Assembly: GCA_963666275.2 (NCBI GenBank)
Contig: CAXXOA010000001.1
Span: 1,632,001-1,696,000 of the forward strand
Source of the DNA: Oceanispirochaeta sp.
GTDB lineage: Bacteria; Spirochaetota; Spirochaetia; DSM-2461
DNA length: 64,000 bases
Direction of reading: 5' to 3'
Under the pieces are notes generated by a model that saw only the letters and a program-made list of their open reading frames with translations, was not told where the DNA came from and did not search any database. Of this stretch, positions 1-64,000 are shown piece after piece. The first letter of the stretch is position 1; every line of letters starts with the position of its first letter. The translations under genes were made by a program, and so were the position numbers.

Positions 1-1
1 G

Positions 2-583
2 AGCCGGTTTTACCATGTGGGTGGTCTGGAAGGGATCCGGCCCGGAATGAAAGTACAAGTTCAGCCTGTCTTGATGGATTCAGAAGGAACAGTCCGGGTG
101 GCCTGGAAGTATCAGGGCGAAGAGTTTGTCCATGAAGTTGAACCTATCCTGATGGATGAAGCTGGTTTCTGGGCTGATGCCGCTGTGATCGGAGAGTCCT
201 ACAGGTCCCAGCCTCATACGGTTGTGGACAAGGCCAATCAGAGGCTGGCAGAGGTTATCGGTGATGAAAAGAAGCCCTTTGCCCATCTGAACAATGGCCA
301 GGGGCTGAAATCCATCAGCGGTATGACCAGGACGGAATCCAGTGTGATCCATATGCCCAGAACCGGGAATGTGATCGATCCATCCAAAGCTTCCGCAGCG
401 GTTATCAACTATGTGGAAGCGGCGAACCGACTAAAGAAAAAAATGTCCCACTGGGACAAAGCCTATTTGAAGGTGATCAGGGATAACTTCCCTAATGGGG
501 TCCCCGAGCGGGACCTGGATTCACTTGCTGAGGCGTTAAGCGGCCTGGGAGGGGCAGATGATATTAAGGAGTGCATTGGATAG
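2..583 (+). CDS. Mu-like transposase, C-terminal part (5' truncated by window edge)
   Basis: Frame open from window start; lies directly upstream of and overlaps the MuB-like ATPase; catalytic core not visible. Confidence 0.7.
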   Translation, partial: SRFYHVGGLEGIRPGMKVQVQPVLMDSEGTVRVAWKYQGEEFVHEVEPILMDEAGFWADAAVIGESYRSQPHTVVDKANQRLAEVIGDEKKPFAHLNNGQGLKSISGMTRTESSVIHMPRTGNVIDPSKASAAVINYVEAANRLKKKMSHWDKAYLKVIRDNFPNGVPERDLDSLAEALSGLGGADDIKECIG

Positions 584-1661
584 AGCCGGAGCGACCCAGA
601 GTGAGCTTGCCGGATATTTGGGGCTTGCCAAGAGTACGGTCAGCCAGATTGTGAACAGGGGGCAATTCCCCGTAGGCCGGGAGCAGAAAACCCGGCAGCA
701 GATCAATGATTTTTTACAGGACAGGGGTGTTACCCCTTCGGGGCTCTGGAAAAACGCGGAGCCCGATACAGAAGAAGCCGAAGAGATCGGCCAGGAGTGT
801 GTGATGATAACAGCAGAAGCAAAAAGACAGTTCAAGCTTTTTAGAGATCCTTTTCTGGATGATGTAAACGGAAAAGAGGATGTGTATATGAGCCGGGATT
901 CCCGTTTTGCCGCCGAATATATGTACACCACCGCCAAACTGGGGGGAATGCTGGCAGTGATCGGAGAGTCCGGATCGGGTAAAACAACCCTGCGGCGCCT
1001 TCTGATCGACCGGATCAATACGGAAGACCTTAAGATCAAAGTCATCTTCCCCAGGATCATCGACAAGGAGCGTTTAACCGCCACCAGCATTTGTGATGCC
1101 ATTATCCGGGACTGTTCCACCGAAAGACCCCGGAGAACCCTGGAAGCTAAGGCCCACCAGATTGAACGGATCCTGACCGATTCACTGAAATCCGGGTGGA
1201 AACATGTTCTGATGATTGAAGAAGCCCATGACCTGACCATACAGACCCTGAAATATCTGAAACGGTTTTGGGAGCTGGAAGCCGGGTTTGATAAGCTCCT
1301 TTCTATCATCCTAATAGCTCAGCCCGAGCTGAAGGAAAAGCTGGACGAGAGCCGGAACTACGAAGCCAGGGAAATTATAAGAAGGATGGAAGTGGCTGAG
1401 ATCCGCGCCCTGGATACAGAGGCGGAGCTGAAAGGATACCTGGCCCTGAAATTCAAGCGGATCAATTTGAATGTTGAATCCCTCATGGCTCAAGATTCCT
1501 ATAAAGCCATTCTGGATAAGATGTCCCGCAAAACCAGGGGCGGCGGAGAGATCTGTCTGGCCTACCCCCTGACGGTGAACAACATGATCAAACGGGCCAT
1601 GAACACGGCTGCCGACATAGGGCAGGAACAGATCACGGCAGAAACTATCCAGGCCGTATAA
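558..1661 (+). CDS. MuB-like/ExeA-type AAA ATPase with N-terminal HTH (transposition protein B)
   Basis: N-terminal HTH (TQSELAGYLGLAKSTVSQIVN), Walker A GESGSGKT, Walker B LMIEEAH. Confidence 0.88.
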   Translation: MILRSALDRAGATQSELAGYLGLAKSTVSQIVNRGQFPVGREQKTRQQINDFLQDRGVTPSGLWKNAEPDTEEAEEIGQECVMITAEAKRQFKLFRDPFLDDVNGKEDVYMSRDSRFAAEYMYTTAKLGGMLAVIGESGSGKTTLRRLLIDRINTEDLKIKVIFPRIIDKERLTATSICDAIIRDCSTERPRRTLEAKAHQIERILTDSLKSGWKHVLMIEEAHDLTIQTLKYLKRFWELEAGFDKLLSIILIAQPELKEKLDESRNYEAREIIRRMEVAEIRALDTEAELKGYLALKFKRINLNVESLMAQDSYKAILDKMSRKTRGGGEICLAYPLTVNNMIKRAMNTAADIGQEQITAETIQAV

Positions 1662-1680
1662 ACACAAACCGGGAGGGGTT

Positions 1681-1821
1681 ATGGAACAAATACTTACAAA
1701 AGCGGCTTTGGCAGTGATTGTTCTGCTGCTTATTGCCTTTTCATACGGAGCAGTTCGATTGAACTTGAATAGAGGGAACGGCGGGTTTCCTGTTACCCGC
1801 AGACGGAGGGGAAAAAAATGA
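1681..1821 (+). CDS. Small single-TM phage protein, 46 aa (not in ORF track)
   Basis: MEQILTKAALAVIVLLLIAFSYGAVRLNLNRGNGGFPVTRRRRGKK; RBS GGGAGG upstream; stop overlaps next ATG (ATGA). Confidence 0.7.
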   Translation: MEQILTKAALAVIVLLLIAFSYGAVRLNLNRGNGGFPVTRRRRGKK

Positions 1822-2432
1822 TAAAAATAGAAGGAACCGAGTATATGAAAAATCCCAGGGGAGACCTTGTCCCTTTGGAAAATGTCAAACCTGTGGATGT
1901 CCTGAGGGACCAGACGGTAAAGAGTATCATCAGTAAAGCCATGGAGATGTCGGGGATACTGGGAGAGTTCAAAAAGGATGTCTTTGAAGAGGCTGAAGAA
2001 TTTGTAAACTTGAGCTTTGAAGAGTACGGTCAAAAGTACGGCGGGAAAAAAGGGAATATTACCCTGACCAGCTATGACGGAGAGTTTAAGGTATCTATTG
2101 AAATGCAGGATGTTATTTCCTTTGATGAGCAGCTGCAGGTTGCCAAGTCCCTAATTAATCAGTGCATTCATAAATGGTCCGGCGGAGCCAATGCCAACCT
2201 GCGGGTACTGGTGAACGATGCCTTTCAGGTGGATAAGGCGGGAAATGTAAATACACGCCGGATTCTGGAACTCCGTAGATTGGAGATTGAAGATGATGAT
2301 TGGCAGGCTGCCATGGATGCCATCTCTTCTTCCATCAAAGTCCTTATGAGCCGCCGGTATATGAGAATCTACCGGAAAAACTCACAGGGAGACGGATACT
2401 CCATGATCCCCCTGGATTTCGCGTCTATATGA
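1818..2432 (+). CDS. DUF3164-family Mu-like phage protein
   Basis: GGKKGNITLTSYDG and FDEQLQVAKSLI motifs typical of this family; early-region position. Confidence 0.8.
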   Translation: MIKIEGTEYMKNPRGDLVPLENVKPVDVLRDQTVKSIISKAMEMSGILGEFKKDVFEEAEEFVNLSFEEYGQKYGGKKGNITLTSYDGEFKVSIEMQDVISFDEQLQVAKSLINQCIHKWSGGANANLRVLVNDAFQVDKAGNVNTRRILELRRLEIEDDDWQAAMDAISSSIKVLMSRRYMRIYRKNSQGDGYSMIPLDFASI

Positions 2433-2851
2433 CCGATAGGAAGAGAAAGCTAGCATTGATTCATGTTGCCCAAAAGCAGCTGGCCCTGACTGATGAACAG
2501 TACAGGGCGCTGCTTTTCGGCGCTGCCGGAATCCAGAGCGCCGGAGAGCTGAAAACGGAAGTTCAATTTCGGTATATAATGAAAGCATTCGAGAACGCCG
2601 GTTTTAAAAATACATCGGGCAGGCGGAAGATGACCGACCGGAAGCTTGCCAAGTGTTACGCCATCTGGTGTGAACTGCATAAGATGGGTGTTGTTAAAAG
2701 CAAAGAATATGCTTTCATGATGAAATGGATTGCCGGGCGGACCGGAGGAACCGATGAGAGGTTTCTCCGGGAAGTTCAAAAATCCAAAATGATTGAGGAG
2801 CTGAAATCCTGGCGGGCACGTGTGGAGGGGACGGATGACCGAAACGGTTGA
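2429..2851 (+). CDS. gemA: GemA/gp16-like regulatory protein (DUF1018)
   Basis: Start MTDRKRKLALIHVAQKQLALTDEQYRALL; C-terminal IEELKSW; upstream of Mor. Confidence 0.8.
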   Translation: MTDRKRKLALIHVAQKQLALTDEQYRALLFGAAGIQSAGELKTEVQFRYIMKAFENAGFKNTSGRRKMTDRKLAKCYAIWCELHKMGVVKSKEYAFMMKWIAGRTGGTDERFLREVQKSKMIEELKSWRARVEGTDDRNG

Positions 2852-3152
2852 AGAAATGGTAATGAGTGTTGAAGCAGTGCTGGACGATCGGGAACTTTCC
2901 AAACAGGTCGTCCGGCAGATACTGAAAGACTTCGGGGGCATGCAGGTTTATCTGCCCCGTCCTGAATCGGCTTTCCGGAAAGATGATTATGCCGCGATCA
3001 ACGAAGCCTTCGACGGTACCAATGCCAGAGAACTCTGCCGGGAGTATAATATAACATTTAATACCCTCTACAAGATAATCCGTCAGGAGAGAGATCGAAA
3101 AAAAGAGGACCTTGCAAAAAAGGCCGCCAGAGAGCTTCCCTTTGAAGATTGA
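2835..3152 (+). CDS. Mor/C-family transcription activator
   Basis: FGGMQVYLP and FDGTNARELCREYNITFNTLYKII HTH. Confidence 0.88.
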   Translation: MTETVEEMVMSVEAVLDDRELSKQVVRQILKDFGGMQVYLPRPESAFRKDDYAAINEAFDGTNARELCREYNITFNTLYKIIRQERDRKKEDLAKKAARELPFED

Positions 3153-3189
3153 CACCATATACCTTTTTTTGTAGAAAATCGCCTGAAGG

Positions 3190-3212
3190 AGTTCATGAAC
3201 CGTTCATGAACT
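3190..3212. promoter_or_regulatory. 23-bp palindrome, candidate late-promoter regulatory site
   Basis: AGTTCATGAAC-C-GTTCATGAACT between Mor and the head operon. Confidence 0.45.
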
Positions 3213-3344
3213 AAATCTGTCTCCTGTCTACGGTCTCTATTGGCAATTCTCTATTCCTTTCTCTTTATTTCCATATTTCAGTAATTCAAATTACTAATTT
3301 CTGTTACATTACGATTTTCTCTGTTGCCCTTTAATCTGTGAACC

Positions 3345-4301
3345 ATGAAACGGATTATGCGCCTGGCAGTTGCCTTGAATTTTACCACTACAGAAGGGGC
3401 TTCTCTCCCCGATGAGATAGACTTGCTTCCTTCGGGAAAGACCGTTAAAGGATTGGACGGCAGAAGCTGGACCAACCCGGGAAACGACAAGATCATCGAC
3501 TTCTTCAAATCCAGGGGAACCCAGCTTCCCGTCGATATCAACCACTCAACAGAAATCAAAGCTCTTTCGGGCGATCCCAGCCCCGCCCAGGGATGGATCA
3601 CCGAACTCTATGAAAAAGACGGAAGCCTCAAGGGAAAGGTCGCCTGGAACGCCAGTGCGGAAAGTGAAGTCGGCGGAGGCCGGTATAAGTATATATCCCC
3701 CGCGTTCGTCTACAACAAACAGGGAATTATCCGGGGGATTAAATCCGCCGGTCTGGTCAATCACCCGAACCTTTCGGAGTTGGCCGCATTAAACAACGAA
3801 TCATCCGGTCAAGATGAGGGAGGAAATATGAAGAAGATTGCGGAAGCCCTGGGGCTGCCGGAGGATGCCACGGAAGACCAGATCCTGACGGCTTTGAACT
3901 CTATGAAAGAGAAAAACAAAGTCGCTCTGAATATGGCCGATTACATACCCCGTGCGGATTATGATCTGGCCCTGAACCGGGCACAGGATGCAGAGCAGAA
4001 ACTCAAAACCAGAGATGAAGAAGAGTTTAAAACTGCTTTGAATGCGGAAATCGATAAAGCTGTGGAAGCCGGAAAAATTGCACCGGCCAGCCGCTCTTTT
4101 TACGAAGAGACGGTTATCGATTCCGAAGGGCTTGAGAAGTTCAAAAAGTTTGCCGAATCGGCTCCCCAGGTTGTAGCTGCCAACAGCGAACATACCGACA
4201 AAAAGCCTTCGGGTGAAAAAGTGGCATTGAATGCCGAGGAAAAAGCCCTGGCCGATCAGTTCGGATTCACGGAAGAAGAGGCCCTTGCGGTCTACAAGTA
4301 A
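3345..4301 (+). CDS. Mu-like protease I / scaffold
   Basis: LPVDINHSTE, PAQGWI, YKYISPAF, SAGLVNHPNL, repeated ALN motifs; internal RBS and ATG (MKKIAEALGL) fit a scaffold Z. Confidence 0.9.
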   Translation: MKRIMRLAVALNFTTTEGASLPDEIDLLPSGKTVKGLDGRSWTNPGNDKIIDFFKSRGTQLPVDINHSTEIKALSGDPSPAQGWITELYEKDGSLKGKVAWNASAESEVGGGRYKYISPAFVYNKQGIIRGIKSAGLVNHPNLSELAALNNESSGQDEGGNMKKIAEALGLPEDATEDQILTALNSMKEKNKVALNMADYIPRADYDLALNRAQDAEQKLKTRDEEEFKTALNAEIDKAVEAGKIAPASRSFYEETVIDSEGLEKFKKFAESAPQVVAANSEHTDKKPSGEKVALNAEEKALADQFGFTEEEALAVYK

Positions 4302-4317
4302 TTAAGGAGAAATTGCA

Positions 4318-5229
4318 GTGATTATTACAGCAACAGTTCTTGAGAATCTCAGAAAGACATTTGTCAAACTGTTTCAGGATTCCCTGGCAAAAGCCCCCAG
4401 CCAGTGGAAAAAAGTAGCGACTAAAATTCAGTCGTCTTCAAAAGAAAATGCCTATGGCTGGCTGTCCAAATTTCCCATGCTCAGGGAATGGGTCGGTGAC
4501 CGTGTTTTGGGAAGCATGAAGGAGTCGGGGTATGTGATCCCCAATAAAAAGTATGAGGGAACCCTGGCCGTAGACCGGGCGGATATTGAGGATGACAACC
4601 TTGGTATTTACAGCACCATAGCCTCTTCCATGGGGCAGGAATCGGAAGACCATATCGACAGGAATATTTTTAAGCTCCTGACGGATGGTTTCGCCACCCT
4701 CTGTTATGACGGGCAGAACTTTTTTGACACCGACCACCCTGTTAATGCGGAAGTGGACGGTTCCGGAGCGGATTCATCTGTTGCCAATATTATCAACCCG
4801 GCAACAACCACGGAAACACCCTGGTTTCTGTTGGACACTTCCCGGCCTTTGAAACCCCTGATTTACCAGGAAAGGACCAAGGCTGAAATGGACGCAATTA
4901 CCGATCCCAAGCAGGATACTGTTTTTACAACAGATAACTACCTGTACGGCGTGAGAGCCCGCCGGGCCTTCGGTTACGGTTTCTGGCAGCAGGCTGTAGC
5001 CTGTCGGGATGCTTTGAACGAAGCCAATTTCAATGCGGCCTTTAAGGCCATGGCCGAGTTTAAACGGGATGGAGGAGATCCTTTGGGTTGTATGCCCACT
5101 CTGCTGGTTGTTCCTCCCGCTCTCAGAGCCTCTGCCAATGAGGTAATTGAAGTGATGAACAAAGACGGCGGAGCTTCCAACCCCAATTACAAGGCTGTAG
5201 AAGTGATGGTCTGCCCCTGGCTGGCATAA
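4318..5229 (+). CDS. Mu-like major head subunit gpT
   Basis: YGWL..FPMLREWVGDR, CYDGQNFFDTDHP, WFLLDTSRPLKPLIYQER, YGFWQ. Confidence 0.93.
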   Translation: MIITATVLENLRKTFVKLFQDSLAKAPSQWKKVATKIQSSSKENAYGWLSKFPMLREWVGDRVLGSMKESGYVIPNKKYEGTLAVDRADIEDDNLGIYSTIASSMGQESEDHIDRNIFKLLTDGFATLCYDGQNFFDTDHPVNAEVDGSGADSSVANIINPATTTETPWFLLDTSRPLKPLIYQERTKAEMDAITDPKQDTVFTTDNYLYGVRARRAFGYGFWQQAVACRDALNEANFNAAFKAMAEFKRDGGDPLGCMPTLLVVPPALRASANEVIEVMNKDGGASNPNYKAVEVMVCPWLA

Positions 5230-5240
5230 GGAGTTGAGTC

Positions 5241-5693
5241 GTGACTGAAGAAGATAAAAAAAAGCTGGAAGAGCTGTATCAGAAAAAAGCCGACCTGGAA
5301 AAAGCTCTGGCGGAAGAGACAAACGGCCAGAAAAAAGGCGGGATTACCCGTAGTCTGAACTCGGTGAAAAAGGAAATTGAAGTACTTGAGTATTCAGGCT
5401 CTGACAATGAATCTGGTGATTCAGGTTCTGCTGATGCGGATCAGGATAATAGAGGGGCTGATACTGAGTCCGGCAAATCCGAAGAAGAAGAGGATGATGA
5501 GAGGGTGTCTTCCGAAGAAAATCTCATCTCGGTTACTGTCCAGAGTAAAACCGGTCAGAAGTACCGCCGCCTGGGGCTGGTGTTCACAAAGAATGTTGTC
5601 CCTTTCAAAGTGACCGCCGAGCAGCTTGAAGCTCTGAAAAAAGATCCCTGGCTGAAGGTCGTTGAACCTGAAGCAAGAGAGACAGCTGAATAA
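5241..5693 (+). CDS. Mu gp35-like / HI1506-related protein
   Basis: Position after gpT; C-terminal YRRLGLVFT...EQLEALKKDPWLKV. Confidence 0.65.
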   Translation: MTEEDKKKLEELYQKKADLEKALAEETNGQKKGGITRSLNSVKKEIEVLEYSGSDNESGDSGSADADQDNRGADTESGKSEEEEDDERVSSEENLISVTVQSKTGQKYRRLGLVFTKNVVPFKVTAEQLEALKKDPWLKVVEPEARETAE

Positions 5694-6115
5694 TGTCTCT
5701 TTTGACCTCCCAGGAGTTCATCAACCGGAAGGATCAGAATGCTCTCCCCCTGGATGAACTGGGGGAGATTGATCTGGATCAGGTAACACGGGCCCTGGAT
5801 GAAGCCTCCGGCATTATCCGGGGATACCTTCCTTTTCTGGTGGATGATGAGGGAGCGGAAGTTGCTCCCCCGGCCAGATTGCTTCCGGCTCTGCAGAGCA
5901 TCGAGGCGGACATTGCTTTTTACAGGCTGACCGATCGGGTCTCCAGTACGGAAGATGACCGCAACCATTACAAGGATGCCATCAGCCTGCTGGAGAAATT
6001 CAGCAAGCAGGAGCAGGAAGGATTGGAAGGGCCGGGAACACAGGAAGCGTCCCTGGTGGAAGCGGATGCCGAAGGTGTAGATCCCCGGTTCTTTAAAAAG
6101 GGTTACATGGTATGA
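5693..6115 (+). CDS. Mu gp36-like head-tail connector (DUF1320)
   Basis: ALDEASGIIRGYL, DIAFYRL, YKDAISLLE. Confidence 0.82.
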   Translation: MSLLTSQEFINRKDQNALPLDELGEIDLDQVTRALDEASGIIRGYLPFLVDDEGAEVAPPARLLPALQSIEADIAFYRLTDRVSSTEDDRNHYKDAISLLEKFSKQEQEGLEGPGTQEASLVEADAEGVDPRFFKKGYMV

Positions 6116-6564
6116 GTCAGGCTGTCCTTAGCTGGGATTTGAGGGAGTTGGAAACGATCCAGACCGCATTGAACAAAGCGGGGGGCCGCTCTTTCAAACC
6201 TATGATGGAAAGCCTGGCTCTTGAAATTGAAGAACAAACCAGGGAGCGTTTCGAGACGAAAGAAGGACCGGACGGTCCATGGGATGACTGGTCGGAGAAA
6301 TATGCGGAGAAAAAAGCCGGATCCGGTCAGTCTCTTCTTCGGCAGGAAAACTATCTGGAAGAGTCGATCACTCACAATTTTTCAGGGTCCAATGGGGGAA
6401 ACGCTCAAGTAGCGATCGGAAGTCCGATGATTTATGCTGCTACCCATCAGTACGGAGATGATGACAGGGGAATTCATGCCAGGGCATATCTGGGGATCAC
6501 TGCGGAAGACGAGGATGATCTGGTTTTGATCATAAATGACTATATCAATGGATTGTTTGAATAG
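6112..6564 (+). CDS. Phage virion morphogenesis protein (Mu G / P2 S family)
   Basis: RFETKEGPDG.W, YAATHQYG, IHARAYLGI. Confidence 0.85.
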   Translation: MSQAVLSWDLRELETIQTALNKAGGRSFKPMMESLALEIEEQTRERFETKEGPDGPWDDWSEKYAEKKAGSGQSLLRQENYLEESITHNFSGSNGGNAQVAIGSPMIYAATHQYGDDDRGIHARAYLGITAEDEDDLVLIINDYINGLFE

Positions 6565-6571
6565 GAGAAGT

Positions 6572-7441
6572 ATGAAAAAGAAATTGTTGTTTCTGTGTCT
6601 GTTGCTGATCTCCTGCTTTTTACTGCCCGCCGGGGAATCCAGGGCTCATGTATCAGCAGAAAAAACCAACGCCGAGTTGAAAGAACTTGAGGAGGAATTG
6701 TTCGATGTTGAAGTGTATCAAAAACGGGACCTGGTGGATCTGTCTGCTTATCCTCATTTTCTGCTCTACAGCAGCTGGTATTTGGCTGACCCCAGTTTTT
6801 TTGTGGATAAAGATAGCAGTCTCAATCCTGATGGCTCAGTTCTCTTTATTTGTTCTGTGGTTGAAGAAAAACCTACCGGGGCCTCAATAGAAAGCGGGGG
6901 AAATATGGGTGTTTTGTACAACCAGATGCTGGATGAAATTGTTCAGAATATAAAAACATTTTTTACAAATGCAGGTCAGCCGAGGATAACTCATGACCGG
7001 CATATAGGGCCTTTTACCAGGGATGATGTGAAACGGTTGGCCAACCGCTGCCCTCAGGTGTTAACAGCCCTTCATGGGTTGGACCCTTATGAACAGTCGG
7101 ACAATCAGCTTCTGATATTTACCTCTTTTGTAATGACCAGAGGATCAAATACAAACAGGGACGGCAGGCAGATGCTGGATATGCTGAATATTCTATTGGC
7201 CTGTCTGAATCAAATGGATTTGGAGTGGGCCGATGACGGCCCGGAAGATGTCAGAGCCAGAAGTTTATATTCCGGAGCCCTGGGCGATTTGAATACAAAC
7301 CTGTGGGCCTGCCACTGGAAAATGAGAATATCGGGAATTACGGAAGCCGGAGTTGACTTGTTTCAGGATTTGCCGGTTTTTGATGAGTATCACGGCACTC
7401 TGGAAGTGGGTGATAACACGGTTGAAGAATCGTACACATAA
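6572..7441 (+). CDS. Putative gp37-like tail completion protein with N-terminal signal-peptide-like extension; alternative start at 6905
   Basis: Position before sheath; RBS and ATG at 6572 and a second in-frame RBS and ATG at 6905. Confidence 0.55.
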   Translation: MKKKLLFLCLLLISCFLLPAGESRAHVSAEKTNAELKELEEELFDVEVYQKRDLVDLSAYPHFLLYSSWYLADPSFFVDKDSSLNPDGSVLFICSVVEEKPTGASIESGGNMGVLYNQMLDEIVQNIKTFFTNAGQPRITHDRHIGPFTRDDVKRLANRCPQVLTALHGLDPYEQSDNQLLIFTSFVMTRGSNTNRDGRQMLDMLNILLACLNQMDLEWADDGPEDVRARSLYSGALGDLNTNLWACHWKMRISGITEAGVDLFQDLPVFDEYHGTLEVGDNTVEESYT

Positions 7442-7453
7442 CGGAGGATAAAG

Positions 7454-8914
7454 ATGGGTATACCATTTACACAGATCCCTGAAGGGTTGTTAGTCCCTGG
7501 TTCGTACCAGGAAGTGGATATGTCACTGGCCGGTGGGGGATCCAATAAAAAAATAGTACTGCTGATAGGCCAGATGCTGAGTACAGGTGTTGCAGTGGAA
7601 GGACAGGAATATGTTCTGACTTCCGAAGGCCGATGCAGAGAGCTTTTCGGAGAAGGCGCAGATCTGACAATAACTGGTTTGAGCTTCCTGGAACAGAACA
7701 AATACGAAGAAGTCCGGGCAATAGGATTGGCCGATAAGTCCGATGGGGTTCAGGCCGTTTATACGGTAACCCTGACAGCGGTCAGCCAGGAAACCGGTAC
7801 GGTCCCCTTATACATAGATGGAAGATCTGCCGCCTTTGGCATTAAAGAGACTGACGATCAGGTCACCATCCGGAATAACGCCCTGGCAGCCCTCAATTCC
7901 CTGAAGGACGGTCCGGTAGATGCCGCCGCCGGTGTGGAAGATGATGAAATGGTTCTGACCTTTAATCATAAGGGAGAAATCGGAAATACCCTGGATCTGA
8001 GGCTTTCCCTTTACGGAGAGAAAGTTCCTGCCGGTTTGACCTTTGATGTGGCTGCGACTACTCCGGGAAGCGGGAACCCTGATGTACAGACCGCCATCGA
8101 TGGGATGCAGGAGATCCGGTACAGCTATATGCTCAGCTCCATCCATGATGCGGCCAATATGGTAAAGCTGGAAACTGAGCTTGATAGAAGATATACAGCC
8201 CTTGTCCAGAAAGGATGCCGTTTGTTTATCACTCTCTCTGGAGATGCTGCCGCTCTGACCGCTTATGCCGCTGCCAACAGGAACAATCCCCATGTCACTG
8301 TATTGGCAAAGGGAAACAATCCCGAATCTGAAGCTGCCTGGTTGGGTCGGGGCGCCGCTATCATTATCCGCCGTCTGGCCGATGACCCTGCAGCTAACAT
8401 CAACGGGGTAAGTCTGAAGCTGGTTGCTTCGGTCAGTTATGACTTTGACACCCGCCAGAGCCTTCTGGAAAAAGGGATCGCCACGTATACAGTGGGGGCC
8501 GACGGAATGGCCTATGTGGAACGTCAGGTCACCATGTACACCGAAAACAAGGATGGCGACAGGGACACAGCTTATCTGGATATTCAGATTCCCGAGACAA
8601 TCGATGCCATCAGGGAACATATAAGAACTGAATGTACCCGGATTTATGCAGGATACAAACTGGCCAAAACATCGGAAAACTTCGGTGCCGGATCCAAGGT
8701 AATGACTCCCTCTCTGTTCAAGAGCTTTCTGCTTTCTACATACAGACAGGATTTTATCCAGGGAAAACAGTGGTGTCAGGACTTTGAAACCTACAAAGCC
8801 ACTTTGATCGTTGAAGCTTCGACTGTTAACGAGAAGACCCGGATTGATTACCGTCACAGGCCCCAGCTAATTGGTCAGTTTCTGATTGCAGCAGGTGTCC
8901 TGCAGGCTCAGTGA
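7454..8914 (+). CDS. Tail sheath protein (Mu gpL-like)
   Basis: IPFTQIPEGLLVPGSYQEVD start, HKGEIGN, ERQVTMYTEN..GDRDTAYLDI. Confidence 0.92.
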   Translation: MGIPFTQIPEGLLVPGSYQEVDMSLAGGGSNKKIVLLIGQMLSTGVAVEGQEYVLTSEGRCRELFGEGADLTITGLSFLEQNKYEEVRAIGLADKSDGVQAVYTVTLTAVSQETGTVPLYIDGRSAAFGIKETDDQVTIRNNALAALNSLKDGPVDAAAGVEDDEMVLTFNHKGEIGNTLDLRLSLYGEKVPAGLTFDVAATTPGSGNPDVQTAIDGMQEIRYSYMLSSIHDAANMVKLETELDRRYTALVQKGCRLFITLSGDAAALTAYAAANRNNPHVTVLAKGNNPESEAAWLGRGAAIIIRRLADDPAANINGVSLKLVASVSYDFDTRQSLLEKGIATYTVGADGMAYVERQVTMYTENKDGDRDTAYLDIQIPETIDAIREHIRTECTRIYAGYKLAKTSENFGAGSKVMTPSLFKSFLLSTYRQDFIQGKQWCQDFETYKATLIVEASTVNEKTRIDYRHRPQLIGQFLIAAGVLQAQ

Positions 8915-8933
8915 TAAATAAGGAGAAAAACAA

Positions 8934-9290
8934 ATGAAACTGGATTATGTAAAACGGATCAATGTTCCTTCTATTGGAGATATACCATTAAAGGAAGGAA
9001 CGGGGACTTTCCGCCCCTCTTCGGTACAGCGGGAAGACCATGATGCCGAACAGCCCGAAGACTCGGGGTATACCGAAAAAAATGTTAAAGCCGAGCTGAA
9101 AGGAACGGTCCTTTCCAACCCGATCCTTTCTGTGGAAGACATGAATTTTGCCGGTGAGAATGTCACGGTCGTTCTGGCTTCCGGCAAAGAGTATATGATG
9201 CCTGCGGCCTATGCTTCCGAACCGGTTGAACTGAGTAAAGGGGAGATGTCCCTGCAGATCAATAGTGCAATCAGCGAGAGGATAAGCTGA
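8934..9290 (+). CDS. Tail tube protein
   Basis: 118 aa directly after sheath; VVLASGKEYMMPAAY. Confidence 0.8.
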   Translation: MKLDYVKRINVPSIGDIPLKEGTGTFRPSSVQREDHDAEQPEDSGYTEKNVKAELKGTVLSNPILSVEDMNFAGENVTVVLASGKEYMMPAAYASEPVELSKGEMSLQINSAISERIS

Positions 9291-9631
9291 TGAAGAAACT
9301 GACACTGAACACGCCTGTTTCAAAGGGGGAACGGACCATATCGGAGCTGAAGTTTTCCGATGCCAAGGTCCGCCACATGACAGCTATTGACGGCTTTGAA
9401 GATAAAAACGGTTACGGAGCGGATCTTGCTTTGGCATCCTCTCTAACAGGGGAACCTGTTTCTATACTGGGAGAGGTTGAGCCGGAAGATTGGGTAAAGG
9501 TCAGAGAGATCCTGACGGAAGTTTATGCCCGGTTTATGGGCCTTTCCCTGGAAGAACTTCAGGAGGCCTCTGACCCCCCGGCCCAGCCGGAGGACAGCGA
9601 AGCCTCCGGAGAGTCATCGACGAAACCATAG
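9290..9631 (+). CDS. Tail assembly chaperone (Mu gp41 / P2 E-like)
   Basis: LTLNTPV...ISEL; between tube and TMP. Confidence 0.8.
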   Translation: MKKLTLNTPVSKGERTISELKFSDAKVRHMTAIDGFEDKNGYGADLALASSLTGEPVSILGEVEPEDWVKVREILTEVYARFMGLSLEELQEASDPPAQPEDSEASGESSTKP

Positions 9632-9759
9632 CCGAGATAATGCTGATTCTTCCGGGAATGGGATACGAGACTCTGATGGACATGACAGGGCCCCGTTTTT
9701 GGGAGTGGCATGAAATAGCCTTGCAAAAATATGGAGAGATAAGAGGAGTTAACGGTTAA
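9574..9759 (+). CDS. -1 frame extension of the tail chaperone (GpE'-like)
   Basis: Open frame from CCCCCCG to TAA overlapping TMP ATG; encodes ETLMDMTGPRFWEWHEIA. Confidence 0.7.
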   Translation, partial: PPGPAGGQRSLRRVIDETIAEIMLILPGMGYETLMDMTGPRFWEWHEIALQKYGEIRGVNG

Positions 9760-11783
9760 TGGCCGATTTAAAAGCCAAAGTACAACTTGGTTTAAACAAC
9801 AAACTATCCGGCGGAATAAAAACAGCCGGGCGCGACATGGCATCTTTTGCCAGCGGAGCGTCCGGCGCTTTGTCCAGAGTGGACAGAGCAATATCCGGTA
9901 CTGCCGGAAAACTCCTCTCCCTGGGGGGCGGTCTCGGCCTGGCCGCCGCAGCCAAACAGACCATAGACCTTGAAAAGCAGATGACCAGGCTGGGAACCCA
10001 GGCCGGTGTTTCTGCGGCGGAAATGGACAAGCTGAAAGCCAATATTTTCGCTGTTTCCCGAAATAATAAAATAAAAGTTGATCCTTCTCAGCTACTGGGA
10101 GCTGTGGATTCCATCATTGAAAGAACCGGTGATATGGATTTTGCCAGGGAAAACCTAGAAAGCATCGCCATGGCCATTCAGGCCTCCGGAGCGGAGGGAA
10201 ATGCTATCGGCGGGCTCTATGCGGAGTTCCAGAAAATGGGTCTGGGCGCTGATACGGCTATGCAGGCAATCGATACACTGACCCTCCAGGGAAAAAACGG
10301 AGCATTTACCCTGGAAAACCTGGCAGCCCTGGGGCCCAGAGTTATAAATGCCTATACCGCCACCGGCAGGAACGGAGCGGCCGCGTTAACGGAAATGGGA
10401 GCGGCTCTGCAGGTAATCCGGAGAGGTACAGGGAGTTCTGAACAGGCTGCCACCAGCTTTGAAGCTCTAATGCGGAACCTGGTTGATCCGACTAAGCAGA
10501 AAAAACTCAAGGATATGGGAGTATCTGTTTACGACACGGCAGGGAAATTCCGCTCTGTTACCAGTCTCATTGAAGAAATCGTCACCAAATCAAAAGGAGA
10601 TCTCAGCAGCCTGGGAACAATCTTCGATAGCGAAGCCATGAGAGCTTTCAACTCGGCTATTTCCGAGTTTCAAAGATCCGGAACAGTCGGAAGCCTGGAA
10701 GAGTTTTTGAAAATGCAGGGAGACGGTTCTACGGTAATGAAAGATTCCGCCAGGAATGCTTCAACCATGGCAGCCAATCTTACCAATCTGAAAACCAGCT
10801 TCCAGGATTTTGCGGATGATAATCTGGCCGCCCCCATTGAGAAGGTCGCGAATGTACTGAACTCAGTTTCTCCCGAGCAGTTTGATACATGGATGAACGG
10901 AGCCAAAAATGTGGCTATCGGACTGGCAGCTCTGAAAGGTGTAACCATGACAGCTTCTGCCTTAACGTCTGTTGCAGGGCTGGTAAAGGCTGTACCTGGC
11001 AGAAGTGGAGCAGCTTCAATGGCTTCCGGCATGGGCGGAGGGTCTCCTGTTTTTGTAACAAACTGGCCTGCCGGTATGGGAGGAATCACCGGTGGAGCTG
11101 GAGCTTCTGCCAGTGGAGTCGTGGCGAGCGGCGGCGCAAGAAGTACAGCTGCGATCCTGAAGGCAACTGCCAGGCAAGGCGGGATACGAGGGGCTGTCGC
11201 AAGAGGATTGTTTAAGCCCTTTGTGAGGTTAAGTGCCGCTGCCGGTAGATCCGGAGCTCTTGGTTCTGTTTTGCGAATGGGCGGGAGAATCGCCAGTAAA
11301 GCAAATGTGGCCATCCCGGTTGCTCTTTCTGCTGTTGAGATTGCCAAAATTGCCGGTTCAAGGAATCTCAATAAAGAAGAAAAAACAAAGGAGATAAGCG
11401 GAGCAGCCGGAGGTCTGGGGGGTATTCTGGCCGGAGCTGCAGCAGGAGCTGCTTTGGGATCCGTTATTCCAGGAGCAGGAACTGCAGTCGGTGCTCTCCT
11501 TGGTATCGGCGGCTCTCTATTGGGCGGGTATCTCGGACGGAAAGGCGGAGAAAAAATCGGTGACGGAATCAATTCCATATCCTCCATGGCTAACAATTCC
11601 GCTTCAGGAATGAATATTCCCACAGCCACCTCATATATGCCTGGTGCTCCAGGGGTAAATATAAGAAATGAAATGAATATTGAAGAACTGGCCGAAGGGT
11701 ATGCTTACCGGAACAATACCTATATTAATGACATGCTGGTCAATGTTGAAACCGGTGCTCAGTCCAGGAGTATTCAGGGATGA
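9759..11783 (+). CDS. Tail tape measure protein
   Basis: 674 aa, Ala/Gly-rich, TP901-like core, VFVTNWP motif. Confidence 0.9.
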   Translation: MADLKAKVQLGLNNKLSGGIKTAGRDMASFASGASGALSRVDRAISGTAGKLLSLGGGLGLAAAAKQTIDLEKQMTRLGTQAGVSAAEMDKLKANIFAVSRNNKIKVDPSQLLGAVDSIIERTGDMDFARENLESIAMAIQASGAEGNAIGGLYAEFQKMGLGADTAMQAIDTLTLQGKNGAFTLENLAALGPRVINAYTATGRNGAAALTEMGAALQVIRRGTGSSEQAATSFEALMRNLVDPTKQKKLKDMGVSVYDTAGKFRSVTSLIEEIVTKSKGDLSSLGTIFDSEAMRAFNSAISEFQRSGTVGSLEEFLKMQGDGSTVMKDSARNASTMAANLTNLKTSFQDFADDNLAAPIEKVANVLNSVSPEQFDTWMNGAKNVAIGLAALKGVTMTASALTSVAGLVKAVPGRSGAASMASGMGGGSPVFVTNWPAGMGGITGGAGASASGVVASGGARSTAAILKATARQGGIRGAVARGLFKPFVRLSAAAGRSGALGSVLRMGGRIASKANVAIPVALSAVEIAKIAGSRNLNKEEKTKEISGAAGGLGGILAGAAAGAALGSVIPGAGTAVGALLGIGGSLLGGYLGRKGGEKIGDGINSISSMANNSASGMNIPTATSYMPGAPGVNIRNEMNIEELAEGYAYRNNTYINDMLVNVETGAQSRSIQG

Positions 11784-12979
11784 GTGATTGGAGAGAGGAA
11801 CTGAAAAAAACTCCCCTGTCCTTCCGGGGAGTCCGGATCATCTGGACCGATACCAAGGAATCCGGCGGTTTCAATAATGATAAGAAGGTCTATCCCTCCC
11901 TGGGAGGATGGGATATTGACCAGATCAGTCAGATCCCAAACAGCTTTAGCATTAACGGCAAACTGCTGGGAGACGATTACCTGGATAAAAAGAAGATCCT
12001 GAAGGAAGCTCTGCTGACTCCCGGCAAGGGAACTCTTGTTCTCCCCGGCTTAGGATCTGTGGATGTCCTGGTAGCCAAATGGAATATCCAGGAGAGACTT
12101 GATGCCAAGGGTATGGCTGTAGTCAGCATCGACTTCGATAAATACCAGCCCGATGAAATCAACTTTGCCGAGCCGGACCCGGTACAAATCCTGGTGGATT
12201 ATTCCGAGCAACAGCAAGCAGCCACTCTGGCCGTGGTGGAAGAGAATATGGACCTCTCCTCAGATACTCTGCTCCTGGAGGCGAAGAAAGCTTTTGGCTC
12301 TGTCTTTGATGAGATCCTGAACATCACAGCCATGCTGCAGGGAAAAACCGGACCGCTGGCTGATGTCTTGTATGAGATTGAGCAGGCCCAGGGCAAACTC
12401 GATACCCTTGTAACATTGCCTGGTGAGATGCTGTCCTCTCTATTTTCTATTATGGACAGCCTGGTCTCTTTCGTGGCTACGGGGGAACAGGTCTTCGCCC
12501 TGGTTGATCCGATCCGCTCCTGCCTACAGGACTTCAAACGGGCTTTAAAGTTCCAGATTTATCCAGGAACAAATGACCAGAACGAAGAGATCCCGAAGAC
12601 CCAGAACTCCCGGATGGCAGAGCATACCTACACGGTCCTGGCATTTTACGGAACAGCCAAGCTGATGGAGAGTTTTGAGCCCTGGTCCCAGGAAGATGCA
12701 GAGCAGCAGGCCGCGGTACTGGTGGATCTCTCAATTGCGGCAGAATCGAACTCCTCAGATGAAAATGAGGTGATACGGAACTTAAGAACCCAGGGCACCG
12801 CTGTCCTTTATAAAACGGTCCAGTCTCTGGGGCTCGTTAACCAGAAGGAGATCTTTCTGACCAGTCCGGTAAATGCTCTTTTCCTTGCGGCGCAGCTGGG
12901 AACAACAGTGGAAGTACTGCAGAAATTCAACAGACCCGAAAACCTGTTTCAAATGAAAGGGAGAATCCTCTATGTCTGA
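11780..12979 (+). CDS. DNA circularization protein (Mu gpN-like)
   Basis: N-terminal WREELKK..SFRGV, GTLVLPGLG. Confidence 0.82.
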   Translation: MSDWREELKKTPLSFRGVRIIWTDTKESGGFNNDKKVYPSLGGWDIDQISQIPNSFSINGKLLGDDYLDKKKILKEALLTPGKGTLVLPGLGSVDVLVAKWNIQERLDAKGMAVVSIDFDKYQPDEINFAEPDPVQILVDYSEQQQAATLAVVEENMDLSSDTLLLEAKKAFGSVFDEILNITAMLQGKTGPLADVLYEIEQAQGKLDTLVTLPGEMLSSLFSIMDSLVSFVATGEQVFALVDPIRSCLQDFKRALKFQIYPGTNDQNEEIPKTQNSRMAEHTYTVLAFYGTAKLMESFEPWSQEDAEQQAAVLVDLSIAAESNSSDENEVIRNLRTQGTAVLYKTVQSLGLVNQKEIFLTSPVNALFLAAQLGTTVEVLQKFNRPENLFQMKGRILYV

Positions 12980-13913
12980 CTTACTTATCAAGATCGAAGG
13001 AAAGGAATATCTCACCTGGACTACCTTCTATTTAAAGAAAAGCCTGGAAGAAGTGGCACACTCCTTCAACTTCTCAGTGAAGGCGGGAGCAGGAATCCAT
13101 AAGATCCAGAAACATGATGATGTAAAGATCCTCTTTGGAGGGAAATCCTATACAGCTGGTCGGATTGATAAGACCATACATACTCTCAGCAAAGACAGCA
13201 ACGTTTATTCCTATGCTGGACGCAGTTATGTGCGGGATCTGATTGATAGCTCAGCAACAGCCCATTATGAGGGTTGGTATTTGACTGCGATATTTGATCA
13301 TCTTTGTGCTATATATCATGTCCCCTATGATAAGCCTGATGATGTTAAGACCTCAATCGTTAAAAAGTTTGCACTTACAGCAGAATCCCCTTGGCAGAAA
13401 ATGGTTGCCGAGGCTTTGAACCAGGGGCTGATTTTTACTAGTGATCTGGTTGGTGGGGTTATCCTTGGAAAAGCCAGTTCGGAAAAGCTTCCGGCTGTAC
13501 TGGAAGAAGGTGTGAACTTTCAGCAAATGGAAGAAGAAGCTGATGGGTCTTCGCAATTCTCTGCTTACACAGTACGATCCGGAGACCGACAGGGACAAGT
13601 TCTTGATCCAGACATAGGAACAAAGTTCCAACGCCCCCTGGATATCTATATCGATAGAGAGACTATGACCGGCGAGCTGAAGAAACGGGCCGAAATGGAG
13701 ATGAAGAGGGGTCAGTCCAAGAAGTACCGAATAACCCTGGGCAGCTGGAAGTATGCGGAAGGCAAGTACTGGGATGTGAACTACCAGGTGAAAGTGAAAA
13801 GCCCCACCTTTGAGCTGGATAAATACTTGTTGATTACGCAGGTTGAGTTCTTCCTGAGGGAAAGAAGGAAGCATGTAGTTCTGACCCTGGAGGAGAAAGA
13901 ACTCTATGAGTAA
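12972..13913 (+). CDS. Baseplate hub (Mu gp44/P-like)
   Basis: AGRSYVRDLIDSS; position. Confidence 0.8.
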   Translation: MSDLLIKIEGKEYLTWTTFYLKKSLEEVAHSFNFSVKAGAGIHKIQKHDDVKILFGGKSYTAGRIDKTIHTLSKDSNVYSYAGRSYVRDLIDSSATAHYEGWYLTAIFDHLCAIYHVPYDKPDDVKTSIVKKFALTAESPWQKMVAEALNQGLIFTSDLVGGVILGKASSEKLPAVLEEGVNFQQMEEEADGSSQFSAYTVRSGDRQGQVLDPDIGTKFQRPLDIYIDRETMTGELKKRAEMEMKRGQSKKYRITLGSWKYAEGKYWDVNYQVKVKSPTFELDKYLLITQVEFFLRERRKHVVLTLEEKELYE

Positions 13914-14403
13914 TCAGGTTAAACAGCTTTTTGAAAGGATAAGAAAGCTCTTCGCCACAGGAGAAATCACCAATCCCGACTTCAAAGCTCCCCAAATAAA
14001 AACCCAGCAGGGGCAGATCGTAAAAGAGACCATCCGTTGGCCTTACGGATTCACCTCCTGGCCAGAGGAAGGAACCGTTCTGGTGATGTTCAAAGGAGGT
14101 GATCAGGGAGCTGCAGAGGTGCTGTATGTGAGCAGTCGAAACGGCGAACCGTCTCTTGAAAAAGGGGACGCTGCACTTTGGAGCAAAGCCGGTGCGGCAG
14201 CTATCGCAAAGCAGTCCGGGAAGCTAGCCATTTACAGCAATACCATAACCTTGAAAGCCTGGCTGGATGAGCTGATAACGATCTGTTCGGGGATAAATAC
14301 AGTTCCAACTTCCGGAACAAATCCTCCTCAGACATTAAATCCTCTAGTAGTTACCCAACTGGAAGCTCTGAAATTGAAAACAGCTCAGCTACTGGAGGAT
14401 TGA
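13906..14403 (+). CDS. Baseplate spike (Mu gp45-like)
   Basis: PYGFTSWP, LEKGDAALW. Confidence 0.78.
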   Translation: MSNQVKQLFERIRKLFATGEITNPDFKAPQIKTQQGQIVKETIRWPYGFTSWPEEGTVLVMFKGGDQGAAEVLYVSSRNGEPSLEKGDAALWSKAGAAAIAKQSGKLAIYSNTITLKAWLDELITICSGINTVPTSGTNPPQTLNPLVVTQLEALKLKTAQLLED

Positions 14404-14407
14404 AGCA

Positions 14408-14719
14408 GTGTTTGAATGGACTGATGACCCTGTAGAGATCGCCTGGATCTGCATCGGGACTGATAAAGGAAAATGGTGGGCTGACCTAGAGTTCGGGACG
14501 ATCCTCTGGCAACTGAAAAAAGAGAAGGTCACAGCGGAGACTCCCCGTAAGGTGGAAGAGACCCTGACCGAAGCAGTCGGCTGGATGGTTCCGGCGGAGA
14601 TGATCACCAGTTTTGAGGTCATCGTTGAAGTATTGAAAAACAGGGTGAACTGGAAGGTTTCACTCATCCTGCCGGATAAGACTCCGGCTGATATTACCGG
14701 AGGTTACAATGGGGTTTAA
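14408..14719 (+). CDS. Mu gp46-like baseplate protein
   Basis: GKWWAD..FGTILWQLKKEK...EAVGWMV. Confidence 0.78.
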   Translation: MFEWTDDPVEIAWICIGTDKGKWWADLEFGTILWQLKKEKVTAETPRKVEETLTEAVGWMVPAEMITSFEVIVEVLKNRVNWKVSLILPDKTPADITGGYNGV

Positions 14720-15752
14720 TACACCGACCTTGGAGGAACTCCAGGAGCAGCACTGGAACGATTTTAACAGCCGGTTGAGTCCGGTCAAATCCTCCCCTAA
14801 ATACAGCACTCTGAAGATCAACAGCATGGTCAATGCAGGGATGTTTCACCTGCTCCATGAGAACTTGAAATTCCTGGCTCTGCAGCTCTTTCCGGACACC
14901 GCTGAAGGCGTTTATCTGGATGCTCACTGGAGCTGGAGAAGCGACAAGAGAAAGCTGGAAACTTTCTCAGTCGGTCCCATGACTGTGACCGGTGTCCCCG
15001 GTACTTCAATCCTTGCCGGAGACAGCTGGGTTGTCGGCGATATTTACTACGTTGCTCAAGAAGAAACAGTAGTCGGCGGAGACGGGACTGCAGTAGTACA
15101 GATCAGAGCCCTGGTAGCTGGTGACGAAGCTGATCTTGATGAAGGAAAAACCTTAGAAGTCAGCAGGCCTAAAGCCGGTCTGGATGATGAAGCTGTCAGT
15201 GGTGGAATCGCCGGGGGAACCGACCGGGAAGAAGACACTGATTACAAGAACAGAATGCTCCTGAATCTCCGGATCGGAACCAAGTACGGAAAGCCTGGCG
15301 ACTGGGCTTCATGGGCTCTGGATTCCAGTGCTGAAGTGGTCAAAGCCTGGGAGTATCCGCTCTCAGATTCTTACGGAACACTGCTCATCCAGGTGCTGGC
15401 TGATAACTACTCACAGGTAGCGGATCTGGCTACTGTGAAAGCTTATATTCAGAGTGTTGCACCGCCGCTCCTTTGGACTGTCGAGACTCCTGAAATCAAA
15501 TCCTTCGACATGTTCCTTCATGTGAATAATGCCTCAGAGGATACAGCTGAAAACAGAGCTGCAGCAGAAGCTGCTCTCTCCCTCTGGATGAGTGAAAACG
15601 CCAAGCCGAATCTGGAGATTTCCGCCGGTCTTCTCAGCACCATTGCATCATCCCCTGCAGGGCTCACTTATGTGGTTGTTACCTTCCCCGGAGACACCCC
15701 TACATTCACCATCAGAGAGTTCCCTGTAATAGGAAATAAAACATGGTATTGA
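14709..15752 (+). CDS. Baseplate J / gp47 protein
   Basis: QLFPDTAEGVYLDAH, GGTDREEDTDYKNR, DWASWA. Confidence 0.9.
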   Translation: MGFNTPTLEELQEQHWNDFNSRLSPVKSSPKYSTLKINSMVNAGMFHLLHENLKFLALQLFPDTAEGVYLDAHWSWRSDKRKLETFSVGPMTVTGVPGTSILAGDSWVVGDIYYVAQEETVVGGDGTAVVQIRALVAGDEADLDEGKTLEVSRPKAGLDDEAVSGGIAGGTDREEDTDYKNRMLLNLRIGTKYGKPGDWASWALDSSAEVVKAWEYPLSDSYGTLLIQVLADNYSQVADLATVKAYIQSVAPPLLWTVETPEIKSFDMFLHVNNASEDTAENRAAAEAALSLWMSENAKPNLEISAGLLSTIASSPAGLTYVVVTFPGDTPTFTIREFPVIGNKTWY

Positions 15753-16543
15753 TGCCCCTTCTGAGTCATGAAGACTACGTCCAATCAATCAAGCAGCTCT
15801 ATCCGGTTGGTGAGTACTGGGATGCCGTTTTCTCTGATTCTGAGAGTGAATTATCCCTTTATGTGGATGGGCTGGCAGCCTCTGCAAAAAGGGCTCAAGA
15901 CCGCTTTGTTGACCTCCTTATGGAAGCCTTTCCGAACACTGCAAATGAGCTGATCACAGACTATGAAAGAGTCTTTGAAGTAACTCCTGAAGGAGAGCTG
16001 AGCGACCGTCAGAATCATGTCATTACTGAGTGGATCGGTAGCTTGTTCAGACCTACTGACTGGGATGCCATTGCAGCTGAATATTCCTTCACTCTGACAC
16101 TGGAAAGACAGAAGATGTTCTGCTGTGGACTCAGCTCCTTCGGGGATCAATTGTGGGACGTTTCTGCCAGGTCATTTCTGGACTTTTCAGTCACTATGCC
16201 CATAGGCACAGAAGACGAAACGAAGGTAGCATTTGAAGCCAAAATGTGGGCTTTGTCACCTCCAAATTACTACCTGAATTTCAACTATCCCAGGGGCTGG
16301 TATGACATAGCTGAAGAGTTTGGATTCACCCTTACGGACTCAGCTGAAGAGACGTATTCCCTGGATGGTGCGCGGCTTGAGGATCTCCTCTGGGGCAGTG
16401 ATGCTAAGTACTATCTCACTCTTGAAATGGTAGTTCCTGCAGGCACTACTTCAGAAGAAAAAGAAAACTTCGAAACGGAAATCAGCAGTGTCACAGCAGC
16501 TGATTATTTTATTGAATTTAACTATACGGAGGAAAGCGTATGA
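15743..16543 (+). CDS. gp48/YmfQ-like baseplate protein with duplicated C-terminal domain
   Basis: LYPVGEYW, EAFPNTANELITDYERV. Confidence 0.75.
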   Translation: MVLMPLLSHEDYVQSIKQLYPVGEYWDAVFSDSESELSLYVDGLAASAKRAQDRFVDLLMEAFPNTANELITDYERVFEVTPEGELSDRQNHVITEWIGSLFRPTDWDAIAAEYSFTLTLERQKMFCCGLSSFGDQLWDVSARSFLDFSVTMPIGTEDETKVAFEAKMWALSPPNYYLNFNYPRGWYDIAEEFGFTLTDSAEETYSLDGARLEDLLWGSDAKYYLTLEMVVPAGTTSEEKENFETEISSVTAADYFIEFNYTEESV

Positions 16544-17313
16544 GTCTATATCCTGTAGACGAAGTCCTTCCTGATGGCAGCATTTATCCGGGAATGGACA
16601 CAGATACCAAGAAGTTTACTTCTGGTGATGCCCAGCAAGGAATCAAGGCATCTGCATTACCTGCAGATACGATCAATTTTATCCTGGACAACCTGGGAGA
16701 GTTGGCTGATTTCGGAAATGGCAGCTCAAACCCTGCTGACACTGATCAGATCAAGAAAGCTGTCAGGAACCTGGTTGCCCCGGTTGGAAAGCTGTATACA
16801 CAGTATCCTTTTATGCCTACGCCTGATGTTTTTTATGGAGGGCTGGGGACCTGGGAGAATATCTCTACAAGAGCTGTCGGGTATGGGATTTCTGATGTGA
16901 ACAATGGTGATCCTGCTAGCTATATCAGCCGTGGGGATGCCGGGCAGGGGCTGGACTTTGCAGATGCGGATCTGGCTGTAGATGATCAGATTGCTGGCGG
17001 GTCATATGATGGGAAGTATGTTCGGTCGGTAGAGAGTTATGAAGGAGTCTTTTTTGCTGTTGAAGGAGGAAATCGGAATTCATTTGATGATGCTTTACAG
17101 GAATCACAAAATAAACAGCATGGCCACTCAATCACTGTTGGTAATGATACAGTTGCTTTTGGTAAGCCTGGATCTTATAACTCTACACCATATTATACAG
17201 GGCTAGGAGACACTGGTATTACTAGTGGAACAGATGGTGGTATCACATTAAGCGGAGGAATCGAAGCACAACCTGTAAATAGATCATTTCGTATATGGAT
17301 GAGGAAGGTATAA
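16540..17313 (+). CDS. Short tail fibre protein
   Basis: FTSGDAQQGIKAS N-terminus; C-terminal HGHSI...EAQPVNRSFRIW. Confidence 0.72.
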   Translation: MSLYPVDEVLPDGSIYPGMDTDTKKFTSGDAQQGIKASALPADTINFILDNLGELADFGNGSSNPADTDQIKKAVRNLVAPVGKLYTQYPFMPTPDVFYGGLGTWENISTRAVGYGISDVNNGDPASYISRGDAGQGLDFADADLAVDDQIAGGSYDGKYVRSVESYEGVFFAVEGGNRNSFDDALQESQNKQHGHSITVGNDTVAFGKPGSYNSTPYYTGLGDTGITSGTDGGITLSGGIEAQPVNRSFRIWMRKV

Positions 17314-17840
17314 TGGAATACGTATACAATAACAATGGACAGATTCATCATAGCTGTGGTTCATCTCTCCCCGAGGGAGCAATTAAGGTCACTGGTTGGA
17401 AAGGAACTCCTGGAGAACCTTGGGAGTGGTATAAGAACGGTAGTCGAATCTCTGATGATGACCTGGTAGCTACCGGACTCCGGAAGGATTACCGAGGAAA
17501 ATATTATGACAAGGATAAACTGGAACACAAGATCTCTGTCCTAGACAAGGAACCTGAATCCACCTGGACAAAAGATATCTGGTCCCATCACACCGATGTT
17601 CTTAATCAGGAAACAATGACCTGGATAGAAGACACTGACGCAAAAGCTGAATATGAGGAAGCCATACTCAGAGGCAAAAGAACTACCGAGTTCTCCCTGT
17701 TTGACAAATACCAGCTACCACTTCTCTGGGCTGATCTGACAGAAGCTCAACAGACAGAATATACCGAGTGGAGGACCTCCTGGTTAAATGCTCCTGAAAC
17801 AAAGATCCAGCCTGAGCGGCCCGAATGGTTCCAGGCCTAA
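17313..17840 (+). CDS. Putative tail fibre assembly/chaperone protein
   Basis: Follows fibre (TAATG overlap); Trp-rich C-terminus WRTSWLNAPE...PERPEW. Confidence 0.6.
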   Translation: MEYVYNNNGQIHHSCGSSLPEGAIKVTGWKGTPGEPWEWYKNGSRISDDDLVATGLRKDYRGKYYDKDKLEHKISVLDKEPESTWTKDIWSHHTDVLNQETMTWIEDTDAKAEYEEAILRGKRTTEFSLFDKYQLPLLWADLTEAQQTEYTEWRTSWLNAPETKIQPERPEWFQA

Positions 17841-17875
17841 AATACTTCCTACCTGAAATAAGTTTTTATATTATG

Positions 17876-17920
17876 AGAAATACTGCGGTGAGAATTATCG
17901 CAGTATTTCTTTATTTTTTT
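17876..17920 (+). terminator. Rho-independent terminator of phage late operon
   Basis: AGAAATACTGCG/CGCAGTATTTCT stem followed by T-tract. Confidence 0.7.
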
Positions 17921-19070
17921 CGCGGGGTGCTACAGGGTAGGCCTGATTCAAATGCTCAATTTTAGGAACATCCCAGTACTGAATATAGGGATGATCCGGA
18001 TTGAGCCGCATAAAATCCTGATGGTACTCTTCGGCAGGGTAGAAGGCTTCCAGTTCTGTCACCTGGGTGACAATGTCATCGGCATAGACCTTTCTGTTCT
18101 CAAGCTGGGCAATCATTTCCCTGGCCGTTTTTTCCTGCTCCGGGCTGTTGTAGAAAACGGCGGAACGGTACTGGGGACCATGATCCGGGCCCTGATAGTT
18201 CAGCTGGGTGGGATCGTGGGCTACCAGAAAGAACACCTCAAGAAGAGTTCTGTACTGAATCTTCCGGGGATCAAAAACAATTTCCACCGACTCGGCATGT
18301 TTTGTCGTTCCGGAGGAAACCCTGTTGTATTTCGCTGTTTCCTCCCTACCGCCGGAATAGCCGGACCGAACATCGATGACTCCTTTCAGAGATTCGTACA
18401 CAGCTTCCACTCCCCAGAAGCATCCTCCTGCCAGGACTGCGGTTTCCATGGAATCCGAAAAGAGGCTCAGATATTCGCCGTAGCCTTCCCGGGCCATCTC
18501 CTCCAGAGGAATGAACCGGAGAGACGCCGAATTGATACAGTAGCGAAGTCCCGTGGGGGCCGGGCCATCGGGAAAGACATGACCCAGGTGGGAGTCTCCG
18601 TAGAAACTCCGTACCTCAATCCTTGTCATGCCGAATGAGTCATCGCTGAGGTTTTTCACATTTCCTTCGTGGATAGGCCGTGTGAAACTGGGCCATCCGG
18701 TTCCCGAATCGTATTTATCGGTAGAGCTGAAGAGGGGTTCTCCCGAGACAATATCCACATAGATTCCCTCTTCATGATTCTCCCAGTATTCATTCATAAA
18801 GGGCCTTTCGGTTCCTTCCTCCTGAGTAATGTAGTACTGATCTTCACTGAGAGCCTTTTTCAGTTCCGCTTCGGAAGGTTTTATGTACTCACCCGGTTCC
18901 ACCCCCGGGGGGAGTGCCGGCAGAACCGGGCCTGTCCCCGATCCGGATGACTCCATTGTCCCGCTGTTCTGATTTTCCTGTGTTCCTCCCGCATGAATGG
19001 GAAGGGACGTTAACATAAGAAAGCCTCCGGTCATTAAAAGGCTTAATATAATAGGATACATCTTTTTCAT
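17895..19070 (-). CDS. msrAB: Exported bifunctional methionine sulfoxide reductase (MsrB-MsrA order)
   Basis: Signal peptide; [21 protein letters not shown] (MsrB); [18 protein letters not shown] (MsrA). Confidence 0.93.
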
Positions 19071-19084
19071 TACGACCTCCTTGA

Positions 19085-20773
19085 TCAGCCGAATGTAAAG
19101 GCATAGAACCTCATGGTTCCCTCTATTTCCAGTTTCAGAATATGATCTCCCGGTGAACCCATATCCACCAGCTGATACATCCTGCTCTCATCAATTTCTA
19201 TAGTCTTCTGTTTTACTCCATCCAGATACACTGTGATCTTTCCGTCCTTACTGACCGGTTCAATAACAAGGAACACATCTTTCGCTTCAAATCCGAGAGT
19301 CAGATTTCCGGTTCCCGAAGATTCGATGGAATTCCTCTGTATGGACCAGACTCCTTCCAGACCCCATTCCCCGTTTTCCGGCTCCCGGGAGAGGGAGAAC
19401 TCTCTCTGCTCCGGTCCATTGCTGTCTTCTGTTAGAAATCCTGTTCTCCGGCCGTATCCAAGATAGGTTTCCGGGGTACTGCTGCTGATTCCCTCCCACT
19501 CTTTGCCGGCGCTTTTCAGGGTCAGGGTTTGTCCGGATTCGATAAGAAGCATACGGATGACCTGTTCTGCCGTCTGATACTCTCCTTCCCCGAACTGGAA
19601 GTACCGTATATTTCCCCGGGCATCGATAAAAAAGTGGGCCGGCCAGAACAGATTGTTATAGGCACTCCATTGGGCGAAACTGTTGTCCTGGACCACAGGC
19701 CAGGTGACTCCCAGATCCTCTATGGCCCGCTGCAGATTTTCGGGATCCCTTTCAAAGGCGAACTCGGGGGAATGGACTCCCAGGATGACAAGGCCCTGGT
19801 CTTTATAGCTTTCATACCAGCTCTTCAGATAGGGAAGAGTTCTGACGCAGTTCACACAGCTGTAGGTCCAGAAATCTATCAGAACGACTTTTCCTTTCAG
19901 TTCCTCCATTGTGAGAGGGGAGGAATTGAACCATTGCCCTTCTGTCAGAATAGGCGGCGCCGGTCCGAAATCTCCCAATTGGCCCTTTTCCGGAGGATTC
20001 CGGGGATCCAGTCCCTTTTCTCCTGTCTCTTCCCCCTTCCTGTCCTGAAGGGCTTTCTGTACACTCTCTGTCTGCTCCAGAGCTGTCAGACCGCTTCCGT
20101 AGCGGGGAAATATTTCCAGTACCGCCTGCTGGAATTTTCGATCCAGACCGAATCCGATGGAGAGAGCCGCTGCGATCATAACCACACCGAAGCCCCGCTG
20201 GATTCGCTCCGTATTGGCCGAAAGTTTCGGAAATCGGGAAATCAGCTTTCTGCCGCCCGTCATAAGGGCCAGCATGGGGATAGCCGTTCCGGCGGCATAG
20301 GCAAGGATAATGACAACAGCTCCGCCGTCTATCTGACGGCTCACCGCCAGGGTTATGACCGAAGCTATGATAGGGCCCACACAGGGCGTCCATACCACAC
20401 CCAGGCCTGCTCCGACCAGGAGCCCTCCGGAAAAGCCTGTATTTGTCCGTGTTTTTCCTGTCTTTATAAATCCCGAAACCAGTATCTCAAATTTCTGCTG
20501 AATCAGGGGAAATACAAGGACTGAACCGAAGAGGACCATTATGAGAACAGCGGCGATCCTCAGGGAATCCGGGGGTATCCCCAGCCACTGTACCAGTGAG
20601 GACAGCAGCAGGGTAAAGAGGGCGAAACTTCCTGTAAAACCCGTAATGATTCCCAGGGGTCTCCTTCTTCCGCCGATGCTGCCCGAAAGGACTATCGGCA
20701 GTACAGGCAGGATACAGGGAGAGAGTATGGTCACAATACCGGCCAGAAAGGCGAAAAAAGGAAGAATTACCAT
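19085..20773 (-). CDS. dipZ: DipZ-like CcdA-TlpA fusion thiol-disulfide protein
   Basis: SPCILP and WTPCVGP TM motifs, [17 protein letters not shown]. Confidence 0.9.
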
Positions 20774-20774
20774 G

Positions 20775-21254
20775 TTACATCTCCTGCTTTTCCGTATTGA
20801 TCAGGATCTCATCGACTCCGCCGCCATTCCATATCGTCACGGCTTCTCCCGTTGGAGAGATCTGGACAAAGGTATGCTGGTAGGTGACCCCGTATTTCAT
20901 CTTAAGATCATCCGAGTTGTCGTAATCGACAATGAGAAGATTCATACCGGCCAGCTTTCCCGGTTCCGCTTCAATCTCCTTCATTGCGGCCTGACAGGTG
21001 GGACACCAGGAAGCATAGAAGAAGAGCACTGTGGGTTTTTCCTCCGCCAGCATCATGGCGTCTTCCATGCCGTGAAAATCCAGAACGGGAGAGGCCGCCA
21101 TCATCATGGACCCCCGGGGGGCTTCTTTTTCCATAGAGTCATCCTTCTCCATAGATCCGGAAGGACTGTTCTGCTCTGTCATATCCTTCTGTCCCCCTGC
21201 GGTGAGTGAGAGGGAAAGGAATAGAAATATCAGTACTGTTGTAAACATTTTCAT
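20775..21254 (-). CDS. Exported thioredoxin-family protein
   Basis: WCPTC; signal peptide; Met-rich linker. Confidence 0.88.
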   Translation of the reverse strand: MKMFTTVLIFLFLSLSLTAGGQKDMTEQNSPSGSMEKDDSMEKEAPRGSMMMAASPVLDFHGMEDAMMLAEEKPTVLFFYASWCPTCQAAMKEIEAEPGKLAGMNLLIVDYDNSDDLKMKYGVTYQHTFVQISPTGEAVTIWNGGGVDEILINTEKQEM

Positions 21255-21288
21255 ATGCTTACCTCCTGATTTAAAAAGTAAGCGTTAA

Positions 21289-21322
21289 AAGTCACGAAAC
21301 TGTCACAGAAGCTGTAACAATT
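21289..21322 (-). promoter_or_regulatory. Triple direct repeat, candidate OmpR-family binding site
   Basis: GTCAC/GTCAC/GTAAC at 21291, 21302, 21314 upstream of the trx-dipZ-msr operon. Confidence 0.55.
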
Positions 21323-21323
21323 G

Positions 21324-22787
21324 TTAAACTTCTTTGGGAAGGGTCATAGAAAACACGGCACCGCCGTCTCTGCCATTGGAGGCCCTGAGCGTTCCTTTGT
21401 GAAGGGTTACAATTTCTCTGGCAATGGCCAGTCCCAGTCCAGTCCCGCTGCCAGTACGGTTACGGCTTTTATCTGCCCGGTAGAATCTGTCGAAAATCCG
21501 GGGAAGATCTTCGGCGGGGATGCCGGGGCCCGAGTCCTGAATCCTCCATTCCACTGAATCATTTTTTTCTGTGAGCGAGATGTCAATCTTCCCCTGTTCG
21601 GGTGTGTGGGTAATACTGTTGATAAGGATATTGGTAATAACCCTTTCGAGGAGACTGATATCTCCGGACAGAGGAATCAGACCCGGGGGAGCAAAGTTTA
21701 TTTCAATTTTTTTACTCTCCCCCAGAGGCCGGAGTTTTATGATGACATCCTGCACGAGTTCCGCCAGGGAGAAGGTTTCTTTTTTGATTCTGTACTGTCT
21801 GGATTCCAGACGGGCCAGATCAAAGAGTTCCTCCACGAGGTTCTGAAAGGCCGAAACATTTTTCAGGGTTATTTCAAGGAACTGTTTTTTCTCCTCCCGG
21901 GAGAGGTCAGGTTCTTTCAGAAAAAGAGTTTCCAGATGCCCCCGGATAGAGGTCAGGGGACTTCTGAGATCATGGGATATATTGGCTATCAGATCGGTTC
22001 TCTCTTTCTTGGCTTTTTTAAGATCCTCCATGCCTTTCTGAATGGTCCGGGCCATATCGTTGAAGGTACTGCCCAGCTCTCCCAGTTCATCTCTACCGCT
22101 TATATTGACCCTGTATTCCAGATTGCCCTGTTCAAAGGCCCTGACGCCCCGGGCGAGAAGTCTGAGTCTTCTTGTGAGAAGGAAGAACAGAATCAGCCCC
22201 GTTATGATCGTAAAGAGGAGGGCTCCCGAAAAAATGTAAAGCCCGGTCCTGAAGTAGTAGTTGTTTCCCGCCGAAGCCAGGGACTTATCGTAGCTCTGCC
22301 CCCTGAGGATCACATAGACAAACCCCGTGCTGTCTCCCATGGGAAGGGCCGCTGCCGAGAAGGGCTTTTCCTCCTTCTCTGTCCGGGGGTCATCTCCCTG
22401 GATGATTTCCCATCCATCCGAGGCAATGAATCTCCTGAGGGGTTCAACGGCGATGCTGTTCCTTTCCAGTGATTCTTCAGGGTGGGTAAAGTAGGAGAGG
22501 ATCCTGCCCTGTTCATTGAGTAGATAGATTTCTACCATGGGGTTCAGAACCATCATGTAGTGGATGGCTTCTTTGATTTTCTCTTCGGAAAATCCGTCTT
22601 TCAGTATGGGCTGCAGCTCACCGGCTATGCTGGAGGCATACTCTCTGTTGAGGAGCTGTTCCACCTCGTCAAAGAGATGGCGGGAGGCATTGAAGGCTGT
22701 GATGAGACTGGCGGAACCCAGCAGGAGGATCAGTAGAAGAAAAAGCAGGGATATCCGGGCGTAAAAGGAACGCAGAGGGTGCTTCAT
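21324..22787 (-). CDS. HAMP sensor histidine kinase
   Basis: Two TMs, HAMP, SHDLRSPL, DSGPGI, GTGLGLAI. Confidence 0.95.
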   Translation of the reverse strand: MKHPLRSFYARISLLFLLLILLLGSASLITAFNASRHLFDEVEQLLNREYASSIAGELQPILKDGFSEEKIKEAIHYMMVLNPMVEIYLLNEQGRILSYFTHPEESLERNSIAVEPLRRFIASDGWEIIQGDDPRTEKEEKPFSAAALPMGDSTGFVYVILRGQSYDKSLASAGNNYYFRTGLYIFSGALLFTIITGLILFFLLTRRLRLLARGVRAFEQGNLEYRVNISGRDELGELGSTFNDMARTIQKGMEDLKKAKKERTDLIANISHDLRSPLTSIRGHLETLFLKEPDLSREEKKQFLEITLKNVSAFQNLVEELFDLARLESRQYRIKKETFSLAELVQDVIIKLRPLGESKKIEINFAPPGLIPLSGDISLLERVITNILINSITHTPEQGKIDISLTEKNDSVEWRIQDSGPGIPAEDLPRIFDRFYRADKSRNRTGSGTGLGLAIAREIVTLHKGTLRASNGRDGGAVFSMTLPKEV

Positions 22788-23500
22788 GGCTCCTCCGGAT
22801 GGTCGGAAAACTTATAGCCCACACCCCAGAGGGTTTTCAGATACCGGGGAGAGGAGGGGTCGGGTTCAATTTTATTCCTCAGGCGGTTGATATGGGTATT
22901 TACAGTGTGTTCGTACCCTTCGAACTGGTAGCCCCAGATGCTGTTCAGCAGATCCGCCCTGGAATAGGCTCTTCCGGGATTGTTCATAAACAGACTCAGA
23001 AGATCGTACTCCTTGGCTGTCAGGTCCAGTTCCTTCCTGTCCAGCAGGACCTTTCTGCCCGCCGGTTCCATGGAGAGCCTGCCTATCCTTATATTTCTGT
23101 TTTCCTCCTCCCGGGACTCCCTGTTTGTCTGGGATCGTCTTATCAGAGCTTTGATCCGGGCGGTCAGTTCCCTGAGACTGAAGGGTTTTGTCATATAGTC
23201 ATCGGCGCCGATCTCCAGACCGAGAACCCTGTCAATCTCCTCTGTTCTGGCGGTAAGCATCATAACCGGAGTCAGTGGATCCTTCTCGCGGATCTTCCGG
23301 CAGACCTCCATTCCTTCCAGTCCTGGCAGCATAATATCCAGAATAACAAGGGCAAAAGGCTCATCCAGAGCTGTTCTGAGCCCTTCGGGGCCGGAGTGTC
23401 TGATCACAGGCGCATAACCGAGATCCTTCACATTCATGGCAACAACGCTGGCAATCTCACTGTCATCTTCTACGATCAGAATGTTCTGTTCATTCACCAT
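22784..23500 (-). CDS. OmpR-family response regulator
   Basis: ILDIMLP, GADDYMTKPF, winged helix VNTHINRLRNK, TLWGVGY. Confidence 0.95.
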   Translation of the reverse strand: MVNEQNILIVEDDSEIASVVAMNVKDLGYAPVIRHSGPEGLRTALDEPFALVILDIMLPGLEGMEVCRKIREKDPLTPVMMLTARTEEIDRVLGLEIGADDYMTKPFSLRELTARIKALIRRSQTNRESREEENRNIRIGRLSMEPAGRKVLLDRKELDLTAKEYDLLSLFMNNPGRAYSRADLLNSIWGYQFEGYEHTVNTHINRLRNKIEPDPSSPRYLKTLWGVGYKFSDHPEEP

Positions 23501-23720
23501 GGAATACGCCTCCGTCCTATATATATTACCATATATATCATATATATAAGTATACTACCGAAAGGAGGGGGATACAAAAAGTTATTGAAATGAAATTATC
23601 TGCCCCCTCCGGGACGGAGAGGGCAATTGGTGATCTGATGGATTTGTAAGATCCCCTGTATCGGGTCTCACTCCATTCAGAAAAGAAATCCTCTCTTCGT
23701 TGAAGAAGAGAGGGGGGTGA

Positions 23721-25985
23721 TCAGCCCTCTTCCCGCAGAAGGTTCAGAGCCGAACCGTATTTGAACCAGCGGATCTGTTCCTCATTCAGGGTATGGACTG
23801 CCTGAATGGTTTCTTCCGTACCGTCCGCATGGGAGAGAACAATGTCCAGAGTACTGCCGGGAGCCAGTGCAGTCAGCCCCGTGACAGAGAGTCTGTCCTC
23901 TTCCTGAATCTTTTCATAATCCGATGGATTTTTGAAAGTCAGAGCCAGGATGCCCTGTTTTTTCAGGTTGGTTTCGTGGATACGGGCAAAACTTTTAGTC
24001 AGAACCGCCGCACAGCCCAGAAGTCGGGGGCTCATGGCTGCGTGTTCCCGGCTGCTTCCCTCACCGTAGTTTTCATCTCCCACGATGATCCATCTGCGGC
24101 CATTGGCCTTGTAGTCTCTGGCTACATCTGAAAAGTTCATATTTTCTTTTCCGGAGAGGATATTCTTTCCCGTACCTGTTTCGCCGGTAAAGGCATTGGT
24201 AGCACCGGTGAGCATATTGTCGGAAATATTATCCAGATGACCCCGGAAACGGAGCCAGGGACCGGCAGGGCTTATGTGGTCGGTGGTACACTTTCCTTTC
24301 GCCTTGCACAGCAGAGGCATGTCGGTAAAGTCTTTTCCGTCCCAGGGGGTGAAAGGGGTGAGGAGCTGAAGCCTTTCGGAGGTTTCACTGACCTTCACCT
24401 GAACTCCTGCTCCCTGGGGCTCCTGATAGCCTTCTTTGTTGTCGAGAAATCCCAGAACGGGCAGCTCATCTCCCCGGGGCAGATCAAATTTCACTTCCTC
24501 TCCGGATTCGGTTTTTACAGTATCCGTATAGGGGTTGAAATCCAGCTTCCCTGTAATACCGATGATGGTAACCATTTCGGGGCTTCCGATGAACGAGAGA
24601 GTTTCGGGGTTTCCGTCGTTCCTTGCCCGGAAGTTTCTGTTGAAGCTGTTGACGATGCTGTTCTTTACCCCTTTGGGGATATCTTCTCTCTGCCACTGGC
24701 CGATACAGGGGCCGCAGGCATTGGAAAGGATGGATGCGCCGCCTTTTTCAAGGATCGCCATCTGTCCGTCCCGCTGGATCGTATCTTTCACAAGAAGGGA
24801 TCCGGGCGAAATCTGAAGTTTCAGGGCAGGTTTGATCCCTTTTTCCAGGGCCTGTTTCATTATGGATGCCGAACGGTCGATATCCTCGTAGGAGGAATTG
24901 GTGCAGCTTCCGATCAGAGCGGCTGTCACGTCTGTGGGCCAGCCCTCTTTTTCCGCTTTCTCTTTCATATCCGACAGAGACGTTACAGCGTCGGGAGAGT
25001 GGGGACCGGTCAGCTGGGGTTCCAGTTCGGAGAGGTTGATCTCAATCACCTCGTCATAATAGGCCGGGGGATTGGAAAGGACTTCATCATCGGCCCTGAG
25101 AATTTCAGAAGCACCGTCAGCCAGTGCGGCCAGTTCGCTGCGGCCGGTTCTTCCCAGATAGGCCTGCATCTTCTCATCATAGGGGAAGAGCGAGCAGGTG
25201 GCTCCCAGTTCGGCTCCCATGTTGGTAATGGTGGCTTTTCCGGTACAGCTGATAGAGGAACATCCCTCACCGAAGTATTCAATGATCCTGTTGGTACCGC
25301 CCTTTACAGTCAGTATTTCAAGGAGTTTTATTATCACATCTTTGGGGGAGGACCAGCCTTTCAGGCTGCCTGTGAGTTTCACACCCACAATACCGGGGTT
25401 TTTGACTTCCCAGGGGAGTCCCGCCATGACATCCGAGGCATCGGCGCCGCCCACACCGGAGGCAATCATTCCCAGACCCCCCGCATTGGGAGTATGGGAG
25501 TCGGTTCCGATCATCATTCCCCCAGGAAAGGCGTAGTTTTCCAGAACAATCTGGTGGATAATACCCGCACCGGGTTCCCAGAACCCGATATTGTAGCGGC
25601 TGGCTGCAGAGGAAAGGAAATCGTAAACCTCTTTGTTCTCTTCCAGAGCTTTGGGAAGATCTTCTTCGTTGCCGTGGTAGGCCCGGATCAGGTGATCGCA
25701 GTGAACCGTGGAAGGAACTGCGGCTTCATCCTTGCCGGAGAGCATAAACTGGAGGATCGCCATCTGGGCGGTGGCATCCTGCATGGCGACTCTGTCGGGC
25801 TGAAGAAGAAGAAAACTCTCTCCTCTGGTAAGATCCTGGTTCTGCGGATCTCTGAGATGACCGAAAAGAACTTTTTCCGCCAGAGTCAGAGGTCTGTTCA
25901 ATCTTTTCCGGACGATTTCCAGATTAGCCCGGGTCGTTTTATAGGTTTTTTCTACGAGTTTTGATGTTGTCGCTATTTCAGACAT
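23721..25985 (-). CDS. Aconitate hydratase (mitochondrial-type)
   Basis: DRVAMQDATAQMA, HCDH, IGSCTNSS, NACGPCIG, GSSREHAA; start chosen after RBS GGAGG. Confidence 0.95.
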   Translation of the reverse strand: MSEIATTSKLVEKTYKTTRANLEIVRKRLNRPLTLAEKVLFGHLRDPQNQDLTRGESFLLLQPDRVAMQDATAQMAILQFMLSGKDEAAVPSTVHCDHLIRAYHGNEEDLPKALEENKEVYDFLSSAASRYNIGFWEPGAGIIHQIVLENYAFPGGMMIGTDSHTPNAGGLGMIASGVGGADASDVMAGLPWEVKNPGIVGVKLTGSLKGWSSPKDVIIKLLEILTVKGGTNRIIEYFGEGCSSISCTGKATITNMGAELGATCSLFPYDEKMQAYLGRTGRSELAALADGASEILRADDEVLSNPPAYYDEVIEINLSELEPQLTGPHSPDAVTSLSDMKEKAEKEGWPTDVTAALIGSCTNSSYEDIDRSASIMKQALEKGIKPALKLQISPGSLLVKDTIQRDGQMAILEKGGASILSNACGPCIGQWQREDIPKGVKNSIVNSFNRNFRARNDGNPETLSFIGSPEMVTIIGITGKLDFNPYTDTVKTESGEEVKFDLPRGDELPVLGFLDNKEGYQEPQGAGVQVKVSETSERLQLLTPFTPWDGKDFTDMPLLCKAKGKCTTDHISPAGPWLRFRGHLDNISDNMLTGATNAFTGETGTGKNILSGKENMNFSDVARDYKANGRRWIIVGDENYGEGSSREHAAMSPRLLGCAAVLTKSFARIHETNLKKQGILALTFKNPSDYEKIQEEDRLSVTGLTALAPGSTLDIVLSHADGTEETIQAVHTLNEEQIRWFKYGSALNLLREEG

Positions 25986-26184
25986 ATCTATTTCCTCCGT
26001 CATGGGTTTTTTTCAATTCATTCAAGCTGCATTTTCCGGATTTGAGGGTATTATTCACTAAAAAATAAATAAAATCAATTTGTCAGACTATTTCTTCCCG
26101 GGAATAGCATTTCAGAAGGACCTGTTTGCCCGGAAAGGCAATCTCTTTTATAATAGTATCATCATTCCCCACGCAGGAGCAGCC

Positions 26185-28023
26185 ATGAAGAAACACAGTG
26201 ATAAACCGAAAAGAGGATTTTTCAGGATTTTCGGTAAGACTCTGGATGTGGTCCGGAAAATTATACTCAATCTTATCTTCTGGTCACTCCTTGTTTTTAT
26301 AGCGCTGGCTCTCATTCCCGGGAGGGTGAAAGTGAAGGAGGATTCTCTTCTCTACATTCAGCCTCAGGGCCAGATTGTGGACGCTTTGTCCCTGTCTGAC
26401 TATCCCGCCAGGCTTTCCCCGTTGCTCAGCAGTGTCAGTGAGACTTCGTCCATCGATATGGGTCTTGCCATAAGGAGGGCGGCTCAGGATGACAGAATCA
26501 TAGGACTGGTCCTGGACTGTTCCGGGCTGAGCTATGCCTCTCTGGCTGTGCTTCAGGATCTGGAAAAGGATCTGAATCACTTCAGGGAATCGGGCAAAAG
26601 AATTTATGCCTGGTCTCCTTCGTACAATCAGTATGCCTACTATCTGGCTTCCACTGCCAGTCTGATCTATCTGGATGAGATGGGCAGTGTCACCCTTTCG
26701 GGATTCGGAGTATTTCAGACCTATTTTAAAAAGGGCATGGATAAATGGGATCTGGGAATGGCTGTTTTTCAGGCCGGAGACTACAAGTCCTTTGTGGAAC
26801 CCTATATGTATGAAAAAATGTCTCAGGGGGTGAAAGAGGACAACCGTCGCTGGACGGGAAATCTGTGGCATCAGGTCCTCTCCGCTCTGGCTGAAAACCG
26901 CTCTTTAACGGAAACAGATCTGACTAAGTGGATCGAAGATTATCCGGCAGCGCTCTCTGGTACCGGGAAGTCCGGGGCCGAACTCGCCCTGGAGGGAAAA
27001 CTGATCGATGTCAGGGGAACCTGGGAGACCTTTTCTTCTGAGATGACCAAGGTGACAGGGTATGAAAACGACAGCCGCTCCTTTCGATCAGTCCACTGGT
27101 TGGACTATCTGGAGGAGACCGAAAAGAGAGTGAAACTCCCCTCAGGAAAATCCGTGGCTGTTATTACAGCATCCGGCGAGATCCATTCGGGCAGCGGAAG
27201 CGGCTGGACCATCGCTTCCCGGGATCTGATTGACCGGCTTGAGTCTGCCGAAAATAACAGGTCCGTCAGGGCAATCGTGCTGCGCCTGGATACGGGAGGC
27301 GGAAGCGCCTATGCCTCGGAAGAGGTCAGAAGGACCCTGGAACGACTGCGATCTAGGGGCATCACCGTGCTGGTTTCCATGGGGGGGATCACGGCCTCCG
27401 GCGGCTACTGGATTGCCAGCGAATCCGATGAATTATGGTGTTCCCCCGGTACCATCACAGGATCGATCGGTGTTTTTTCCATGGTTCCCGAAACGGACCG
27501 TTTTCTGGAGGAACACCTGGGTATTACAGGAGACGGAGTCGGAACAACCTGGATGTCAGGGCAGGGCAGGCCGGATCAGCCGCTCAACCGTTCCTCCCGT
27601 CAGGTGCTTCAGGCGGGAGTGGACAGTACCTACAGTCAGTTCCTCCGTATTGTTTCCGAAAACCGGAATATTCCAGTGGATGCTCTGGAACCCCTGGCCC
27701 GGGGACGGATCTGGACGGGAGAAGAGGCGGTCAGTGCGGGTTTGGCAGACAGGATCGGCAGTTTGACCGAAGCCGTCGAAAGGGCCGCTGAACTGGCGCA
27801 TCTGGAAGAGTATCATCTCTATTATGTTCCCAGGGCCGGACAGGATATGCAGGGCCTTCTCAGTCAGCTCCTCGGAGGGATAATGAGTCTAATATCAAAA
27901 CAGACACTGGTGGGGATTCCCGATTTACCCTCTTCGCAGCTGACCCCTGGAAAAATCTACGCCCTTTCTCCTATTTCAGATAAAAATATCTTTTTTCACG
28001 TGGATAATAGACTGGTAAGGTAG
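26185..28023 (+). CDS. sppA: Signal peptide peptidase SppA (67K type)
   Basis: Tandem S49 domains, GDYKS, ASGGYWIA, TGSIGVF, GRIWTG. Confidence 0.9.
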   Translation: MKKHSDKPKRGFFRIFGKTLDVVRKIILNLIFWSLLVFIALALIPGRVKVKEDSLLYIQPQGQIVDALSLSDYPARLSPLLSSVSETSSIDMGLAIRRAAQDDRIIGLVLDCSGLSYASLAVLQDLEKDLNHFRESGKRIYAWSPSYNQYAYYLASTASLIYLDEMGSVTLSGFGVFQTYFKKGMDKWDLGMAVFQAGDYKSFVEPYMYEKMSQGVKEDNRRWTGNLWHQVLSALAENRSLTETDLTKWIEDYPAALSGTGKSGAELALEGKLIDVRGTWETFSSEMTKVTGYENDSRSFRSVHWLDYLEETEKRVKLPSGKSVAVITASGEIHSGSGSGWTIASRDLIDRLESAENNRSVRAIVLRLDTGGGSAYASEEVRRTLERLRSRGITVLVSMGGITASGGYWIASESDELWCSPGTITGSIGVFSMVPETDRFLEEHLGITGDGVGTTWMSGQGRPDQPLNRSSRQVLQAGVDSTYSQFLRIVSENRNIPVDALEPLARGRIWTGEEAVSAGLADRIGSLTEAVERAAELAHLEEYHLYYVPRAGQDMQGLLSQLLGGIMSLISKQTLVGIPDLPSSQLTPGKIYALSPISDKNIFFHVDNRLVR

Positions 28024-28036
28024 TAATATAAAAGCT

Positions 28037-28507
28037 ATGAATAGTGCATTACTTCTTGTATTTCTCAATAATATGCCATGGGTTTGGCTGGGTTTTGCTG
28101 TGCTCATGACAATCATTGAGGGACTGACAATGGGGCTCACCACGATCTGGCTGGCCATAGCCGCTCTGGTTTCCATGATCCTTGCTTTTTTCATTCCCTC
28201 CGTGACAGCCCAGATCATTGTATTTCTCATCCTCTCGATCATCCTTTTTGTCTTTACACGGCCCCTGGCAGTCAAAAGGATGAAGCTTGGAAAGGAAAAA
28301 ACCAATTCGGACCGCCTTGTGGGTATGAAGGGGCATGTGACAGTTCCCGTCGGAGTGGATGATCCCGGTCAGGTGAAAGTGAGCGGACAGATCTGGACAG
28401 CCCGTCTTGATCAGGCATCGGAAACCCTGGGAGAGGGGGAGTCCTGTCTTATTAAAAGGATTGAGGGGGTCACTCTCTATGTCAGCCCTCTTCCTGACGA
28501 AAGCTGA
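28037..28507 (+). CDS. Short NfeD family protein
   Basis: TM segments plus OB-fold GQVKVSGQIWTA; upstream of SPFH gene. Confidence 0.88.
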   Translation: MNSALLLVFLNNMPWVWLGFAVLMTIIEGLTMGLTTIWLAIAALVSMILAFFIPSVTAQIIVFLILSIILFVFTRPLAVKRMKLGKEKTNSDRLVGMKGHVTVPVGVDDPGQVKVSGQIWTARLDQASETLGEGESCLIKRIEGVTLYVSPLPDES

Positions 28508-28650
28508 GTGTAAATTGCCGGAGAAGGTTCTCCGGTAGAAATAGATTATTCAGGCTCGTAAAAAATGAAATCTGAAACCGGCAGGCAGACGTCCTCTGAT
28601 CCGGACGGTGATGTTTCATATGGACAAGAGCTGATTTTTAGGAGAAAAAA

Positions 28651-29580
28651 ATGATTGGACAGTCCTGGCTATTGATAGCTCTGCTGGTATTTATTCTGAT
28701 TATTCTGATTAAAAATATCAGAATCGTGCCTCAGGCACAGTGTTTTATCCTGGAAAGGCTGGGTGCTTTTCAGACAACCTGGGAAGTGGGACTTCATGTA
28801 AAGATCCCTCTGATTGATAAAGTTTCCAACAAGGTTTCCATTAAGGAGAATGTGATCGATTTTGATCCTCAGCCTGTGATCACCAAAGATAATGTTACCA
28901 TGCAGATCGATACCGTGGTGTATTATCAGATTACCGATGCCAAACTCTTTACCTACGGAGTGGACAGACCTATCAGTGCCATCGAAAACCTGACTGCCAC
29001 AACTCTGAGAAATATTATCGGTGAACTGGAGCTGGATGAAACCCTGACTTCCCGGGATCTGATCAATACAAAAATGCGCAGTATCCTCGATGAAGCCACC
29101 GATCCCTGGGGGATCAAGGTCAACCGCGTGGAAGTGAAAAACATCCTTCCTCCTCCGGATATACAGGATGCCATGGAAAAACAGATGCGGGCGGAACGGG
29201 AGAGACGGGAGTCTATCCTCCGGGCCGAGGGAGAAAAACGGTCTGCCATTCTCGTGGCGGAAGGAAATAAAGAGTCGGCGATCCTGACGGCGGAAGCGGA
29301 AAAGCAGGCGGCGATTCTCAGGGCGGAAGCCAAGAAAGAAGCTGCTGTCCGGGAGGCGGAAGGAGAAGCGGAAGCCATTCTGAAAATACAGCAGGCCACG
29401 GCCAAAGGCCTTTCCATGCTGAAAGCCGCTCAGGTGGACAGTTCTGTTATACAGCTGAAAAGTCTGGATACTCTGGCAAAGGTTGCAGACGGTCAGGCTA
29501 CCAAGATCATTGTTCCTTCCAATATTCAGGATCTTGCCGGACTGGTTACCTCTATCAAGGAAGTAGGATCCAACAGCTGA
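28651..29580 (+). CDS. SPFH/band 7 (QmcA-like) protein
   Basis: VITKDNV, WGIKVNRVE, MEKQMRAERERR. Confidence 0.93.
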   Translation: MIGQSWLLIALLVFILIILIKNIRIVPQAQCFILERLGAFQTTWEVGLHVKIPLIDKVSNKVSIKENVIDFDPQPVITKDNVTMQIDTVVYYQITDAKLFTYGVDRPISAIENLTATTLRNIIGELELDETLTSRDLINTKMRSILDEATDPWGIKVNRVEVKNILPPPDIQDAMEKQMRAERERRESILRAEGEKRSAILVAEGNKESAILTAEAEKQAAILRAEAKKEAAVREAEGEAEAILKIQQATAKGLSMLKAAQVDSSVIQLKSLDTLAKVADGQATKIIVPSNIQDLAGLVTSIKEVGSNS

Positions 29581-29600
29581 TACTTCTGTAACAATTATTC

Positions 29601-29630
29601 TGAAACCCGCCTTGATAAGGCGGGTTTTTT
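29601..29630 (+). terminator. Rho-independent terminator
   Basis: AAACCCGCCTT/AAGGCGGGTTTTTT. Confidence 0.75.
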
Positions 29631-29647
29631 CAGGCCATAGTACGGTC

Positions 29648-30607
29648 ATGAGTAAGTGGAAAGAACTGGAAACATATTTGAGTCAGAGGCCTCTGACTGA
29701 TCCGGAAAGCTGTCAGAAACTTCTGCAGGGCCCTGCGGGAGAACTCCCCGGGCTGGAGCATCTGATCATTGACAGAATGGCCCATCTGATTTTTGTCATA
29801 TCCTATAAACCCCTGTCCGATGAGGAGCGCTCTCAGCTCGTCTCCATTCTGGACAGCGCCTATCCCGGGCATTTCCTGAGGATTCAGGTTCGGGGAAACG
29901 GCCTTTCAGAAGATATCTATTTGTCCGGTGAGATCCCCGAAGAAGTTAAAATCAGAGAGGGCGACAACTGGTATGCCATTCATCCCCGGCGGGGGCAGAA
30001 TATCGGTTTTTTTCCGGATATGGTGAACGGTCGCAGACGGGTTCGGGAGTATCTGGAAGGACCCGGCCGGGAAGGGAAAGTGCTGAACCTTTTTGCCTAT
30101 ACCTGCTCTTTTTCCGTCACAGCCCTGAAAGCAGGAGCTTCCCGGGTGGACAACTGGGATATGAACCGGAACTCACTGAATATAGGCAAAGAGAACCATT
30201 CTCTGAACAGTATAGAAATGAGTGATCAGAACGCCAGATTCTATTCTCATGACATTTTCCGGTCCTTCGGGAAGATCCGACAGAACAGCCCCTACGACCT
30301 GATTATCATGGATCCTCCTCCTTTTCAGGGCAGAAGTTTCAGTTTTAAACGGGACTATCCCAAACTGATCAGGCGCACGGGGAACTGGCTAAGGCCGGGA
30401 GGAGCCGCATTCTTCTGTCTCAACGCTCCTACCTTTGACTGGGCGGAATTCGAAGTCATGCTGAAAGAAAATCTGGATGGTAAATTTGAGAATTGGGAGA
30501 AGGTCCCGTCCCCGGCGGAGTTCCTGGGAAAATTTCCTGACAGAGGATTAAAAGCCTTTTTTCTGACAGGGTGGGAAGTTATACCGGAAAGTAAAAAAAA
30601 CTCATAA
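29648..30607 (+). CDS. Class I SAM-dependent methyltransferase (RlmI/YwbD-like)
   Basis: VLNLFAYTCSFS, DLIIMDPP. Confidence 0.85.
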   Translation: MSKWKELETYLSQRPLTDPESCQKLLQGPAGELPGLEHLIIDRMAHLIFVISYKPLSDEERSQLVSILDSAYPGHFLRIQVRGNGLSEDIYLSGEIPEEVKIREGDNWYAIHPRRGQNIGFFPDMVNGRRRVREYLEGPGREGKVLNLFAYTCSFSVTALKAGASRVDNWDMNRNSLNIGKENHSLNSIEMSDQNARFYSHDIFRSFGKIRQNSPYDLIIMDPPPFQGRSFSFKRDYPKLIRRTGNWLRPGGAAFFCLNAPTFDWAEFEVMLKENLDGKFENWEKVPSPAEFLGKFPDRGLKAFFLTGWEVIPESKKNS

Positions 30608-30626
30608 AAAACAGGGGTTTTTTATT

Positions 30627-30720
30627 TCAAGTTTATCAGGGTAGCCCCCCGATAGTCCCAATGTAGCGTAAGCTATTTTCCGGCACGGATGCCGGATTAT
30701 TTCAAAATTCATGGAGGAAT
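30627..30720 (+). promoter_or_regulatory. Candidate sigma28 promoter and CsrA-site hairpin in flaB leader
   Basis: TCAAG...CCGATA; hairpin TCCGGCA-CGGA-TGCCGGA at 30679-30696; ATGGAGG at RBS. Confidence 0.55.
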
Positions 30721-30725
30721 AATCG

Positions 30726-31586
30726 ATGATTATTAATCACAACCTGAGTGCTATGACAGCACAGAGACAGAACGGAATGGCTGGGGCGAACTCTGCAAAC
30801 AACATGGCGAAACTGAGTTCCGGTATGAGAATCAATAAAGCGGGAGACGATGCGTCCGGTCTGGCAGTATCTGAAAAGATGCGATCCCAGATCCGCGGTC
30901 TGCAGCAGGCTTCCCGTAATGCTTCCGACGGTATTTCTTTTATCCAGACTGCAGAAGGTTTTCTTCAGGAAACCACAGATATCGTACAGAGAATCAGGGA
31001 GCTGGCTGTTCAGTCTTCCAACGGTATCTACACCTCAGAAGACCGTATGCAGATTCAGGTGGAAGTTTCCCAGCTGGTGGACGAACTGGACAGAGTGGCA
31101 TCTCACGCCCAGTTCAACGGTATGAACATGCTGACCGGAAGGTTTGCTGCAGATACCGGAACCAATACGGTAACAGCTTCCATGTGGATTCATGTTGGAG
31201 CCAATATGGATCAGAGAGAACAGATTCATATCGGAACCATGACTTCCGATGCTCTGGGAATGCGTCAGCTGGGTACGGGAGAGATCATGTCTCTTTCCAC
31301 TCCCGAGCAGTCCAACAGGAACATCGGAGTTCTGGATCAGGCTCTGAAAACCATCAACAAACAGAGAGCCGACCTGGGTGCCTACCAGAACAGAATGGAA
31401 ATGGCTATCCGCGGTATCGATGTGGGTGCTGAGAACCTGCAGGCTTCCGAATCCAGAATCCGGGACCTGGACATGGCGAAAGAATCTGTTGATTTTACCA
31501 AAAACCAGATCCTCAGCCAGGCAAGCAATGCCATGCTGGCTCAGGCTAACCAGAGAGGTCAGAGCGTTCTGCAGCTTCTGCAGTAA
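30726..31586 (+). CDS. flaB: Periplasmic flagellar filament core protein FlaB
   Basis: [33 protein letters not shown]; 286 aa spirochaete type. Confidence 0.96.
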
Positions 31587-31605
31587 GGTTCATCTGAACT
31601 TTCTT

Positions 31606-31635
31606 AAAAACCGTCCGCAAGGGCGGTTTTTTTTT
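31606..31635 (+). terminator. Rho-independent terminator
   Basis: AAAAACCGTCC-GCAA-GGGCGGTTTTTTTT. Confidence 0.8.
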
Positions 31636-31796
31636 ATGGGACTTATCAGACTCATTGAGCACTTGCCATTTCAGAAATCAGACAGGAGCTGTCTTGAAAT
31701 GCCTCTATGACCTTAATATGTAATAATAAACAGCAATAATGAAGAATTAGGTAATGTATATGATACATTATGAACTACAAAGAGTTCCTTTAGTAT

Positions 31797-32474
31797 TCAT
31801 GACTGGTCCCCAAATAGTTCTATTGGCTTCCCGAATGAAGTCTCCGGATCTGTCACAAAATCCGAAGACTTTTCCCTTTCCATCAGGGCAAGCCTTGCTT
31901 CATTAAACGGGACATTCCCATCCAGCCAGAACCGGGCGGATTCGGGACCGATAACCACAGGCTGCCGCAGGGCGCTGTTATGGATATAGCGCATCACATT
32001 CCGGGCCTCCATGGTACAGACTCCGAAGGACTGCCAGATACCGCCGTCCAGCTCAGTTCTTGAATAGAGTCCCGGCAGCAGCAGGGGCTGATCTTCGGGA
32101 AGAGCTATGCGGTATTTGATCTTTTCCTTCCCCTCATGGCGCCACTCCCAGAAATGGGAAAATACAGCCGCACAGCGTCCCCTTTCTATCCGGGGCCTGT
32201 AGAGCTTTTTCTGCTCCGCCTCTTCCAGGCGGACATTGGCGGCCCATATTTTGCGGGTTTTCAGCTGATCCATGGTTTTGAACCAGGGGGGAGTGAATAG
32301 CCAGTGGAGGGGCTGGAGCTTTGTCGGGGCCTCCATGGTAAGAACCGGAAAGATAGGGGAGGCCATGGCGGAGATCTGATCATACAGAGGGAACTCATAG
32401 ACACCCGGATCCAGATCCATGATCTGTGTTATTGTCTCTACGGTTCCTTTTTTGATTCCCGAGTAGTAGCACAT
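31797..32474 (-). CDS. SOS response-associated peptidase (SRAP) family protein
   Basis: N-terminal MC, FWEW, IHN...RQPV; downstream of umuC. Confidence 0.8.
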   Translation of the reverse strand: MCYYSGIKKGTVETITQIMDLDPGVYEFPLYDQISAMASPIFPVLTMEAPTKLQPLHWLFTPPWFKTMDQLKTRKIWAANVRLEEAEQKKLYRPRIERGRCAAVFSHFWEWRHEGKEKIKYRIALPEDQPLLLPGLYSRTELDGGIWQSFGVCTMEARNVMRYIHNSALRQPVVIGPESARFWLDGNVPFNEARLALMEREKSSDFVTDPETSFGKPIELFGDQS

Positions 32475-32500
32475 GGCATTCCTCCCTTCTTCTAATCAGT

Positions 32501-33793
32501 TCACAAACTTCGTTTGCTGCTCGCCCATGCAACCGGGGGCTGGTCGGAAGCAAGCTTCCTGCTCGCCCATGCTACCGGGGCTTCCTTGAGGCGGGTGGTG
32601 TAGCAGGGGGAGAGGTGTTCCCGGCGCATTCCCCAGTCCGCCGTGGCTTCGCAGGCTGCCAGATGGACAGTGCGGCGGCCGAATTTCCGGTTCAGCCGGT
32701 CCACCGTATCCATTATAAGCTTTTCCCGGGGGTCTCTGCTGAAAAAAAGGTCCCCCTGGGATCCGGCGGCCGGCTCTATGCCGAAAAGGAGAACCGTGGT
32801 CCGCCAGTAGGCCAGTCCCGGTTCGTAGAGCCGGGTGAGGAGCTCCGAAGCGGTTTTGACAATATGGGGCAGATAGTCTGTGGGGGATACCTTCCGGGAG
32901 GCGCTCCTCAGGCCGTCTCCCCGGAACATGGAGGATTCCAGCGTCACGCTCACAAGGCTTGTGGTGCACTCCTGGCCCCGGAGCTTCTCTACCGCCAGTT
33001 CGGTATAGCTGGAGACCGCCTCTTTCAGAAGGGAGAGCTCTCTGACGGGATTGCCGAACTGCCGGGCGCTTATAATTCCCTTGCGGGGATCCGGCGCCAG
33101 TTTCATTTCGTTCATGGGCACTCCCGCCAGTTCTCTCTGGAGCCGCCATCCCACAATGGTCATCCTTTTGCGGATCTCCCATTCGGGAATCCTTACAAAG
33201 TCTTCGGCCGTTTCGATGCCCCGGCTTTTAAGCTGCTCCGCAAAGGCCCGTCCCACCCCCCATATATTGTCCACAGGGGTCTCTCTGCGGGCCCTGGCGA
33301 TCTTTTCCGGCGTATCGAGGATAAGGATGCCTCCGCTGTTTTTGGCCAGCCTCTGGGCCACCTTGGCCAGGGCCTTGGTGGGGCCTGCTCCCATAGATGT
33401 GGGAATAAAGGTCTGCTTCTGTATCCGCTCCCGGATCAGGGCTCCGTACTCCTCCAGATTTCCGATCCCCTTCAGGTCGATAAAGGCCTCGTCTATGGAG
33501 TAGACCTCCACATGGGGAGAGAACTCCCTGAGGGTTTCCATCACCCGCAGGGAGATATCCTGATAGAGGGAGTAGTTGGAGCTGAAGTAGGCTATGCAGT
33601 GCTCTCTGATAACAGGCATGGCCTCGCTGAGCCGCTGCCCCCGCTTCAGCCCCAGGGCCTTGGCTTCGGAGCTCAGGGCGATGAGCCAGTGGTCGTTGTT
33701 GGAGAGCACCACAATGGGAACATCCTTCAGATCGGGCCGGAAGATCCTCTCGCAGGAGGCATAGAAGCTTTTGCAGTCCACCAGGCCGATCAT
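32501..33793 (-). CDS. umuC: Y-family DNA polymerase V subunit UmuC-like (DUF4113 C-terminus)
   Basis: VDCKSFYASCE, VVLSNND, YSIDEAF, WGMRREHLSPCYTT. Confidence 0.92.
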   Translation of the reverse strand: MIGLVDCKSFYASCERIFRPDLKDVPIVVLSNNDHWLIALSSEAKALGLKRGQRLSEAMPVIREHCIAYFSSNYSLYQDISLRVMETLREFSPHVEVYSIDEAFIDLKGIGNLEEYGALIRERIQKQTFIPTSMGAGPTKALAKVAQRLAKNSGGILILDTPEKIARARRETPVDNIWGVGRAFAEQLKSRGIETAEDFVRIPEWEIRKRMTIVGWRLQRELAGVPMNEMKLAPDPRKGIISARQFGNPVRELSLLKEAVSSYTELAVEKLRGQECTTSLVSVTLESSMFRGDGLRSASRKVSPTDYLPHIVKTASELLTRLYEPGLAYWRTTVLLFGIEPAAGSQGDLFFSRDPREKLIMDTVDRLNRKFGRRTVHLAACEATADWGMRREHLSPCYTTRLKEAPVAWASRKLASDQPPVAWASSKRSL

Positions 33794-34161
33794 GAGGGAA
33801 GCATCCTCAAAAGCCGGGTGACCACGCCGAAGATCCGGACATCTTCCTCCCTTTCGGGGAAAAACCGCTCGCCTCCCGATGAGACAACCATCTCTCCCCG
33901 GAACATTTCAAGCCTGCCCAGACAGAATTCGCCCTCAAGCACCGCCACAACCAGCTTTCCCGCCGAAGGATGGCAGGAGCTGTCTATGATAAGGTAGTCT
34001 CCCTCTTTTATGCCCTCATCGGCAAATCCGCTGCCCTGAAGGGTGAACACATACATGGCATGGGGCTTGGGAAAAAGGATGCCCGTCCAGTCTGTTTCAT
34101 CGTCTATATACGCCTCGGCGGGGGAGCCGAATCCGGTGGCGCGTACCATGGTCTTTTTCAT
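33790..34161 (-). CDS. umuD: UmuD-like S24 protein lacking the catalytic dyad
   Basis: TGFGSPA, GDYLIID, VVAVLEGEF, IFGVV; overlaps umuC start. Confidence 0.82.
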   Translation of the reverse strand: MKKTMVRATGFGSPAEAYIDDETDWTGILFPKPHAMYVFTLQGSGFADEGIKEGDYLIIDSSCHPSAGKLVVAVLEGEFCLGRLEMFRGEMVVSSGGERFFPEREEDVRIFGVVTRLLRMLPS

Positions 34162-34168
34162 ACCTTTT

Positions 34169-34198
34169 ATTATACTACTACACAGATGTATAGTTCAA
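34169..34198 (-). promoter_or_regulatory. Sigma70-type promoter of umuD with operator-like palindrome
   Basis: TTGAAC-18nt-TATAAT on minus strand overlapping ACTATACA-TC-TGTGTAGT. Confidence 0.6.
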
Positions 34199-34265
34199 TA
34201 GAAAATTGGGTTTTCCTCCCAATCAGACGGCGGGAGTATTATACTTGATAGGACAGGAGGTTTAT

Positions 34266-35057
34266 ATGGACTTTAAAGGAAAGACCATCCTTATTACAGG
34301 GGGGGCCGGTGATATAGGCCTGGCTGTGGCCGGGAGATTCGCTAAAGCCGGAGCTGTGATCCTTCTGACGGATGTACAGAAGAAGAAACTCCAGGGGGCT
34401 GCAGAAACTCTTGCGGAAAACACGGGAGCCCAGGTGGAGACCTTTACAGCCGATGTGTCCGATCCCGGGTCTGTGAAAAAGATGGTGGCCTCTATAGAGA
34501 AAAAGGGCTTTAATATCGACATGCTCTTTAATAATGCGGGGTACCAGGGGGACTTCAAACCCACCCACCTCTACGATCCCGAGGATTTTCAGAAGGTCAT
34601 CAATATCAACCTGGCGGGAGCCTTCAATGTGCTGCGCTATGTGTCGGAGCATATGGTGGCCAACCGCTTCGGGGCTATTGTGAATACGGCCAGCATGGCC
34701 GGCGTGGAAGGGCCTCCCAATATGATTGCCTACGGAGCCAGCAAGTTCGGCGTGGTGGGGATCACCCAGTCGGCTTCCAAGGATCTGGCTCCCTACGGCA
34801 TCCGGGTCAACTCGATCTCACCGGCCTTTATGGGCCCCGGTTTTATGTGGGACCGGCAGGTGGAACTCCAGGCCAAAGCGGGAACCCAGTACTTTTCGGA
34901 AAACCCCGAAGAGGTGGCAAAACAGATGATAGGCTCAGTCCCCATGCGGCGCTACGGCAGCATTGAGGAGATTCCCGGGACAGTCATGTACCTGATGAGC
35001 GAAGATGCCAGCTACGTGACGGGAGTGAACATCTATATTTCCGGGGGGATCCGCTAG
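34266..35057 (+). CDS. SDR family oxidoreductase
   Basis: TGGAGDIG, NNAG, YGASK. Confidence 0.93.
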   Translation: MDFKGKTILITGGAGDIGLAVAGRFAKAGAVILLTDVQKKKLQGAAETLAENTGAQVETFTADVSDPGSVKKMVASIEKKGFNIDMLFNNAGYQGDFKPTHLYDPEDFQKVININLAGAFNVLRYVSEHMVANRFGAIVNTASMAGVEGPPNMIAYGASKFGVVGITQSASKDLAPYGIRVNSISPAFMGPGFMWDRQVELQAKAGTQYFSENPEEVAKQMIGSVPMRRYGSIEEIPGTVMYLMSEDASYVTGVNIYISGGIR

Positions 35058-35172
35058 GAAATCCTAATGTCCTGTTGTTTCCCTCCTCCGGGAACGATCC
35101 GGAAGAGGGGAGGACAAACAGATTCTCCGCTGTTTCTTTCCTGGCAGAGCCGGGAAGGGGAAATGGGGGAAA

Positions 35173-37062
35173 TCAGGCTATCTGATTCTCTTCTTCAAAG
35201 CTGTCCGGCCCGGAGGAACTGTCATCCCCTATGATATCAGAGGTTGTATAGAGGGATACTGTCTCATCAATAGACAGGGCTGAGTCTCCGATAAGAGAGG
35301 AATTCTCTGCAACCTTTGAGAGGGTTGTATTGATTTCACTAATCTGAGTCTGTATGTCTCTGATATTGGCAGATACCACACCGGATGTATTTTTCAGATG
35401 ATTCACAAGCTGTCCCTGTTCTTCTCCGGCAATGAGTATGTGTCCTGTGTTCTCCTTGATAACCTGGGAGACATCGGTGAGAGATCCCATGGCTGAGAGG
35501 ATCTGGCTGCCTCCTGATTTCAGTTCATTCATCGTCTGGGTTATTTCCGCCAGGGATTCACTGAACAGGTCTATTTCGCTGCTGATTTTCTTAAACACGG
35601 AAGAGGCTGTCTCACTGGAATCGGAGGCTTCGGAAATTCCTGAAATAACCTGCTTCAGGGTGTCCGAGATCATCCGGGAGTTTTCTGAAGAGGCCTCCGC
35701 CAGCTTTCTGATCTCATCGGCTACAACAGAAAATCCTTTGCCCGCTTCGCCCGCATGGGCGGCTTCGATGGCGGCATTCATGGCCAGGAGATTGGTTTGA
35801 TCGGCAATGGCATTGATAATATCCGCAATACCCGAGATCATATCGATATGGTTGTTGATCCTGGCGATGGACTGGGAGTTGGCATCCATCTTCTCTTCAC
35901 CCGAAACTGTCATATCCACCAGCTCTTTCATGACAGAAGTTTTTTTGTGGGTAATAGAGTTTACATTATCGATGGAGGCAATCATTTCCGTTACAGAGGC
36001 GGTGGATTCCTCCACCATAGCCTGCTGTTCGATCACCTGATCGTTCAGGGCGTTAACAGAGACATTCATCTGTTCCATGGACACTGTGGAGGTCCTTATG
36101 GAGTCGTCCAGGTCATTTATATTGTCGGCAATATTCAGAGACTGTTCCTGAATGGTATGAGTATTGGTCTCAGCTTCCCGGACATGTGAGTCCAGATCTT
36201 TCTGTACTGAGATATTCTCACGGGATATCTTTTTAAGATTATTCAGAGACTCTGTCAGGTGGACCTGAAACCTGTTCAGGTTTTTCCCCAGAAAGGAGAG
36301 TTCATCCTTGCCTTTTTCATCAAAGACAGTGGTAAGATCTCCGTTTTTCAGAAAATCCACATTTTTATCTATCCCCCCGATCCGTCCGGTCAGACTCAGG
36401 GACTGACGCATACTGATGATAAAAAACAGGACAATGAGAAGAAATGCCACCAGAAAAAGGACACCTTCTCCTATACGGTTCATTCTGGTGATTTCCTGAT
36501 CGATGATGTCAATGTTATCGTCGACTGTTTCCAGATAGGCATTCAGAGCTTCTCCGCTGTAATTGATCTGATTAATCATATTGAAAATATTGAAGCGGAT
36601 AGTCAGCATCTCAATCTCTTTGGATTCATAGGATAGCTCCAGGAGATCCAGTATGCCTGCGCTTTCGTCGGCGCTCCCCTTAAAAAGGGTTTCCACGGCT
36701 TTATCAATGGAAGAGTAGTAGTTATTCCTTATGGTTTTCAGATCCTGCATGGAATCTATGGAATCAACCACTTCTCTGGAAAAGGTTGTAAGATATTTAA
36801 AATTCAGCAGATCGTCAAAGTACTGATCCGATGCCTTTCTTATTTCCTTAAACTTCTTATAACTGGGGGGGAAATCTCCAATTACAATTTTTTCCATGGC
36901 TACCTGCTCTTCCAGAAGGCTTTCATAGAAATGGGCCAGCTTTTCCTGTTCCTGTGAAATATTGTTTGTATAGTTGGAATAGAGGATAAAGCCAAGACCA
37001 ATAAAAAGCAGGGAGAGTCCCTGCAGCAGATTAACCAATTGAATTCTGTGCTTGATTTTCAT
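35173..37062 (-). CDS. Methyl-accepting chemotaxis protein
   Basis: Two TMs, [38 protein letters not shown]. Confidence 0.95.
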
Positions 37063-37184
37063 GATTTTTCCTATTTCTCTTAGTGGGTAAATATTTATTT
37101 TATAAGCTAGTATTTTTACACAACTCGCAGAAGGTTTAAATGCTGTTTGTTCACTTTTTTTCTTTTTTATTTATAAATGAACAA

Positions 37185-37640
37185 ATTGAATAAATAATAC
37201 CAATCAGAACCCCCGGCGGCTGAGCGGAGCCTACCAGATTGAATAAATAACACTAATGAGAATACCCGGCGGCTGAGCGGAACCAACCAGATTTATTAAA
37301 TAACACTAATGAGAACCCCCGGCGGCTGAGCGGAGCCGAAGCCCAATTGTTTAGATGAAGAACCCAACCTTTACACCATAAGACTCTTAATATTCTCGTT
37401 CTAAAGAAAACATATATTTGTTCTGTTAAACACCCGGCTTCGGCTCCGCTCAGCCACCGCTGGTTCTGGGAAGTATTATTTGACTGGAGTGGATTATTTG
37501 CTCCGCTCAGCCACCGTTGTTTCTGGGAGAATTATTTCAATGGAATAGATTATTGGCTCCGCTCAGCCACCGCTGGTTCTGGGAAGTATTAGTTCTTTGG
37601 GGTAGATTATTGGCTCCGCTCAGTCGCCACTGGTTCTGGT
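37185..37640. repeat. Repeat module A: 3 x 53-bp direct units, 92-bp spacer, 4 x 56-57-bp inverted units
   Basis: GGCTGAGCGG at 37218/37271/37324; CTCCGCTCAG at 37444/37501/37557/37614. Confidence 0.92.
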
Positions 37641-37855
37641 GACTATTGGACTCAAAAGAATCATAAGATTTTCAAACTGGTTCTTAGGTCTCTTCAGAAG
37701 ATTTCTGGACTACGATTGCTGCCAGGAAATCCTTTATAATCGGAAAATTCATTCCGGCGGAAAAAAATATGATTCTGTCTTAACTTGGGCGCAGCACCTG
37801 ACCGTTTTACAAGTTCCGGAAGGGGGAATCCGTAGTAGAGCAGGAGAGCTCAAAA

Positions 37856-38716
37856 TTATGGGGATTCAATTGATGCGTTTCGGGCTAATCGAATACCAGG
37901 GCCTGCATCTATACCGAACTCAAACAATCCTGCACGATCATAAGGAGTGAAGAAAAACTGCTCAGATGTTCTGGCCGATCCTCCACGTGCAATACGATAT
38001 CTCTTTTCTTTTAATTTTAAATAATCTTCTAAAGAGGGACCTGTAGGATTAACTAGTAGAATTGACGGATTATTTGGATATTCTAATGATAAATCCCAAC
38101 ACCATTCATCAATGTTTCCACTCATATCATACAATCCAAGTTCATTGGCTTTTTTAGAGCCAACCGAATGCGTAGTATCATCAGAATTCCAATCAGTCCA
38201 AGCGACCTCATTAAGATCATTACTGCCTGAGTATTCATATCCTTTGGAAAGATTCCCGCCACGAGCAGCAAATTCCCACTCTGCATCTGTTGGCAATCGA
38301 TATCCATTTGCTTCTCTTATCCATTCAACATCTTCACCGTTAATCTTGTAGCATTCTTCTAGACCATATTTTCTACTGACCCAGTTTGCATATTCAATAG
38401 CTAATATCCATTTAACTCCAATAGGAGAATCAGGATATAGACTTTCTCTTCTCATATCATAATATTCTCCCTGCCATTTATAAGAAGTTCCTGTTTCTTT
38501 AAGAAATTGCTCCCATTGTTCGACTGTTGTTTCATACTTTGATATATAATAGCTGTCCAATTTTATTCTTACAGATTGAGTTGAAAATCCCTCCTTTCCT
38601 AAGGTAAACTCTCCACCCTCGACAAGAACCATATCTTGGTCGATAGTCAATTTCTCAGCAGAGCAGGCAGTTAAAAATGTAGCTAAAACTAAAGTAATAA
38701 CAAATCTAATTTTCAT
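37856..38716 (-). CDS. FGE/SUMF1-domain lipoprotein (probably non-catalytic)
   Basis: Lipobox FLTAC; YRLPTDAEWEFAARGG, NELGLYDMSGN..EWCWD, ARGGS without FGE cysteines. Confidence 0.88.
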   Translation of the reverse strand: MKIRFVITLVLATFLTACSAEKLTIDQDMVLVEGGEFTLGKEGFSTQSVRIKLDSYYISKYETTVEQWEQFLKETGTSYKWQGEYYDMRRESLYPDSPIGVKWILAIEYANWVSRKYGLEECYKINGEDVEWIREANGYRLPTDAEWEFAARGGNLSKGYEYSGSNDLNEVAWTDWNSDDTTHSVGSKKANELGLYDMSGNIDEWCWDLSLEYPNNPSILLVNPTGPSLEDYLKLKEKRYRIARGGSARTSEQFFFTPYDRAGLFEFGIDAGPGIRLARNASIESP

Positions 38717-38727
38717 GCTATTCTCCA

Positions 38728-41700
38728 TTAGAAGTCCATCCATGATAAAGTCCTATAGCGGTATGAATTGATATCGCTCCATGACAATTGGTTCGGAAAT
38801 GGGTCAATTGGATCATAGCCATTTCGATACATATAATGGTGCTGTTCTCCTTTGTTCTTACCATATATACCAACATCAGCCATTGTATAGTCAGAATTCA
38901 AATAGCTTTCTAAACTGCTGAAATCTGATCCTTTCCCAAGGTATTGTGAAGAGTTAAATTCTGTTCCTAAAAGCTTCAGGTATGAATCATATTCTTTTAC
39001 GAGTCCATCATCTCTAATCAATCTATTATCATTTGCGGTCTTTAACGCATCCCCAATCATATCAAGACTAATAGAAGGATCTCTTAACTGATAAAGGTTC
39101 ACTGGAACGGTTGCATAGCAAAGTGCATTTGTACCGAAGCCAGCCTCCTTTTCTATCTCCATCTGAGAAAATAGATGTTCTGTTGCTGTTCCAGCTTCAA
39201 ATCTATTGGAAAAATCAGTTGTGGAAGAAAGCATATCAGAAAGATATTTTTCTCTATCAGTCGGTTTAGCTCCATATTGCTCAGCAACATTCATCATTCT
39301 CATCTGATCCAAGATTGAATCCATATTACCATCATTTCGCCACGCATCAACAAACATACGATCATAGTCCAAAGCTGCGCCCATTCTATCGGACCACTCG
39401 CCAGATAAGTTAATAGAGATATGGTCTCCTTCATCATCTAGAAAATGGCCATCTCTGAAAGTCTCTGCTGATCCTTGAGCTACTAGCATTTCATTATTTA
39501 GTCGTGATTTCTCTTCAGGTGATAATTCTAAGCCAAGGATTTTCTGAAGATGTTCAGTTCTACTTCCGCCAACGAAGTGCCCTATTTCATGCTCTTCACC
39601 GTTCTCATCATCATAGAAAACACCGCCACGACCATCATCGTTTAACGTTAATGAACCATCAGGGTTTTCTATCAACTTCCAATAATCCGCGGAAGAATCA
39701 TACCCCCCCAAAGCCTGATCAACCTCACTCCAGTCTCCAGTACTAACAGCCGTCAGATAGGCATTGGCTTCCTTCTGGTTGAAACCGTTTAAAGAGTTCA
39801 TTCCATATGTCTGGGCCAAGGTTGCTCCTATGCTCATATGGGCCAATGCGGCTTTCATGGTTTCTTCCTGCTGCCCGAACTCTCCCGAATCCACACCGTC
39901 CCGGAAGGCTTCATGGCTCATCAGTACGGCCAGATCCAGACTGCCTTTGCCGTCCATGTTCAAATCAATGATCCTTTTTCCATCGGAACCGACTGTAGTA
40001 TACCCATCATAATCCTGACCTTTTCCAGTTGTAAATGCGGCATCGCCGTTTATGATATCATCATACAGAGCGCTTGTCTCGTTCATTTCTGCGGAGTAGA
40101 GGGTGCGCATCCCCGCATAAAGTTGTCTGTCTACTCCGGACTGACGGATAGCTTTGTTCTGTTTAAAAACTTCCATACCGGCCATGGCCTTTTGCAGTGC
40201 TCCCACGCTGACATCGGTACCGCCAGTTCCCACATTCAACAGGCTTCTGTCTCCGCCCAGATTCAGTTCCAGCAGTCCCGATTGAACCAGGCCGTTTTTG
40301 CCCTCTATGCCGAACATTCCGAAGTTCATTACGTTCAATGTGGTTTCTCCGGTCATGCCGTATTGGATAGCAGAGGAGGTGAGACCACCGGCCAGGCCAG
40401 AGAGGGCGCTGAAATTGGCTTTTGTCTCATTGATATAACCGAAGGATGCCAGATCCATAGTGCTGGTGACTCCCGCACCGGCCATGCTGCTTATGTAGGA
40501 GGTGCTGGTATTGTCCCAGCTTGTCATGGTATTGAAAGTGTTCCAGTTGAAACTGTCTCCTTCGAAGGCCTGAATAGCGGCGGAGCTGTAGGTATTGGCT
40601 GCTGTGGAAGCACCAGCCAGGGCTGTATCGGTTACTACTTCACCGAATTGACCGGCAGCAGTATCACCGAATGTCAGTAGCTGAGAACTATCCAAGCCCG
40701 ATGAAGCAGCACCAATGCCATAACCGGCAGCTGATACTACCGCCTTCTTTCCGAAAGATCCCCAAGCCTGGCCCGCATCTGTCCCGTTTTGAACATCCAG
40801 AGCTGTAAAAAGGGCATCGTCCATCATACCTACCATAAGAGCCGCACCGGGGCCTAAAAAGGCGCTGGCTGTAATGCTAACGGCTATATCCGTCACACTT
40901 CTGATTGTGGGAGCCCCGATAAAACCGTCGGAACTGCCGTCGTTATCAGCATCATCATCCCAGAGTTTCTGGTTGTAGGTGGGAGTATTGACAGTCGCCA
41001 GGCCCCTGTAGAGACGGGCCTGCTGGATGCTGAAATCTTTGTAGATCCGGCCCATTTCTCCATAACCTTCGGTTTTCACTTTTTCTGGCTTATCCTCTCT
41101 CATCTCAGGGCCGTAGCCGACGTAATAGTTGAATAAGCCTATTGTCTTTGTATGTTTTCCTACATCTTGAACAACATCGTTTTCATCGGTATAGGATTTA
41201 TTGTATTGAGCTGATGCTTTAAAGGCATCTTCCTGGGCTTTCAGGTGGGCCAGAAACTCTTTATCCAGTCCTGTCCCGTTATCCGCTTCTTTGTCTTTCT
41301 GGGGGCCGAATATTATAGTTAGATAGCGGTTCATATTTTCACGAGCTTTATTCACACGGGCCTGAATCAGGACGCTGTTGAGCTTTTCCAAAGTATTGAT
41401 AGAAAGATCGACCCCGTGGTTAAAAGCCGGGGCGGTATAGTACTTATAGGCTTCTATTTTGTGATCCTCCATCTCAATACCGCCGAATACGGAAGAATCG
41501 ATTATAACTGACCTTTTATACTGTTTACCCTGTCGACTGTAACCGCCGGCATACAATGTACTGTCTACACTATCATCAACGCTTTCATTGGCGTTTTCAA
41601 TACTATCATCAACAGACTCTTCCGTTTCTTTCATCATATCAAGCATTTTGTACGCCTGGGCCAGAGCCAGGGACTTCTGCAATTCTTCCTTCAGATCCCG

Positions 41701-41889
41701 CTGTTGCTCTTCCAGGCCCAGTATCTGGCTGTCCGTTTCCGGCAGTGAGGGGAGAGCCGTGGCCAGAATGGCATTGTGATGACCCGTCCGGCTTGTTAAA
41801 GTCTTTATTGAATCCAGAAGGCTGTAAATGGTGGTCCCATCAAGTGCATCGGAAACAATATCGTGAACATCCCCGGGAGACGTCGTCAT
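38728..41889 (-). CDS. Large, probably 5'-truncated polymorphic-toxin-like protein
   Basis: 1053 aa, no RBS or signal peptide, Gly/Ala/Ser-rich middle, AT-rich C-terminal domain with Cys-His-Asp-like motif. Confidence 0.6.
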   Translation of the reverse strand: MTTSPGDVHDIVSDALDGTTIYSLLDSIKTLTSRTGHHNAILATALPSLPETDSQILGLEEQQRDLKEELQKSLALAQAYKMLDMMKETEESVDDSIENANESVDDSVDSTLYAGGYSRQGKQYKRSVIIDSSVFGGIEMEDHKIEAYKYYTAPAFNHGVDLSINTLEKLNSVLIQARVNKARENMNRYLTIIFGPQKDKEADNGTGLDKEFLAHLKAQEDAFKASAQYNKSYTDENDVVQDVGKHTKTIGLFNYYVGYGPEMREDKPEKVKTEGYGEMGRIYKDFSIQQARLYRGLATVNTPTYNQKLWDDDADNDGSSDGFIGAPTIRSVTDIAVSITASAFLGPGAALMVGMMDDALFTALDVQNGTDAGQAWGSFGKKAVVSAAGYGIGAASSGLDSSQLLTFGDTAAGQFGEVVTDTALAGASTAANTYSSAAIQAFEGDSFNWNTFNTMTSWDNTSTSYISSMAGAGVTSTMDLASFGYINETKANFSALSGLAGGLTSSAIQYGMTGETTLNVMNFGMFGIEGKNGLVQSGLLELNLGGDRSLLNVGTGGTDVSVGALQKAMAGMEVFKQNKAIRQSGVDRQLYAGMRTLYSAEMNETSALYDDIINGDAAFTTGKGQDYDGYTTVGSDGKRIIDLNMDGKGSLDLAVLMSHEAFRDGVDSGEFGQQEETMKAALAHMSIGATLAQTYGMNSLNGFNQKEANAYLTAVSTGDWSEVDQALGGYDSSADYWKLIENPDGSLTLNDDGRGGVFYDDENGEEHEIGHFVGGSRTEHLQKILGLELSPEEKSRLNNEMLVAQGSAETFRDGHFLDDEGDHISINLSGEWSDRMGAALDYDRMFVDAWRNDGNMDSILDQMRMMNVAEQYGAKPTDREKYLSDMLSSTTDFSNRFEAGTATEHLFSQMEIEKEAGFGTNALCYATVPVNLYQLRDPSISLDMIGDALKTANDNRLIRDDGLVKEYDSYLKLLGTEFNSSQYLGKGSDFSSLESYLNSDYTMADVGIYGKNKGEQHHYMYRNGYDPIDPFPNQLSWSDINSYRYRTLSWMDF

Positions 41890-41915
41890 ATCCGGAATTA
41901 GGGTGAAAAGAACAT

Positions 41916-42281
41916 TTATTGTTTGACCATAAAGAAATTATCTTCAACCATAATTCCATTATTTAAAATGGTACCAATATAATTGAAACCATCTGAGACA
42001 AAAGAAATTTCCTCTCCTAAAATTGTATATGATCCCATTTCAAACGCTATTGTTCCAGCGCTATTTTCCTTGTATCGATCCACGGAATAGCTGAACATCC
42101 CCTCAGTTTCGTTTTTATTCATTAAGCCAATTACAGCAATATCTCTATATTCCTCTGTTTCTGTAACACAAGTGTACAGAATCGGCTCACCCGATTGCCC
42201 ATTGGAATTTGAGCTATTTGTTGTAGAACAAGATGTGAGAAACAAATAAATAGATACGACAAGAATGAAGAATTTTTTCAT
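41916..42281 (-). CDS. Hypothetical lipoprotein
   Basis: MKKFFILVVSIYLFLTSC lipobox; AT-rich; RBS GGAAGG. Confidence 0.8.
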   Translation of the reverse strand: MKKFFILVVSIYLFLTSCSTTNSSNSNGQSGEPILYTCVTETEEYRDIAVIGLMNKNETEGMFSYSVDRYKENSAGTIAFEMGSYTILGEEISFVSDGFNYIGTILNNGIMVEDNFFMVKQ

Positions 42282-42389
42282 TAATACCTTCCTTATTATG
42301 GTTTACATTTATATAATAAATAAACGTTCATCTACTTTATATGATTTATAAATGAACTAGTCAATCCTTTTAGAAGAATAGCTGCTACT

Positions 42390-42855
42390 AAAGAATAAAA
42401 CTATCCAGAACCCCCGTTGGCTGAGCGGAGCCAACCATATTGAACAAATAAAACTAATGAGAATCCCCGGCGGTTGAGCGGAGCCAACCATATTGAACCA
42501 ATAAACCTAATCAGAACCCCCGGTGGCTGAGCGGAGCCGAAGCCCAATTGTTTATGAGAAGAACCATCCTTTACACCATAAGACTCTTAAAATTCTCGTA
42601 CTAAAGAAAACATATATATTATTCTATTGAACTGTGGCTTCGGCTCCGCTCAGCCACCGCTGGTTCTGGGAAGTATTAGTTCTTTGGGGTAGATTATTGG
42701 CTCCGCTTAGCTGTAGCTGTTTCTGGATGTAATATTTCTCTGGAGAGGATTAATATCACCGAAGTCGAAGTTGCCGTTAACAAATAATAAAACTAATGAG
42801 AACCCCCGTTGGCTGAGCGGAGCCGAAGCCCGGCTCAGTCGCCGCTGGTCCCGGA
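42390..42855. repeat. Repeat module B (same architecture as A)
   Basis: 3 direct units, 91-bp spacer near-identical to A, 24-bp perfect IR 42521-42544/42636-42659, linker, further unit. Confidence 0.92.
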
Positions 42856-42899
42856 AAGAATGAATTCTATAAAGGGAAATCCATAGAGTTTTCCTCAAA

Positions 42900-43841
42900 T
42901 TAGGATTCGAGCATGTATTTCATAAGCTCATACATATGTGGCGCTTCGTAATCCAGGACCCGCCTGAAAGAGGGTTCCTCCATATCGCGCCCCAGGGATT
43001 GGGCTTTCTCAAGATATTCCAGGGAAAGAGGGAGGTCCTCCAAGCTGATACTGTACTGGAACAGGTTGAGCGCAGCAGCCACTTTGTCACCCAAATTAGC
43101 TTGCGGGTCTTCCAAAATCGGCAGGAGAATTTCTGTTACAGCCTTGTCGTTGCTCTCAAGTTCATCCCTGGTATAACAATCGGATAGGTTGATTTTTGAA
43201 TTATTATCATCAGAGTTTTCCAATTGCTTATAATAGGCGGTATCAGACAGGTCTGAGGCTTTAACCATGGATCCCATGGAAAAAATGACACCGTTGGTGA
43301 ACCAGTTGAAATTGGGCATTATCGCACCATTAAATACTGTGATTTTCCTTTTACCTGTTGCTTTCTCAGTTGATACAAGGCAGTTGGCAACAATTTCCAG
43401 AATATATTGTGATCCCTCGGGTGCCGCCTGAGAAGGGGTATGGAGGGAAGAATACAAGACAAGGTTTTCACCGTCTTTGAAGTAACTTCCCAGGGCTGTC
43501 ATTCTGTAGATATTGGGATCATCCGTTATCGGTATATTGTTGAACAGTCCATCCAACAGCTCCTTTTTTGCCTGGAGCGGCAGTGTTTCATGCAGTTCAA
43601 ATTGCTCCATAATTGAGTATAACCACACAATTTTACCGAAATCCCGTATAGTTACAGTCCCGTTTTCCGGTACAAAACGATCCAATACTCTTATTTCCTG
43701 TGGAGGAATTTCCGCTTTACTAAGACTTTCATCGCTGAAAACCCATTTCTGAGTTGCCGCATCCGAGTTGGTAGTACAGGAAGGGAATACTAACATCAGT
43801 AGTAAGGTAATAAGGAAAAGCCCTATTGTTTTTTTATTCAT
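42900..43841 (-). CDS. Hypothetical lipoprotein
   Basis: MNKKTIGLFLITLLLMLVFPSC lipobox; RBS AGGAG. Confidence 0.8.
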   Translation of the reverse strand: MNKKTIGLFLITLLLMLVFPSCTTNSDAATQKWVFSDESLSKAEIPPQEIRVLDRFVPENGTVTIRDFGKIVWLYSIMEQFELHETLPLQAKKELLDGLFNNIPITDDPNIYRMTALGSYFKDGENLVLYSSLHTPSQAAPEGSQYILEIVANCLVSTEKATGKRKITVFNGAIMPNFNWFTNGVIFSMGSMVKASDLSDTAYYKQLENSDDNNSKINLSDCYTRDELESNDKAVTEILLPILEDPQANLGDKVAAALNLFQYSISLEDLPLSLEYLEKAQSLGRDMEEPSFRRVLDYEAPHMYELMKYMLES

Positions 43842-43916
43842 TTCTTTCTCCTTTGAATTATGTTGAATACCCTATAAACACGTGGTTTGATCCCTGTGAT
43901 TCAAAAAAATTATGAA

Positions 43917-44710
43917 ATGTTCTGAGAAGTACCATCCTCTCCACCAAAGCACTCTTAAAATATTCTCCCTAATGTACAGTTGTGTTTGTTATGTTAAACT
44001 CTGGCTTCGGCTCCGCTCAGCCACCGCTGGTTCTGGGGAGAATTATTTCTTTGGAGTAGATTATTGGCTCCGCTCAGCCACCGCTGGTTCTGGGGAGAAT
44101 TATTTCACTGGTGTCGATTATTGGCTCCGCTTAGACGCAGCTTTTTCTGGATGTCATATTTCTCTGGAGAGGAATAATGTCAGCGAGGTCGCAATTGCCG
44201 ATTACAAATAATTAAACCTAACTAGATATCCCAAGTCGTTGAGCGGAACCAACCAAATTGAACAAATAACACTAATTAGAACCCACCGTGGCTGAGCGGA
44301 TGGTTGCTGAACGAAGTCGAAGTAGCCGAAATACCCATCCCGGAATAAATAACACTAATGAGAAATGACGGTGGCTGAGCGGATGGTTGCTGAGCGAAGT
44401 CGAAGTAGCCGAAATACCCATCCCGGAATAAATAACACTAATTAGAACCCACCGTGGCTGAGCGGATGGTTGCTGAGCGAAGTCGAAGTAGCCGAAATGC
44501 CCATCCCGGAATAAATAACACTAATGAGAAATGACGGTGGCTGAGCGGATGGTTGCTGAGCGAAGTCGAAGTAGCCGAAATGCCCATCCCGGAATAAATA
44601 ACACTAATGAGAAATGACGGTGGCTGAGCGGAGCCGAAGCCCAATTGTTTTTGAGAAGAACCATCCTCTCCACCAAAACACTCTAAAAATGTTCTTTCTA
44701 ATGTACAGAT
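43917..44710. repeat. Repeat module C: spacer, 3 inverted units, linker, 83-bp tandem array, spacer
   Basis: GCTGAGCGGA at 44291/44374/44457/44540/44623 (period 83). Confidence 0.93.
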
Positions 44711-44757
44711 TTGACTCTACTAAGCAAAATTGAAGTAAAACAAACATAGTTTCAGTT

Positions 44758-45141
44758 ATGAAATATATGAAACAGAAACAGCGGGAACTGAAATCCGGAT
44801 ACATGTATATTCTGATCTGCGGAGACGGTTCCTATTATGTGGGCAGTACAAATAATCTAAAAATGAGAATGGATCAGCACAATAGGGGAGAAGGATCGAA
44901 TTACACCAGTAAACGTCTCCCTGTAAAGCTTGTTTATAAGGAATGGTATGAATCTGTAGGACATGCTTACCTGCGGGAAAAACAGATTCAGAAATGGAAC
45001 AGGGAAAAAAAGGAAGCTCTGATCAAAAAGAACCTGAAATCTTTGCATACACATGCCGCCTGCCGGAATAAATCCCACTCCCGCAACTTCCGTAAAGAAA
45101 AAACAAAAAGAACTCTCGGCAGAAACAGATTGATTAAATAA
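44758..45141 (+). CDS. GIY-YIG nuclease (UPF0213/YhbQ-like)
   Basis: YMYILICGDGSYYVGSTNNL..R..QH, LPVKLVY.E, REKQIQKW.REKKEALI. Confidence 0.92.
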   Translation: MKYMKQKQRELKSGYMYILICGDGSYYVGSTNNLKMRMDQHNRGEGSNYTSKRLPVKLVYKEWYESVGHAYLREKQIQKWNREKKEALIKKNLKSLHTHAACRNKSHSRNFRKEKTKRTLGRNRLIK

Positions 45142-45210
45142 CACTAATTAGAACACCCGGTGGCTGAGCGGATGGTTGCTGAGCGAAGTCGAAGTAGCCG
45201 AAGCCCAATT
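45128..45210 (+). repeat. Single nested repeat unit downstream of GIY-YIG gene
   Basis: AAATAACACTAATTAGAAC...GGCTGAGCGGATGGTTGCTGAGCGAAGTCGAAGTAGCCGAAGCC. Confidence 0.9.
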
Positions 45211-45328
45211 CTTTAACAAAAGCCCCAAAATTTTTTTCCCATTTTGAATCACCATCCCATTCCTCTGCGTAAAAGATTTACAAACCAGGAAAACCTGAAA
45301 GTGCAACTATTACAAAGGAATCTATTAT

Positions 45329-45802
45329 ATGAAAAAAAATAGGCATCTGCGGTCTGGAGGTGTTCTTGTACTGCTCCTGCTCACATCCTGTTCATCCCTG
45401 AAGATCTCTCCCCGTTCCACCCAGACCATCATCCAGCCGGCCTGGGAGGAGACCCGCAGTTCCTACAGCTACATTCCCGGCGTGATTCTGGTGGAAACCA
45501 ATATCTACGATCAGGAGATCCGGCGTAACGGGTCGGAGAACCTGGACCTGATACTGGACCGGCTGAATGCGGAAAACACGGAACATCCCTCCCGGAAGGC
45601 CTCGGTGGCCCTGTATCTCAGGGAGTATTCCTTTATGAAAGATTACAAACCCCTGAAAACCCTGTCTGTCAAAATTGTGGTGGAAGATGAACTGGGAACT
45701 CCCCTGGGCAGCTATTTTTACAGCACCGAATCTACAGACAGTTTTTTCTCCTCATCCTATCTGTACAGTCGGATTGAAAAAGGGATGGCAAAGCTTTTCT
45801 GA
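45329..45802 (+). CDS. Hypothetical lipoprotein, first gene of export operon
   Basis: LLLLTSC lipobox; stop overlaps TolC start. Confidence 0.8.
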   Translation: MKKNRHLRSGGVLVLLLLTSCSSLKISPRSTQTIIQPAWEETRSSYSYIPGVILVETNIYDQEIRRNGSENLDLILDRLNAENTEHPSRKASVALYLREYSFMKDYKPLKTLSVKIVVEDELGTPLGSYFYSTESTDSFFSSSYLYSRIEKGMAKLF

Positions 45803-47208
45803 TGTTCAGACCTGACCGGGCAATAATGCACTTTTTATTCCTCATGGCCCTGGTAACACCGGCGCTTTCTGCTGACGGGAGTATTCTGACTCTTCAGGAT
45901 GCCATGACTCTGGCATTAAGCAGGAACTCCTCACTGGCCCGGAGCCGGTATGAACGGGAAAACCTTCAGCGCCAGCTGCATCTGAAAATGCGCGAATTCC
46001 TCCCTCAGGTGGAACTGGGATATTCGGGGAATGATTCAGTTACCGTTGGCAGCAGTGATTCCCGGGTGGAAAAGCTCTCTTTGGGGATCGATCAGCTTGT
46101 TTTCAGCGGAGGCCGGGAGCTGGCCCGGGTCAGAGCCTTCCGCCGGGAACTGGATCTGAAAAATCTTACAGCCGCAGCCGAGCAGGACTCTCTGATGCAC
46201 AATGTGCTTCTGGCCTACGTGGATGTTCTGAAATATCAGAGGATAGGGGAGCTGACAGAACAATCCTACCAGATACTGCTGAAACAGAAAGCCATTGCAG
46301 AAAAAGAGTACGATCTGGGAGAGATCCGGAGGATAGACTACCTGGACATTGAACTTGAAGCGGCCCGCGCCGGATTGAGCCGGAAAGAAACAGCTCAGAA
46401 ATTGCTGGACAGCCGTTACGCTCTGGCGAATCTTCTCTTTTATCCCCTTGAAGAATTGCCTCTCCTTTCAGGAGCGCTGAATGAGAACTATCAGGGCCGG
46501 CTCCTGGAGCAGGCGGTTTCTCCGGCATTTATCGCATCCATGAAGGAGCTGGCCCGGAGCAGCAACAGGGATATACTGGAAAGCCAGTTTCAGGTTCTCC
46601 AGGCCCGGCAGCAGCTCAGGGAGAGCCGGTTCAACTGGATTCCTGTTATTCAGGCCAATGCGGATCTTTCGGTTTCGGGCCAGGAATATCCCCTGGACGA
46701 ACCGGCTTTTTCTCTGGGACTCACCTTCCGTTTTGATGTGCCTTTACTGCCCTCTACGGTAAATATGCAGGCCGGCCAGTCCAATCCGGAGGAATACAAC
46801 AGAACCCTCTCCACCACAACGGGACTGGCGGATAATCTTGAGGGGTTGAGAGATCCTCAGATCGCCGGGAATTCCCTGTCTCTAAAAAAAATGGACTGGG
46901 ACGAAACAAGGCGGTCTGTGGCTTTTCAGGTTCAGTCTCTGGCCAGTCAGATTGAACTCTCAGGCCGGGATATCGAACTGCAGCGGGAAAGGCTCACACT
47001 GCTGGAAGAGAAGCTTGAAATTCTTGAGATGCAGATGTCCCTGGGGGAAATCACCCGTCTGAAACTTGTGGAGGCCCAGGTGGAATATTCCAATCAGAAG
47101 ATCGCTCTCATCGAAAGTCTGGTCAAGCTCTATACAACGGAAGAGTCTCTGAAGCAGCTCTGCGGTTTGAAGAGCGATCCTCTGGATGAAAAAGGACTGA
47201 TACTATGA
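45802..47208 (+). CDS. TolC-family outer membrane channel
   Basis: LTLQDAMTLAL..N, two OEP repeats ending LGEI. Confidence 0.85.
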   Translation: MFRPDRAIMHFLFLMALVTPALSADGSILTLQDAMTLALSRNSSLARSRYERENLQRQLHLKMREFLPQVELGYSGNDSVTVGSSDSRVEKLSLGIDQLVFSGGRELARVRAFRRELDLKNLTAAAEQDSLMHNVLLAYVDVLKYQRIGELTEQSYQILLKQKAIAEKEYDLGEIRRIDYLDIELEAARAGLSRKETAQKLLDSRYALANLLFYPLEELPLLSGALNENYQGRLLEQAVSPAFIASMKELARSSNRDILESQFQVLQARQQLRESRFNWIPVIQANADLSVSGQEYPLDEPAFSLGLTFRFDVPLLPSTVNMQAGQSNPEEYNRTLSTTTGLADNLEGLRDPQIAGNSLSLKKMDWDETRRSVAFQVQSLASQIELSGRDIELQRERLTLLEEKLEILEMQMSLGEITRLKLVEAQVEYSNQKIALIESLVKLYTTEESLKQLCGLKSDPLDEKGLIL

Positions 47209-48557
47209 ATCCTTCCAAAATTTTTCTTTTCTTCTTACCGGTACTTCTGATTCTTTCCTGCGGTCAGAAAAAGCCGGAAGTCCGGATTGAGCCTCTGAAC
47301 AGGGAAATCACAGCTCCTGCTGTGGAGATCCTGGAGTGCCGGACAGAAGAATATGTCAGAACCATCGATACTTTCGGAACCATTTCCTACGTCACCAAAG
47401 CGGAAATCTATCCTATGGGGGCGGAAATCATTGATCGTATGTTCTATGAAGAAGGGGAGACGGTCCGCTCGGGGGATATCCTGGCCAGACTGGACAGCCG
47501 AAAACTCTCTCTTCAGCTGAAAGAAGCCGAAGCGGGCATCCGGATAAAAGAGACAAAATGGAATCTGGCAGTTCAGCAGAGGGAAGAGGGACGGCGCAAT
47601 ATGGAGTCCCGGTTTCTTGAAATTGAGAATGCCCGGATGGATCTTGAAAAAGCGAGGATGGATTTTGACAGGATCAGCAGGATTTTTGAGAATAAAAAGC
47701 AGCTTTTTGAGGTCGAGGGCATCAGCCGGGAAGAGATGGCGTCGGTGGAGCTGGAGTATCAGGAAAAAGAATTTGCCTGCCGGAAGGCAGAAAGCGCCCT
47801 GGCAGTAAAAAGAATCGGTTTCCGGGAGGAAGATCTGATTCAGGCGGGGTATGAAATCCCTGAAGATCCCGCAAACCTGAAAGATCTGTATATCGATTAT
47901 AACACCCGGATGCTTCAGGCCGAAGTGGATGTAGCCGGCGCAGAGCTGGAAGCTGCCAGAAGTCAGTTGGACGCCCTCAGGCTCTATCTGAACGAGACCT
48001 CTATAAAGGCCCCCATCTCCGGGGTTATCGGCCGGAAATACATGGAAAACGGAGAAAAAGCGTCCCCCGAAAAGCCTCTGTATCTGATTTTTCCCGAGAA
48101 CAGCGTTTTTGCGGAAGCCCGGGTCAGCGAAAAGGAACTGACAGCTCTGAAACAGGGAATGCAGGGGGATGTGACCAGTGATACGGATTCGCAGATGAGA
48201 ACCGGAAAGATACAGAGAATCTCTCCCTGGGTGGATCAGGAATCCCGGACGGGGAGCTTTAAAATCCTCCTGGATAACAGGGATGGCCTTTTCAAGGTGG
48301 GTCAGTTTGTCAGAATAAGCCTCAAACTGACCGGATCCAGGGAAGGGATCCTGCTGCCTCCGGAAGCCATCCTGACCAGGGGAGAGGCTTCCCTGGTATT
48401 TCAGATACGGGGAAACCGGATTTTTGAAAGGGAAATCACCTGTCTTGAACCTGTGGATGACCTGATCCCTTTAGAATCAGGACTGGAACCTGGTAACCGG
48501 ATTGTCCTCAACCCCTCAGATGGATTGCGTAACGGCATGGAGGTTTCACGCCCATGA
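47205..48557 (+). CDS. RND periplasmic adaptor (MFP), lipoprotein
   Basis: EGETVRSGDILARLD, long hairpin, IKAPISGVI. Confidence 0.88.
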   Translation: MNPSKIFLFFLPVLLILSCGQKKPEVRIEPLNREITAPAVEILECRTEEYVRTIDTFGTISYVTKAEIYPMGAEIIDRMFYEEGETVRSGDILARLDSRKLSLQLKEAEAGIRIKETKWNLAVQQREEGRRNMESRFLEIENARMDLEKARMDFDRISRIFENKKQLFEVEGISREEMASVELEYQEKEFACRKAESALAVKRIGFREEDLIQAGYEIPEDPANLKDLYIDYNTRMLQAEVDVAGAELEAARSQLDALRLYLNETSIKAPISGVIGRKYMENGEKASPEKPLYLIFPENSVFAEARVSEKELTALKQGMQGDVTSDTDSQMRTGKIQRISPWVDQESRTGSFKILLDNRDGLFKVGQFVRISLKLTGSREGILLPPEAILTRGEASLVFQIRGNRIFEREITCLEPVDDLIPLESGLEPGNRIVLNPSDGLRNGMEVSRP

Positions 48558-49969
48558 GAATAGGTCTGTATTCAAAAGGAGTTTTTCTTCTACTGGTCCT
48601 TGTGACAGGCTGTAAAGGCCTGATCGATCTCGATAGAGAAAGCCGGTTGAAATCCTTTCCTGACGAACCGGGCTGGATCCTGGACGCGGAGGATTCTCTG
48701 GAACTGGAATTTTCCGAATCGGTGAATGCCTATTCTGTGGAACAGATCTGCTCTGTAAAAAATATTCGGGGCAATGTGGAGAGCCTCTATCACTGGGAGG
48801 ACGAAAGGATTCTCAGGATTGAACCGATTGACCCCCTCACACCGGGGCTGGAATATACTCTTCAGGTCAAAGGTCTTTACGATACAGCCAGGGGAAGGAC
48901 CCGGGAAGCCGATCTGACAATTCCTTTCTATTATATAACTGACCGTTATGATCCATTGAAAGTTCTGAATGTTTCTCCCGGCGAGGGGGAGATGATCGGC
49001 AGTGAAACAGGCATCACTGTTACATTCAACAGGGAGCCGGATCAGGCTGCTGTAATGAAAAATTTATCCCTCTCTCCTGCCGGGGAGTATGATTTCTCTT
49101 TTTCCGGGTCTACCTTATCCCTGGTGCCCGAAGATTCCTGGGAGAATCTGACTCAGTATACCCTGAAAATAGACGAAGAGGCTGTGGATCCCTCCTGGGA
49201 AAGTACGTTTTATGTTCTGGATGGGCAGAGTGTTCCCCGGGTAGCCCTGATGGCAGCGGCAATCAAGGATTACTCTTCCGGATTTCCCTACAAAACCACA
49301 GATGCGGATGTGCTGACCTATGAAGATGCACTGAGAATTACTTTCAGCGAAGATATGGACCCCGATTCGGTGGAAGAGGCATTCCGCATACTCCCTCCTC
49401 TGGCAGGGAGCCTTCACTGGGACGGTAATCGGGATATTATCTTTTCTCCCTCCGAAGGATGGGATATGAACACCCTCTATTCAGTCTCCCTTGGAAAAGA
49501 GGCTTCCAGCCTTCATGGAATAGAACTGGCGGCGGACTGGGAAGAGAATCTCCAGCCCCAGATCCCCGCCATAAGCCTGGACTCCCTGGAATGCCTGACC
49601 AGCGGTCTGACCCTGACAGAGTATGATACATCCCTGCCGGAGGATCTTCCGACTAATGCGGTCTCACCCTATGACATTACCTTCCGTCTGACTTTCTCCG
49701 AGCCTTTTTCGACAGACCGGGAAAAGCAGTTGGCTCAGGATCAGATCAGCTTTTATGAAACCTTCAGCAGCGACGGGAATCCCCGGGCAGCCTCCTGTTC
49801 CTGGGTCAGTGATTACACTCTGACCATACTGTATGCCGGATTTTATGCCTCCGCCGACAGGGATCACTACTATATTTTTGAACTCAACAGCGGAGCCGGA
49901 GGGATCCGCAACGACCGGGGGAGTTATATGGAGAACAGTGTAGCCCAGCTGTTCAGGAGCCGTCTGTGA
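48554..49969 (+). CDS. Ig-like (Big_5/SbsA-type) repeat lipoprotein
   Basis: Lipobox VTGC; repeats LEFSESVN, VTFNREPD, ITFSEDMD, LTFSEPF. Confidence 0.75.
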   Translation: MRIGLYSKGVFLLLVLVTGCKGLIDLDRESRLKSFPDEPGWILDAEDSLELEFSESVNAYSVEQICSVKNIRGNVESLYHWEDERILRIEPIDPLTPGLEYTLQVKGLYDTARGRTREADLTIPFYYITDRYDPLKVLNVSPGEGEMIGSETGITVTFNREPDQAAVMKNLSLSPAGEYDFSFSGSTLSLVPEDSWENLTQYTLKIDEEAVDPSWESTFYVLDGQSVPRVALMAAAIKDYSSGFPYKTTDADVLTYEDALRITFSEDMDPDSVEEAFRILPPLAGSLHWDGNRDIIFSPSEGWDMNTLYSVSLGKEASSLHGIELAADWEENLQPQIPAISLDSLECLTSGLTLTEYDTSLPEDLPTNAVSPYDITFRLTFSEPFSTDREKQLAQDQISFYETFSSDGNPRAASCSWVSDYTLTILYAGFYASADRDHYYIFELNSGAGGIRNDRGSYMENSVAQLFRSRL

Positions 49970-51393
49970 AAAAGATCCTGCTTTTTTCGCTCTGTATGGG
50001 GGGGAGCCTTTTTTCCGGATGCGACCTTTTCAGACATATACAGCATATGGACCCGCCTGTGATTGACTCCTCCCTGCCGGAAGAGAACGATGTGGTGGAT
50101 GCGGATCTCCCCGCCATAGAGATCCATTTTTCCACCGGGATGGACACTGTTGCCACTGAACAGGCCTTTTCTCTTCAGGAGGAGGGGGAGGATCTGGACG
50201 GGGAATTCTCCTGGGAGGGAGACAGGCTGATTTTTACGCCCTATTACGGCTTTTCCGATAACAGAGATTATCTGGTCACCCTGAAAACCGGGGCAGAGGA
50301 CATCTGGGGGAATTCCCTGGAAAAAGAGTGGTATCTGAATTTTACGACCCGCGAAGACAGTGAGTCTCCCGAACTGGTCAGGATCGCCCCGGAGGATTTT
50401 ACTCTTCTGCAGGGAAGCCGGGAGGTTCTGACTCTGGAGTTCAGCGAAGGGGTGGACAGGCCCAGTTTCCGGAAAGGATTCTCCCTGTCACCGGATATCC
50501 TCTATTCAGAATCCTGGAATACAGAGGGATCCCAGGTGGAGATTACGCCTCTGGAAGATTATGAAGAGGACAGAGCCTATACTGTCTCCCTCTCCCGTGA
50601 GATTCTTGACCTGGCCGGGAATCCTCTGCTCAGGGAAGAGGAGTTCCTCTTTTACACCGGGGAGGTCCCGGAACCTCTTACTGTCTCCTTTGCAGTGAGT
50701 GAAACGGGAACAGAACTTGTGGAAGAGCCGCAGGGAGTGAATAGTTCTCTCGAAAAGGATCTGATTCTCAGGGCTGTATTCAATCGTTCCCTCTCCGCGG
50801 ATGAGCGGGAAGCGGCTTTTTCAATCCTTCCGTCGACGGAGTTTGAAACTTCCTGGACTTCCGGATTTACCGAATGCACCCTGAGCTTTCCCGAATCCCT
50901 CTCCTACGGCGGCTATTATGATTTCACCCTGCTGGAAACAGTGTATATCCTTCATATAGACGGCCCCGGGAGCCTCCCCCTGACTGTGAACAGGGCTGTC
51001 TTCTGTCCCGACGGCACGGCAGGAACTCCTGTGATGAATCCTCTGAGCCTCAACAGCTCTCTGGGAGCCCAGGATTCAACAACGGCTTTCTTAGATCTCT
51101 ACATTGCCCATTCGGGACTCTCAGCCATTGACAGGTCTTCCGTTCTGAATGCATTTTCTCTGGACTCTTCTGTGCTCTCCTGGGATTATTACTCCCTGGA
51201 TATCTGGGACGGGAGTCAGAGTCCTGCGCCGGATCCGCTTCCCGTCCCGGGGGAAAGTGTGATCCGGATTCATACGGGCGTCACCTGGACAGGCCTGGGG
51301 GGAACACTGACCCTGAAGCTCTCGGAGGCTCTGGAAGATACCCTGGGAAATTCCCAGGAGTCCCCCTGGACACTGACGGTCAGTCAGCTATGA
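49966..51393 (+). CDS. Ig-like (Big_5/SbsA-type) repeat lipoprotein
   Basis: Lipobox FSGC; IHFSTGMD, DIWGNSL, LEFSEGVD, DLAGNPL, DTLGNS. Confidence 0.8.
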   Translation: MKKILLFSLCMGGSLFSGCDLFRHIQHMDPPVIDSSLPEENDVVDADLPAIEIHFSTGMDTVATEQAFSLQEEGEDLDGEFSWEGDRLIFTPYYGFSDNRDYLVTLKTGAEDIWGNSLEKEWYLNFTTREDSESPELVRIAPEDFTLLQGSREVLTLEFSEGVDRPSFRKGFSLSPDILYSESWNTEGSQVEITPLEDYEEDRAYTVSLSREILDLAGNPLLREEEFLFYTGEVPEPLTVSFAVSETGTELVEEPQGVNSSLEKDLILRAVFNRSLSADEREAAFSILPSTEFETSWTSGFTECTLSFPESLSYGGYYDFTLLETVYILHIDGPGSLPLTVNRAVFCPDGTAGTPVMNPLSLNSSLGAQDSTTAFLDLYIAHSGLSAIDRSSVLNAFSLDSSVLSWDYYSLDIWDGSQSPAPDPLPVPGESVIRIHTGVTWTGLGGTLTLKLSEALEDTLGNSQESPWTLTVSQL

Positions 51394-54197
51394 ATCTGAT
51401 GGAGCAGACCGCGGCTCATCCCTTCCGGGTCCTCATGGTTTTCGCCGCTCTTATCCTTTTCGGCGGAATCTCCCTTTTTCAGCTCAGACTGGAGGAACTT
51501 CCCGAGCTGCCTCTGCCGGTGGTGAAGGTTGTGGCAGATCTGCCCGGTTATCCTCCCGCCGAGATTGAACAGCTTCTGACCATTCCCCTGGAGAATGCCC
51601 TTTCGGGTATACAGGGCGTTACCCGTATGGAGGGGCTCTCAAAAAACGGAACAGCCGCTGTGACTCTCCAGTTCGACTGGGATATTGTACTGGAGAATGT
51701 TACGCTGGAAGTCCGGGAATGTGTGGATGAAATCTATCCCTTCCTGCCGGAGGGAGTCAGGAAACCCGTTGTTTTTACAGACAGCCTCTCGGACCGGCCG
51801 GTGCTGCGACTCGTCTGTATTCCCCGGGAGGGCGCCCCCTGGGAGGATCTCTACTTTGCCCTGAAATATGACCTCACAGGCAGACTGAAAGAGGTTCCAC
51901 AGGCCGGGAAAATCAGCATAGCCGGACTGCAGAAGCCCGAACTCCTCGTGGAGACTGATATGACCGGTCTTTATGCCATGAACCTTACGCTGGATGATCT
52001 TGCGGGCTATCTGGGACAGTTCCTTATCGATCTGCCTGCGGGAAAAATCCGGGATGTCCGCAGAGAGAGGCTGGTTCAGATCTCTTCGGGAATTCAGGAC
52101 CCTGAGGGCATCGGTTCTCTGAGAATCACCCCCGGGTCGTCTGTGAAATTTGAAGATATTTCCCATATCCGATATGCCCCGGAAGAGGCGACGTCCCTGT
52201 TCCTCTACAGAGATAGCCGGGCTATTAGAATCGATATCTATAAAAACGGCAGCGCCGGTACACTCCAGGCGGCTCTGGCTGTGAAAGAGCTCATCCCCGG
52301 GATCAACAGGAGCAATCAGAACCTCTACACCCTGGAAATTCTGGAAGATGCCTCTTCTGGGATCACGGATTCCATCAAATCCCTCTCTGTTTCCCTGGTT
52401 CTGGGACTCCTCTCGGCAGGAGGGGTTCTCTTCCTTCTCTACAGGAACTGGCGCTTTTCCCTGATCACCTCACTGGCTATTCCTGTCTGCATGGTGCTGC
52501 TTTTCTTTCCCATGTTCCTGATGGGACTGTCCCTGAATACCATCAGTCTTCTGGGGATACTCATAGGCATCGGTATGATTGCGGACAATACGATCATTGT
52601 CCTGGAGGAACTGTCTGCCTCGGCTGACAGGACTCCCGGGGGGCAGGGGAAGATACTCAGGCGGATCACTCCGGCGGTTGTCTCCTCATCGCTGACGACG
52701 ATCCTTGTTTTTATCCCCCCTCTGCTGATTCCCGGCGTGTCTTCCGTCCTTTTCAGAGATCTCATCTATACGATTACTCTGCTTATCCTTCTTTCCCTGA
52801 TCACGGGGCTCTTCTGGTCGCCCGGACTGTTCAACAGTCTTGGTAAAGTCTCCCCGGGGCCGTTGAAGGAATCCCCGGGGGCCGGCAAAGTGAAAAAACT
52901 CTATGCTGCCGGTCTTTTCCATCTCCTCAGGAAGTGTCGCAGAAGGAAAGGAGCTGTCCTTGCGGTCTATGGGGGGATTGTCCTTTTACTGATTCCCCTC
53001 CTGTACAGCATGTCCCTTGTCCTGGCGCCGGATGAGCCTTCCGGGCATGTCCGTATCCGTCAGATTATGCCCGGAGACTGGACCTCCGAAGAAATCCGCA
53101 AGCAGGCGGGGACTCTGATCCGCCTGATGGACGAAGAGTTCCATCCCTCAGCTATAAGCGCCAGGGCCGGTTATGACAGGGAATCGGTCAGGCAGAGGGC
53201 GGAAAAAGACAGTTTTCTGAATATTGTGAACTACAGTATCGGCTTTTCCACCACCAGAACTCCTGAGGATATTGCTGAAATCCGTTCTTTTCTGATTGGG
53301 AGGGGGTATGATAGAATTCAGGTAGAGAAGGAGACGGGGACTCTGGAATCGGCTCTCTCTTCTCCTTCAAAGCCTCTGGAACTTCCCCTGATGCCCATAC
53401 TGAGATTTTATCCCCGCAGGGATGAGATGGCCGCGGCGTCTCTTACGGCCGCGGATCTGCAGAACACCCTGGGCGCAGCCATCAGAGGGATCCCGGCGGG
53501 TGAAGTCCCCTATGGGATGGAAAAGATTCCTGTCAGGCTCCGGGCACGGGAAGAGTACAGAAGCCGGGAGAGTGATATGGAGGATCTCAGGATCAGATCA
53601 TCCGGTGGATTCATCCCTCTCCGGGAACTGGGATTCCTTCAGAAAACCTATGAACCCGCGTCTTTCGTCCGTATCAACCGGGGGCAGGGCGAAATGGACA
53701 GAGCCACACTGGAAGCGGGAAGTTTTATCTGGCTCTACCTCTTTGCTCTGGTCCTTATGTTTTTTGTCCTGGCCATCCAGTCGGGTTCTCTGAAAAAGGC
53801 TCTCATACTGATGAGCTGTTTTCCCCTCTCCCTGCTGGGAAGCCTGGCCGCCCTGAAGATCTGTTCCTTCTCTTTAAACCTGTACGGTTTTATTGGGATC
53901 CTGATTATGCAGGGCACCGTGGTAAATACGGGCATTCTGATTCTGGACAGCAGCGGAAAAGGAAGTCTCAGCACTCTACTGGCTGTTTCTATCAGACGTT
54001 TCCGTCCCGTCTGGGCGACAGTTCTGACAACAGTGGTAGCGCTCCTTCCGGTTCTGGTTCAATCTCTGATACAGGGGGAGCCCGCAGGAGCCATGGCCGC
54101 CACTGTCATAGGAGGAATGCTCACGGGAACGCCTCTGATTCTGTTCTTTATTCCTCTGTTTTATGTTTCCGGAAGGGCAAAGGATAGGGGAGTGTGA
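51390..54197 (+). CDS. RND permease subunit 1 (short, divergent)
   Basis: EIEQLLTIPLENAL, GIGMIADNTIIVLE, RFRPVWAT. Confidence 0.88.
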   Translation: MNLMEQTAAHPFRVLMVFAALILFGGISLFQLRLEELPELPLPVVKVVADLPGYPPAEIEQLLTIPLENALSGIQGVTRMEGLSKNGTAAVTLQFDWDIVLENVTLEVRECVDEIYPFLPEGVRKPVVFTDSLSDRPVLRLVCIPREGAPWEDLYFALKYDLTGRLKEVPQAGKISIAGLQKPELLVETDMTGLYAMNLTLDDLAGYLGQFLIDLPAGKIRDVRRERLVQISSGIQDPEGIGSLRITPGSSVKFEDISHIRYAPEEATSLFLYRDSRAIRIDIYKNGSAGTLQAALAVKELIPGINRSNQNLYTLEILEDASSGITDSIKSLSVSLVLGLLSAGGVLFLLYRNWRFSLITSLAIPVCMVLLFFPMFLMGLSLNTISLLGILIGIGMIADNTIIVLEELSASADRTPGGQGKILRRITPAVVSSSLTTILVFIPPLLIPGVSSVLFRDLIYTITLLILLSLITGLFWSPGLFNSLGKVSPGPLKESPGAGKVKKLYAAGLFHLLRKCRRRKGAVLAVYGGIVLLLIPLLYSMSLVLAPDEPSGHVRIRQIMPGDWTSEEIRKQAGTLIRLMDEEFHPSAISARAGYDRESVRQRAEKDSFLNIVNYSIGFSTTRTPEDIAEIRSFLIGRGYDRIQVEKETGTLESALSSPSKPLELPLMPILRFYPRRDEMAAASLTAADLQNTLGAAIRGIPAGEVPYGMEKIPVRLRAREEYRSRESDMEDLRIRSSGGFIPLRELGFLQKTYEPASFVRINRGQGEMDRATLEAGSFIWLYLFALVLMFFVLAIQSGSLKKALILMSCFPLSLLGSLAALKICSFSLNLYGFIGILIMQGTVVNTGILILDSSGKGSLSTLLAVSIRRFRPVWATVLTTVVALLPVLVQSLIQGEPAGAMAATVIGGMLTGTPLILFFIPLFYVSGRAKDRGV

Positions 54198-57007
54198 AAG
54201 TTCGGTCTCTTCTCCTGGCCCTTCTATTCCTTCTTCCCTCGCTCCTCATCCTTGGCAGAACTTCGTTCTCCTATTTTCCCGACAGGAACAGCCGGGTCAT
54301 TACGGTTGAGATCGAACTGAAAGGGAGTTATCAGGAGGGGGTGGAACAGGTCATCACCAATCCCCTGGAAGAAGAACTCTCCCGCCTTGAGGGGCTGAAG
54401 AGAATTACCTCGGTTTCTGAAGATGAAAAGTCCAGGATAACCCTTGTCTTTCATAATCAGGTCAATCTGGACAGGGCCTATCTGGAGGTTTCAGACAGGA
54501 TTGACCGCATCTCCGCATCCTTTCCCTCCCACGCGGGGAAACCCCGTCTGCTAAGGAGCGACAGCGGGAGTTTTCCCGTATTCATTCTCATGCTTAAAAA
54601 AGAAACCCTCTCCGAAAGCAGGGAGTCTCTTGAAAAAAGGTTTCAGAGCCTGCCAGGAGTAGGAAAAGTGGAGATCGGCGGCATGGAAAACAGGGATGTC
54701 ATTCTGAAAACTGACAGCCCCCGCCTGGGCCACTACCGGCTCGGCATTGATGATATTGCTTCTCTTATAAGCAGAAACAACAGGATCCTCAGCGTTCCCG
54801 TCAGACCGGGGCTCAGTCTGACAAGTGATCTCCGTTACGCCTCACTGGATGACTACAGCCGTCAGAGTTTCGGCGCCGGCCTCTCTCTGGAACAGATTCT
54901 CCAGCCTATTCTGGAAGATGCGCCCCGCCAGTCCATAGCCAGGGTAAACGCCAGGGATTCCATTCTGGTCTGGATCCACCTGGCGGGGGATGGCAATGCG
55001 ATCCGGCTGTGCAGACGCCTTGTCTCTTTTCAGGCGTCCCTGCCGGAATCCCGGATCCTGTATAACAAAGGGGAAGTTATTGAAAAGGCACTCTGGAAAA
55101 CAGCCCGGGCAGTTCTAATCGGTATCGGCGCTGTTTTTCTTGTGACGGGACTCTTCCTGGGGAAAGGGAAAACTGCCGCTCTGATCAGTGGGAATATACC
55201 CTTTTCCCTGATAGTTGCCATGGCGGTTCTGACCTGGCGGGGCAGGGAGATCGATCTTATGGTCCTCTCGGGATTCTGCGTTGCTGCAGGGCTGATTATC
55301 GATGCAGGGGTTATCCTTGTGGAATGCGGAAAAAAAGAGGCCCGCCAGCCGATTATCTACTCTCTTGTTTCGACTATCCTTGTTTTTGCTGTATTCCTCT
55401 TTGCTCCCCGGCCTGTACAGGAACTCTATCAGGGCATGATCGGAAGTATTACTCTGGTACTGCTCATTTCCTGTGCCTATCTGTTTTCAATCCCCGGTGA
55501 TGTCCATTTAAAGAGCCAGGTAAAGCCTGGGATCACTCATGCCGGGAGTTATGCCTCTCTCTGGCATTATATGAAACGGTTCCGATGGGTTTCCCTCATT
55601 GTTCTGGTCGTAACAGCCGGCCTGTGTTCCTACGGCGCCTCCACCCTCAGCTTCCGGAGCGAACTCCTTCCCGGCGACGGAAATCTGACATTTTTCTATG
55701 AGTACCCTTCGGGGACACCCCGGGATGCGGTTCTTATGGATCTGGAGGATCTGGAGGAGACAATGACCACATGGGAGGAGGTCCGGTACTTTTCCAGTGA
55801 ATTCAAACCGGAAAAAGCCGTTTTCCGTTTGAGTCTGGCCTCTGATACGGATTCTGTCCGGCAGACTCTTATAGACAGAATTAGCGATATCTCCCGGGGA
55901 GTGGGAGGAGCACTCTTTTTTGACAGTGCCGGGGATAAGCTGACCTATGATGTGACCGTCCTGGCTCACAGCAGGGAGGTCCTGTTCCGTCAGGCCCGGG
56001 AGGCGGCGGATCTTCTGCAGGCCCATCTGCCGGAAATAAAAGTGATAATGCACTTCAAGGAACGGCCTCCTCTCCTGCGCCTCCTCATTGACAGGGACAT
56101 TTCAGAAAGTTCGGGGCCCGCCCCTGTCAGTCTCTATCGACAGGTTTCGCAGGTTCTCAACCGTCCTGTCCGATTGAAATGGCTTCCTGTGAAACCTGTG
56201 GTCCCCGGCCAGTACAGCTACGATGTGCGGTTCCGCACGGGGGAAGATCAGAGTCTGAACAGGGAAGGCCTTCTGGGTTTTCCCGTTGACACAGACCGTG
56301 GGGAAACAAGAAAACTGACTGAACTGATCAGGGAGGAGTCTGTACCTGATTACGGAAGAATACATCACTTTCAGGGGCGCCGGGGCGTTCAGCTCTCTCT
56401 GGAGTTCCGGGAGGGCCGCAAGGGAGATATTTCCTCTGAGGTGGAAAGGATCCTGTCCGGTATGGAATGGAGGGAAGGGGTCAAGGTCATTCATGGCAAA
56501 GACTACAGAGAACGGAACAGGGAGATCCGCATCCTCGCCCTTTGCGTGATTCTGGCGGTGATCCTGGTCTTTCTGCTTCTGCTCTATGTGTTTGAATCTC
56601 CGGTCATTCCCTTTTTCCTCATTCTTCAGATTCCCGGAGCGCTGCTGTTTCCTCTGGGGCTGCTGGCTCTTTTGCGTATTCCCCTGTCCTCGCCGGTTCT
56701 CTTCTCTCTTATCCTGATCATCGGCATCTCTGTGAATAACGGGATTGTTCTGTTTAGCGGAATGGAAAAGGGGAAACGGGACAGAGAATCCCTTGTTCAG
56801 GCTCTTCAGAGGCGGTCTGTGTCCCTGATGGCGGCGCTGGTAACCACTCTGGCGGGGATTGTCCCTCTTCTGTTCACAAAGGAAGGGCTGAACGATCCTT
56901 TCGGGGCACTCTCCTTTACCATAGGAACGGGCCTCCTGTATTCGCTGGTATCACTCTATCTGACCCTGCCGCTTCTGGAAGAAAAAAAGGCAAAAAAAAG
57001 CCCGTAA
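54194..57007 (+). CDS. RND permease subunit 2 (short, divergent)
   Basis: VEQVITNPLEEEL, GLIIDAGVILVE, GISVNNGIVL. Confidence 0.85.
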   Translation: MKVRSLLLALLFLLPSLLILGRTSFSYFPDRNSRVITVEIELKGSYQEGVEQVITNPLEEELSRLEGLKRITSVSEDEKSRITLVFHNQVNLDRAYLEVSDRIDRISASFPSHAGKPRLLRSDSGSFPVFILMLKKETLSESRESLEKRFQSLPGVGKVEIGGMENRDVILKTDSPRLGHYRLGIDDIASLISRNNRILSVPVRPGLSLTSDLRYASLDDYSRQSFGAGLSLEQILQPILEDAPRQSIARVNARDSILVWIHLAGDGNAIRLCRRLVSFQASLPESRILYNKGEVIEKALWKTARAVLIGIGAVFLVTGLFLGKGKTAALISGNIPFSLIVAMAVLTWRGREIDLMVLSGFCVAAGLIIDAGVILVECGKKEARQPIIYSLVSTILVFAVFLFAPRPVQELYQGMIGSITLVLLISCAYLFSIPGDVHLKSQVKPGITHAGSYASLWHYMKRFRWVSLIVLVVTAGLCSYGASTLSFRSELLPGDGNLTFFYEYPSGTPRDAVLMDLEDLEETMTTWEEVRYFSSEFKPEKAVFRLSLASDTDSVRQTLIDRISDISRGVGGALFFDSAGDKLTYDVTVLAHSREVLFRQAREAADLLQAHLPEIKVIMHFKERPPLLRLLIDRDISESSGPAPVSLYRQVSQVLNRPVRLKWLPVKPVVPGQYSYDVRFRTGEDQSLNREGLLGFPVDTDRGETRKLTELIREESVPDYGRIHHFQGRRGVQLSLEFREGRKGDISSEVERILSGMEWREGVKVIHGKDYRERNREIRILALCVILAVILVFLLLLYVFESPVIPFFLILQIPGALLFPLGLLALLRIPLSSPVLFSLILIIGISVNNGIVLFSGMEKGKRDRESLVQALQRRSVSLMAALVTTLAGIVPLLFTKEGLNDPFGALSFTIGTGLLYSLVSLYLTLPLLEEKKAKKSP

Positions 57008-57121
57008 GTCTGGACGTTGAACCTTACGGACCTGAAATAGCAATTCCTTTAAAAAAGGAAATGAATCTGTTGAACACTTAATGTGTTACATTATTAAGTT
57101 TCGGCGGGGGATTATTTTTCT

Positions 57122-58918
57122 TTAAGAAAAAACTGTTTTTTTTGCTTTTTCCAGCTGTTTTATCTGAAAATTCAAGCTTTCCGTCAGATTCCGGTAGAGT
57201 GTCCGGGAGTTTTCCATGGATTGGGAGGGGGAGGACTGGACCGAGGCTTCTGCCAGGAATTCTTCCAGAAGGGGGAGGATGAAGAAACCTATGATCTCTT
57301 TATTGCCCGATGAAAGGAGTTTGCTGTCAATGGTTTCAAGCTCTTTCAGGGTCCGGGAATCTACTGTATTTTCCGGAATATTCCGGGAGATCTCCCAGCC
57401 CCGGTTTGTCAGTTCCGAAAGATCCTGCAGTTCCTCAATAAGCTGAAAAATCACATTTTTTACCTGAACCGGAGAAACAGGAACGGAGACCTCCCGGAGA
57501 CTCTCTAAAATCTCATCCAGAGCGTCCCTGCATCGGGGCAGTTCCATAAGCTTTTCCGGAGGCTGATAGGGCATACCAGTAATTTTTACCCCTTTATCCG
57601 ATAGATTTCCGGTGTGTATCCGGGGATAATCGGCCATCTGCTGTTCAAACCAGGATATGTAGATCTTCATCCTCTGGTCTGTATACACAGCCTGATCCCT
57701 GTAATTTTCTGTCCTGTAGGGATTCCCGCTGTAAAGGGCATGCCATCCATGGGTTTCGGGGGTGCTGAAGCGATGGGAAAGAGTGTGGACCCTCTCTTCA
57801 AAGGTACTGCCTCTGTAATGGGTCTGTTTGTCCGGAAAGGAAAGATCCAGTCCGCCGCAGAAAATATCGCTTATTCCCATCTGACGGATCAGATCCCAGG
57901 CGGCTGTGGCCACAGAACCGCCCGATTTCAGTTTCCCTTTTATTTCTGTCCTCTCTTCAAGGTACTGCCCCAGGGGGAAAGGGGTGGAACAGAAAAAGAT
58001 CTTTCCCCGGGTTTTTCTGAAAACCGAAGGGTAGGAGGATACATCCGAAACAAGGAGGGATTTTTCAAGCCGGCAGCGGTCCAGATGGCGGGTATTCCAG
58101 TACTGGGGATCAGTCAGAATAGTAAAATCCGGCTCCACTCCCGCATCCAGACAGGGTTTCAGAGCTGTATCCACACAGATCAGGAGCATCCTTTCTCTCA
58201 GTTCCTTCAGATGAGGGACTAACCCGTTCAATCCGGGGCCGGCGGCGAGGAGCAGTCCGGGATACCCTGTAAAACGGTCCTTCAGGTGGTATATACCCGG
58301 AGCTCTGCTGAGCATTGGCATATTACGGGCAATGTTGCTGATCCAGAGGCGGTTGAAACGGTTATGGGTGTTGGTGTTGATCTCCCGTTTGGCAATATAG
58401 TCCCGGACAGCTTTTTCCAGTCTGTCATAGGAGTCCTGATCTGTCTGATAGATCGAGCGGATCAGGCAGGTCTGAATCTTTGTGGTTTTAACATCATTGA
58501 GAAAGAACGGAATCGCCGAAGGGTCGCTCCCCAGTAGGAGGCTCATCTTTCCAGACTGAAACAGATCCGTATAATCCCGGCTGGTCAGGGCCTGTTTGAA
58601 AAGCGCCGGATCCGGTTCGATGATTCCGAAGGGAATCTCCGGATAAAACCTGTGAAAGGCTTCCACCTGATAGCCCAGACCAAAACCCAGAAACAGGCAG
58701 TACCTGGTGGAACTGTCTATTTCCCGGCTTATCAGTTTCTCAGATTCCCGTTCAGGATTGTGACCCGAGTGAAGCAGGATCCCCCCTTTTTTCAGGGTAG
58801 GAGATCCGTTTCTGGCTTCCATTATTTCATAACTGTCTCCGGGAATTTCAGAGAGGGTCTCTTTGAATCCCGGAAAAATAGTTTCCAGGCTGTTCAGATT
58901 GGTATGGAGAAAACTCAT
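57122..58918 (-). CDS. Motility-associated factor (Maf/DUF115) glycosyltransferase family
   Basis: LHSGHNPERE, AAGPGL, VDTAL, GGSVATAA, GLDLSF. Confidence 0.85.
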   Translation of the reverse strand: MSFLHTNLNSLETIFPGFKETLSEIPGDSYEIMEARNGSPTLKKGGILLHSGHNPERESEKLISREIDSSTRYCLFLGFGLGYQVEAFHRFYPEIPFGIIEPDPALFKQALTSRDYTDLFQSGKMSLLLGSDPSAIPFFLNDVKTTKIQTCLIRSIYQTDQDSYDRLEKAVRDYIAKREINTNTHNRFNRLWISNIARNMPMLSRAPGIYHLKDRFTGYPGLLLAAGPGLNGLVPHLKELRERMLLICVDTALKPCLDAGVEPDFTILTDPQYWNTRHLDRCRLEKSLLVSDVSSYPSVFRKTRGKIFFCSTPFPLGQYLEERTEIKGKLKSGGSVATAAWDLIRQMGISDIFCGGLDLSFPDKQTHYRGSTFEERVHTLSHRFSTPETHGWHALYSGNPYRTENYRDQAVYTDQRMKIYISWFEQQMADYPRIHTGNLSDKGVKITGMPYQPPEKLMELPRCRDALDEILESLREVSVPVSPVQVKNVIFQLIEELQDLSELTNRGWEISRNIPENTVDSRTLKELETIDSKLLSSGNKEIIGFFILPLLEEFLAEASVQSSPSQSMENSRTLYRNLTESLNFQIKQLEKAKKTVFS

Positions 58919-60807
58919 TTGAATTCCAGATAGATCGTTGTTTCGTCTGTGATTTCCGTATCAGCAGGGGGAAACTGAAAAACCGCCCATCCTTCCCCTT
59001 TGACGGTCACAGGGATCCCTCTGTTTTCCAGAGCATACATGACCTCTCTTTTGGACATACCCGTAAAATCAGGCAGCTTCTCTTCTATGGGCTTATAGGT
59101 ATTGTCGGGGATCCGTACGGCTCCCGAATGTTCCAGTATCTGATTGCCCCCGATAGGTATGCCGTAATAGGGAGAAAGGGCTTCCGCCAGCTCTTTGACG
59201 ATGGGCGAGGCGATCCTTCCTCCGTAGTAGCTCTGACCTTTGGGATACTCCAGAAGCACATAGATAATCAGTTCGGGATCCTCTGTGGGGAATGTGGCCA
59301 GTACGGACGCCATAAAATCCTCATCCGAATAGGTTCCGGTTTCGGGGTCTATCCTCTGGGCGGTACCGGATTTTCCGGAGATCCTGAGCCCCGGGACCTG
59401 AGCCCTTCTCACAGTACCGTATGGGGAGGCCACGGCCTGTTCCATCATGAGCAGTATTGTTTCGGCCACTTCCGGCGAAACCACTTCCCTGACAGTCTCT
59501 CTGCTGTAATCTTTGACGATACTTCCTTCGGGGGATACCACTTTATCGATGATCTGGGGCTTGAGCAGTACACCCCCGTTGGTGAATACGGTGGCGGCGG
59601 TGATCATCTGAAGGGCTGAGACTCCGATCTCCTGACCAATCGCTATGGTCGGTTTAGACCGGACAGACCAGTCCGAGGGGTTGTTCAGGATACCATTGGA
59701 TTCGCCTGGCAGAGGTATTCCCGTTTTATTCCCGAATCCGAAATTTTTAAGCATATTGTAGTGGTCGGTGGCACTGACCGAATCGGAAGCCATGGCTGTC
59801 CCCACATTGCTTGAGTGAACGAGTATTCCCGTGGGATCCAGTATCCCGTAATTGCCCAGATCCGTGATGGGAGGGATATTGTATTTTTTAAATACCTCGG
59901 GGTTATAGGAGTTCCTTGTATCAAAGGTGTCCTGGGGGGTTATGCCTCCCAGTTCCATAAAGGATGCCAGTGAAAAAATCTTCATCACCGAACCGGGTTC
60001 ATAGGTAAGGGTTACAGGCAGGTTGTTTCTCTGCCGGGCCGAATAGGAGGAAAACCTGTTGGGATCAAATGAAGGCAGAGAGACCATGCTGTAGAACTCT
60101 CCGGTTTTGGCTCCCATCACCAGAATCATAAGACCTTCGGGCTTATGCTCTTCAAATGCCTTCCGTGCTATTTTATCTGTAATGTACTGGGTATTGATAT
60201 CTATGGTGAGGTAAACGTCATTCCCGTAGAGGAGACTTTCATCGCCTGTGGTAATGGACGGGGGCGCCAGAACCTGGTTAAAGGTATACTCCAGGCCTTC
60301 CAGGCCCGTATTGTCTGTTCCCACGTATCCGATGAGATGGGCGGCCAGTTCCTTTTCAGGATAATTGCGGCCATGCTCCTTTTCAAGATGGATCCCCGGC
60401 AGACTGCCCTCATCCATCAGCTGACTGATCTTCCCGGATTCGGTGGGTGAAATAAGGCGTTTGATATAGGCGAAACCCTGTCGGGAAGGATCCTGAAAGC
60501 GGTTTAAAAGTTCCTGATAGTCCAGCCCCAGTGCCTCCGAGAGAAGGCGGGCTGTACCTTCCCTGTCCCTGATTTCCGGAATCCAGGCCGTGACGCTGTC
60601 CAGCCGGGTCTGAATCGCCAGGAGTCTGCCGTTTCTGTCATAAATGGCCCCTCTCTCCATGGAGGGAAAACGGGGTGTATCCTGATGGGAACGGTTCCCC
60701 GGTTTGAGCATTATAAAACCATATTGAATGATAAGAGCCAGGGTTATGCCGAAAAGGACAAAGAGAAAAATCCTGAACCGGTTCTGATTGAAATCATGAG
60801 AACTCAA
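58915..60807 (-). CDS. Class B penicillin-binding protein (FtsI-like) with PASTA domain
   Basis: RGAIYDRNG, EPGSVMK, SSN, KSGTAQ. Confidence 0.92.
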   Translation of the reverse strand: MSSHDFNQNRFRIFLFVLFGITLALIIQYGFIMLKPGNRSHQDTPRFPSMERGAIYDRNGRLLAIQTRLDSVTAWIPEIRDREGTARLLSEALGLDYQELLNRFQDPSRQGFAYIKRLISPTESGKISQLMDEGSLPGIHLEKEHGRNYPEKELAAHLIGYVGTDNTGLEGLEYTFNQVLAPPSITTGDESLLYGNDVYLTIDINTQYITDKIARKAFEEHKPEGLMILVMGAKTGEFYSMVSLPSFDPNRFSSYSARQRNNLPVTLTYEPGSVMKIFSLASFMELGGITPQDTFDTRNSYNPEVFKKYNIPPITDLGNYGILDPTGILVHSSNVGTAMASDSVSATDHYNMLKNFGFGNKTGIPLPGESNGILNNPSDWSVRSKPTIAIGQEIGVSALQMITAATVFTNGGVLLKPQIIDKVVSPEGSIVKDYSRETVREVVSPEVAETILLMMEQAVASPYGTVRRAQVPGLRISGKSGTAQRIDPETGTYSDEDFMASVLATFPTEDPELIIYVLLEYPKGQSYYGGRIASPIVKELAEALSPYYGIPIGGNQILEHSGAVRIPDNTYKPIEEKLPDFTGMSKREVMYALENRGIPVTVKGEGWAVFQFPPADTEITDETTIYLEFK

Positions 60808-61301
60808 TGGTATATCCTGCTCCCGGGGGTAATGACTTTTCCCACCAGTGAACTGACGGGGACAAAACCGTAATCTCTGGAATCGATCGAGTGAAAGGGA
60901 TTATCTCCCAGTACCATAATATATCCCTCCGGGATAACAGGATTTTGAAAGAGCTGCTCTTTCTGCCTGTTTGTCAGAAAAAACTTTTCCCCGTCTACAA
61001 TCAGCCAGGTATCACTGATCTGAATAGGATCTCCGGGAAGCATCCTGCACCTTTTCACCACAAGACGTCTATCACCGGGAGACCGGAAAATCACAATGTC
61101 ATTAACATCGGGCATCTGAACTTCAGAAAAAGGCTTTTTATAGGCCATCTTGTTCACAAGTATGGTCTGACCGTTATGAAGGACCGGTTCCATTGAGATT
61201 TCCTGTACCTGCAGTATATCGAACCAGGAGAACCAGATAAAGGCTGTTAAAAGAATAACAGCAAATGGTCCGCCGTATTGATTTAGGAGTTTTTGAATCA
61301 T
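60804..61301 (-). CDS. lepB: Signal peptidase I
   Basis: SMEP, VVKR, GDNPFHSIDSRDYG. Confidence 0.88.
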   Translation of the reverse strand: MIQKLLNQYGGPFAVILLTAFIWFSWFDILQVQEISMEPVLHNGQTILVNKMAYKKPFSEVQMPDVNDIVIFRSPGDRRLVVKRCRMLPGDPIQISDTWLIVDGEKFFLTNRQKEQLFQNPVIPEGYIMVLGDNPFHSIDSRDYGFVPVSSLVGKVITPGSRIYH

Positions 61302-61359
61302 AGGACAAGTTATATTAATACACCCCCTCATTTTTGTCGATATATTCCAGTAGAGAATT

Positions 61360-62439
61360 ATGGTTGTATCAGCAAAGAGGCAGGAACTGAAAAAGCCTGC
61401 GAAAAAAAAGACAAATCTGGAATTTATCTCATTAAAAAAAGCAGGAAATCCTGCTCCGGTTACGGAGTTTCTTCTGACAAGAGGGTATTCTGTTATATTT
61501 TCTCTGGCTCTTGTCTGTTTTCTTATGATCTGCGGGACCGAATATCCCTACAGATATATGAATCCCCTTATGGCGGCCGGTCTGAATCATCTCTCTTTTC
61601 CCGATGAGGCTCTGGATGCGGTTGAACCTGTCCGGATTCAGAAAGCCGATACAGGTATGAGGATGCCTGAGAATCCCGTGACGGAAAGAAAGGAACTCTG
61701 GGACGTTCCCCACTATACCTATTATCTCAACCAGGGCGATACCATTTCTCAGATCGCCCGGAAGAACTCTGTTACCATCAGTACAATCCTGAGTGTCAAT
61801 AAGATCGAAAATGTAAAAAAAATGGATGAAGGACAGAAACTCCTTATTCCCCGAACAGACGGCATCCTGCATACACTGGAGAAAGGGGAGACCCTGCAGA
61901 GCATTCTCGAAACCTATGAGCTGGATAGAGAGTCTCTGTATTATTATAACCCCCATATCCCTTATGAAACCGAAGAACCCCAGCTGCAGGAAGGGCAGGA
62001 GATATTCCTTCCCGGGGTGACCCTTCCTGAACGGGAACTCCGGAGTCATATGGGAGAGCTGTTCATTTATCCTGTTCAGGGACATGTGATCAAAAACTAC
62101 GGTAATATCCGTGATTCAGTGACTCAGATAGAATCATTCCATAACGGAATTGATATTAAGGGGAATTCAGGAGATCCCGTGAAAGCGGCTCTTGACGGGA
62201 AGGTAATTGCCATAGGATTTAATTCCTCCTACGGAAATTACATCATTCTGGAACATAGTGGAAACTATAGAAGCCTGTATGCCCACCTGAGAGATTCTAC
62301 GGTACAGAAGAATGAACGGGTCAGGCAGGGAGATCAGATCGGGGAACTGGGTATGACAGGATATGCCAGAATCCCCCATCTGCATTTTTCCCTGTTTAAG
62401 GGCAAAAAAAGTATTGATCCAATAGAGTATCTACACTAA
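61360..62439 (+). CDS. LysM / M23 peptidase
   Basis: Two LysM domains; HNGIDI, YAHL, PHLHF. Confidence 0.9.
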   Translation: MVVSAKRQELKKPAKKKTNLEFISLKKAGNPAPVTEFLLTRGYSVIFSLALVCFLMICGTEYPYRYMNPLMAAGLNHLSFPDEALDAVEPVRIQKADTGMRMPENPVTERKELWDVPHYTYYLNQGDTISQIARKNSVTISTILSVNKIENVKKMDEGQKLLIPRTDGILHTLEKGETLQSILETYELDRESLYYYNPHIPYETEEPQLQEGQEIFLPGVTLPERELRSHMGELFIYPVQGHVIKNYGNIRDSVTQIESFHNGIDIKGNSGDPVKAALDGKVIAIGFNSSYGNYIILEHSGNYRSLYAHLRDSTVQKNERVRQGDQIGELGMTGYARIPHLHFSLFKGKKSIDPIEYLH

Positions 62440-62498
62440 GATAGAGAGGATTGAATAACAGGTTGTCCACAGGTTATCCACCAGGAGGTTCGACAACG

Positions 62499-62630
62499 AT
62501 GAGAAAACTGGTATTCTTTATTATTGCCATGCTGGCTCTTTTCAATCTGATAAGGGCTTTTGCAACTTATAACAATCAGACCTATCCGGATGATCCCATG
62601 GAGATTATCCAGTATGAGCCTGAGAGTTAA
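62499..62630 (+). CDS. Small membrane/secreted protein, 43 aa (not in ORF track)
   Basis: RBS AGGAGG; MRKLVFFIIAMLALFNLIRAFATYNNQTYPDDPMEIIQYEPES; terminator follows. Confidence 0.65.
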   Translation: MRKLVFFIIAMLALFNLIRAFATYNNQTYPDDPMEIIQYEPES

Positions 62631-62661
62631 GACTTATACTCAAGTCGAAAAATAGAAAACC

Positions 62662-62692
62662 AAATCCGCCTGTAAAAGGGCGGTTTTTTTTT
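62662..62692 (+). terminator. Rho-independent terminator
   Basis: CCGCC-TGTAAAAG-GGCGG followed by T-tract. Confidence 0.7.
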
Positions 62693-62754
62693 GAACAATC
62701 CCGACCGCAACTGATTTTTTGTAATATTAGTATATAATATTCATTTATGGAGGA

Positions 62755-63552
62755 TTGTTCTTAATGAAAAACACAAAATTACTTTTCCTGTTAATGCTTA
62801 TATCACTCATTACCCTGAATGCCGGAGCAGCCACGCTGAAGGGGATGTCCCTGAACGGGTCCACAGGGCTTGTGAGCATCCCCAGCGGAAGGATCGGATG
62901 GGAGAAGAGTACCGATTTCGGTCTGGATTTCGGATACCACTCCATCATCGATGAAAATGAAAACTATATTCACATTCCCAAAGCATCCATCAGCCTTTTA
63001 AAAATGGCGGAAATTGGTTTTGCCTATGACAGCCAGGATGACAGGGACAATGAAGACATGATTATCCACGGAAAACTTCAGCTGCCCATTAAAGGCAATT
63101 CCGCAGTGGCGGTCGGTGGGAACTATCAGCTTCTGAAGCAGTTTGACGAGGACTATACGATTACCCAGATCTATCTGGCCGCTACCTATCCGGGAGAGTT
63201 CTTCAATATGCCTGCAGAAACCACCGCCGTTGTGGGAAAACGCTTTGGAGACACCGCTCCTGATGATGCGATTGATTTCGGTATGGGATTTGATCTTGTT
63301 CTGTTTCCTGAAACCTTCCAGGGCTATATACACTGGATTAATGACTTCTCCAATTTTTCCTATCAGCATCAGGCCTTTATCGGAGTCAATGCCAATTCCA
63401 GAGGTGTGTTCAATACAGGCATCCGGATTGACATCGCCAGTATTCCCGAACTGTCCAAATACAAGTTTGCCGTTGATGCCATCATGACCGATGCCCTGGA
63501 TGAAAACCGGGCCTTCTGTCTGGGTGTGTCTTTCGGCCTCCCAGTAAAATAG
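62755..63552 (+). CDS. Exported protein, probable outer-membrane beta-barrel
   Basis: Signal peptide; NGSTGLVSIPS N-terminal motif; alternating beta-strand pattern. Confidence 0.6.
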   Translation: MFLMKNTKLLFLLMLISLITLNAGAATLKGMSLNGSTGLVSIPSGRIGWEKSTDFGLDFGYHSIIDENENYIHIPKASISLLKMAEIGFAYDSQDDRDNEDMIIHGKLQLPIKGNSAVAVGGNYQLLKQFDEDYTITQIYLAATYPGEFFNMPAETTAVVGKRFGDTAPDDAIDFGMGFDLVLFPETFQGYIHWINDFSNFSYQHQAFIGVNANSRGVFNTGIRIDIASIPELSKYKFAVDAIMTDALDENRAFCLGVSFGLPVK

Positions 63553-63571
63553 GCAACACACTTTTCAATCA

Positions 63572-63603
63572 GCTCCCTTCTTCTGCAGGAGGGAGTTTTT
63601 TTT
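63572..63603 (+). terminator. Rho-independent terminator
   Basis: CTCCCTTCT/AGGAGGGAG stem plus T-tract. Confidence 0.7.
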
Positions 63604-63790
63604 ATAAAGCCTGGAAAAGAAAAGCCCATTCTGTAAAAGGCCCCCGAGCCTTAAAGGGGAGTCATTTATCACGTGATTATTTCAACCGATTAAACAGATG
63701 AGTGCCACCCCTTTAGGGGCCGGGGGCCTAAACCCCGGATATAAAAAAACGGCTCCCCGGGGAGCCGTCAGTAAAGCAGGCCTGATTGAA

Positions 63791-64000
63791 TCAGGCGCCG
63801 CAGCAGTTTTTATACTTTTTACCGCTGCCGCAGGGGCAGGGTTCATTCCGGCCTACCTTGGGGGTCGCCCGGCGGATCTGCATTTTCTGGGCGTTTGCCT
63901 CACTGCGTTCCTGGGATTTACCGGCGGCAAAACCGTTGACCGCAGAGTGGGACGCCTGGATAGGTCTTGAGGCGCCCTGGTACCTTTCTTTAGCCGGGGC
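63791..64000 (-). CDS. secA: SEC-C motif C-terminus, probably SecA (5' part outside the window)
   Basis: ...[22 protein letters not shown]. Confidence 0.75.

What the first reader, a model, noticed from the sequence alone, without database searches (positions are those of the whole stretch)
37185..45210. GIY-YIG nuclease embedded in its own modular palindromic-repeat family: candidate non-RAYT REP/REPIN-like system
Seen: over 20 copies of a (G)GCTGAGCGGAGCC[GAAGCC] core occur in four clusters, and I saw none elsewhere in the window. They form direct arrays (53-bp period) facing inverted arrays (56-57-bp period) across a conserved spacer. The two unit types also share AAATAA-N7-AGAAC upstream of the core. 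The GIY-YIG gene is flanked by units on both sides, and its stop codon (45139-45141) lies inside the downstream unit. Known: REP/REPIN populations are usually tied to HUH-type RAYT transposases, and none is present here. Inference: this small UPF0213-like nuclease may recognise, cut or spread these repeats.
Basis: partly seen in the sequence, partly recalled or inferred. Interest (0 to 1): 0.8.

Follow-up and report, generated by a model that had tools for sequence, protein, structure and literature searches.

The report
Nuclease paired with GA-hairpin repeats
A tiny DNA-cutting gene sits among copies of a short DNA hairpin repeat that accompanies its relatives across several bacterial phyla; it is an apparently undescribed cousin of the Ssn system published in 2025, and it likely recognises and cuts its own hairpin and may help spread it.

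Summary
There are 28 repeat cores in four clusters, none elsewhere in the window, around a 127-aa GIY-YIG gene. The repeat is a ~24-nt hairpin (tag CGGT, covarying stem, GAG-C-GNA-G-Y-CGA) found at 32 loci genome-wide. It lies beside 78 of 80 homologous genes (6.5/kb near, 0.2/kb far) and 29 of 29 spirochaete ones, but beside only 1 of 24 YazA-like GIY-YIG genes. Three loop subtypes follow the protein tree, and the subtype that is abundant in a genome usually matches the one flanking its gene. The orthologous site in a congener is empty; its gene sits elsewhere. Units often nest inside other units' loops. The layout is that of the Ssn/NTS system (Chenal 2025), but the protein falls outside the Ssn clade and the SRM motif is absent (0 of 80). 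It is a sister or basal group with its own hairpin, which I did not find in print. Cutting and mobilisation are inferred, not shown; some genomes carry many repeats without the gene. Earlier notes of this scan report the same kind of non-Ssn pairing on other DNA. Verdict: new variant of a known kind.

The parts
44758..45141 (+). Single-domain GIY-YIG nuclease gene, 127 aa (domain about residues 12-105; the basic C-tail reads into the downstream unit's flank). Y17, Y27, G29, R37, H41, E74 and W80 are intact.
45136..45206 (+). Downstream unit: AAATAA-N8-AGAAC flank, then the outer hairpin 45158-45206, with a 24-nt inner unit (45173-45196) in its loop
44237..44642 (+). Upstream + array: one 5' half-unit, four 83-bp-period nested units (44286-44617), one complete unit (44618-44641)
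44645..44720 (+). Spacer S1 leading into the gene; other copies at about 37345-37435, 42548-42604, 43920-43979 and C1:2257214-2257272
44002..44140 (-). Inverted array of 3 units (57-bp period; the first is complete)
44140..44236 (+). Spacer S2 between divergent units; second copy at 42716-42793 (86% identical)
42385..42850 (.). Cluster 2: +++ (53 bp), S1, -- (57 bp), S2, +
37185..37640 (.). Cluster 1: +++ (53 bp), S1, ---- (56-57 bp)
38728..41889 (-). Context: 1053-aa ORF without Pfam or NCBIfam hit, 46% identical to the C-terminal part of a 3100-aa gene at C1:2247142-2256444 that is followed by the same S1+unit module; reads like an orphan polymorphic-toxin C-terminal cassette (inference)
37856..38743 (-). 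Context: FGE-sulfatase-domain lipoprotein right after the 1053-aa ORF (possible immunity gene; inference), GC 0.37

Best explanation
A small GIY-YIG nuclease gene is embedded in its own family of ~24-nt hairpin repeats, and the enzyme likely binds that hairpin on single-stranded DNA and cuts at or just 5' of it, with repair of those cuts likely duplicating, nesting and moving the repeats and the repeat-gene-repeat cassette. Shown: the pairing across phyla, the covarying stem, the match between protein branch and loop subtype, the empty orthologous site in a congener, and the nested ~24-nt units. Inferred: the hairpin folds with tandem sheared G.A pairs and a GNA triloop, so only one strand forms it; the enzyme is ssDNA- and site-specific like SsnA; and cutting drives the spread. 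No GIY-YIG enzyme is known to rejoin strands (own knowledge), so host recombination or template switching would have to complete each event.
For: Motif within 300-350 bp of 78 of 80 distinct homologue loci, 6.5/kb near against 0.2/kb far, both sides in 32 of 60; 29 of 29 spirochaete loci, both sides in 14 of 26. Controls from the same phylum: YazA-like 1 of 24; Ssn-like 1 of 8 (3 of 8 carry SRM instead); weaker-scoring members of this group 9 of 9, plus one ambiguous protein (L165) without the motif. Translated repeat words in the terminal extensions of 65 of 138 cluster representatives, shuffles mean 2.1, max 7. Stem pairs 2-4 selected on the core alone: Watson-Crick 0.85/0.89/0.69 in this genome (shuffled 0.65/0.35/0.36) and 0.91/0.89/0.84 in 228 homologue-flank units (0.51/0.35/0.34). 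Subtype changes on a 108-row tree: 7 against 41.8 shuffled. In the order the gene is in 2 of 38 genomes, which hold 46 and 25 copies; the others hold 5, 1, 1 or 0. In 300 phylum genomes, 10 or more copies of either scanned subtype occur in 19 of 31 with the gene and 19 of 269 without (hand count). The abundant subtype matches the flanking one, e.g. G316 379 long against 2 short, G072 33 against 1, G058 0 against 51, G000 1 against 63. Orthologous intergenic region 166 bp in G011 against 1,487 bp here, with no units in 13.5 kb; G011's gene lies downstream of a GAPDH-like gene. 18 distinct nested forms add 22-25 nt with a different stem, from 9 sources. SsnA's Y6/Y17/E64 align with Y17/Y27/E74. 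GCGNAGC is a known ultra-stable DNA mini-hairpin (PMC13037366, passages). G316 has 379 copies and the gene but no Y1 transposase hit.
Against: No biochemical data. G070 (136 copies) and G310 (50) show only UvrC-sized GIY-YIG hits, and G297 (67; one contig) and G098 (43) only a YazA-like unflanked one. 12 of 31 gene-bearing genomes have under 10 copies of the two scanned subtypes, five Leptospiraceae among them, and the mini subtype stays mostly local (4, 8 and 12 copies in G052, G121, G164). Standard DNA folding does not favour the hairpin (z 0.25-1.81). Polarity of partial duplications is only moderate (5' arm upstream 49, 3' arm downstream 33, of 284 units). Nesting junctions vary by 1-3 nt, and nested forms could be loop expansion rather than insertion. 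Gene and flanking hairpins travel together, so tree-subtype concordance alone does not show recognition. 3 viral loci (2 distinct, 45-52% identical) had no unit. Genomes are related, so the counts are not independent.
Confidence: 0.55

Rival explanations
1. The enzyme recognises and cuts the hairpin as SsnA does, but only as a domesticated filter on incoming or recombining ssDNA. The repeats spread by slippage, recombination and horizontal transfer, not through the enzyme.
For: This is the only in-vivo role shown for SsnA (PMC11893778). Repeats abound in genomes without the gene. Local 53/57/83-bp arrays look like tandem amplification. The repeats flank variable lipoprotein and toxin-like cassettes here, as NTS clusters flank membrane-protein genes.
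Against: It does not explain why the genome-wide abundant subtype matches the resident gene's flanks, nor nested units whose stem differs from the host unit's.
Confidence: 0.25
2. Another enzyme, such as a RAYT/IS200-like HUH transposase, mobilises the hairpins in trans, and the GIY-YIG gene is cargo between two units.
For: The genome has 7 RAYT-like Y1 genes; one has a decayed nested unit about 250 bp upstream. HUH enzymes can both cut and rejoin, which GIY-YIG enzymes are not known to do (own knowledge).
Against: Intact units lie near 0 of 7 Y1 genes here and 0 of 13 in repeat-rich genomes; the one Y1 locus read in full carries a different repeat. G316 and G310 have no Y1 hit. Cargo would not be restricted to one protein group.
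Confidence: 0.08
3. The hairpins act at RNA level (mRNA stabilisers, operators for autoregulation), and the protein binds them without cutting.
For: 60 of 70 units lie outside crude ORFs; the nearest upstream unit is in sense orientation in 64 of 77 loci.
Against: Catalytic residues are invariant or nearly so. The GNA triloop is a DNA-type motif. No Rfam family matches the unit. SsnA ignores RNA.
Confidence: 0.08
4. Chance: the gene landed in a repeat-rich variable region.
For: This region is a variable island relative to G011.
Against: 107 of 109 homologue loci in unrelated gene contexts are flanked.
Confidence: 0.02

Closest known systems
Ssn nucleases (SsnA; CDD cd10448) with NTS/SRM hairpins; Chenal et al. 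2025, PMC11893778 (read parts 1-6 of 11: introduction, results, discussion, bioinformatic methods; figures and supplements not seen)
   Same: Small single-domain GIY-YIG gene flanked by its own oriented hairpin with a 5' tag; repeats dispersed and clustered; catalytic Y/Y/E conserved; REKQxxxW motif shared (15 of 15 Ssn, 45 of 45 of this group, 1 of 23 YazA-like); the two groups together form a branch apart from YazA (91/90, SH 98).
   Different: 36% identity to the N. gonorrhoeae orthologue; outside the Ssn branch (99/99, SH 100); lacks the C-terminal [NH]xxWxxL motif (14 of 15 Ssn, 1 of 45 here); hairpin has an internal GA/GA loop and a CGGT tag; SRM pattern near 0 of 80 loci.
REP/REPIN/BIME with RAYT (TnpA-REP); PMC3733652 (parts 1-2 of 8, passages, supplement search); other papers seen only as search listings
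   Same: 20-40-nt extragenic tagged hairpins, inverted doublets, mosaic arrays with alternating spacers, single-copy enzyme gene bracketed by inverted units (34 of 56 loci).
   Different: The enzyme is GIY-YIG, not HUH; no GTAG tag; the gene is patchy and sits at different loci in congeners.
CGTC-tagged REP families (Di Nocera 2013, PMC3733652)
   Same: Orphan tagged palindromes reported from Bacteroidetes, Spirochaetes and alphaproteobacteria without a dedicated transposase; a subgroup of the present family carries (C/T)GTCA tags.
   Different: Described with 8-9-bp stems and 4-5-nt loops; no internal GA/GA loop in the text. The consensus figure was not visible, so overlap with the GTCA-tagged subgroup cannot be excluded.
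UPF0213 / YazA / YhbQ small GIY-YIG proteins (PDB 1zg2, 1ywl)
   Same: Nearest solved structures by sequence (E 2e-20) and by fold; 39% identity to B. subtilis YazA.
   Different: Separate branch (99/88, SH 98), no conserved Trp, not repeat-flanked (1 of 24).

Membership tests
Ssn (cd10448) | Single-domain GIY-YIG protein under 150 aa | tested here: met
   127 aa, PF01541 only; model pLDDT 88 with GIY-YIG fold
Ssn (cd10448) | Catalytic residues equivalent to SsnA Y6, Y17, E64 | tested here: met
   Y17, Y27, E74 by alignment with the N. gonorrhoeae orthologue L113; invariant in 36 rows
Ssn (cd10448) | Belongs to the SsnA clade | tested here: not met
   Ssn branch 99/99 and SH 100 excludes the window protein; the CDD profile itself was not available
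Ssn (cd10448) | Loose homology criterion (blast E<1e-10 to SsnA, 75% cover) | tested here: inconclusive
   E 2.7e-11 over 78 aa, but in a 44-sequence database and against the N. gonorrhoeae orthologue; borderline in a proteome
Ssn (cd10448) | Flanked by the SRM pattern | tested here: not met
   0 of 80 homologue loci; the only window hit is at 4083. The pattern did fire on 5 plasmid-collection Ssn loci.
Ssn (cd10448) | Flanked on both sides by its own hairpin repeat | tested here: met
Ssn (cd10448) | Site-specific cleavage of ssDNA only | not testable with these tools
   needs purified protein
REP/RAYT | HUH Y1 transposase gene flanked by the repeat | tested here: not met
   0 of 7 own and 0 of 13 other Y1 loci with an intact unit; one decayed unit near L214
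REP/RAYT | GTAG terminal tag | tested here: not met
   tag consensus C-G-G-T at -8..-5
REP/RAYT | Short extragenic hairpins in doublets and BIME-like arrays | tested here: met
CGTC REP families 1-4 | CGTC/TGTC tag, 8-9-bp stem, 4-5-nt loop | tested here: not met
   window family: CGGT tag and internal GA/GA loop; text; figure not seen
UPF0213 YazA/YhbQ | Same branch as B. subtilis YazA | tested here: not met
Flavo-1 RNA motif (RF01705) | Match to the covariance model | tested here: not met
   no hit on the units; its alignment shows a different sequence

The most novel reading that the evidence does not exclude
This is a second, HUH-independent class of REP replicator. A widespread GIY-YIG group reads a non-canonical sheared-GA DNA hairpin and itself drives insertion of ~24-nt units, preferentially into the loops of other units. 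Each protein branch drives its own subtype, and the published Ssn family arose from inside this larger group (its GTCA-tagged subgroup).
Probability: 0.3. Interest if true: 0.85.

Novelty: new variant of a known kind. Interest (0 to 1): 0.58.

Why it matters
Site-specific ssDNA nucleases were first described in 2025, from one clade. This group would add a second large set (178 clusters at 50% identity score E<=1e-30 with its profile) with a different, structure-rich target. Its stem and loop vary freely, which is useful for programmable ssDNA tools. It also makes an open question testable: what maintains REP-like repeats that have no RAYT. Three natural subtype/enzyme pairings give a built-in specificity matrix, and nested units predict the boundaries of the moving piece (about -8 to +4 around the core).

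Tried and rejected
Flavo-1 RNA: a recalled lead, rejected (two Flavo-1 hits in L146 are a different element). No Rfam family for the unit. RAYT in trans: not supported. Promoter/terminator scan at chance level. Standard folding energies uninformative or negative. Low-GC-island bias of repeat loci: none (median GC 0.494 against 0.483, p 0.06). The AU test for monophyly of the group without Ssn did not finish in two runs, so sister against paraphyletic is open; in both trees the group needs 2 changes. No RNA holder listed. Polarity of half-unit duplications is weak. Literature: 10 searches. Six literal repeat strings gave 0 papers. No paper listed joined UPF0213/cd10456 with repeats; PMC11893778's main text has neither term. 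The Minerva preprint (10.64898/2026.09.22.753630, passages) uses SsnA loci only as a benchmark, with 0 'GIY' hits; its supplements were not read. RepRanger (PMC12306157, passages) has no GIY mention. The library lacks most subscription papers and patents, and the Ssn paper's Fig. 5a and supplements were not seen; they could show this clade. Rows left out: L007 (47-aa fragment) and L013-L015 (same match as L012), L053 removed as a duplicate; L131 (the window itself); four long or short rows before the second tree. The mini subtype was scanned in 5 genomes only.

Full report
Observation. The core GCTGAGCGGAGCC occurs 16 times with at most one mismatch, all between 37219 and 44635, against 0.04 expected. 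The GIY-YIG ORF is 44758-45141, and its stop lies in the A/T-rich flank of the downstream unit. The flank spacing is N8, not N7. Most array members are 5' halves, and only the last of each array is a complete hairpin. An 83-bp array of nested units precedes the gene. Contigs from the same sample agree with the sequence.

The repeat. Genome-wide there are 70 units at 32 loci, 60 of them outside crude ORFs although these cover about 89% of the genome; the reversed core occurs once against 74. The unit is a tag (CGGT at -8..-5), a variable 4-bp stem, GAG-C-GNA-G-Y-CGA and the complementary stem. Units picked on the core alone pair at stem positions 2-4 far above shuffles, with C-G, G-C, A-T and T-A all used. 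The invariant GA facing GA and the GNA loop suggest tandem sheared G.A pairs and a mini-hairpin (inference); GCGNAGC is a known ultra-stable DNA fold that conventional models do not account for (PMC13037366, passages). Standard folding gives no support (z 0.25-1.81). In the window the units alternate with two spacers, S1 and S2, as in BIMEs, and the gene stands where an inverted array follows S1 in the other clusters.

Pairing with the gene. The only other GIY-YIG hit in the genome is UvrC-sized. Of 80 distinct homologue loci, 78 have the motif within 300-350 bp, at 6.5/kb against 0.2/kb further out, and 32 of 60 with full flanks have it on both sides (L007 and L013-L015 left out, L053 a duplicate). 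All 29 spirochaete loci have it. The named loci are Flavobacteriaceae, Bacteroidales, Crocinitomicaceae and Leptospira, and alphaproteobacterial members carry it too. Among 42 weaker GIY-YIG loci, 24 YazA-like genes gave 1 hit, 8 Ssn-like gave 1 weak hit (3 had SRM), 9 members of this group gave 9, and one ambiguous protein gave none. Of 138 cluster representatives, 65 show translated repeat words in their extensions (shuffles 2.1). The nearest units are usually inverted (+- in 34 of 56); the window's ++ layout is the minority (13 of 56). Three viral loci had no unit.

Abundance and subtype. In the order, the gene is found in 2 of 38 genomes, and these have 46 and 25 copies; the others have 5 or fewer. 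In 300 phylum genomes, 31 carry the gene at 124 bits or more (next score 108). Ten or more copies of the short or long subtype occur in 19 of these 31 and in 19 of the other 269 (hand count; genomes are not independent). Loop subtype follows the protein tree (7 changes against 41.8 shuffled). The abundant subtype mostly matches the flanking one (G316 379 long/2 short; G072 33/1; G300 25/0; G058 0/51; G225 0/40; G000 1/63), with mixed cases such as G203 (35/34), G210 (4/21, long flanks) and G252. Against a strict dependence: G070 (136 copies) and G310 (50) have no small GIY-YIG hit, and 12 of 31 gene-bearing genomes have not expanded the scanned subtypes.

Mobility. In congener G011 the genes flanking this site are 166 bp apart with no unit in 13.5 kb, against 1,487 bp here. 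G011's own nuclease gene (67% identical), flanked by units, lies downstream of a GAPDH-like gene; in G000 that site holds a RAYT-like gene and one decayed nested unit. Nesting is recurrent: of 21 distinct nested strings, 18 add 22-25 nt with a stem different from the host unit's, from 9 sources; here the insert is exactly the 24-nt unit from -8 to +4, placed after the GGA loop with at most 1 nt of overlap. Half-unit duplications lean to the 5' side only moderately. RAYT-like genes are not flanked (0 of 7 and 0 of 13), and G316 has 379 copies with no Y1 hit.

Comparison. The layout is that of Ssn/NTS (PMC11893778, parts 1-6 read): SsnA binds its hairpin as ssDNA only, cuts a few nt upstream, and lowers integration of transforming DNA; the authors propose a domesticated REP/RAYT-like origin. 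The window protein keeps the three residues mutated in SsnA and shares REKQxxxW with Ssn. But it lies outside the Ssn branch in both trees, lacks the Ssn C-terminal motif, and its repeats do not match SRM (0 of 80). It also lies outside the YazA/UPF0213 branch, although those are the nearest solved structures. In the larger tree Ssn sits beside a subgroup whose GAG..CGA hairpins carry (C/T)GTCA tags like SRM (SH 87, weak); the AU test did not finish. So it works like Ssn but is not a member. Ten searches found no description of this hairpin or this pairing (listed under Tried and rejected); unseen figures and supplements of PMC11893778 and PMC3733652 could bear on that.

Verdict. Real, widespread and well supported as a gene-repeat pair; the mechanism is inferred from Ssn and from the anatomy. 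I put 0.55 on recognition, cutting and a role in spread, 0.25 on cutting without a role in spread, and the rest on RNA-level, RAYT or chance readings. Earlier notes of this scan (unchecked, their hairpin sequences not shown) describe non-Ssn GIY-YIG/hairpin pairs in other genomes. They are not independent support and came after my reading was fixed. Novelty: new variant of a known kind; interest 0.58.

Noticed in passing
window 37856-41889 and G000:C1:2247142-2257320: The 1053-aa orphan ORF matches the C-terminal part of a 3100-aa gene elsewhere (46% identity) but ends differently. Both are followed by a lipoprotein gene and then the same S1+unit module, so the repeats may border exchangeable polymorphic-toxin-like cassettes.
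   Followed up: partly
G000:C1:509560-510700 (L214) and six paralogues L211-L217: Seven RAYT-like Y1 genes of 124-181 aa; the one read in full is bracketed by inverted arrays of a non-palindromic GGACGGAGGAAG repeat.
   Followed up: partly
G000:C1:2257060-2257590: Two copies of a CCCCAACCCCTAAAGGG...CCTCCCCTTTAGG repeat surround the sister units; a different repeat family sharing the same intergenic region.
   Followed up: no
L157, L170, L174, L176, L179, L100, L115: A subgroup of the protein group (several with a YTYxRRP motif) is flanked by GAG..CGA hairpins tagged (C/T)GTCA or CCTCA, like Ssn's SRM; possible bridge between the two systems.
   Followed up: partly
L219:11800-11835 (G009): A lone unit lies in the intergenic region upstream of the same lipoprotein/TolC operon in a congener that lacks the nuclease gene; possible footprint.
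   Followed up: no
G316 (whole genome): 379 copies of the long-loop subtype in a 3.3-Mb genome with the nuclease gene and no Y1 transposase hit; best natural case for study.
   Followed up: partly
L146:1311-1388 and 2001-2068: Two Flavo-1 (RF01705) matches bracket the same nuclease locus in a Leptospiraceae-family genome; Flavo-1 may itself be a dispersed DNA repeat.
   Followed up: no
window 32501-34161: umuC/umuD-like pair (Pfam IMS) upstream of the island, syntenic in G011.
   Followed up: no
L158, L160, L166, L187, L190, L122, L123, L118: Ssn-branch genes with no SRM match in their flanks; they may have other hairpins.
   Followed up: no
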